NCBI RefSeq assembly: GCF_902713615.1
Contig: NW_024055820.1
Span: 1 to 64,000 of the forward strand
Length of the DNA stretch: 64,000 nt
Origin: Scyliorhinus canicula
Lineage: Eukaryota
Direction: 5' to 3'
Positions 1 to 64,000 of the stretch are shown here, piece by piece. A model generated the notes under the pieces. The model was not told the origin of the DNA. It saw only the letters and a program-made list of their open reading frames with translations, and searched no databases. How positions within the stretch are numbered: position 1 is the stretch's first letter; each line of letters starts with the position of its first letter. The position numbers and the translations under genes were made by a program.

Positions 1-12882: not shown

Positions 12883-13211
12883 TGATGGGAGCATCGCAAT
12901 CAGTGGCCCTGTGCAATGTTGAACCTCAATGTACTGTTGCAGCTTCTAACGGTTCCGCTGAGAGGCCATGTAACTTATTGGAAGAAGCCGTTTCTTTAAA
13001 ACTGATGTCTCACCTCATCAAAGGATCAGATATTGAATTTTGCTGAACTGGAGATAAGTTATGTTTTGCTTGAAGTTAAATTGAGAGGGCAGGGCTTTCA
13101 TAAGTAACCACAGCTGAAACGAGAATTGATGATGCCCTGCTCACTTTGCTCTGCATCGGGAACCAGCTGTCCAACCCACTGAACTAAAGGGGGCGCCAAA
13201 ACTAGGAACTG

Positions 13212-13280
13212 CGAGCCAGCAGTCGAACCTGGAATTTCCTGATTCGTAGTCAGACGCGTTATCCATTGCGCCACTGGCCC
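13212..13280 (-). pseudogene. tRNA-Arg(ACG) pseudogene
   Basis: gggccagtggcgcaatggataacgcgtctgactacgaatcagg...; 69 nt, with a 4-nt deletion in the 3' strand of the T-stem. Confidence 0.85.
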
Positions 13281-13373
13281 ACAGCAGTTATAGGCTTTTG
13301 TATTCCTCGATGATGAAGACCAATTACGAGATTGAGGTAATATTTTGTGACAGACTAAACTGGAAACACCAGA

Positions 13374-13446
13374 TGTTTCTGCCCGGTTTCGAAACGGGGA
13401 CCATTCGCGTGTAAAGCGAATGTGATAACCACTACACTACAGAAAC
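13374..13446 (-). tRNA. tRNA-Val(TAC) on an AAC/CAC-type body; G53T in the B-box, probably impaired
   Basis: 73 nt, loop tttacac; T-stem reads cccgt-ttcgaaa-ccggg. Confidence 0.75.
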
Positions 13447-14009
13447 AGCTGGCAGCGCACACTCCAACGGACCTGTGACACCTTCAACTCAACTGCCTTG
13501 TTGCAGCTTCGCATGGTTCGGCTGAGAGGCCATGTCACTTCTCACAAGAACACGTCTATTTCTTTAAAACAGATGTCTAAACTTACAAGCCAGTAGAAGA
13601 ACCTATATTGAACTGAAGAATTTGTTCAGCAAATCTCTAACGGCGAAATGCTCTCTTCTATTATTAATGCAGCATTCTGAAATCCTACAGAAAAAAGCAA
13701 CCGACTTTACACAATATTTGTTTCGTTATTCAATGCTTGAGTTGAGTTTAAGAATTGACAATTATGTGTTTCTTATATTTGACCTCTTTGTGTTTTGGTG
13801 TGTAAAATGCTGCAGCCTAAATACCGTTCATGTAGAAGAAAGGAGGGGTAATTGTAAATCAACTTTGAGCCTGGATTCCCACACTGGCTTTTCCTGTTTC
13901 TCTATCAGGAAGACCGTTTTTTCTTTCCCAAAGCTGGTTCAGTTAAGTCTCTGGCATTTCCTCTAAGTCAGTTACAGTATCGTTTGTGTCTGTCCTTTTG
14001 AGTACACAT

Positions 14010-14330
14010 TACTTTCAGACATCCTTCAATCTGGCCCGCTGCATTTGCTGATCCCAATGCCATCTACTCTGCATTGGAGAGACTAAATGCCGACTGGGTG
14101 ACCGCTTTGCAAAACACCTTTGCTCCATCGACAAACTGGCGGCAGACTCTCCTGTCGTTTGCTGTTTGAACTCACTGTCCTGCTCTCATGTCCACATGTC
14201 CGATCATGGCCTGCTGCTATGTTCCCATGTAGCTCAGCACAACGCCGAGGAGCAGCACCCCATCCTCCGAATAGGCACGGTACAGCCTTGCAGATTTTAC
14301 AGTACGGTCAACAACTTTGCACCGTGAAAT
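14010..14330 (+). mobile_element. Penelope GIY-YIG fragment (duplicate of the 11690 copy)
   Basis: Near-identical to 11690-12010. Confidence 0.7.
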
Positions 14331-14395
14331 CACTCTTCCCACTTCACCACATGTTTATTTCTATCAACTTATTTTCATTGCTTCCATTGATATGG

Positions 14396-14560
14396 CTTAT
14401 TGTCACGAATAGGCTTCAATGAAGTTACTGTGAAAAGCCCCTAGTCGCCACATTCCGGCACCTGTCCGGGGAGGCTGGTACGGGAATCGAACCGTGCTGC
14501 TGGTCTGCTTAGTCTGCTTTAAAAAGCCAGCGATTTAGCCTTGTGAGCTAAACCAGCCCC
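14396..14560 (-). mobile_element. tRNA-derived SINE
   Basis: Full head ggggctggtttagctcac... on the minus strand. Confidence 0.85.
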
Positions 14561-16169
14561 TGGCCCAAGATACTCAACTAGACGCTGATTAATCTGAGAG
14601 TTTTACATTTAAATGGAGTGAGGAAAAATTCGGCACTTCAGTTTCCGATACCAATAAAGGTAAGGGTTTTGATCAGCTGTTGTAAAACTGCAATTCAGTA
14701 TTCCCAATCCCCCTTCCCTCACCGTCACAATCGGATTGTCCTGGTGCGCAGAATCAGCGCCAACGCCTGGAAGAGAACATAGAACAGTACAGCACAGAAC
14801 AGGCCCTTCAGCCCTCGATGTTGTGCCCTACTCGATAATGATCACCCTACTCAAACCCACGTATCCACCCTATACCCGTAACCCAACAACCCAACAAATG
14901 TTATAGGGAAATAAATCACTGTCAGCTCGTCACCATGTGAGCATCAGCGTCTCCAGCACTGTGACAGAAGCTGTGAGGCCCAGCGCAGCAGACTGAAATG
15001 TCTCAGCTTGGAACGGATAGAGCAAAGAAAGTGACACCACCAACGTCATATCCGGTTCTGGCAATCATCATCAGAGAACATGAGGAATTGCTCTGGTTAT
15101 TGTCGGAGCAGCAACATCTAAAATATTCTAATGAAGTTTCCTATGCTCCGTGATTCACGGGAAATGTAACGTCCACATATTTCGGAGCAGTCTAATCGCA
15201 AAGAACGTGTTTAAGGTCATTATAGAAGGGACCTGGAAAAAAAATCATCGTCGAATAATTGATGATTTAGTGCACACAGTGGAGTAGGAAATTAGGAACC
15301 GGGTATGTAGCATTGGTATTTTTCCGTCGAGATACTTTGCTGCCTTTAACCTTCCTTGCGCAAAGAAATAAAGTGTAATCACAAATAAGGGCTACAATTG
15401 ACCAGAGGGTGAATATGTCGGGTTTGTTTCTGGTTCGATGCCTCCAGAAATCTCGTTTCAACTTTTCTTCTGAGCTCACTCTATGGAATAGTGCATCAAA
15501 AGAAATATGCTCTGTAGGTCAATCTCGTATTTTGTCAGTTTGCGAAGTCGAGCTGCCCATCCTCTGTCCATCCCGGGAGGGAATGTATTCCTTCAACATC
15601 TGCGCAATCAGATGGATAATTGCCAGTCTGAATCTAACAATTAGCCGAAATCTGCTATGCTGAAATGAATCATAATTAGAAGTAAATCGTGGTTATTGCT
15701 GGACAAGAGATGTTGTATTGAAGTTTTCGTCGTGCGCTGATCAGGATGTTTACAAAATATAATTTAAGTGGAATCCAAAAATCAATGGGACATGATAAGA
15801 GCGTTCTGATTGGCAGGCAAATGGACTCTGATTTTCCCACCGCTATTGCCATCTTTTATCAACACGAATAGACCTGTATTGGAATTATCATTTCTCGAGC
15901 TGAAGAAATACCAGAAAAGTAGGAAGAGGGAAACTCAAACTTGCCACTGATCACAAACGCCCCTTAATGCTTTGATGTGACGCTCGATGCCGTGGCAGTC
16001 CCGCTCCAGGTTAAAATGCGGCATTCGTCTTTTCATCTTTATTGTATTCAAACTCGTCAAGAGCCACTGGCTCCTGGATGCGGAGAGTTTCATAGTTAGG
16101 GGTCCCGGTTCCGAAACTCAAACAACATCCATGTTTTCCGCCTGACAGAATGAACCTGGCAACATTTTA

Positions 16170-16365
16170 TTTCTTTAAAATGTGGGATATTCAATTTTTT
16201 TCCAATTAGAGGGCAATTAAGTGTAGCCGATCGCACACATCTTTTGACTTGCGTGACCCACGCAGACACGGGGAGAACGTGCAAACTGCACAAAGCCGGG
16301 ATCGAATCTGGGGCCTCAACGCCGTCAGGTAGCAGCACTAATCAGTAGTCACTGTGCCGCCCAAA
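16170..16365 (-). mobile_element. Degenerate HE1-like V-SINE
   Basis: gagggcaattaagtgtagcc...gacacggggagaacgtgcaaact...gggatcgaatctggg. Confidence 0.7.
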
Positions 16366-16597
16366 CGTTGTGCTTGAACACTGTCCTGCTCCCCATCCGC
16401 ATTGATTAGAAATAAAGCGAACTGTGAGATGATTGGTTGAATTGAAAACAAAGACAGTTTAAGCTGATTGGATTCCATCTGATGATGCTGCCAAACAATG
16501 ACTCAATCAGCAGCGACCCGGATGTTACTTTACCCCTCTTCAAAACAATGTTAGCTTCAGCCACTCTGCTAATATCCACCGCCACCTCCCTGCAAAC

Positions 16598-17201
16598 ATG
16601 TCATCTGCTACTTTGTTTTTATTCCTCACAGCTGCGGCTCTTTTAACAGGTAGGTTCATAAAGTACGAAACTCTGTGTTTCACATCTTCTGCGTGCATTA
16701 CAGTTAATTGAATAGTTCACTCGACACAAATAAGGAATAAATGGATTCACAATTAGAAATGTCATCATTATTCACCGTATCCAAACACTCATATTTAACT
16801 GGCCGATATATTTCTCAGAATCATGTTTACGATTTAGGGGATTAACATAGTGAAGTGACAGCCTTCCATTTAATATTGCTCTGGGTTCTTGCAGGATATT
16901 GTCGAGGAGATTCTGTGTCACAGACACCGGCTGCAATAGCAGTAATTGAAGGAGAGAATGTTCAGTTGTTCTGTAATTACACCACTACAAGCAACAATAT
17001 TCTTTATCTGCACTGGTATCATCAGTATCTCGGCGGATCCCTGGAGTTTCTGATGAAGAGAAGCAGATACACCGATAAGACAGATAGATTTCCAGGGGAC
17101 TGTTTTTCAGTGAATCTGGATGAATCAATCCACACCGTCTCGCTGGATGTGTCTAAAACAGAGCTGACAGACTCCGCGGTGTATTTCTGCGCGCTGAACC
17201 C
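16598..17201 (+). CDS. TRAV/TRDV: TCR alpha/delta-type V segment 3 (apparently intact)
   Basis: The true leader is exon 16598-16649 (MSSATLFLFLTAAALLT, GTAGGT donor); the ORF-track N-terminus is intron. V exon 16895-17201: GDSVSQ...LFCNY...WYHQ...DSAVYFCALNP. Confidence 0.93.
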
Positions 17202-17240
17202 CACAGAGACACAGAGCTGGGCTGAACCAGTACAATAACT
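17202..17240 (+). promoter_or_regulatory. 23-RSS of V3
   Basis: cacagag, 23-nt spacer, acaataact. Confidence 0.9.
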
Positions 17241-17636
17241 ATCAAAGTGTCACTCCGCATAACATCGTTAGGCACACACTGAGATCAGCGGTGAGTCTGA
17301 ATTGGTTCCTGAAATCTTAGCGATATCCATGCTTCTAATTCGAACATGTAACTTTGCTCCTAACACATAAAGTATTAAAACATTTTAATGCAGATAGTTT
17401 AGTGAGTGGAAATGTAATATTTGGATGGCGCTTTTCTTTACGTCCCAAGATGCGATACCGTCACTGTGACGAAGAAATTCAGAAAACTCATCAGCCGATT
17501 ATGGCCGAGTAGATAATTTCAAACAGTGGGGTTTAATGAGCTTCCTGTTTCAGGGACGTGATTGACCTGGACAACGTCCTTGCTCTTGGAAAATATTGCC
17601 TTGTGATCCACCACGTTCATCTTAGAGGAAAGCCAT

Positions 17637-17760
17637 GATGTGGAGATGCCGGCGTTGGACTGGGGTGAGCACAGGAAGAAATCTTACAACACCAGGTTAA
17701 AGCCCAACAGGTTTGTTTCAAACACTATCGTTCGGAGCACTGCTCCTTCCTCCTTCCTGT
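17637..17760 (+). mobile_element. Shark interspersed repeat fragment (probably Penelope-related)
   Basis: gatgtggagatgccggcgttggactggggtgagcac...ttcggagcactgctccttcc, recognised from memory of shark repeats. Confidence 0.45.
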
Positions 17761-19786
17761 CAGGAAAGACAGCACCCTTGATTGAACATCTAATCCGAGA
17801 GCGATGCACCGCTACCTGAAAACTGCACAAAAGCACCAGCATAGATCATTGGGCTCACGTCTCTGTACAGGGAGCAGAGGCCTGCGGCTTTTGATTCAGA
17901 GACGAGGGGGCTAACGACAGAGCGTCGCCTGACAAATGGAGTTTGCAGCTAAGCACATGTGCTGGTCATTCTTTGATACCTTTATCTTTATAATGAGAAG
18001 CGTGAGATGTGCAGCTAGCTGATTACAAGCTTTTATCGAGTCCGACTAATGTCTGACAGGTAGGTGAGCAGCCCCACCGGGCGTGCGGCCACTCGCTCTC
18101 CCTGAACACCAGGCAGGTTTCCATCAGGGGCTCCTCAGTAAGATCCCGGATTCTTGTTGCTGACAGGCTGCCGGGTTCCTGTTAAGCGGAATGAATCTTA
18201 AAACAGAGTTTGTGCGAATTCGGGAAATCGCAGGAGCAGGCCACAAACAATCAAAGCAATCCGGGAAACATAGATTCAATTAAAGAAAAGGAAATTATAA
18301 AATACACTTTACTGATCTCAGCAGAAACAGGTGGACGATGAATTTAACCACAATAACCAAATATCAAATGAAAAGAGACAAAAGGAAATTTTATAGACTC
18401 CGGATGTCTGTAGAACCCTGCAACCACAGGAAGCGCATTTTCAGTGTATTCACTGCTGTGATTCGAAATCATGCTAAACATAGAGGACGGTGGAAATGTT
18501 TAATTCTATGTCAGTAAGAGTTGTCATTCCGATTCTTGCGTAAAGGGCTTTCCTTATTGCCAAAGTGAACCCCTTATTTTCCCGATAATTTGAACTCGTG
18601 GCAAATAGCACCCAGAACATTTTGTAATGGAACGATGGACGCCCTTTTCCTGTTTCTCGCTCTTTATCTCTCTCTTTACGATAAATTGAGGATCTATATT
18701 GGTCAGTAACATGTGTCGTCCCATTCAGACTACCCAGTGACTTTGGACTACAATGATGGACAGAGTTCACTCCCAGTTTCCTGTGCCATCCTAAGCATCC
18801 TCCAGGTACCAGACCTCAGGTGGCGCTGGTTGACCCGGGACTTCCCTCAGGTTGGCCCATGATTATTCCTGACAAAGTGTTGCAGTAGTTCCCATTGCCT
18901 CTTGCAGCATGGCTGACCAGGAAACTCTCCAGCTCTTACCACCTATCATTAGTCATATTGGAAGAACTTGCAAACAGATAATCATCGTGTGTGGCCAGGC
19001 AAAGAGCACACCTTCTGCAGCCATAAAGCCCTGGAGTGGTATTGAAACGCAGAACTTCCGGCCCAGAAGACGTGCTTCAGTGCCTGAGAATCCGTAATTC
19101 ACATTTTTTTTCTTGCCCGAAACGTGGTTGTGGTGAAGCGTCACAGATATTTCCTGTAATCCCAGCTGCCACCTGTAACAGCGGTGAACTAACTGACAGC
19201 TCGTCAGGCTTAAACTAAAGAGAAGATCTCGCAACGTTAACTAGCGGAATTCTGTCTGTGAAACATCGATTCTCAATGTATCCCCGAATATTGCTGCAGT
19301 ATATTGGTGGATTATTATCATAGAAGTGTTACTACTGCTTCGGTGTTATAGTTGCTGCATCTGATGCCTCTTTCGTTGTTTTTCTTTTGCTATATTTTTT
19401 ATTTAATATTGACCCAGACCACTTGTCTCAGTTTTCTGGCGTGCCTTCCTTATTGACAAAGCCCGTGTTCATTTGCATAAATAGATGAACTGAAAAAATT
19501 CATAAAACAACTGATAAGTTTGGACGTTCATTTTGAAAGAATGGAAGTCTTGAAAGCTCGCTAAACATCACACAAAGATGCAAAATAATGTAAATTAGCT
19601 ATTGTATCAAAAAGTGATTGATATTGTTCTGTGGGTTAATCTGTTAGTTATATCATTGGAAATAACACAGATTTTTAATTCCAATAAATCACACGGATGA
19701 AAAACATTTGTTTATACATTTTGTTTGGCTCACTCTCATTTCCACTGCACACGGGCTGGTTGTCTCCACAGTCCTCATGTTGAGTG

Positions 19787-20106
19787 AGTTATTGTACAGG
19801 CTCCTCATCTCTTTGTTTCACAGCGCCACACTGTACTGTAATACACTGCAGCGTCTGACAACCCAACCGTGTTAACACTGAGAGTGATGGAACTTTTCTC
19901 ACTGTCCACAGATACTTTAAACCTTCCCTCAATTCTTTCATCTCTGAATGTGGAGACCAGATTCTGGGTAGCCTTATTGGAGAACTGCCGGTACCAGAAT
20001 ACACAGTCATTTGTAGTGAGAATAACATTGTGATGAAGCGAGATGGTCTGTCTTTGTGTTCCCCGATACATCCCTATCTGAAATATCCCCAAGTGACATG
20101 GAACAG
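19787..20106 (-). pseudogene. TRAV/TRDV: Inverted TCR V segment 4 pseudogene
   Basis: Acceptor ttaacag at 20107. The frame is open with WYRQ and DAAVYY, but both Ig-fold Cys are lost (LHHNV, YYSTV). RSS: cgctgtg (19819-19825), 23 nt, acaataact (19787-19795). No clean leader found. Confidence 0.85.
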
Positions 20107-20538
20107 CTGTTAAAACAAGAATAACATTAACGTTATGACACATACAGGGTCAATTAACTAAAGTGTTTGAGTACATAGGCAGAATAAACTAATCTATCTG
20201 TGTATCTACATATATATCCGCCTGCCCGCCTGTCTGTCCGTCCATCTATCCACCTACTGACAATCTGTCTAGCTACATATTTGTTTATCTAACTTTCTCT
20301 CCCATATCTGTCTACCTGGCATCTGAGAAAGTTAATTGTTCCGCCTGCCTCTGTGGAACTAACAAAACAAATAAAATGTTACGACATTCTGCATCTGTAA
20401 TAAAGCAGATGGATATTGTAACTCTATCCAGGTGGAGGTTTAAATATGGGAAAGTAATCATTCTGATAATCATCGGCATTTCTAAAGGTTCTGGTTTGTG
20501 CAAATGTAAACGGGGCAACGGAAACCCGGCAGTGAACA

Positions 20539-20577
20539 AGATATTGTACAGCCGAATCCGCTCTGTGTCTCACTGTG
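20539..20577 (-). promoter_or_regulatory. 23-RSS of V5
   Basis: cacagtg, 23-nt spacer, acaatatct on the minus strand. Confidence 0.9.
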
Positions 20578-21002
20578 TCTGCTTCGCACAGAGATACATT
20601 CCGGAGTCCTGGACCGCGCTGACATCTATACAGATGGTATTGGACTTCTTTTTTCTCTCAAAGGACAGGGTGTAGCGTCCTTTGGTCTCAGTCCCCTGGT
20701 AAATGGAGGCGATAAATGTGGGAGCCTCTGTCGGTGCCTGTCTGTACCAGGCTACGGAATCACCTGTACCAATGGAGATCCGACAGTTCAGTTCAGCCCG
20801 ATCCCCTTCCCGGGACACCACCTGCTCAGGGTGGGAGCTCTGATCCTCACACTGAACAGCTGGGAACAAATAAAATCATCATAACCACACGGTACTATGA
20901 GTTTGTTTTAAAAAATGCATCAGATAAGAAAATAAACTCACCCAATATCAGCAGCATCAGCGCTCCAGCTGGAAACAGCTCTTTCCTGGGGTTTCTGGTC
21001 AT
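20578..21002 (-). CDS. TRAV/TRDV: Inverted TCR alpha/delta-type V segment 5 (apparently intact)
   Basis: Leader 21002-20942 (MTRNPRKELFPAGALMLLIL, GTGAGT donor). V exon 20859-20578: ..AELNCRI..WYRQ..DSGMYLCAKQ. Confidence 0.92.
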
Positions 21003-22919
21003 GATGATGAAAGTGGGCAAAAGGCGGATCAATCCGGGTCTGATTTCCAGGCTGGGACTTGCTGCCGAGTCCGGGATTCAATGTTGTGCGGGTGAGGAGA
21101 GGAGAGAGCTTTACATTCTCCCCCTGAATGTGAGACTGATCCTCACCGATTGGACTATTATTGGATGTCTTTATTTGACGTTACACATGGTGCCATTGAG
21201 CGATTGGTTGTTTCTCAATTCATAGACCACTTGAACCGTCACTGATCCCCAACCTCTCTGCTTCCTGTGTGTAACAGCAGGTTGGCATGATTCATATAGT
21301 CAGTGCTCTGTTGTGTTTCTAACTGAACAGGGCCATTTTTTATCTAAAAATCATAGTGTTTCACAGTCCAAAGAGAGGGAATTCGGTCCATTACTTCCGT
21401 ACTATCTCGCTGGAAAAATAATCCACTGTTTGTTTCCATACATTTCATTATTTAAAAGTTCCTATTTACGGGTCATATGTTTATCCACTTCTTCCTTAAG
21501 CTGACTGATGGATTTTTTGCATCCCTGCTTCATCTTTCCCAATCCCTCCCACACTCTGTCTGTGAAGTTAACAACAAATGAAATAAGAGGCACGGAACCG
21601 ATCCATGCGTTTGAACAGCATTCCCAACAGTGATCTGTACATATTTATACGTGTCTGTATCTGTTCTAATATCTGCATCGCTTTTGATAGAACCCGGATC
21701 CTTTAACTCTTTAACGTCATCAGCAACATGTTGCCAAATTTCTGCATTTAAACCCTGAATACTTTCTTCTCTTTGAAATTTCAAATTATATTTAGCTTCT
21801 TCCTCATTCCATCTACTTTATGTGTTTATATGATTTTAAAAAACAGACACAACATTTTTGGTTCTACTTTAGATCAGCAGCTTTTTTGCTCCGTGGTTAT
21901 TCAATGCAGGAAACGATCTGCTGACGCAGACATACAGATTCCTGCACCACTGCAGTGATAGGAAGGGGCCAGAGGCAGCGATGTCTCCACCAGCACAATC
22001 CGTTCAGATCGAGGGCAGCAAACGGAAGCTGTGGCCGGGGACACGACAGACTCTAAACTGATCAAACTGTGCGGCGGTTACCAGCTGCCGTCACAAGTGC
22101 TGGAGTTGAAATAGCGACGGTTGAACCTGCAGAATCTGAGACCATCCTGCACCTGCTCACTGCTGAAGTGACTGAGAACAAACAGTGTGGGAGTGACATT
22201 AACGGCCCAGAATCAGAGATTTAGGGACGGAGTGTAGTGTTCAGTTTAACTGCGCCGATTTGAAAACGCTGTTCCAATCGCCTTTCACACCCTATATTAC
22301 CCATGCTGCTTACCCTTCACAATTCTCTTTTCAAAGTTGCCGTTGAATCTTCTTCCTTCGTCATTTCATGCGTCGAACTACGGATGTTAACATACCGCAA
22401 CAAAATAGCTAAAATTCACCTTTCACGATCCAATTTTCCATGAAATTGGGATGATTTTGTCTGCTGAGTTTGGAAACAATAACTTGTGATCTATACGACC
22501 AAAAATGCATAATTTTAGCACATCAATTGAGGTCGCTTCTACTTTCTTTGTTAAAAGCAAATGAAGGCAAGCTTCGCTAGCCTTGTGCAAAGGTTTCCAT
22601 TATGCCTGCTATTCTGATATATAACGTCCGCACTTTCTCCGACTTCTTAACAATGTTCATTCTTTGTCCTGCACATGATTTGGCCAGAGCCGGCCAACAA
22701 AGAGTTCTACAGATTTAGTGTCACTTGACATTTTGTATCATCTCACAGAAACATCAACAGCACCAAAATCTGAATCTGAAAAGCTCCAATTTGCGTTTCT
22801 GGGACACATTCGTATCTTCTTGTGTGGTTCAGTGCTCGCGGAATTCTTTCAATGGCCGCATTCTAACAGCAATGAGATAAATCCGGCAGCAGAGGGCGCC
22901 ATGTTCAAGCAGGGGCGTG

Positions 22920-22929
22920 ATGACGTCAT
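22920..22929. promoter_or_regulatory. CRE palindrome upstream of V6
   Basis: ATGACGTCAT about 200 nt upstream of the leader ATG, plus two TGATGTCA variants just downstream. Confidence 0.55.
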
Positions 22930-23129
22930 GCGATGGCACTGTCAAAGCCGACAGATTTAGGAGACTAGGTGATGTCATAATGGATTTGTTAGCCTTGGTG
23001 ATGTCACAATGGGGCCGGCCCCCTGCAGTGTGTGGGTGGAACAATGAACTGAATAGAGCCCGGGTTCCCTCTCTCCTCTCAATCTCTGCCTCATCCCGTT
23101 CCCATTCACTCACAGAGATTCAGCCAGAC

Positions 23130-23660
23130 ATGTTTCTGCTAATACTGGCGGCGCTGTTGGGCGGTAAGTACTGGATAATGTTCACCATGCCAGATGAGCT
23201 GATAATAGATTGTAATAATTAATGATCAGAAATGTCAATCTGGTGGGTAGAGTGGAAGTTCCACAAACTGACACATTTACAAACAAATTTAGGACCTTAT
23301 TTTTAAACTCTTGATATTTACTTCCTCCACTATCGCCGGCGGACAATGCGTAGATCCAGTAACTCATCACCGGTGACAAAACCCGGGTCAGAAGGGGATT
23401 TGGTGCAATTACATTGTCAATATTCAGAGCCAGACACTCGCTACATCCAATGGTATCATAAGAAAGTGGCACAGCAACCAGTCTGGATTATTAGCAATGT
23501 ATTAACTCTGAAGAAAGATGCAGTTTCAGGACGATATCTGGCGGCTGCTAGCAAGTCTGGACAGAACGGTCACCTCAATATGAGCGCCCTCAGAGTGAAG
23601 GTCTATTACTGTGCAGTGAGGCATAGCGTTGGATATAACATAACGTCCCGTAGAAAAAAC
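23130..23660 (+). pseudogene. TRAV/TRDV: TCR V segment 6 pseudogene
   Basis: Leader 23130-23163 (MFLLILAALLG, GTAAGT) is intact. There is no clear AG acceptor, FR1 is disrupted and the D-S-A before VYYC is deleted. RSS relic: catagcg (23622-23628), 23 nt, agaaaaaac. Confidence 0.85.
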
Positions 23661-24771
23661 TCAGCGAGTATTTACTGGACAGACAAGCTTTATTTAGTGT
23701 CATTGCTTGCGGGAATAATTTCACGAAAGCAGTCAGGTCTATCTATCGCAGTTATATTGCTGTCTCTGTTCTTGTACAAGTCAACATAGAGGCAGTTTGG
23801 TAAATTATAAGGCTCATCTCCATGCCGCGATTTCTACAGTAAATTTAAACTTGGAAAACCCACGTATTAGCAGCGGTAGTGAAAACTATCTGATGTGGAG
23901 CTAATAATAACGAAAATTATGGACAATTTTCCAAAAACTTAACTCAGGTGGGCCCAAGGCCGCTGACTATCCGGCATCCCATCCTGTAATGAACCTAAAA
24001 ATGGGAGAAAGTCTGCAATGCACAATAACCATTTCAACAGAGCATCACCGAGCAACACGATTATTATTATCGTGCAGGGCCATGTGAAGTTTTTGTGTAT
24101 GCTTCAGCCTTCAACAAAAATATAAAATTTCGCTCGATGTTGATCGATGTTGAGCATTTCTGCCCAATGATAAGGCGCCATCCAGGTCAGGGGCAGACGT
24201 CACCCGCTGAGAGATAGAGAGCCAGGTCCCACGGTGAGTGCAACAACATCCCAGGGGCTATGACGACTCCACCAGGTAGAAAAACCCGGAAGCGCCGCTA
24301 ACGTGAATTTGTGCAGTTCCTACAGATCCTCACATTCTCACACTTGCTGCATTCTCCCAGTTGTTGATCAATCTGCCATCGACAGCTCCTCCAGACACAT
24401 CTTTTCTTTCTTTGTTTCTTCCATTGCTCTGACAGAGTGCTGACACAGACACAGCAGCCCGAATGGCCTCATACTGTGGTGTAATCATTCTCTGATTCGA
24501 TGCTAACCTCATTCTGTGGCAATGGAAGCCAAGGTCTTTTCTCATTTAATATCTCCTGATTTGCCCCCTATCAGAGCCCTTTCCTGTTGTTCTGTTTCCT
24601 CCCTCCGGGATTTGACTTGGTTAATGAAAGGTGATGGTGAAAGACGAACTTTGTTGTCCTGTCGACAAATGCCGCCTGACTCTCTGAGTTGTTCCAGTAT
24701 TTTCCGCTTTCTCCGCAGATGTTAGATCGACTTTCGATGGGAATGACAGTATGCGTGAATTGCATTCGACG

Positions 24772-24861
24772 GGCTCGTTGGTCTAGGGGTATGATTCTCG
24801 CTTCGGGTGTTTGTATTTCGAAAATTGCGAGAGGTCCCGGGTTCTAATCCCGGACGAGCCC
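24772..24861 (+). tRNA. tRNA-Pro(CGG) with a putative 18-nt intron (24808-24825)
   Basis: ggctcgttggtctaggggtatgattctcgcttcggg[tgtttgtatttcgaaaat]tgcgagaggtcccgggttctaatcccggacgagccc. Removing the insert leaves a canonical 72-nt tRNA-Pro. The T-loop has an atypical T57. Confidence 0.8.
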
Positions 24862-25859
24862 TTTGATGATGTTGGTCAAGCAACATGTTTTCTTCATTTC
24901 TTTGCGGCGCAGACGGCAGGATTCATTCACATTGGGTTTGCTTTGAGAAGCTGAGCTCACACTGCAGGGAACCAATACGTTCCCGATAAAATCGAGACAG
25001 TTTCGAAAAGTTGTCTATGCGTGGACATTCACTTATCACTACTCACTAACTCTGGTGGATTCAGGCAGCTCACTGTTTCATTTTATTCAGATCAGCAACT
25101 TCACACTGTGAAGTCTCTCTTTCTTCCACCACATGTTTATTTCCATCAATTTATTTTCATTGCTTCCATTGACATGTTTAATCCTCAGCATTGCCCCCCT
25201 CCCCACCCCTCCAGCCCATCCCATCCCACTTGAGCAATCAGCGCCTTGTTCCTAATTGTCCTCTGACTCACTTTTCAATTAACATATTGTAATCTCTTAA
25301 TGTGCCATTATCAGCACCTTTCTTAGCCTTGATTAGCCTCATTTACATTCCCGTTTTCTTTCTGTCCAAGACATTTTTGTCATTGTCCACTTATTGATGA
25401 CACTCTATTGAGGCTCAATAGGGCACGCCCCCCCCCCCCACTCCTCCCCCCCCCCCCCCCCCCCCAACACAAGCGTCTAAATCTGACCCTATTTCCAGTT
25501 CTCCAGCTTTGACAAAGCGTCACCGAGACTCGGAACGACAGCTGCCATCTCACTTCACAGAGGCTGTCAGGCCTGCTGAGATGGTCCAGTAGTTTCTGTT
25601 TCAGATTGAAGCAACCGCAGTAATTAGCTTACAATTAAACATGTTTGAAATGGTGATTAAATATGTTAATCTGCATCTGTAAACCCTTTAAATTCTGTTG
25701 TGTATGTAAAAGGTGCTAATATCCGAACTGTGCCAAAATAGGAAAATCTTTATCTTCTAATTGCATTCCTCCACGTATCGCTGGCCCTCTATCGAGGCAC
25801 AATGCTTCATGCCCCCGCCAGTCTAAATCTGAGCAAAGTTCTAGTTCCCCAGTCTATCT

Positions 25860-26648
25860 ATTTTGGTAGGAATAACAGCAAACGGGATTATTATTGAAAT
25901 GATAAAATATTAAAGCATGCTGCTGTACAGAGAGCTCTGGGTGTAATAGTGCATGAGTCGCAATACGTTGGTTTACAGGTGCAACAGGTGATTAAGAAGG
26001 CAAATGGAATGTTGTCCTTCATTGTTAAAGAGATGGAGTTTAAGACTGGGGAGGTGATGCTGCAATTGTATAAGGTGTTAGTGAGGCCACACTTGGAGTA
26101 TTGTGTTCAGTTTTGGTCTCCTTACTTGAGAAAGGACGTACTGGCACTGGAGGATGTGCAGAGCAGATTCAAGAGGTTAATCCCAGACCTGAAGGGGTTG
26201 GATTACGTGGAGAGGTTGAGTAGACTGGGACTGTACTCGTTGGATTTTAGAACGATTAGAGGGATCTTATAGAAACATATCAAATTATGAAGGCAATAGA
26301 TAGGATAGATGCGGGCAAGTTTTTTCCACTGGTGAGTTAAAGCAGAACTAGGGGGCAAAGCCCAAAATAAGGGGAAGTAGATTGAGGACTGTGTTTAGGA
26401 GGAACTTCTTCACCCAAAGGGTTGTGAACCTATCGAATTCCTTGCCCAGTGAAGCAGTAGGGGCTCCTTCATTAAATGTTTTAAAGATAAAGACAGATAG
26501 TTGTTTGAAGAATAATGGGATTAAGGGTTATGGTTTTAAGGCCGAATGTGGAGCTGAGTCCACAAAAGATCAGCCATGATCTCATTGAATGGCGGAGCAG
26601 GCTCGAGGGGCCAGGTGGCCTACTCCTGTTCCTCGTTCTTATGTTCTT
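25860..26648 (+). mobile_element. CR1-clade LINE, 3' fragment
   Basis: ORF 25949-26272: LQLYKVLVRPHLEYCVQFWSPYLRKD. Same subfamily as 46501-48330. Confidence 0.9.
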
Positions 26649-27069
26649 TTGCTCTTTAACAAAGAGTCACCCAGACTCGAAACGAAACCTGACATCTCTC
26701 TCCACAGATGCTGCCAGACCTGCTGATATTGGCCTGTATTTTCTGTTTTTAATTCCCATTGACGCATCCGCAGTAAGTTGCTTTTACCGCACATTTAGAC
26801 ATGTTTGAAATTGCGATTAAATATGTTCATCTGCATCTGTAAAACCATTAAATTCTGTCGTGGATAAACAAAGTGCTAATATCCGAACTGTACCAAACTA
26901 AGAACATGTTTTTCTTCCCCTTGCGTTTTGAAAATACAGTACTTCTGCCTTTGTTGAATGAATTTTAAGGTCTTATGCGAGGCAAAATCTCACATTCCTC
27001 GAGCATATGAGATCGGGGAACAAATGCATTATGTGCAAACATTCCTCACACAAAATGAAAGGAACTTAA

Positions 27070-27142
27070 TGTTTCTGCCCGGATTTGAACCGGAGACTTT
27101 TCGCGTGTTAGGCGAATGCGATAACCACTACACTACATAAAC
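27070..27142 (-). tRNA. tRNA-Val(AAC) with an acceptor-stem mismatch (possible pseudogene)
   Basis: 73 nt, loop ctaacac, B-box ggttcaaatcc; gtttatg/cagaaac mismatch at pair 5. Confidence 0.75.
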
Positions 27143-27896
27143 CACTTTGACCTGCAATCAGTGGACATGTGCAATGTACAAACTCACTGTGTTGCTGCAG
27201 CTTCTTATGGTTAGGCTGAGAGGCCATGTCTGCAAGAAGACTCTTGTTTCTTAAAAACCCATGTCCCAACTTATAACACCATAAGATATAGAATTTAAGA
27301 TAAATTACGTCTTGTTTGAAGTGGAAATTTACATCAAAACCTCTGCAGCCTAAGTACCGTTCATGTACAAGATAGGAGGGGTGGCAGGAAATCCGCACTG
27401 AACCTGGATTTCCACAGCCCCCTGAGTGCTTCACGCCACCCCACCCATGCTAGTGTGACCAAACTTTCAGTTCTCCAGCTTGACAAAGAGTCACCCAGAC
27501 TCGAAACCACACTTGCCATCACTCTCCACAGAGGCTGTCAGACCTGCTGTGATTATCCAGTATTTTCTGTTTTTGTTTCCCATTGAAGCATCCGCAGTAA
27601 GTTGATTTGATCGTACATTTAAACATGTTTGCGATGGCGATTAAAAGTATTCATCTGCATCTGTAAACCAATTAAATTCCTTAGTGGATGAACAAACTGC
27701 TAATATCCGAACTGTGCCAAAATAGGAAAAATGTTTTTCTTCTCCTATCGTTTTGAAAATTCGGTACTTCTGACTTTGTTGAATGAATTTTAATGTCGTA
27801 TGTGAAATTAAATGTCATATTTCTCCTGCGTACGAGATTGGGGGAAACAAACGTGTTTTGTGCAAACATTCCTCACACAAAATGGGAAGAACGTGA

Positions 27897-27964
27897 TGTT
27901 TTTGCCCGGTTTCGAACCGGGACTTTCGCACATTGACCGAACATGATAGCCACACTACATAAAC
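27897..27964 (-). pseudogene. tRNA-Val pseudogene
   Basis: 68 nt, with deletions and a scrambled anticodon arm; flanks are paralogous to those of the 12810 copy. Confidence 0.75.
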
Positions 27965-28290
27965 AGCGGGTAGTGTAGCAATCAGTGGACATGTGCAATG
28001 TTGAACCTCACAGTCTTGCTGCATCTTTGAATGGTTAGGCTGAGAGGCCATGTAACTTATTACAAGAAGACAGCCACTTATTTAAAACCGATGTCTCGAC
28101 TTTTAAAACCATCAGATATAGAACTTATATTGAATTTAAGATATTATGTTTTGCTTGAAGTGGAAGTTAAATTGAGAAGGCAGGGTTTTCACGAATAACC
28201 TCAGCCGATACGAAAATTGTTGATTCCCTGTTCACCTTGCTCTGCATCAAGAACCTACTGAGCTAAACAGGACGCCAAAATGCTAAACTC

Positions 28291-28357
28291 AGAGTCAGCC
28301 TAGAGTCAAACATGGAATCGCCGTAGTCAGACGCGGTAGCCATTGCGCCATTGGCAC
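28291..28357 (-). pseudogene. tRNA-Arg(ACG) pseudogene, heavily degenerate
   Basis: cgtagtcagacgcggtagccattgcgccattggc lies at the position paralogous to 13212. Confidence 0.7.
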
Positions 28358-28451
28358 AGAGTAGTGCATGGTGATTTTGCTTTTTCCCATTGATGAAGAC
28401 CAGTTACGAGATTGAGGTAATATTCTGAAAGACTAAACTAGAAGCCAGAGA

Positions 28452-28524
28452 TGTTTCGAGCCGGTTTCTAACCGGAGACCTTTCGCATGTAAAGCAAATG
28501 TGATAACCACTACACTACAGAAAC
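28452..28524 (-). pseudogene. tRNA-Val(TAC) pseudogene
   Basis: 73 nt; T-loop ttagaaa (C56A); acceptor stem mismatched. Confidence 0.78.
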
Positions 28525-28821
28525 AGCTGACAAAGCAGAAGCCAATTGAACTGTGCTACGCTCAACTGAACAGTCTTGCTGCAACTTCTCATGGTTCGGC
28601 TGAGAGGCTATCTCACTTCTTACAAAAAGATGTCTGTTTCTTTAAAACAGATGTCTCAACTTACAAGACCAAAAGAAGTAGAATTCATATTGAACTTCGG
28701 CATTTGTTCAGCAAATATCTAACAGATTATTAATGCATCATTCTTATCTTCCTGCAGAAAAATTCAATCAGCATTACTCAATATTTTTAATTAATTATTT
28801 AATGCTTAACATTAGTACATT

Positions 28822-29146
28822 TACAGAATTTGCAGTGCAGAATGTGGCCATTCGGGCAATCGAGTCTCCACCAACCATCGGAAAATCCACCCACTTAAGC
28901 CCACACCTCCAACCTATCCCCGTGACCCCACCTAACCTTTTTGGACACTAAGGGCAATTTAGCACAGCCAATCCACCTAACCCGCACATCTTTGGACTGT
29001 GGGAAGAAACCGGAGGACCCGAAAGAAAGCCACGTACACAGGAAGAGAAACTGCAAACTTCACACAGACAGTGACCCAAACCGGGAATCGAACCGAGGAC
29101 CTTGAAGCTGTGAAGCAACTATGCTACCAGTGTGCTACCGTGCACC
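28822..29146 (-). mobile_element. HE1-like V-SINE, near full length
   Basis: Head, V core and 3' tail are all present; inserted into the tRNA-unit flank. Confidence 0.85.
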
Positions 29147-29804
29147 AGTCGTGGGCTGGCACGGGGATGGGGGTCTCTCAGACCATAGGTCGCCCCTGCA
29201 TAGCTAAGGACTGTGCAGGCTGGCCCTTTGGCCGCCCCCCCCCTGCAACATGGGAACCTTGGCACTGCCACACTGGCACCCAGGTGGCATTGCCAGGGTG
29301 CCAGGCTGGCACTGCTAAGGTGGCAGTGCTAGGCACCAACCTGGCCAAACGGCAATCAGCTGGGAGCCTCCGATTACTTTGGAAACCCACGAGTGCGGTT
29401 CCGTGTGTAGGCGCTTGCCTGAGATCCCCGACACACTATTTATGACGTGTCACGTGTGTAATACAAATCCCATGTTGCTTTGTTGCCTTTGATCACAGTC
29501 GGCGTTTGAACAAAATCAAATCCAGTTAAATGGAAGTGAATTGAGAATTATGTGTTGCTTATATTTGACCACTCTGTGTTCTGGTGTGAAACATTCTGCA
29601 GCCTAAATCCCGTTCATGTATAAGACAGGAGGGCTGACAGCAAATCCGCATTGAGCCTGGATTTCCATATCCACATGAGTAGATTTTCAGGTTTCTCAAT
29701 CATTGAGGCCGTTTTTTGTTTCCAAAAAGCTGGTTCAGTTATTTCGGTATTTCATCTAATTCAGTCACAGTGTCGTTTGTGTCTGTCGTTCTGAATACAT
29801 ATTA

Positions 29805-30090
29805 CTATTAGACATGCTTCAATCTGGCCTGTTCCATTTGCTGCTCTTAATGCGATCTATTCTACATTGGAGAGACTAAATGCCGACTGAGTGACCACTT
29901 TGAAAAACACTTTCACTCCATCCACAAGCTGGTGGCAGACTCTCCTGCCGCTTGCTATTTCAACTCACTGTCCTGCTCTCATGTCCACATGTCAGATCCT
30001 GGTTTGCTGCAATGTTCCCCTGAAGCCCAGCACAAAGCCGAGGAACAGCACTTCATCCTCCAATTAGGTATGTTACAGCCTCCCGGACCT
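29805..30090 (+). mobile_element. Penelope GIY-YIG fragment (third paralogous copy)
   Basis: ADSPAACYFNSLSCSHVHMSDPGLLQC..EEQHFILQLGMLQPPG. Confidence 0.72.
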
Positions 30091-31166
30091 AACTGCTTTA
30101 CACTTGTGATTATAAACAATCTGTTCTTCCCATCATTATAAACGGGGAAATGCTAGAAAACCTTCACCTTTCTGACAGCACCTGTGGAGGGAGAACACAG
30201 CTGACGTTTCGAGTCTGGTTGACTCTTCTGATTGAGCTTTTATTTCCATGTTGCTTGCGAGATATGGCAGCAGTTGAAACAGATCTTGATATCCGAGAGA
30301 TTTCAGAATGGAGATTTGTATTTGCAAATTATTCTCTCGCTGTGTCCATTCTCTTAGTCCAGCGCCTTAACACCTCAACCACAAAAATTCAGTGTATCTG
30401 TTCAAATGTTGATCAGTGAAGATACCAACCACCCTCCGCTCTGCAGCATGTGGATACGACTCTGCCGACCAATCTCAACTCAAAAAACAATAAAGCAGGA
30501 AGTCTCCTCTTATATGTGCTAAAATTGTTCCTTTTTCTTCTGTACGATTTTAATATGAAACTACAATAACAATGTGAATAAAGTTTGCATTGGTTAAAAA
30601 AAGGAGAGCCTCATATTTTCAGGCTTTCATTCAATTTGCCACTGTTCTGTCCATCTGACCAGCCAATCCATCTCGTCCTGTAATTTGGGGGGAAAGCTAT
30701 ACCATTAAAAGATGTAAACCAATTCAAATATTTAATGAGCATTACAACAAATACCAATTGACAAATTGCATGAACAATTATGATAAGAAAAAAGCACGAA
30801 ATAATTGGGAACATGTCAGGGATGGGAATAGCTGAGGGTTGTTTTATAGCTAGAAGTTGGATCTGAGCTCAGAATCCACCGCAAGAGGCTAGATTTTATG
30901 GATTCAAAAGGCATAGTTTGTGGAGAGGGATAAACCATATCATTTGCATCTCGTTGTTCGCCCGTACGTAGATTGGAATAATCCACATTGCCAATATTAC
31001 AAATGGAAGAATCGGTGAGATAATCTGTTTGTTCAGAGAACCGTAACAAAGCTGCAACTTAATTGTCCCTCTGGAGATTCTCACTTGGAATAAAAGAGGG
31101 CCGTTTGGAATGAGATGCAGCGCTGCAGTGCACAACTCTTGGATTTCTTTTAGTTTCCGAAAGAGA

Positions 31167-34161
31167 ATGCATGGCCCAGCAAGTGGCCTCGTCTTTGCCG
31201 TTTGCTACCCCATTCTTGCTGTTGTTGGCGTCCCAGGTAACTACTGGATACCAAAAGGGTTCTGAGCGTTTTTTTGTAAATTTCAGAAATTTTGTATTTG
31301 CCCTTTTAGGATTGGGCTGGATATTGGGTCTGGGTGAAAGGGAATTCCACCACGTAACTATATGTATATATAACGTATTTATACCACCGTGTTATGATAA
31401 AGTCAAGTGTATTACTTGCACTTCTATTGTGGGGCAGTACAAGATATTATTGGAAATATTTTGCTACATGCTTATCGAAATGATTTGTTATCGCTGAGAT
31501 ATGAATTCTCGTATATGGCATTGCGTGAACAATAATCGGATATGTTATTCAACATCAGATTTTATGCTAATGCAGTGAAATTCAAACTAGTTTTATAGCA
31601 TTGTGGGGGATAATAGAGAATCATGGTGTAAAATAATGTATTTTGATATTATTGGAGCATTGGAAGATGATTTATTAGAGTGTACTCTTTATATAAGATT
31701 AATTGAAATATAAAAATGTGATTCCACAATGTACAGTGAAATCTCTGGGACAATGTAATAGTTACTGTGCAGTGGGTTGTCCCAACAGTTATTTTTATTT
31801 TCTAATTCATCTCGGGCACATGGGCGTCACTGGCTCGGCCAACAATCATTGCACATCTCTCGTTGCCCTTGGAAGGTGATGGTGGCCTGCCTACTGGAAG
31901 AACTACAAGTCCTGCTGTGTCGGGAGGGAGTTCCAGCATTTTGACCCACTGACAGTGAGGGAACAGTGATATATTAATGTGGCTTCAGCAGTTAATTAGG
32001 AAAACGTTAGAAAGGTCAGCACGGTAGTATTGTGCTTAGCACAGTTGTTTCACAACTGCAGGGTCCCAGGTTTGATTCCCGGCTTGGGTCACTGTTCGTG
32101 GGAGTCTGCATTTTCTCCCCGTGTGTGCGTGGGTTTCCTCCATATGCTCCGGTTTCTTCACACAGTTCGAAGATGTGCGGGTGAGGTGGATTCGCCATGC
32201 TAAATTTCCCTTAATGTTCAAAAAAAATTAATTGGGGTTACTGGGTTAAGGGTATGGGGTGGCGTAGGTGTGTGATTGAGTGGGGTGCTTTTTACAAGGG
32301 CCGGTGCAGATTCGATGGGCCGAATGGCCTCCTTCTGCACTGTAAATTCTCTGATATTAGTGAATATTCCAGATTTGTAATTTAGTATGCATTTTGTCTT
32401 CTGGTAACAGGTTTTGCAAATTTTGAATAATTATCTGTCAAAACTAACGGAATATGAGTGTGACTGGAAAGGTCATCAAGTTTGTTCATATATATTTTTC
32501 ACTTCAAACGACGGATTTGCCCTTGATCTTTCAGGCACTCTAATATTTATGGTGGAGATGCTTCAAGGGAACGTTCACAGGCGAATTTGATTTTGAACGG
32601 CAGAAGCAGGCAGTTGAGTCAAAATCTGATCAAAGAGTTACATTATAATAAGCTTCTTAAAGAAGGAAGGTAAGACAGAGGCGATGAGGGAGTGAATTCC
32701 GGAGGTCAGATCCTCAGAGTGAAAGGAAAAACAGTTACTATTGGACAATTACTCTCAGGGATACTCAAGGACAGAGTGTAGATATGCTGAGATCTCGGAT
32801 ATTTCTATGATGTTACATCGGGGGTAGGGGGAGACTCTAGAGGCGTTTGAAACGTCGAATGACGAGAATATTAAAAGCCAGACGTTGCGGAACTGGGGGA
32901 CCAATGTAGCTCAGTGATGACAGGGCTGATGGATGGACGCAGCGTGCTCTGAATAAAAGCATTGGTAGCAAATGTTTAAGATGAACTTTCGTTGGAGCCG
33001 TGGGGATTGATTCAGTGACCAGAGAGCAGAGCGCGTGGTGGGGATTGATTGTTAAGGCGCTTTTAGTGACACATGCTTAATCCAGGATTGGAAATTGAAT
33101 AAACAACAATAATTTTGGAAGATTTGTAATCTGGATGTGGCAAAGGAAATAATCAGAAGGATTCAGCAAATTGATTGGAGGGGATATTGGTTGGTGTTTG
33201 GAGTTCGTTCGTTGACATCTTTTCCGTGTTATCTCTCACAGCCAACTTATTGGCAATGATAACCTTATCCCGAGGACGGTGCGGACTCTCCCGGTGCATC
33301 ACCTACTACCTGGTGGCAGTAGCCGTGAGCGATTTTCTGGTCATCATCACTACCGTCATCCTCAACCGGATTGGCCGCATCTACTTTCCTAACAGTGTCT
33401 TGACAACGACCCCTGCGTGTGCAGTAAGCATCATGCTGGGCTTTGCCACACGGGATTGCTCAGTCTGGGTGACCGTGGCCTTCACCATCGACCGTTTTAT
33501 AGCCATTTGTTGTCAGAGCCTGAAGACCAGATACTGTACTGAGAAAACTGCATTGCTGGTGATAGGATTGATCTGTGCCATTAGCTGCGTCAAGAACGCC
33601 CCTTTGTACTTTGTCTGCCGGCCATTGTACATCCTGGATGGGGTCCCCTGGTTCTGTGACCGCAAGTCCACCTATTTCACTATGCCCGCCTGGAAGGCTT
33701 ACGACTGGCTGGACCGCATCTTAACCCCTTTTTTTCCAATCTTCCTTATTCTGCTTCTCAACGCCCTGACTGTAAGACATATCGTAGCCGCCAGCAGAGC
33801 CCGTAAGAGGCTTCGGGGCCCTGACAGTCACGGAGACTCAGAGATGGCCAACAGAAAGAGGTCCATTATCCTGCTCTTCGCCATTGCGCTCAGCTTCCTT
33901 CTTCTTTGGACCACCCATGTCGCACATTTCCTCTACGTGCGGATTAAAGGCAAGGGCTATTTTAACAGCTCGGATTTCACTGACCCGCAGTACATCCTTC
34001 AGGAGACAGGCAACATGCTCCAGCTAGTCAGTTCCTGCAACAACGTCTTCATCTATGCAGTGGCCCAGACCAAGTTCCGAGATGAGCTGAAGAAGGTGCT
34101 GATGTGGCCCTTCAGCGCACTCGCTGGTTGCTTAAAGCGGTTAAAAAAATACACGTTATAA
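31167..34161 (+). CDS. Two-exon class A GPCR of the GPR139/GPR142-like family (329 aa)
   Basis: Exon 1 is 31167-31236 (MHGPASGLVFAVCYPILAVVGVP, phase-1 GTAACT donor). Exon 2 is 33242-34161 after tctctcacag. The joined frame is open (990 nt) with 7 hydrophobic segments, TIDRFIAIC and CNNVFIY. Family assignment is from motif recognition. Confidence 0.88.
32015..32355 (+). mobile_element. HE1-like V-SINE in the GPCR intron
   Basis: Head, V core and tail gggccgaatggcctccttctgcactgtaaattct. Confidence 0.85.
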
Positions 34162-34523
34162 CCTCCTTGGGTTAGTTCACGTCCTTGTTCAGTGTGGCAC
34201 GCACTGTGCTCAATCTTATTGCCCCATCATTGAAGGGGTGAGGCTGGAACGTTAGCCCAGCCATTTCAAAGTCCATTGGCTTTAGCGTGAGTGGAGGATC
34301 CGGCTCTCTTTCTTCAGAATCACAATGTCTTGGTTTTGGCTTCCAGACTTGAGCGATGATAGGTCTATAGTCCTGTGCTCAGTGTCTCTTGATAACCTGA
34401 ATCAGTACTGAGTCAGTACTGAGCTATCACAGTTCCTGTCTTCCTGGATGAGATGCTAAACCATTCTGTGTAAAATTACATTACAACTTAAAAAGTCCCA
34501 ATTGGCCACCGTCCTGAGGACGT

Positions 34524-34894
34524 NNNNNNNNNNNNNNNNNNNNNNNNNNNNNNNNNNNNNNNNNNNNNNNNNNNNNNNNNNNNNNNNNNNNNNNNNNNNN
34601 NNNNNNNNNNNNNNNNNNNNNNNNNNNNNNNNNNNNNNNNNNNNNNNNNNNNNNNNNNNNNNNNNNNNNNNNNNNNNNNNNNNNNNNNNNNNNNNNNNNN
34701 NNNNNNNNNNNNNNNNNNNNNNNNNNNNNNNNNNNNNNNNNNNNNNNNNNNNNNNNNNNNNNNNNNNNNNNNNNNNNNNNNNNNNNNNNNNNNNNNNNNN
34801 NNNNNNNNNNNNNNNNNNNNNNNNNNNNNNNNNNNNNNNNNNNNNNNNNNNNNNNNNNNNNNNNNNNNNNNNNNNNNNNNNNNNNNNNNNNNNN
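34524..34894. other. Assembly gap (371 N)
   Basis: Run of n. Confidence 1.
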
Positions 34895-35911
34895 CTTAAC
34901 AACCGTTACTCTGAACAATTAAGCTAAATTATTTCACCTAATGTTCTTTGGGGCTTGCTTCTGCCGACATCAATAAGCCCCAATCCAGTTATGAGGGTTA
35001 ATATTGTGGAGAAAAGGGCGAATAAAACAGCTTTGTGTTAAATACAGTGTGCCGGTACTTTTCAATATCTCTAAAACAATTTACTTTATAGTTCCTCTCC
35101 CTCACGCATGTGTCCTCTATCTTCAGATCCAGCAATAACTGTGAGGAACTCAAGGCGATTCTCTATCTCTAACATTGACACAATCCCATCAACTGCCTCC
35201 AGCATTTCCCTTTCACTAACCCACCGAAGAAAAGATTTTCATTCTTTTTTTCAATCTTTCTTGGTGATTTAAATCTATCTGTTCCTGCAACATTTGCGAT
35301 GAACTTTTATTTCCCCTTTGTTTTGAGGTGTGACGGCAATGTTCCTGGGATTTCGGTTTGGACTCTTTATAAACTCATTCTCTGCTGTGTCCATTGCCAC
35401 GATGGTTCTGTGTCTATTTCAGTGCTGTTCAGTGAAAACTACAATCATCCTTACTTTGTTGCGTGCAGATACCGAACAATCCCAAATCATAAAAATGCAG
35501 AGAAAACCCTTTTACATGGCAAATCTTACATTTTTCTCAACACCATTTTCATATGAAGCTGCATAACACATGTGAAAATGCTCAGATTGGTAAAAACGGA
35601 GATTTGAGCTGCGTTGACGCAGGTGGGTGAACACCCAAAAAACATGTACACGGAGAGTCGCAGAGGCCCGTGGACAGACATGCATATAGTGGTGAAGAAT
35701 TCACCAACCTAGCTCAGTTGTTCTTCGTTTATGATTCGCAGCAGCTAAGATTGCTAGGCCTCGCTGGTACAGCAGTTAACAATTGTTTTGACTGGTGTTG
35801 CTACTGCAACAGGGCATAAGGAAAGGAGAGGGAATAGGGCATTCCAACCCTCCAGACTGCACCACATTATGGATAAGATCACGGTGGATCCTCAGCACCG
35901 TTAAACAGCAG

Positions 35912-35985
35912 CGCGGGAGCAGGATTCGAACCTCTGTGGGGAGATCTCATAGAATGAATCGCCTTCACCACTCGGCCCTATCGAC
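35912..35985 (-). pseudogene. Degenerate tRNA-Ser-like relic
   Basis: Minus strand ggccgagtggtgaaggcgat...tctccccacagaggttcgaatcctgct retains Ser-type A and B boxes; the anticodon arm is lost. Confidence 0.55.
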
Positions 35986-36238
35986 ACGCCCACAGGTTGC
36001 ATATATTGTCCATATAGAGCAGCTAATGGGGGACATTTAGCGCATCGCATTCATGTGAGTTCTCTGGAAGATCGATTTGACTGATTCCAAGCATGCACCC
36101 TTTCTCCACAAGAATTCAAATGCGTATTACCCCCCCCCCCCCCCCGGTCACCTGTTAACTTAGAACACCGTGCATTCCACTGAAAATGAAGCTGGTAGAT
36201 TCCCGTCCATAGGCATTTACTGAAGAGACTTCAATTCT

Positions 36239-37403
36239 TTTTTTTTGTTAAATATTTTTATTCTCCATTTTCACTTTTCCTTCGGAATTTACACCCTCCC
36301 CAACAAGCAGTAAACGGTAACATATACAAAGTCGATACCCTTGACATTAGCAACGATCCCATCCTCCCACCACCCCAAACAACGGCCCACCTATATGCAT
36401 CAAATAAAACAAACCCTCCCACGGTGGAAAAAGAAACAAAGGAGAAAAAGAAAAAGGAGTCCGGAAGCGCTCATGGACACCATTAATCTATAGAATCCAC
36501 CCCCCCCCCCCCCCCCCCCCCCACCCCCACACTCAAGGCCATCCAACTTCCGAAAGAGTACTGTAAATGACACCCAAGAGTTGTTACCCCCGCCTCCCTC
36601 CCGAACTTCTCCCCTCCACTTCCTCTGGCAAAACTCCTCCCCCAACCTCGGTTCTATCCCCCCAAGTTTTCACCCGGCTAGACTCATTGGACCCTGTTCT
36701 GCCAGGCTCTGATGGCCCTTCCCCCACCTCACCCCCGTTCACTGGCCGGCTAAAACCGGCCAGCGTGGAGGCCCCCGCGCGGGTCTCTTTCCCCCTCGCC
36801 CGGCCCCAGGAAATCCCAGAAGTCCCCATTAGCACACAAACCCCGCATACAAACCCACACCCCAAATTCATTACGACTGAAAGTCCCATTTCTTCCCTTG
36901 TCCAAATATATACAACATTGGCTCCTTCAGCCCATACACCAGCATGCAGTGAAACAAAAAGGGAAAAAATACAGTCATGAGGATCCATCGGTACATGACC
37001 ATTTCTCAATTCTGCTACAGTCCTTCTGACTTCGCAAACTCCTCGGCTGCTTCTGCCGTCTCAAAATAAAAGTCCATGAACTTGTAGGTCACCCTTAGCT
37101 TCGCTGGATATATTATGCCACACTGCACCTTGCTAATGTACAGTGCCCTCTTCACCCGGTTGAAGGCAGCCTGTCTCCTCGCCAGCTCACACGTATACCA
37201 GCTTCAGCCCACTGCACCATCCACTTCTGCTTGGCCCAGCACAGGACCTTCTCCTTTACACTGTAGCTACGGAAGCACAGAGCACTGCTCTTCGCGGCTC
37301 ACTCGCCTTTGGTACAGGCCTCCACGACTGATGAGCCCGATCCGGCTCATATCGGGAGGGAACCTCCCCCCTCCCCCAATAGTTTCGCCAACATCGTGGC
37401 AAA
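36239..37403 (-). mobile_element. L1-derived insertion with only the ORF1 C-terminal part, a non-coding 3' region and poly(A); 17-bp TSD
   Basis: Minus frame ..FATMLAKLLGEGEVPSRYEPDRAH..ELARRQAAFNRVKRALY..GIIYPAKLRVTY..FETAEAAEEFAKSEGL* resembles L1 ORF1. AATAAA and an A-tail are near 36240. gaaga(g/t)acttcaattct occurs at 36222-36238 and 37404-37420. Confidence 0.8.
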
Positions 37404-38573
37404 GAAGATACTTCAATTCTAAACAGCGGAATAGTTTGCAGGAGTGGGAGTCTGGCACATGTTCCCATCGAGACTAGTATCACCATGAGGCACATTAGAT
37501 TGCTCAGCCATGTCGCCAAGCAAGGTTCACTATTAATGCTTGCCTGGATGGCCGTTTCCATTATATTACAACATAATGATGGAGCAGGAATAGGGAAAAA
37601 GACCTTTCGAGCCTCTTCCACCAAATAATAAGATCCTGGTTGATCCACACCCCAACACCAATTTCCCACCCGATCCCGACATCACTTCATTCCCTTACCG
37701 TCGAAAAATCCATCATAAAGCTGACAATGTACTGCATTGACTGAGGATCCGCAGACCAGTGTGCTGTAGAAATTCAAACAGTCACCAACCTTTTGGTTAA
37801 GACATGTCTTCTCACCTCAATTGAAAGGATCTGCCACATTTATCATGGATTGGCCATGATAAATTGCCCTTAGTGTCCAAAATTCGATGATTAACCTAGG
37901 ACAATAGTTCGGCACAACATCGTGGGCCGAAGGGCCTGTTCTGTGCTGTATTTCTCTATATCTATTATCCGGAGAATGTGAGCAGAGTTCTGGGTACTCT
38001 CGCCAGGGAGCCTCCAGCATATCTCTCAGTATGTACATTGTTAAAGTGTTTTTTTAAGTTCAAACTGCCTCAATGAGATCACTGCTGCTTATTCTATACT
38101 CCATGGAGAATACATTTATCCCACTGAATCTATCACCTTGGACAAAGGCTTCATGTCAGGAGCCAATCCGGTCATTCCAGAGAGAGACTGTGAAATTGAA
38201 AGAGACGAAGGCAGATATACAGACACAAAGAGAGACAGATAGAGACGGGGGTGGGGGTAAGTACTGAAAGGAGCAGATACACTTCGCCTTATCATATGAC
38301 TGTTAAATTAGACTGACATTCACAGAGGAAGAGAACTAAAGTCTTCCATTTAAGCAAAGCCTTTCACAAACTCAGGATCATAGAAGTGCTTTCGCGGAAA
38401 TGGATTGTATTTGAAGTGTCGTCACTGCTGACATCTAATGAGAGAGACGGTTTGTTAAAATGCTGACTCAGCAGAAGACAAAATACCATCTGAAGAACTG
38501 TGGAATATTTATTTCTATATCTGTGAACTTTTCCTTGTTAGTTTGATGCGGATTGTGTAGAAGTAAATATGAA

Positions 38574-38750
38574 ATGAAATGAAATTAAAAATGAAAAATG
38601 AAAATCGCTTATTGTCACGAGTAGGCTTCAATGAAGTTACGTGAAAAGCCCCTAGTCGCCACATTCCGGCGCCTGTCCGGGGAGGCTGGTACGGGAATCG
38701 AACCGTGCTGCTGGCCTGCTTGGTCTGCTTTAAAAGCCAGAGATTTAGCT
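38574..38750 (-). mobile_element. tRNA-derived SINE
   Basis: Same family as 14396; (tttca)n tail. Confidence 0.85.
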
Positions 38751-39114
38751 GAGTGAATAGCAGCTCAGTGAATAAATTTCACCTCGGATCCCGGACGAAA
38801 CAGGGACCAAACTTTTCATTTCTCTCAGGTCATCTACCAGCTCCCTCGTTTATATTGAATAGAGATCCGGACTGTTCAGCCTTTCCCGGTGATCATAAAC
38901 AATCCAGTCTGCAACATTCAATCAACGGGACTCTGAACACTCACCATTCAAAAATACCGAGATGAATTTCCTTTTGAAAGATTGAAAACTGTTCTTTTTT
39001 GCACTCTCTTTAATGAATCCACACAGCTGCTTATTCATTCAAGGTTGTTGGTGACTGGCGCCAGAAATGTTTGCCCATCCTCAACTGGCCTTTACCGAAG
39101 TCGTATTGTACAAA

Positions 39115-40430
39115 TAGAACAGGGAGATATACTCCCCGGGATAATCGTCAGTGAGTTTAGCGAGCTGGTATCAGAGGGAATGGAGAACTGTGAGAGGATC
39201 CCTGGGGTGATGTTCTTTTGGTTCACGGTGAGGGAATCTGAGGGAATGGAGCAGGGGGAGAGGATCCTTGGGGTGATGGTCAGTGAGTTCAGGGGGATGG
39301 TATCAGAGGGAATGGAGCAGGGAGAGAGGATCCCTCGGATGATGGTCAGAGAGTTCAGGGGGATGGTATCAGAGGGGATGGAGCAGGGAGAGAGGATTCC
39401 TGGGGCGATGGTCTGTGAGTTCAGGGGGATGGTATCAGAGGTAATGGAGCAGGGAGAGAGGATCCTTGGGGTGATGGTCAGTGAGTTCAGGGGGATCAGA
39501 GGGAATGGAGCAGGGAGAGAGGATTCCTGGGGCGATGGTCTGTGAGTTCAGGGGGATGGTATCAGAGGTAATGGAGCAGGGAGAGAGGATCCCTGGAGTG
39601 ATGTTCAGTGAGTTCAGACGGAAGTGTAGCAGAGGGAATGGAGCAGGGAGAGAGGATCCCTGGGGTGATGTTCAGTGAGTTCAGACGGAAGGGTAGCAGA
39701 GGGAATGGAGCCGGGAGAGAGGATCCTTGGGGTGATGCTCAGTGAGTTCAGACGGAAGTGTAGCAGAGGGAATAGAGCAGGGAGAGAGGATCCCTGGGCT
39801 GGTGGTCAGTGAGTTCAGCGGGAAGGGTAGCAGAGGGAATGGAGCAGGGAGAGACGATCCCTGGGGTGATGTTCAGTGAGTTCAGACGGAAGGGTAGCAG
39901 AGGGAATGGATCCGGGGGAGAGGATCCCTGGGGTGATGTTCAGTGAGGTCAGGCGGAGGGTAACAGAGGGAATGGAGCAGGGAGAGAGGATCCCTGGTGT
40001 GATGTTCAGTGAGTTCACGGGGATGGTATCAGAGGGAATGGAGCAGGGAGAGAGGATCCCTGGGGTGATGGTCAGTGAGTTCAGGGGGATGGTATCAGAG
40101 GGAATGGAGCAGGGAGAGAGGATCCCTGTGGTGGTGGTCAGTGAGTTCAGGGGGAGGGTAACAGAGGGAATGGAGCAGGGAGAGAGGATCCCTGATAAGA
40201 TGTTCAGTGAGTTCAGGGGGATGAAAGCAGAGTGAATGGAGCAGGGAGAGAAGTCCCTGGGGTGATGTTCAGTGAGTTCAGGGGGATAGCATCAGAGGGA
40301 ATGGAGCAGGGAGAGAGGATCCATGGTGTGATGGTCAGTGAGTTCAGGGGGATGGTATCAGAGGGAATGGAGCCGCGGGAGAGGATCCCTGCTGTGATGT
40401 TCAATGAGTTCAGGGCAATGGTAGCAGTGG
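39115..40430. repeat. 66/67-bp minisatellite, about 20 copies
   Basis: Unit gagggaatggagcagggagagaggatccctggggtgatggtcagtgagttcagggggatggtatca; a central block carries a 67-nt variant. Confidence 0.93.
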
Positions 40431-41109
40431 AACTGGAACCTTTTCCATGTTTTAACCTTATTTACTGTGGACCGATGGACCTCAGTATTTAGGAATTACC
40501 ACGATTTTCGCTCCCTTTTGTTACTCCTTTGCCCCAAACATTGGTGACAATGTGGACAGTCGTACTCGGTTATCTGTTCTGTGGAGTACTTCCCAGCCTT
40601 TCGGGCTCACCTCGTGGCTTGTACCCGTTTTTCTGTCTGCGTTACACATATAGCATGTGCTATTGTGATTATCTAATCGGACAACATGGAGAGAGATTCA
40701 CTCTGTTAATCTGCGCTGCCGCACCCCTGGCGCAGTGTGAAGGGGCAATGTGAAGGAAACATTTTTTCTCCCATTCTTTGCCATGTATCGGCCTCAGATC
40801 AAGCAGATCCCCAACTGTTGAAAATTACTTCAAATGGGACTGTGATAGACCAGATTATGAGTTCAATCAGCGACTTTCTCCTCGCTGGACAATCATTCCG
40901 TCTCTGGATTTTACTTTCAGAAGGCCGAGGTCAAGATGCGTTGACACGGATGGGTCGCTGGGTGGCGCAGGCACGCTTGCACTGACAGGACGAGTGTAGA
41001 ACACGTTTGAGAAAGGGGAGAACAGTCGAATAGGGGAAATTGAGTGGTGTCGAGGCCTTTGGGGAAAGGAGTTCAGCAAAGGCACATTTAGTTCATTTTT
41101 CAATCAGGA

Positions 41110-41115
41110 TTTATT
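41110..41115 (-). terminator. Probable poly(A) signal of the membrane-IgM mRNA
   Basis: AATAAA on the minus strand about 380 nt past the TM2 stop. Confidence 0.5.
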
Positions 41116-41497
41116 TTTAAAATTCCAGAGAACATTTTGCAGAAAAGTTCATTTAAAAATTAACAAAAGGGACAACAACCGAGTTTCACATTGAGAACAG
41201 TACACACTCGTCCTGAGCTGCAAAAATATATATTCAACTGTAACAGACTTTAGAAAGGAGAACAGGAGCTGAGCATAAACGGATGACAATAATTGCGAAA
41301 AAGGAATGAAAAAAGTTAATTAATTGCAGACGGAAATCAAGCTACAGAACAATTCTAAGATAAAATTACAGCACACCCATATTATTTCGTATATTTCAAC
41401 TGAAAAACAGTTTAAAGTCACCAGGGGACATATGAATGCCTATTAGGGATCTTGATGAACAGCTGACGAAAATCTACGATGTCCAAACTTCAACCGA

Positions 41498-41506
41498 TCA
41501 CTCGAT
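41498..41506 (-). CDS. IGHM: IgM TM2 exon (IE*), inferred
   Basis: Strong acceptor atcttcttttacag followed by atc gag tga, 139 nt after the TM1 donor. An alternative weaker acceptor near 41546 would give VTNI*. Confidence 0.6.
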   Translation of the reverse strand: ME

Positions 41507-41645
41507 CTGTAAAAGAAGATTAAATAATGAATCAGATGTTGGTGACCTGAGACGTTCATTTTCGAGTTTCAAATTAATGAAAAGTTCAGAGGTTTCTCAA
41601 ACCGCTTCATTCAGTCTGAAGAATGAGTGGATTGAATGTTCTCAC

Positions 41646-41773
41646 CTTCACCAGAGTGACTGCAGCGCTGTAGGAAATGCTCAGGAAGAACAGGGTGATG
41701 AATGTGGAAGCGGTTGTCCAGATGTTGCCGTTATCATCCTCATCGTCTTCAGTCCAGGTGTGCTCTGTAGAGT
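41646..41773 (-). CDS. IGHM: IgM TM1 exon (not in the ORF track)
   Basis: (D)STEHTWTEDDEDDNGNIWTTASTFITLFFLSISYSAAVTLVK followed by GTGAG; has the conserved Ig TM motif. Confidence 0.93.
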
Positions 41774-42423
41774 CTGGCCGACGAAATATAATTAGATTTT
41801 TTTCATCCAGGATATCTTATTTTGCTTGATATTTATTATTATTTATCTTTTATAAATGAGTAAGTCGTTCTCTAATTTACTTTCCATTGTACATCTTCTG
41901 CTAATCTCGTGACACTCAGAAACTGATTTATTTAAATAACTCCACAGTTGTTCATCTTTTACTTCCTCAAACAGTTCGTGTCGCAAAACATGACAGCTTT
42001 TATTCAGTTTCAGTTTATTTTCGAACAATTTGGCACAATGGGAGATTATTATGATTGATATTGACGGAAGTTCGCTGAGCTACTTATTTGGAAACTTTGA
42101 ATGTTTTTGTTCCGAACGCGGACGTCAGTTCCTATCTTATTTGTTTACTTTTGGTTGAAACACTTGTCATGTCACTTACTTAAACCAGTTTCGTAGTCAG
42201 AACATTATTTCAGTGCCTTTGTGGGATCATTATGGAATAGGGATGGGTATGGATGCATATGCCCATTAAAACAGTTACATTCCAAATATACTGTCATCCC
42301 GCCGTTTGTTTCTTTGAACTCGAGTAACTCCTAATTTGTATCATCTGTTTGAATGTGTGTATGAGCGTTAATGCGAGTATTCATATGTCAATTAGGTTTA
42401 ACTGCTGTGAGTGTCTGTATACA

Positions 42424-42610
42424 GAGGCTGTTTAGCTCACAGGGCTAATCGCTGGCTTTGAAAGCAGACCAAGGCAAGCCAGCAGCACGGTTCGATTCCC
42501 GTAACAGCCTCCCCGAACAGGCGCCGGAATGTGGCGACTAGGGGCTTTTCACAGTAACTTCATTTGAAGCCTACTCGTGACAATAAGCGATTTTCATTTT
42601 TTCATTTTCA
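42424..42610 (+). mobile_element. tRNA-derived SINE
   Basis: Plus-strand copy with a ttttca tail. Confidence 0.85.
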
Positions 42611-42619
42611 TATTTTGTG

Positions 42620-43290
42620 ACTATATCGATGTGTATGCACGAGTGAGTTATTTTGTCTTTGTTTATTTCTTAATAGTTGTGTTAATGCAAGCTTATGCGT
42701 TCATGCCTGCTAATATATGTAGTAATATATTTCTTTTCGCGCCACATATCTATCAATATACTAATCTGTGTGTCCCTTTGTGCGTGTGAGTGCGGGTATT
42801 GTGTGTCTGTGTGAGTGGGATAATGTGTATATTTATGTGCTGATATATTTGTATGACTATATTTTGAAATGTGTTTATGTCCTCCTGTGTGCGAATGTGC
42901 GTTTTCGTGTTCTCTCGTGCATGGCCATGCAAATGTTTGCATCTAGATCTGTGTGTGTGTGTGTGCGGTGCTGTGCTGTCTCTTCATCTATGTGATTGTG
43001 CGCCCGTATGAAGTATGTGAATGTGCATCAATGTGTGTCCATATGTGTGTGTTAATGTGTGCGAGTGTACTCCTTTATGTCTGCATCACAGTCTGCGTCA
43101 ACGTGTGCTGAGTTACATGTTGATGGTTACGCATGTTTGTCACGTCGTTGTGTGAGTCTGCCTGTCTGGCTTAATATATTTGTATTTATGTCTGTTTGTG
43201 CGCGCGTGAGTGTGTATCTACATGTGCATATGTATGTGTGCATTTCTGTCTGTGCATGTGTATATGCGTATATTTTGTGCGGGACTGCAG
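42620..43290. repeat. Degenerate (TG)n-rich low-complexity tract
   Basis: Dense tgtgtg/tatgtg repeats. Confidence 0.8.
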
Positions 43291-44039
43291 GGGTTTGCAC
43301 GTGACAAACCGAAAAAGGAGCGTTACTTTATTTTAAAATTGAGTTTTTTAAAGACATATTTTATACCATGCTTCATGCAAGTTTAAAACCTGGAGCCAGT
43401 AAGTTCGAAATGACTTTAATTGGTGAAATCTCCTTGCAGTAGATACACGTTCCCTTCCAAAGGGAGGATAGTGAGCTCATTGTTTCGCTATCCAAGGTGG
43501 GCTAAGCAATATCCCGATCGGTTCGCTGCGTTGAGGAGATGGCGGTACAGTGAGTTACCCAATGTACTTTCCCCTCAGTTTCTTGGTAACGTGGAAGAAA
43601 ATGTAATGTATTTGCTCTTCAGTTTTCTTTGTTGGGGAACAGGGGGTTCAGTGAATTGAATAATGCCCCTCCCCGGCTCTACGTTGGGGAATTGGGGGTA
43701 CAGTGTATCAACTAATATCCCTTCCGCTCTCGTTTTGGAGGAGTGGGTACTTTTGATTAACTAATGACGCTCCCGCTCTCTTTATTGCGGAAGTAGGGTA
43801 AAGTAGATTATCTAATGCCAACCTGTATTTGTTGGGGAGTGGGAGTACAGAAGATTAATAAATGCCTCTCCCGATATCTTTGTTGGGAAAATAAGAGTGT
43901 AGTGGGTTAACTAATGCCCCCTCCCACTCTTTTTTGGAGAAGTGGGTGTACAATGCTTTAACTAATGCCCCTCACTATCTCTTTGTTGGAAAAGTAGGGA
44001 TACAATGGATTAACTAATATTCCTCCCCCTCTATTTGGA

Positions 44040-46170
44040 GGCCATATTAGATTTGGTGCTTGGCAACGAACCAGGCTAGGTGTCAGATATCTCGGTGGGA
44101 GAGCATTTCGGTGACAGTGACCACAATTCCTTGACCTTTGCCATAGTCATGGAGCGGGATAGGAACATACCGTATGGGAAGGTATTTAATTGGGGGACGG
44201 AAAATTATATTGCTATTAGACAGGAGTTGGGGAGCATAAATTGGGAACAGATGTTCTCAGGGGAATTCACAACAGTAATGTGGGTGTTATTGAAGGAGTA
44301 CTTGCTGCGAGTGCTGGATAGTTTTGTTCCACTGAGACAAGGAAGGAATGGTAAGGTGAAGGAACCTTGGATGACAAGTGAAGTGGAGCTTCTAGTCAAG
44401 AGGAAGAAGGAAACTTACGTAAGGTTGAGGAAGCAAGGATCTGACTCGGCTCTAGAGGGTTACAAGGTAGCCAGGAAGGAACTAAAAAATGGACTTAGTA
44501 GAGCTAGAAGAGGGCATGAAAAAGTCCTGGATGGAAGGATTAGGGAAAACCCCAAGGCGTTCGACACTTATGTGAGAAATAAGAGGGTGGTCAGAGTGAG
44601 AGTAGGGCCGATCAGGGATCGTGAAGGGAACTTGTGCAGAGAGTCTGAGGAGGTAGGAGAGGCCCTAAATGAATATTTTGCTTCAGTATTCATTCGAGAG
44701 AGGGACACTGTTGCTCGTGACAACAGCGTGAAGGAGGTTGATAGGCTCGAACAGCTTGATATTAAGAAGGAGTATGTGCTGGAAATTTTGAAAGGCATCA
44801 GGATAGAGAAGTCCCCTGGACCAGAGGGGATATAGCCAAGGTTAAAAGGGGAAGCGGGGGAGGCGAGTTCTGCGCCGTTGGCGATTATCTTTGCGTCCTC
44901 ACTCTCCACTGGAGTAGTACCGGATGATTGGAGCAGGCAAATGTTGTTCTCCTCTTCAAGAAAGGGAATAGGGAAATCCCTGGGAATTACAGACCCACCA
45001 GGCTTACGTCTGTGCTGAGCAAAATAGTGGAAAGGATTCTGCGAGATAGGATTTATGATTATTTAGAAAAACATAGTTGATTAAAGATAGTCAGCATGGC
45101 TTTGTGAGGGACAGGTCATGCCTCTCAAGCCTCCTCGAATTATTTGAGGATGTGACGAGACACATGGATGAAGGTCGGGCAGAGGATGTGGTGAATATGG
45201 ATTTCAGTAAGGGTCCGTACGGTAGGCTCATTCAGAAAGTTAGGGGGCATGGGATACAGGGAAATTTGGTTGTCTGGATACAGAATTGGCTGGCCGAAAG
45301 AAGACAGTGGATGGTCGTGTATGTTTATTATAAATTACTTGGATGAGGAAGTGGAAGGGTAGGTTAATACGTTTGCCAATGACACGATTGTTGGGTGAGT
45401 TGTAGATAGTGTTGAGGGTTGTTGCAGGTTACAACAAGACATTGACAGGATGCAGAGCTGGGCTGAAAAGTGGCAGATGGAGTTCAACCTAAATATGATT
45501 CATTTTGGAAGGTCGAATTTGAATGCTGAATACAGGGTTAAAGGCAGGATTCTTGGAAGTGCGGACGAACAGAGAGATCTTGGGGTCTACATACATAGAT
45601 CCCTCAAAGTTGCCACCCAGGTTGATAGCGCTGTTAAGAAGGTGTATGGTGTGTTGGCTTTCATTAACAGGAGGATTGAGTTTAAGAGCCACGATGTTTT
45701 GCTGCAGCTTTATAAAACCTTGGTTAGGCCACACTTGGAAAATTGTGTCCAGTTCTGGTCACCTCAATATAGGAAAGATGTGGATGCTTTGGAGAGGGTG
45801 CAGAGGAGATTTTCCAGGATGCTGCTTGGACTGGAGGGCATGTCTTATGAAGAAAGGTTGAGGGAGCTAGGGCTTTTCTCACTTTTTTCCCCAGGGAGGT
45901 AATGGCTGTCACGACGGGACATAATTCTAAGGTGATTGTTGGGAGGTATAGGGGAGATGTCAGAGGTAGGTTCTTTGCACAGAGAGTGGTGGGTGTGGGA
46001 ATGCAATGCCAGTGGAGGTGGTGGAGTTAGACTCATCAGGGACATGTAAGCGACTCTTGGACAGGCACATGGACAGCAGTACATTGAAGGGGTGTCGGTT
46101 AGGTTGGCCTTAAATTAGGATAAATGGTCGGCATAGCATCTTGGGCCGAAGGGCCTGTACTGTTCGGTGT
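44040..46170 (+). mobile_element. 5'-truncated CR1 LINE (ORF2 endonuclease end and RT, frameshifted)
   Basis: ORFs 44080-44835 (GDSDHNSLTF), 45077-45346 (SQHGFVRDRSCL) and 45450-45902; 3' tail gggccgaagggcctgtact. Confidence 0.92.
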
Positions 46171-46500
46171 TGTATGTTCTGTTTGTTGGGGAGTGGGGGC
46201 ACAGAAGATTAAGTAATGCCCCTTCCCCTCTCTTTGTTGGGTAGTGGGCTACAGTGGATTAGCTATTGCACCTGCCCCTCTCGTTTTTGATAAAATGGGA
46301 GCACAATTAATCAATTAATGCCCCTTTCTCTCTATTTTTGAGGAGTGGGAGCACAGTGGACTAACTAATGCATCTCCACCTTTCTTTCTTCATAACACAT
46401 GCACTCCAGTCCAAGCAGCATCCTGGTAAATCACATCTGTACCGTCACCAAAGCATCCACATCCTTCCCATAATGAGGCGACCAGAACTGAACACAATAA

Positions 46501-48330
46501 GCCAAGGACAGAATATATAAAACAAAAGAGAGTGGTGAAGGTAAATATTGGTCTTTTAGAGGATGAGAAGCGAGTTTCAACAATGGGAGATGAGTAAATG
46601 GCTGAGGAACTGAACAGGTTTTCTGGGTCGGTCTTCAGAATGGAAGACACAAATAACATGCCAGTGATTGATAGGAATGAGGCTATGACATGTGATGACC
46701 TTGAGAGGATTGTTATCACTAAGGAGGTAGTGATGGGCAAGCGAATGGGACTAAAGGTAGACATGTCTCCTGGCCCTGATGGAATGCATCCCAGAGTGCT
46801 AAAAGAGATGGCTAGGGAAATTGCAGATGCACTAGTGATAATTTACCAAAATTCACTAGACTCTGGTGTGATCCCGATGGATTGGAAATTAGCTAACGTG
46901 ACACCACTGTTTAAAAAAGGAGGTAGGCAGAGAGCGGGTAATTATAGGCCAGTGAGCTTAACTTCGGTAGTAGGGAAGATGCTGGAATCTATCATAAAGG
47001 AAGAAATAGCGAGGCATCTGGATATAAATTGTCCCATTGGGCAGACGCAGCATGGCTTCATAAAGGGCAGGTCGTGCCTAACTAATTTAGTGGAATTTGT
47101 TGAGGATATTACCAGTGCAGTAGATAACGGGGAGCCAATGGATGTGGTATATCTGGATTTCCAGAAATCCTTTGAAAAGTTCCCACACAAATGTTTGCTG
47201 CATAAGATAAAGATGCATGGTATTAAGGGTAAAGTAGTTGCAAGGATAGAGGATTGGTTAATTAATAGAAAGCAAAGCGTGGGGATTAATGGGTGTTTCT
47301 CTGGTTGACAATCAGTAGCTAGTGGTGTCCCTCAGGGATCAGTGTTGGGCTCACAATTGTTCACAATTTGCATAGGTGATTCGGAGTTGGGGACCAAGGG
47401 CAATGTGTCCAGGTTTGCAGATGACACTAAGATGAGTGGTAAAGCGAAAGGTGCAGAGGATACTGGAAGTCTGTAGAGGGTTTTGGATAGGTTAAGTGAA
47501 TGGGCTCGGGTCTGGCAGATGGAATACTATGTTGACAAATGTGAGGTTATCCATTTTGGTAGGAATAACAGCAAACGGGATTATTATTTAAACTATAAAA
47601 TATTAAAGCATGCTGCTGCGCAGAGAGACCTGGGTGTGCTAGTGCATGAGTCACAGAAAGTTGGTTTCCAAGTGCAACAGGTGATTAAGAAGGTGAAAGG
47701 ACTTTTGTCCTTCATTGCTAGAGGGATGGAGTTTAAGTCTAAGGAGGTTATGCCGCAATTGTATAAGGTGTTAGTGAGGCCACACCTGGAGTATTGTGTT
47801 CAGTTTTGGTCTCCTTACTTGAGAAAGGACGTACTGGAACTGGAGGGTGTGCAGAGGAGATTCACTGGATTAATCCCAGAGCTGAAGGGGTTGGATTACG
47901 AGGAGAGGTTGAGTAGACTGGGACTGTACTTGGAAGGATGAGGGGGGATCTTATAGAAAGATATAAAATTATGATGGGAATAGATAGGATAGCTGCGGGC
48001 AGGTTGTTTCCACTGGCGGGTGAACGCAGAACTATGGGGCATAGCCTCAAAATAAGGGGAAGTAGATTTCGGACTGAGTTTGGGAGGAACTTCTTCACCC
48101 AAAGGGTTATGAATCTATGGAATTTCTTGCGCAGTGAAGCAGTAGAGGTTCCTTCATTAAATGTTTTTAAGATAAAGATAGATAGTTTTTGGAAGAGTAA
48201 AGGGATCAAGGGTTATGGTCTTCAGGCTGGAAAGTGGAGCTGAGTCCACAAAAGATCAGCCATGATCTCATTGAATGGCGGAGCAGGCTCGAGGGGCCAG
48301 ATGGCCTACTCCTGCTCCTAGCTCTTACGT
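46501..48330 (+). mobile_element. 5'-truncated CR1 LINE nested in an older minus-strand CR1 fragment
   Basis: RT ORFs 46598-47308 and 47483-47941. The flanks 48375-48336 (LQLHKTLVRPQL) and 46500-46385 (YCVQFWSPHY) rejoin as consecutive CR1 sequence on the minus strand. Confidence 0.9.
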
Positions 48331-49403
48331 TATCTTCTTAATTGTGGTCTAACCAGGGTTTTATGAAGCTGCAGAAAAAAAATCTATTTTCTGGGGAAAT
48401 GGCGTAAAGTGGATTAGCTTTTACCCCTCTCCAGCTCTTTGTTCGGAAAATGAGGGAGAGTGGTTTAACTAATGTCCCTCCCCCTCTCTTTTCTTCGGAA
48501 GTAGGAATACAGTGAAACAATTAATTCCACGCCCATCTCTCTGTTGGGGAAATGGGGGATGTCGTTATGCCACTCCACCTCTCTTTTATGGGAAAGTGTG
48601 GTTACAGTAGATTAAGTGGCGCCCCTCTCCTCCTCTTTGTTGGGGAATTGGGGGTACAGTGCATTACTAATGCCCCCCCCCCTCTGTTTGTTGGGGAAGC
48701 GGGGTACAGTGCATAAGTAATGCCTCTCTCTCTTTGTATTTTTCAGAACATGGGGATTCAGTGGAGAAATAAATATTCCTCCCCCTCTCTGTATTGGGGA
48801 AGTGGATGTTCATTGGATTAAGTAATGCTCCTCTACCCACACACTTTGTTGGGGAAGTGGGTACAATGCATTAACTGGTGCCGTCTCCATCTATTAGGTG
48901 GGGAAGTGGCCGTAGCGTGGGTTAACTAGTGCCCCTTCCATCTTTTTGATGGGGAAGTGGGGGTACAGTGGATTAACAATTTCCCAGTTCTCTCTCTGAC
49001 TGGGAGTTGTTGGTCCATGTTTCCGTGTGACGCTCAATGCATTTCCCAGTGGGTGTGATACAGCAACTTAAAGCTGGCATCAATTTTAAAGGGATGGACA
49101 ATGAGAGAAGCAGGAACACCGAGATCTGAATGTGATGGGTTTGTTTGTCTGAAATGGGAAATTGTCCTACTTATCCTCAGCGGGAGGAAAGTCAATGAAG
49201 ATATTTTGCTGAATCCTGGAATGAATGAGTTTTACTCCGCCTCTAACCGAGGGTGTATCTGAACTTGGAGCACTGCCTTTAAAACTCTGGGGTCTAAGAC
49301 CTGTAGAAATCTGACTCCAATTAAACAGGTCTAACATTAGCAAAGTGGAAGCACCATTAATTACGCAGTCTTATATTTAAATCACAATTGAAGGGGGAAA
49401 CGC

Positions 49404-49417
49404 TTTATTATTTTATT
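49404..49417 (-). terminator. Two AATAAA signals for secreted-IgM mRNA
   Basis: tttatt on the plus strand at 49404-49409 and 49412-49417, about 55-65 nt after the secretory stop. Confidence 0.75.
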
Positions 49418-49470
49418 GCAGTTCGAAATGTAACTGATCGTTTCAAATTGTCATGAATTAACGTTGTCCA

Positions 49471-49835
49471 TCAAAGCAAGGAAATGTTAACAACATTCGG
49501 TTTACCGCTGGATTTATTAACCGTTCTGCTGATGATCTTCAGGGGGATGGCTTCATGTCCCGCCACACAGGAGTAAGAAGCGCCGCTGGCCCACTCCTCC
49601 GCTGCAATGGATAACAGGCTGTACATGAAGAAGGAGCTATTGCCGTTCTCCGCCATCACCTCGGTGTTCTTGTAGTTCCCGGGATTCACCGGCTTGTCAT
49701 TGACGGTCCACTTGACGAAGATCTCTCGGGGAGAGAAACCTCTCACTAGGCAGCTGAGGGAGACGAATCTCTGAGCGGAGACGTCTTCAGCCGAGGGCAG
49801 GAGGACAGAGACGGACGGTTCCCGCGGATTGGGAT
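49471..49835 (-). CDS. IGHM: IgM CH4 with truncated secretory tailpiece
   Basis: (D)[42 protein letters not shown]...[34 protein letters not shown]. The internal TM donor G|GTAAA is at 49506/49505. Confidence 0.95.
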
Positions 49836-49974
49836 CTGCAGAAAATGTACAATAAATGTCAATAAAATGGGGGGTCCCGGAGACAATGGAAACTCGAGGT
49901 CCACAACAAGTCCCCCCTCCCACATACACACACACTCACACCTTGCTCCTAGAGAATTGGGAAACTGCCAATGT

Positions 49975-51175
49975 GACACCCTTATTCAAAAATGGAGGAA
50001 GGCAAAACGCGGTAACTATAGGTTAGTGACCTTAATACATGTCATTGGTGAACCGATTGAGTCAGTTCTATCGGACATAACAGCAGAACATTTAGAAATA
50101 CATAAAACATCAAGCAGTCAGAATTCATGAAGGAGATATCATGCCTCGAAAATGAATTAGAACTATTTGCGGTGGTAACGAGCAGACTAGAGTGTAAAGA
50201 ACCAGTAGATGTAATATATATGAATATTTAAAACAGCTTTTGATAAGTGAATGACAAATTGACAATTTGTGGATGACAACAAGGTTAGCTGGAAGGCAAG
50301 TGGCGAGGATGAAACAATAGATCTACGGAGGGACGTGGACAGCTTCAGTAACTGGACAAATTTGGCTAATGGAGCAAAATGTAGGACAATGTGACGTCAT
50401 GCACTTTGGTCGGAGGACTAAAATAGCAGAATGTTATTAAAATGGAGATAAACATAGAAAGCTGCAACAACGAGTGATTTAGGAGTCCTCGTGTAGAAAT
50501 CATGACAAGCCAGCATGCATGTTCAAGGCAAGGCAAATTGAATGTTGGCCTTTATTTTAAAGGAAATGAAATAGAAACATAGGGAAACCTTGCTCAAACT
50601 ACACAGTGTACTCATTAGACCACACCTGATATCCTTTGACAGTTTTGGTGCCCTTATCTCAGGAATACATACTATTTTGAAGGCAGCACAGAGAATGTTC
50701 ACGAGGTTGATCCCGGGTCCGGAAGGATTTTCTTATGAGTAGAGGTTGAGTAGGTTGGGACTCTCGGTTGGGGTTTAGAGTAATGAAGGCCACGTCAGTG
50801 AGGCATAACTGATTCTCAGGGGGTTTGACAGGGTAGATGCTGAGAATTTACTCTCCGTTGTGGGAAACTTTCGGAACAGAGTGCAGCGTCAAAGAGTAAG
50901 GGGTCGCCCATTTAATACAGAGATGAGGAGGAATTTCTTCTCTCAGAGGGCAGTGAGGCTGTGGAATTCTTTACACTGAGAGCTGCAGAGGGTGGGTCGT
51001 TAAATATGTTCAAGGTAGAGATGGATAGACTATTAATCAGCCAGGGAATAAAATTATACGGGAATAAAGTGGGAACGTGGAGGTGAGGATAATCATATCA
51101 GATTATCTCACTGAATGCCAGAGCAGTTCCAGTGGTTCCAATGGCCTATATCTGCTCCTTTGGCGTATGATCTTT
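49975..51175 (+). mobile_element. Old degenerate CR1 LINE in the CH3-CH4 intron
   Basis: Broken RT motifs and a CR1-type 3' end. Confidence 0.7.
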
Positions 51176-51392
51176 GGTCTTGCTCCATCAAAACCCAATA
51201 TCACTGCCTTCAATGCATTGTTCATTCATCAAAATCAATTTCCCCCTTAAAGCCTACAGGTCCAAAGTGTTTAGTTAGTAGAATTACCAATCAGAGTACA
51301 ACAGAAATATACTGAGTACTAAGTGTTGACCGCTGCACTGACATAAGAGACAGACACAATGACTCACTTGTTGCTTCAATCTCACCGCTCAC

Positions 51393-51701
51393 CTATTTTA
51401 TTATGGATGGAATTTCTTAAAGGAGTTGGCAGGTCCTGATGGCTCGCCACACAGTCAAACACAGCCCCACTCAGCCAGGCTTGTGTCGAGATGTTTAATT
51501 TGCTGACCACGCTCTCAGTATCTGCCCCAGGCTGGTCGGCAATCTCTGATTTCAGCGGCTTCTTCGCTTCACTCCAGGACACGTTGACTCCATAAGGAGC
51601 ATTCGAAATGTCGCAGGTTAAGGTTACAGTTACCTCCAGTAAGACCTGTTCTATTGATGGTGGCAGTATTGTTACTGAGGCGTAAGTGCAAACGGAAGAA
51701 T
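51393..51701 (-). CDS. IGHM: IgM CH3 exon
   Basis: 309 nt, phase 1/1, AG/GT boundaries; TLTCDIS...VSW...[22 protein letters not shown]. Confidence 0.95.
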
Positions 51702-52334
51702 CTGTGAATGAATAAATGAAAATCATCCCAAGTTTCACCTTCAAAATTCCGGCAGCAGCATTCAGATCACTTTCGAGATGGGAATAAATCAACTTCGAAA
51801 TATCAACCTCTAAAGGTCACCTTTAATCTTCTCTACACAATGGAAAACCTGCTGAGTGAGTGAAAATTACTCTCATTGTTAAAGTCGTTCAGTCCCGGCC
51901 TCATTCTAACAATTGTGCATTGCCACATTCCTAATGCAAATATTCCATTCCTGATCTCATAAATTTAGTAATGAGGGGTGATTTTTAAAGAGGGTGGATG
52001 TACTTTCCAACACTTTTCCCCGGAGCTGTTATCAGTAAAACGTTCCAGACACCCACTGCCTCTCAAATATAATCATCTGTCTCAGGGTAAAGCTTATATC
52101 AAGTCCACCTCACTCACAAAATTACTCATAAGTAGAGGAAATATTATTTGCATTTCTGATAACATTCTGAATGGTGATCAATCCTAATGCAGCTTTTACA
52201 TCAGAATGAAACACAAACTACATGTCAGTAAATTAGAAGTTGTTCTGTGCTTTGTACTAACTTCAGTAATTCCTGATTTTGATTAACATCATAGTGCAGG
52301 ATGATTTATTGTTTCCTCTGTTTGCGTCTCTTAC

Positions 52335-52646
52335 CAGGCGCGGCGATCCTTTGACTTTGGGTGACCTCTTGATGAGTGACCTGGCAGGTATATATCGCTC
52401 TGCTGAACCATTCCCCAGCGGAGACTGTCAGCCGACTGCTCGCCGAGAAGTTCCCATTCTGTTCACAGGCGGGAGAGGTGATAATTCCTGAAGTCATGGG
52501 TTGTCCATTCTTCAGCCACTTCACCGCCATTGATATTGGATGGAAATCGACGATTGAACAGACCATAGTTGCAAATTTCCTTCTTGTGATTTCTTCACTG
52601 GAAGTAACGGTGAGGAGAACATTTGGAGTGTTGACAGGTGGAGGGC
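52335..52646 (-). CDS. IGHM: IgM CH2 exon
   Basis: 312 nt, phase 1/1; [12 protein letters not shown]...KWLKNG...SPACEQNG...YTCQVTHQ. Confidence 0.95.
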
Positions 52647-52858
52647 CTTCAAGAAACATGTGTTAAACATTTCTTACAGAAGAAATTGAGAATACATGAA
52701 AGGACCTCATAGTTTAACAGGTATTTTGCGGTCAATAGGCATAAACCTGGATTTCCCAGGGGTAAGGACTATGCAGAGTATTACAAATGAGTTATAACCA
52801 GCAGCCTATACAAGGAAATTACAGGTTTTCTATTTCTCACAGTTTCTACAACACTTAC

Positions 52859-53158
52859 ATGTCATTCCAATGCTCTTGTCTGAGCCGCTGTGTCGGACCT
52901 CACAGCTGATTTTGCTGCATCCCCCCTCTGACTCGGTGATGGTTAACTGGCTGCTCAGGGTGTAGGTTCCCTTATTGTTTCTCACTGACGGGTATTTCTT
53001 AACTCCAGTAGTGATCGGCTGCCCATCTTTCTTCCAGGTGAGACTGGTGATTTCTGGGGAGTAGTCCATCGCCAAACAGCCGTAGGTCACGGAGCCGTCG
53101 GTATTCTTTTGCTGACAGGAGGAGACCAGGCTGTAAAGAGTGGGCGGAGACGGTGTCC
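52859..53158 (-). CDS. IGHM: IgM CH1 exon
   Basis: 300 nt, phase 1/1; [16 protein letters not shown]...[10 protein letters not shown]...WKKDG...[17 protein letters not shown]. Confidence 0.95.
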
Positions 53159-54329
53159 CTGGGAAAGAATGGTCGACTCAACAAGTTAGACTCGATTATG
53201 TGTGTTTAAGATATCTCACAAGTCATAATTTGGATACAGTTAAAAAGTTATCCTATTTTCCCCATTAAAACCTGCATCAACATTTTAGTTTCTATTAATT
53301 CTATCATTTGAGAGTCACCATCTGTCTATTCCCTCTTTAAAAACTCACAGCTCTTGTTCTATCGCTGTCACATTAGAGAAAATTAATATTTTGATGTCAC
53401 CTCAATGGTGCCCCATTCATTACATTAAAATAGAAGGGAAGATGATCTCCCAATTATTTCTATTACAATTTATTTCTCAATCAACAGCACTTTGTGGTAA
53501 AGCAAAATTTCCCTTTTATATAATTACATATTTTGAAATTGCCTATGTTCAAACTAACTGATGCCACCTCCCCTCCCCAACTCACTACCCCAGTCCCCGA
53601 AACAAAGAATGGGGAATTTGCTTTAGAAATACCTCCCAAAGGCAGAATTACCATAAAACTCTACAGTTGAGTAAAGGTTCAAGTAACTCCAATATTTTCA
53701 AATCATGGGATCATGCACGTTAAGAGCAGGATTGGGGCATTCGGTCCCTCAGTTCTCCTGTGCCATTCAATAAGATCATGGCGCAGCAGATTGTGGTGTT
53801 GCTTCCACATTCCATCAGCTCTCTATCCTTGCCACGAGGATCCTGGCCTTTTCCTGGCTCTCTGTGCTTTTCCGAGCTCTCTGAACCTTCCATCGCCTCT
53901 CTGTAATCTGTATAGCTGCTCTGCACTTCAACCGGTTCATTGCTCTTTGTGTCGTCTCCCGGAACTCTCCACTGGCTCTTTGCACTTTCCCCTGATTCTT
54001 GGCGCTTGCCCAGCAATCGGCGTTTTCCTCAGGCTCCCTACCCTTTCTCTCCACTCTCTGCGCTCGGCTCTCTACACATTTTACCAGGTTCATTGCTGTT
54101 TCTCAGATCTCTCCTTTATAGAGGCTTCCCGTGCTTCCCCGAAGCTCTCTGTCCGTTCTACGGATTATATGCATGGCTCTCGGTCATCCTGTCTACACTT
54201 TCCCCCGCTTCATCAGCCTGCGACTCTGGCGCTACTGCCTTTCCAGGCACCCGGATCCTGGTGCCACTCGTACTCAGGTTTTGCACAGGTTCTCTCTTCC
54301 ACTCACGTTGCAGCTCCCCTCCCGCCCAT

Positions 54330-55560
54330 TTGGTGAGTGGGAGTGCGAGAGGGCAAGTGAGTAAATTGGTGAGGGTGAGCGAGCAGGCGGTGTGATTGAC
54401 GGTGTGTGATAAAGAAGTGGGTAGGTCTGAATGTGTATGCGTGAAAATGGGTGACTGAGTGTGGATGAGTGAGGGTGGATCGGTGAGTGAGTTGAAGGTG
54501 AGGTGTATAGGTGACGATGGGTGATTAAGGGTGAGTGAGCGAGAGGCTTGGGGCTGTGAGAGTGGGTGCGCGTTAGGGTGCCTGTGTGTGGTTGAATGAG
54601 GCTTGACCAGTAAGATAAGTGCATGAGTGAGGGTGGATGCGTGACGAAGAGAAATCGACAGGATGTCAGTGAACGTGAGTGAGTGAGGGTTGGTGCGTGT
54701 GGGTGAGTGAATTATGTTGGGTGAGTGAGTGATCGTCGATGAGTTAATGAGTGTGGTTTACTGTGGATGAGTGAGAATGAGTAAGCCTCAGTGAGTGTAG
54801 GAAGGGTGCGTGTGTGAGTGAGGTTGAATGAATGAGTGAGAGCAAATGACGGTCCCCGAGTGGGCTGGGTGTGTGAGGGTGGGAGAATGAGTGAGGGTGC
54901 GTGAATTAGGGTGGACGAATGAGCATGCCCAAATAAGTCAGCGTGTATGAGTAAGGTATGTGAGTCTGAGTGATCTAGGGTGGGCGATTGAGGGAAAATG
55001 TGAGATTGGGGAGAAAGAGGATGACTGAGAGAATGTTCGCAAGTGAGGGTGATAGGGTGAGTGTGGGTATGTAAGGATGAGTGAGTGAGCGTGGATGAGC
55101 GAGGATGGGTAAATGAGGGTGAGTTAGTGCGGGTGCGTTTACTGTGGGTGGGTAATGTTGAGTGAGCGTAGGTGAGTGAGTCAGAGTGGGGAGCTAAATT
55201 GATTGAGTGCGGGTAAGTGAATGAGATTGAGTGAGTAATTAAGGATCAGTGAGTGAGAGAGGGGTGCAGGACTAAGTGAAGTTGAGTGAATGAGGGTAGG
55301 TGAATGAGTGAAGTTGTGTGTGAGAGAGAGTTTTTGAGGTGCGCGTTTGTCTGGCTGTGTGAGAGTGTATGGGAAAGCGAGAGCATGTATGTATATGCGA
55401 GTGTATGAGAGTGGGAAAACGAGAGCATGTATGTATATGCGAGTGTATGAGAGTGGGAAACTTTTCGTCAAAGAGTGTGTGGGTGTGCGTGTCTGAAAGG
55501 GAAAGAGAGCGAGCCTGTGTGTATTTGAGAATGTGTTTGTGCGTGGATGTGTGAGAGAAA
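54330..55560. repeat. About 1.2-kb degenerate (GTGA/GAGT)n tract in the J-C intron, including a 42-bp perfect-like duplication at 55379-55462
   Basis: The plus strand is strongly G/T-biased with tgagtgag motifs throughout. Confidence 0.85.
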
Positions 55561-56569
55561 TCTCCGCTGCACCCAGCCAAATTTTCACATTCCACATAGA
55601 TACAAGTCTTTTAAAGAAAAAAAATCAAAATCCACTCTGAAACACAAGAGAAGGAAGCAGCAGGTTTACATCGATCAGGAAGATTCCTGGTGCCAACACA
55701 ATGACCTTGCGCACAGAAACTGAACAGACACAAACGGTGCAACAACCGAGTTCGCAGCAGATAGATTTGTCCAATCTACCAACTTCATTGAAACTCTTTA
55801 AATCTAATTGATTAATAGTCAAATTATTATATAACTTATTTGAAATTAATTGATATTAGTTATCAATGTTGCGAAAAATGTCCAAAATATAATTTCGCTG
55901 AAAATAAGCATATCAAATATAACAGATTGAGCATAGTTAACAGAGATTCAGTGACCAGGGAAGAATTAAACAGACCAGCGAATACATTCATTAAAAACCG
56001 ATTACCCCTGATTTATCCAATGCCTCAATTAAATGTAATCGACAAGAAAATTGGGGTGAATCACCGGAATAAAGGAATGCATTGTTTTCTAAATTCATTT
56101 TCGATACAATTTAAAATTCTCCAAAAGCTTTGATATATTGCGCTCCAATATACAACTGAATTGTCACACACGATTTATGTTAATTAGTCAGTATCAATAT
56201 TGCATTGCAAGTTACTGTTATTGCAATTATTTGGCTTGTAAGGTGCTTTGCACTCTTTGATAAAAATAATAAAAAATTAATTTTCTACAATTCTAAACTT
56301 GTTCTTGCCTGGAACTTTGTTCTATAATCTTAAGCAATGTTAAACAACTACCCTCAAATCTGGATGGAAACATTCCAACATGTATACTTAACTTTTACTT
56401 AAACTTATAGTACAAATATTAGTACTTTATCTGTTTGCTTTTAATTCAACTGCCCTTTTTTAACCAACGAAATGTTAAATATGCATATTTCTGAACGTAT
56501 TGATAAAGCTCAAATTTCATCTATTCTCAGACGGTAATTCAAATTATAAATCTATGTGTGAGCATTTCA

Positions 56570-57050
56570 AATACATTCAATGTAGGAACAAAGGAATTAA
56601 GAGCAGATGTAGGCAATTCAGCCCTTCTAGTCTGCTCCGTGATTCAATCAGATGCTGGCTGCTCTCTTCCTGGTCACAAATCTACCTTCCTACCTGTTGG
56701 ACATATCCCTTTAACCGGTTTATCGTCAGAAATATATATATCTCCTTCTAGAAACCATGTGATAACTTAGTATCCACCGCATTCTGGGGCAGCGAGTTCC
56801 AGAAATTCACCAGCCTCTGCAAGAAGGTGCTCCTCATCATCTCAGTTCTAAATCCACTGCCTCTCAAACTATACCTGTGACCTCTCGTTCCAGTTTTTCC
56901 CACAAGGGGAAACATTTGGTCCACGTTTACTTTATCAGTCCCATTTAGTATTTGATGCGCCTAGATCATATACCCTTTCATCCTTGTAAACTCCAGCGAG
57001 AATTAGCCCAAACTGTTTAATCTCTCCTCATGTGTCAATCTTTCCATCCA
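56570..57050 (-). mobile_element. CR1 LINE, 3' fragment
   Basis: Reverse complement of a CR1 3' region (aggaattaagagcagatgtaggcaattcagccc...). Confidence 0.7.
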
Positions 57051-57320
57051 CTGACATCGAGAGAACTCTCCGTGTGTGTGCATATACATGACTGTGTGGA
57101 GTGGCGTGAAAGAGCGATGTAACTCGAAACGAAACCGCATGTATAAATAAATACAGTCGCTGGCATTTTATAATAATTAAAGGTGCTTCTGAGAGTTAAT
57201 AACTCAGACATTCCCTGCAATGTAATTAATACAAATAGAACTGTATGAATGTAGATCCAATTCATACGTGTCAGACATAGTGAAAATAATTCATTCAGAT
57301 CATCTACAGCACTGCAACAT

Positions 57321-57508
57321 AATGAAAAATGAAAATGAAAATCGCTTATTGTCACGAGTAGGCTTCAATGAAGTTACTGTGAAAAGCCCCTAGTCGCCAC
57401 ATTCCGGGGCCTGTCCGGGGAGGCTGGTACGGGAATCGAACCGTGCTGCTGGCCTGCTTGGTCTGCTTTAAAAGCCAGCAATTTAGCCTGGTGAGCTAAA
57501 CCAGCCCC
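57321..57508 (-). mobile_element. tRNA-derived SINE, full length
   Basis: Head ggggctggtttagctcacc through to the (ttttca)n tail. Confidence 0.88.
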
Positions 57509-59811
57509 TTTAAAATTCAACCACCTGCCCTGGTGGGATTCGAACAAGGGTCCCCCAGTTTCTGGATTACTAGTCCAGCAACTAATGAGCAAATGGAGTA
57601 GATAGTTTCTCATACAATTTAATATTTGATAAGAAATAAATATGAGGCTCAGATACGGTCTATTCTTCTATTACATCTTTTTTCTTTTGATTCTATACTG
57701 TGTACTGTACCTATATGGAAGACAAGATGTTATTTATTGCAAAATTAATATTCGCCTTTTGTAATTAATCTCTGTATTTCAATATTTTACTTGTGAACCC
57801 TCAGTCTTGTGCATTCGGAGCATTCCTAAGTTTCACATAAAAATATGAGAACAATTCCTTCACTGCCAGCGACCTCCACCTCTCAGAAAAACTCTTTATG
57901 ATTAGATTAGTGACAATTATCTCACTATCCAACTACAAATGACATTGAAGGAATAATACTGTTGCGGATGCACAGAAAGAATTTAACTGGATACATGAAT
58001 TGCAAAACTGCAATATAAAACTCCTACTTAAGTAACCACAAACGTAATCACGGATATAAAAAAAATTCAAAATCTCTTGGTAACTGAACACTGCTGTAGA
58101 TTCAGTATATTATCATTAAAACAGTTCAGGTAAAATCACAAAATATTTCCAGCCTAGAAACCTTTCTGGTCATGCTAATGGTCTGGGGAGCACAGCAGAA
58201 TTGTTAAAGGCGATTGATGATTAATGATATTTATATGGAACCATCTTTGGATAATATGGAGTTATAGTACCGCTTTATAATTGTTTAAATTATATTAATT
58301 TTACTTTCCAATTTGAAGAATTGTTAATTAAGTAGGTTGAGATTGCGGTAAGGAATTATGTTCTTAATGAAGCCGTGGTTTAGTTTAATCTATAATCATC
58401 AGTTAAATTATTTAAAAAGCCCTAATATACATTTAGGTCTATTCTATATTTACGAAACCTTCCTTTGTTTCCGTGCAATCGTGATTCAAGCTGTTTCACA
58501 GACGTTAACTATTTGCATTTAACCAGAAAACCTGTAGCCACTCAATGTCACCGAGTTTAACCAAGCAGAAACGTTAAACTGCTTCACAAATTGTACTTAT
58601 GTAATTATTCAAAGTCATCCAGACACACAATCTCATCAGGGGGAAGTCACCAAAATCCATCACTGACGGACTGAACCCCGTTTCGTGGAGAAGCTGCTCA
58701 ATTCTACATTCATCAGAACCAAACTGAACATTTAAAAAACATCTCAATATCGAATCCAGCAAGCCAGCTCAACACCAACTGTATGTTCAAACTAATCAGA
58801 AAAATGCCATGATAGCAATACCATTGTGAGGAGGTGGGATAGGTCCAAAATAACATGAATGGTTACCACATTTCATTCGTATTGGGCCACATTTCAACAT
58901 ATTTCATTACTATTATTTCATACTAATGTTTGCAGTAGTTGGGAAAAGCTGCAACCATCAGATGCCACCGAGATGAAACATTGCAGAATAACCAAGCTCT
59001 GGTTGCAATAGTAATGTATGATAGGAAAGAGTGTCTTATACGGTGGCTTAATTTAATCTTCAATTATCACTTTTTAAAACCCGTTCGAAAATCTTTTCTG
59101 TTTTCTGCCTACAATCATGCGTCAAGCAGTTTCAAACGCCAATATTTCATCCAATTAAAGGTCATGGAGCAACTCAGTATCACCGACTGCCAGGTTTGTA
59201 GAAACGCCAAACCATTTCTCAAATTCTACTAATTCAAAGTCACAATCTTCTCAGCAGAAAAACAACAAATCACATCACTGAGGGGTCAAGACTCGTTTCA
59301 TGGAGAAGCAGCTCCATTCTAAAACACTTGCAAAGGAATTAAATTTCAAGAAAATCGCAATCTTGAAACAAACAAATCCGCCTGTCATCAAACGGATGAA
59401 TAATCAAAACAAACAGAAATATGGAAGAATATCACCAGCATTTTGAATAAGCTGAACATGTTCAATACGTAAATGGAGAAACTGAAGATATTTAGCGTAC
59501 ATTATAGAACAGCCAAACTGTTTAACAGACGTTAGGTGTTTAAAATAATTCGGCCACACAGTGTCCTCAACAAATAAACACCAACTCACCACAACAAGGG
59601 ACTGAAACCCTCAGCAGAAACTTTTGTCAAGAAGCACAGTATTTATCTAATTCTTTCCCGGTAGAATCACATGAAACATTGCAAAATATCTCAATACAGA
59701 ATTGAACAATCCCACATTTCAATGAAGGAATGAATTGCTAAAATACAGAAACATATAAAATAACTACTCAAGTAAAGTAATACAATTAGTACACAATTAA
59801 ATGGTTCTTAC

Positions 59812-60174
59812 CTGAAATGACCGTCACCATGGTTCCCTGACCCCAGAAATCGAAGCCACCCATTGTAGTATATCTTACACAATAATAGATGGCCGTGTCT
59901 TCGGCCTTCAGACGTGTAATGGCCAATGAGAAGGTGTTGTTTGAAAGGTCTTTGGACGCAGTAAATCGATTATGAAATCCTGGGGCGTAGTTGTTGTTTG
60001 AAGTACTATCGTACCAAAGCAGCCAGTCCAGTCCCTGTCCCGGAAGCTGCCGGATCCAGCCCATCCAGTAGATGCCGAGATCGAACCCGCTTGTTTTACA
60101 GGACAGTCTCAGGGAACATCCCGGATGTCCAGTCTCTGCCTCTGGCTGAGTCAACACAACATCGGACTGGACAC
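59812..60174 (-). CDS. IGHV: Pre-joined IgM VH-D-JH exon (in frame)
   Basis: 363 nt: (R)[42 protein letters not shown]...[30 protein letters not shown] followed by GTAAGA. No RSS or intervening DNA between V and J. Confidence 0.96.
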
Positions 60175-60302
60175 CTGTAAAAATATATCAAAAAGCCCGA
60201 GGATTAATGCTGGAGAAATGATTGGTGACTCTGGAACATTCCAGAGAGAGACTAACACTGAGACAGTAACAGTGAGAGACTTGGACAATAAAAACTACTC
60301 AC

Positions 60303-60348
60303 GGGATAAGAAAGTCAGCAACAAACTGAGAGAAATGGCCCACCTCAT
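60303..60348 (-). CDS. IGHV: IgM VH leader exon
   Basis: MRWAISLSLLLTFLS + C followed by GTGAGT. An upstream in-frame ATG at 60360 is also possible. Confidence 0.93.
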
Positions 60349-60438
60349 CCTTCTGGCCATTTGGGGGAAATGGTTGTGTCAGGAACTCAGTGAACAAACC
60401 AGCTCCCGGACAGTTGGATTCGGGTCCCAGTGAGCGGC

Positions 60439-60447
60439 ATTTAAATA
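60439..60447 (-). promoter_or_regulatory. TATA-like box of the VH promoter
   Basis: TATTTAAAT about 80-90 nt upstream of the ATG. I saw no octamer in the proximal promoter. Confidence 0.65.
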
Positions 60448-61615
60448 CCCGGCAGAAGGGGGCGGCTTTCCAGGCGCCGCCTGTTGATTCCCTGGTGGAG
60501 GCGGCGACTGGATCCACGTCCCACCTTCCACACCCCCAATAGAATGGACTCAGAGATTTTCAATAGGTTATTATTAAAATATACATTTATCTGTAACGGG
60601 ATATTTGTTTGGATGAATGGATTCGTTTCAAAGTCTCGTCATCCTAATGGCGAAATTACATTTGAATAAAAGCAAATTCAATTGTAAATCAAGTCAGTTT
60701 ATTTCTACACTCTAATTTAAGGGGTGAACATAAACAGGTTAAGTTACATTATCGCGGAATACATCATCTGTCCGTCTGATTTGCAACACCCAGTATCTCT
60801 TCCCATTACACCAATAAAGTATCAACTGCCCAATCGAATTGTTATCGACTCATGCAACGAAATACGGGGCATGAACAAAATTATTCTATTTACAGTGTGG
60901 ATGGCCATCACTGTAAAATGTGGGTCGGTAGACAGAAATAAAATCCTCACATTATACGATGCTTCTCTTGGCATTATTCGAACTGCCCCTGAGCCTTAGA
61001 CAGTCCTGTGAACATTAGCGGTGAAAGAAGCCACTTGCCTGATAATTCAGCAGTGAGTTGACAGAGAAACATAAAATTGATATTAACATTTGACAGAAGT
61101 TAACGAATCAGAACGGACACGGGGATTAGTAAAGTTGTCCTTCAGCATCCAAATCATTGTAACTAATTGTATTGACCACCGGCTGTCTAACATTCACTGG
61201 TGTTGGGAACACAGGATATCAGGACTTTGCGGCATATTACACAATATCACAAGAATAAATGTTTTATCTTCCACTGAAGCAGGTCATGAACTGGTCATTT
61301 CTCCACTCATTGGCAGCAATGAGAGGGATTGCTAATTAATGGGAATCAGCACAAATTAAACTGTACAGAACACGGTGCTGATCAGGTATAAGAGACGCCC
61401 CCGTTTAAATGAGGTCAGCAACTCGGAGAATATTCCAGGAATTCCGGCGGATTCAAGGCCGTTTTATGATTTTCTTTTAATTTTTGTGCCATTCCCCTCA
61501 TCCTATTGGTGTTGGTAATTGGGTCCATCAACACCACTCACTCCCACTCCATTAGGTTCTTAACAAACGGACTTGAATAACTAAAGTGACCTTTATTCAG
61601 GACTAATATAAATTA

Positions 61616-61943
61616 CATAGAATTTACAGTGCAGAAGGAGGCCATTCGGCCCATCGAGTCTGCACCGGCTCTTGGAAAGAGCATTCTACCCAAGGTCAAC
61701 ACCTCCACCCTATCCCCATAACCCAGTCCAACACTAAGGCAATTTTGGACACTAAGGGCAATTTATCATATCCAATCCACCTAACTTGCACGTCTGTGGA
61801 AGGAAACCAGAGCACCCGGAGGAAACCCACGAACACACGGGGAGGATGTGCAGACTCCGCACAGACAGTGCCCCAAGCCGGAATCGATCCTGGGACCCTG
61901 TAGCTGTGAAGCGATTGTGCTATCCACAATGCTACCGTGCTGC
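61616..61943 (-). mobile_element. HE1-like V-SINE
   Basis: Full head, core and tail on the minus strand. Confidence 0.88.
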
Positions 61944-62011
61944 ATCTGGTCAGTTTACTATTTTCCGATTCGGTTTAATCTCAGAATGAACTGAATATTC
62001 ACTGAATACAT

Positions 62012-62340
62012 GGGCAGCACGGTAGCATGGTGGTTAGCATAAATGCTTCACAGCTCCAGGGTCCCAGGTTCGATTCCCGGCTGGGTCACTGTCTGTGCGG
62101 AGTCTGTACGTCCTCCCCGTGTGTGCGTGGGTTTCCTCCGGGTGCTCTCGTTTCCTCCCACAGTCCAAAGATGTGCGGGTTAGGTGGATTGGCCATGCTA
62201 AATTGCCCGTAGTGTCCTAAAAAAGTAAGGTTAAGGGGGGGTTCTTAGGTTACGGGTACAGGGTGGATACGTGGGTTTGAGTAGGGTGATCATTGCTCGG
62301 CACAACATCGAGGGCCGAAGGGCCTGTACTGTTCTATGTA
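62012..62340 (+). mobile_element. HE1-like V-SINE (head-to-head with the previous copy)
   Basis: gggcagcacggtagcatggtggttagc...gagggccgaagggcctgtact. Confidence 0.88.
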
Positions 62341-64000
62341 TTTGGATGGATCACAATTGAAAACGTTTACTTTATGTCAGACTGAAACATTTATTGTTTG
62401 AATGGATCAATCCCATTTAATCCATTCATATTCAGGCTAATCTGCCTCACACAGTATTTGGCAGCAATCCAGCCGCCTGCAGTCAGGGAGGCTCGAATGT
62501 TCAAAGTTGTTTACAGGAAGCATCTGGACTTATTTTTTAAAAGATCTGTTTCCCCAGTACTGACCGCTTGGCTGCAAGCCAACTTCAAACTCTTAACATT
62601 GTCAACGAGGACTATTTATAAACAAATATACCCAGCAACAGCACTGGAGATCATTCTTTGTTTTAAATTGTGACCCTGTTTGAACTGCTCCCACCTCGAA
62701 GGAAAGGAGAGTTATCCAGCTTCTCTGGCCACTCTTAGCAGAAATAGCTAGCTGGAGGATCTCTCGAACATCTCATAGTGTTGTGATGATCGATAGAAAT
62801 ACAATCAGACTATCAGACAGAGGGTACATTTTGCAATAGATAAACATGTACGTTTTTGTGCTTTCACCTTTATTCATCCATGGAATGTGCGACTCACTGG
62901 CAAGACCACCATGTGATCCCTGTCCCTAATTACTGTTGAACTGAATGATTTGCGCGGCCAGCTCAGAAGGAACTGAAGAGTCAGACATGTTGCTGTCCGA
63001 CTGGAGCCACATGAAGCTGAGACAAGGGAGATATTTCAGATTTCCTTCATCGATGAAGCAGAGTGGATTCATGGTCACCAGTAATATGTATTCTAGATTT
63101 TTAAATTATATTTCAATTCAACCACCGGCCACAGTGGAATTTGCACCCGAATTCTGTCAGAATGAACCTGGGCCTCTGGATTCCTAGTTCAATGACATTA
63201 ATACTACACCACCATCTTCTCAAAATATAAAAGGGTAACTGCGTCGATGCAGAGCTGAATAATAGTTGAATATTTTGATTCAGGAATTAATAAATGGGAT
63301 TGATAGATGGAGCTATAGATTGGCCTGAAATATGCTGTTCCACATTCTAATTTTTGTGCTTGACTGCTTCGTAAATTGAAGCAGGTCCTTTAAAATGCGT
63401 CAGACTGATAAATTCGGTCCTTCGAGTTGTTCTGGATGAATTTCATCGAAGGTTATCAGGGACTAACGAGCGGGACATCGCAAAGAGGAGGGTGACGATC
63501 TTCCTGCGGTGCTGGTGATTCTTGACTGCTAGTGACGAATCTTCATGTCGAAGGCAGAAAGCAGGAACATGATTACATTGAGGATTACATTGACGGTTGT
63601 AATATTTGGATCATGAGGTCATTTCATGTACCAGCAGGACAAAATCAGTATGCAACAGTATTCTCAAAGGCAGAGCTTTCAACACTCTCAGAATCAAATT
63701 AAACAGAGGGGGTATGTACGGCTCTGATATGATCAAAGGGTGGAACGTGGTCACATTCCCAAGGCATTTCTGTATAGTGATGTAACCGGCGCCACACATC
63801 GAGTGGGGAGGTCAGTGTTCCGCTTCAAGGATTAGATCAAGTGTGTTATGAAGACCCTCCCCAAAAAAATTGATGACCGTACTTGGGAGACACCAGCTGT
63901 CAGCTGTGAAAAATCGTTACACCTCCAATGGCTTGGTGAGATCGACCACGACCAGTGGATTTGGCGTCTTTGCAATCGACACAAGCATAGAAAATAACAA

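Follow-up and report, generated by a model that had tools for sequence, protein, structure and literature searches.

Germline-joined antibody genes of sharks have been known since the 1980s. The locus described here, in the catshark Scyliorhinus canicula, raises the question of whether an exon in which V, D, and J sequences are already fused is an inherited gene of this kind and, if so, how it arose and what its product may do. The exon lies in a 64,000-nucleotide stretch of genomic DNA (contig NW_024055820.1, positions 1 to 64,000; hereafter, the window), where a first-pass annotation, made from the letters alone, had read it as a germline-joined, in-frame VDJ belonging to an antibody heavy chain with a hard-wired CDR3.

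The fused exon proved to be genuine as far as its structure is concerned. It occupies 59812-60174 on the minus strand, between an AG acceptor and a GTAAG donor. Its phase is 1 and the open frame begins 2 nt inside the exon; in the correct phase, the translation starts VQS and runs without stops. The Pfam V-set match covers profile positions 2-108 of 109, J strand included, and solved rearranged VH domains align to the exon through residue 119 of 120; therefore, V, CDR3, and the J strand are all encoded by this one exon. Both the 11-codon CDR3 (33 nt, 59878-59846) and its core ATACTACAATGGGT (59871-59858) are found where the annotation had put them. V, D, and J are thus contiguous and in frame within a single exon that has no RSS, the arrangement of the germline-joined class. 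A tolerant RSS scan, for which the 23-RSS directly behind three TCR-type V segments of the same window served as positive controls, detected none in or beside the VDJ exon, which bears out the absence of signals claimed earlier. A strict consensus pattern gave zero matches across the window, TCR V segments included. On the RSS scan, we rejected a conventional rearranging IgM cluster, with separate V, D1, D2, and J segments and their RSS, as a description of this locus. Read in minus-strand order, the interval 60560-59700 contains a TATA-like box, the leader exon, a 128-nt intron, and the VDJ exon with its GTAAG donor. The coordinates of these and all other features are collected in Table 1.

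Table 1. Features of the joined IgM gene and of the neighbouring TCR-type V segments, in window coordinates
Feature	Position	Strand	Details
TCR alpha/delta-type V segments	8329-8636, 9727-9962, 16855-17201	+	intact 23-RSS at 8637, 9963, 17202
TCR alpha/delta-type V segments	20570-20869 (-), 19805-20143 (-), 23346-23640 (+)		
TM2 coding part, ATC GAG TGA	41498..41506	-	9 nt
TM1 exon, ending NIWTTASTFITLFFLSISYSAAVTLVK	41646..41773	-	7.7 kb downstream of CH4
AATAAA signal	49417-49412	-	after CH4/tail exon
CH4 exon + short secretory tail	49471..49835	-	stop 49473-49471; tail without cysteine
Cryptic donor G|GTAAA inside CH4 exon	after 49506	-	membrane-form splicing, in frame to TM1
CH3 exon (C1-set)	51393..51701	-	AG/GT borders
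CH2 exon (C1-set, 72 bits)	52335..52646	-	intact, AG/GT splice sites
CH1 exon (C1-set)	52859..53158	-	contains SSCQQ cysteine
J-Cmu1 intron	53159..59811	-	6,653 nt
Fused VDJ exon	60174-59812	-	363 nt; complete VH domain
J part of VDJ exon	59854-59812	-	starts TTCGATTTCTGGGG
GGC	59857-59855	-	between D1 and J
D1-derived CDR3 core ATACTACAATGGGT	59858..59871	-	13/14 bases vs bamboo-shark germline D1, both ends untrimmed
Single T	59872	-	between V and D1
V part of VDJ exon	60174-59873	-	ends TGTGTAAGA
Leader intron	60175..60302	-	128 nt, GT..AG, retained in genomic DNA
Leader exon MARRMRWAISLSLLLTFLS + first base of next codon	60303..60360	-	ATG at 60360, GT donor after 60303
TATA-like box TATTTAAAT	60439..60447	-	~80 nt upstream of ATG, inside promoter/leader block 60165-60522

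That the fusion is germline is firmly supported by sequencing runs other than the one behind the assembly. In X1, a DNA run with the same species label but from another sample and another study, a contig of 1,189 nt spans 58945-60133 (intron, J, CDR3, and most of V) with one difference from the window and no gap. Its depth is 27.4, compared with 20-27 in neighbouring single-copy contigs. The difference, at 59141, is present at full depth; therefore, X1 is not simply the reference haplotype. The same fused exon occurs under two other species labels. In DNA of organism B (X13), a 189-nt contig matches 59848-60029, across both junctions, with one difference, and in organism C (X17), a 579-nt contig matches 59603-60181 with 36 differences and 0 gaps. 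X17 can be regarded as DNA because introns and flanks are covered too. The join is therefore inherited, and the claim that it is germline and not somatic stands.

The sequences from organism C also bear on the age of the join. In X17, the divergence from the window amounts to 9.7-10.1% in three flanking non-coding contigs. On the assumption that the non-coding part of the 579-nt contig (216 bases) diverges like these flanks, the contig totals leave an estimated ~15 differences (~4%) in the 363 nt of the exon, and this lower estimated divergence of the exon (~4%) than of the flanks (~10%) is suggestive of constraint. The presence of the fused exon in organism C indicates that the join is older than the split of species that are ~10% apart in neutral, flanking DNA.

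To what kind of ancestor does the junction point? Our reference for D1, D2, and J was a conventional bamboo-shark cluster (L001) that we found by its VH match and that is more distant than Scyliorhinus torazame. In this cluster, a V ending TGTGCAAGAGAC with a 23-RSS is followed by D1 (ATACTACAGTGGGT) between RSS, by D2, and by a J that reads CTTGACTACTGGGGCCAAGGG with a 23-RSS in front. The catshark junction has the layout TGTGTAAGA / T / ATACTACAATGGGT / GGC / TTCGATTTCTGGGG. Its CDR3 core, which the first-pass annotation had likened to a shark DH1, indeed agrees with the bamboo-shark D1 over the full length of that segment, save for one G-to-A substitution. A 14-mer search allowing one mismatch returned the CDR3-core site only in the 64 kb, with 0.02 matches expected by chance, and the core string also matches the indexed text of a 1993 paper on Heterodontus DH. 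Because the CDR3 core matches full-length D1, the ancestor of the gene can be taken to be a split V-D-D-J cluster; through this unique D1 match, the junction is traced to split-cluster D and J segments, as in a RAG-type joint.

The few remaining bases of the junction leave some latitude. The T at 59872, which is complementary to the first base of D1, may represent either an N nucleotide or a P nucleotide (1 nt) of D1. For the GGC, three sources are conceivable: residual D2 sequence, N addition, and the 5' end of J. Since the D1-J interval holds only this GGC, no recognisable D2 is present in the junction. In L001, the D1 3' signal and the J signal both have a 23-type spacer; therefore, a D1-J joint implies either that D2 was trimmed almost completely or that the ancestor had a single D or a fused D, and D2 may even have been trimmed in full. 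Light-chain genes joined in shark germ cells show P nucleotides and few or no N additions, consistent with RAG-type joining (Lee et al., PMC2193156). The catshark junction, which has at most a few non-templated bases and perhaps a P nucleotide, resembles the germ-cell joins described there.

Outside the VDJ exon, the gene keeps the architecture of a cluster, with a leader intron, a J-C intron, and its own C exons. The annotation had called both introns, as well as four CH exons and a Cys-less tail, and all of them hold up when splice borders, C1-set domains, and tail sequence are considered (Table 1). Once spliced, the secreted form comprises 1,707 nt and encodes 568 aa, with V and four C1-set domains and no internal stop, and the cryptic donor in CH4 yields a membrane form with an intact 602-aa ORF. 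In total, the 8 exons hold ~1.8 kb of coding sequence without a stop, and every splice site, including those of the TM exons, is canonical. LINE fragments occupy much of the 7.7-kb CH4-TM1 intron. Residues 5-119 of CH4 plus tail align to mu (and alpha) chains, whereas gamma chains end around residue 111, and the best full-length alignment is to mu chains. Together with four C1-set C domains, a mu-type tailpiece start, and a CART-type TM segment, this identifies the isotype as IgM (mu), with a truncated tailpiece. The length of the J-C intron is within the range of 6.3-6.8 kb found in nurse-shark IgM clusters (PMC2435157).

The promoter/leader block (60165-60522) links the gene to a family. In X1, the genomic contig for this block has a depth of 457, compared with ~25 for single-copy flanks, and the window shows 3 differences in 358 nt from that multi-copy contig of ~18x single-copy depth. 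Therefore, the gene still carries the standard promoter/leader of a roughly 18-copy IgM cluster family. In organism C, the block is equally conserved (3 differences in 270 nt) despite ~10% divergence. The promoters of IgM clusters appear to be homogenised or strongly conserved across copies and species.

Transcription was assessed in runs that we term RNA-like, a designation that reflects a guessed run type. Of the words sampled from the exon, 49-86% are present in seven small RNA-like runs, which come from 6 samples and 3 studies; for an 851-nt stretch that includes introns and upstream DNA, the share is only 33-40%, as a transcript would give. In one RNA-like run, X9, a contig of 376 nt aligns to 59811-60156 with a single difference, and its other 30 letters do not resemble the J-C intron. 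The alignment extends a single base beyond the exon, which is what a splice to CH1 would produce, given that CH1 likewise opens with G. The depth of this contig is 10, ~1% of that of the family leader contig (1,116), a ratio that is a poor measure of relative expression. A word search of many other RNA-like runs of the same species found none of the exon. These results support transcription of the gene and splicing at the J donor.

Several explanations other than RAG-type joining in the germ line could, in principle, account for a fused exon without RSS. Rearranged alleles occur in shark blood and lymphoid tissue DNA, and the junction resembles a normal VDJ joint, so the assembly might have caught a somatic (lymphocyte) rearrangement of an ordinary cluster. 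Yet the same junction stands at full single-copy depth in another sample, it recurs in DNA under two further species labels, and RNA-like runs from six samples contain it as well. One clone cannot span species labels, and we rejected this explanation as next to impossible. A primordial V gene that had always escaped splitting by the RAG transposon would likewise be contiguous and lack RSS, but the CDR3 core copies the split-cluster D1 over its full length, the promoter and leader are near-identical to those of a multi-copy split family, and V nests within shark IgM VH. On the D1 footprint and the family promoter/leader, this origin was also rejected, its chances being vanishingly small. Copying of the fused V region back from a rearranged cDNA, whether by retro-insertion or by gene conversion, also produces a fused VDJ without RSS. 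Against it, the leader intron and the 6.65-kb J-C intron have standard positions and sizes, and the exon borders show no poly-A tract or target-site duplication. The retained introns and the gene's own C exons indicate that the gene is not a processed copy; we rejected that origin on the introns and consider cDNA-templated copying very improbable. Conversion confined to the V-J interval from a DNA template is possible.

A germline join may also have been followed by decay, leaving a relic that is transcribed only through the surviving family promoter and yields no useful antibody. A truncated secretory tail without Cys would fit such a relic, as would the odd Cys in FR1, about eight substitutions at nearly invariant shark VH positions, and the low contig depth in X9. 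However, the ~1.8 kb of coding sequence is free of stops in all 8 exons, the splice sites are canonical even for TM exons 7.7 kb away, and the exon has no indel relative to a species ~10% diverged in flanking DNA. The invariant V-domain residues, the domain cysteines, and the tryptophans are also all kept. We regard a decaying relic as unlikely, although it deserves to be taken seriously.

Overall, the reading that we prefer, with a probability of roughly 0.88, is that a catshark-type shark carries here an IgM heavy-chain mini-locus (cluster) whose V, D, and J were fused by RAG-type joining in the germ line. The ancestor would have been a split cluster, composed of a V with a 23-RSS, D1, D2, a J with a 23-RSS, Cmu1-4, and TM exons. 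RAG-type V(D)J joining of this cluster in the germ line would have deleted all recombination signals and left a fixed VH exon with one hard-wired CDR3, while the promoter, the leader intron, the J-C intron, the four Cmu exons, and the TM exons would have remained untouched. The joined gene would then be transcribed and spliced like any IgM cluster, with no need for RAG.

Comparison with conventional clusters (bamboo shark L001; nurse shark G2, PMC2435157) delimits what the joining would have changed. The catshark gene shares with them the promoter/leader block, the leader intron, the VH family, the D1 sequence, the J motif, a J-C intron of ~6.6 kb, four Cmu exons, and the TM exons. In contrast, the ~1 kb of RSS-flanked V, D1, D2, and J intervals of a conventional cluster is gone from the catshark gene; therefore, no junctional diversity is possible. 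Clusters can also be joined in part: an IgM cluster of Chiloscyllium punctatum (L002, BEZZ01001741.1, 5670-5740) has V-D-D fused in the germ line and followed by a 12-spacer RSS, with a separate J whose 23-RSS lies ~350 nt downstream.

Joined VDJ IgM clusters are a textbook feature of cartilaginous fish, for example, of the horn shark and the skate (PMC4279169, PMC5192425). Like them, the catshark gene has one in-frame V-D-J exon, no RSS, its own Cmu exons, and germ-line inheritance, and it bears a RAG-type footprint, here with an untrimmed D1, a possible 1-nt P nucleotide, and no more than 3 unassigned bases. It differs from the other joined clusters in a tail that ends before the polymerisation Cys and in its location beside TCR alpha/delta-type V segments. 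In this regard, the gene is a further case of a known shark gene type and leaves the known picture unchanged. In the searchable literature, we found no paper that describes this catshark locus and its CDR3.

Joined gene models from other sharks allow a more direct comparison. In the whale shark (P0006/L003) and in the smooth-hound Mustelus asterias (P0012), V, CDR3, and J are contiguous, as in the catshark gene, and CH1 of the Mustelus asterias model is 81% identical to that of the catshark. Yet the CDR3s of both models are unrelated to the catshark CDR3, and V identity is only 55-65%; because of these differences, the three joins look like independent events and not orthologues. The whale shark joined VDJ (Rhincodon typus NC_063338.1, L003 10180-10540) has the CDR3 ARDWGGSLHY and WGQE for WGQG. 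No Cmu-like exon was found within 11.6 kb downstream of it, and this V may be an orphan or may precede a long intron. A tblastn search with the spliced catshark protein against L001-L003 matched V regions only.

Another counterpart is nurse shark IgM1gj, a mu-type chain with a fully germline-joined VDJ and three C domains, CH2 having been lost (Rumfelt et al. 2001; PMC5192425, PMC4279169). IgM1gj has been reported as a monomer/dimer with neonatal and epigonal expression and a preference for a joined sigma-2 light chain (PMC5192425, PMC4279169). The catshark gene likewise places a fully germline-joined VDJ on a mu-type chain, and its product is predicted to be non-pentameric too, given a tail without Cys. 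Unlike IgM1gj, it has an intact, spliceable CH2 (exon 52646-52335, C1-set 72 bits, AG/GT), and because CH2 is present, the gene is not of the IgM1gj type. The annotation had proposed a different innate-like antibody: the difference from IgM1gj is upheld, and an innate-like role would be plausible. The gene may act similarly to IgM1gj.

What the encoded chain may do can be approached through its residues. The V of the catshark gene conforms to every column that does not vary in a set of ten VH sequences from sharks and chimaera, and no domain cysteine or tryptophan has been lost. At the VH/VL interface, residues Q39, G44, L45, W47, and W103 (Kabat numbering) are conventional, as is the SSCQQ Cys of CH1, and their retention leads us to expect pairing with light chains. 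The tail ends short of the polymerisation/J-chain cysteine; hence, the secreted form is predicted to stay monomeric, and the membrane form could serve as an invariant B-cell receptor. At the same time, FR1 has an extra Cys (PGCSL, where others have G or A), and about eight framework positions that hardly vary in other shark VH are changed. Among database VH sequences, the closest match comes from Scyliorhinus torazame and is no more than 72% identical, which marks this V, on present comparisons, as divergent and long isolated. Relaxed constraint could explain the truncated tail, the FR1 Cys, and the framework changes; the same features are compatible both with slow decay and with a specialised invariant receptor. 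The odds that the chain has a function at the protein level seem roughly even. The more specific proposal of a selected, RAG-independent antibody, with a fixed VH paratope retained among catshark species ~10% apart in neutral DNA, use as an invariant B-cell receptor, and monomer-only secretion through loss of the tail Cys, is a tentative one.

The surroundings of the gene place it in a region of combined antibody and TCR genes. The 3' end of the IgM gene faces an array of TCR alpha/delta-type V segments (Table 1) whose best single-domain PDB matches are TCR alpha chains. In these unjoined segments, the V-set match extends only to about position 93, compared with 108 for the Ig exon. One minus-strand copy, with YYS for YYC, is probably a pseudogene. 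In elasmobranchs, catshark included, IgH clusters have been described as linked to TCR alpha/delta (PMC12227049). As in that linkage, the window has an IgM cluster ~20-50 kb from TCR alpha/delta-type V segments with 23-RSS; in the accessible portion of that paper, we found no mention of the joined state of the catshark cluster.

Other elements of the window deserve mention. An intronless ORF of 328 aa for a rhodopsin-family GPCR (33175-34161, plus strand; 7tm_1, 68 bits) separates the TCR V array from the IgM TM exons, and a gap of 371 N (34524-34894) comes after it. Two near-identical 114-codon ORFs, 2.3 kb apart (11303-11647 and 13622-13966), indicate that part of the TCR V region was recently duplicated in tandem. 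Four copies of a 31-nt motif, GGAATGTGGCGACTAGGGGCTTTTCACAGTA, are present, at 3293 (-), 14432 (-), 42550 (+), and 57381 (-), as part of an interspersed repeat; the end of this repeat mimics an RSS heptamer with a weak nonamer and leads to false RSS calls. A minisatellite-like tandem repeat with strong GC skew, the units of which read GMVSEGMEQGERIPGVMVSEFR, extends over 38982-40235. Finally, 61616-61950 is a hyper-abundant repeat, the contig depths of which add up to 10^5 to 10^7 in each run mapped to the window, the single RNA-like one included.

Nowhere is the rewriting of the germ line by the RAG recombinase clearer than in the joined Ig genes of sharks, and their products are, to our knowledge, the only antibodies with an inherited binding site. 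The catshark gene is a clean, datable example of this process, with a readable D1 footprint, intact membrane and secreted reading frames, and a secreted form that is predicted to be monomer-only. It gives those who work on catsharks a defined CDR3 to trace in development and in serum, and it adds one more locus for the annotation of the IgH/TCR alpha-delta region. If it is a selected antibody, the gene would be a second, independently evolved counterpart of IgM1gj, in which a small, pre-made IgM would have been reached by loss of the tail and not by loss of CH2.
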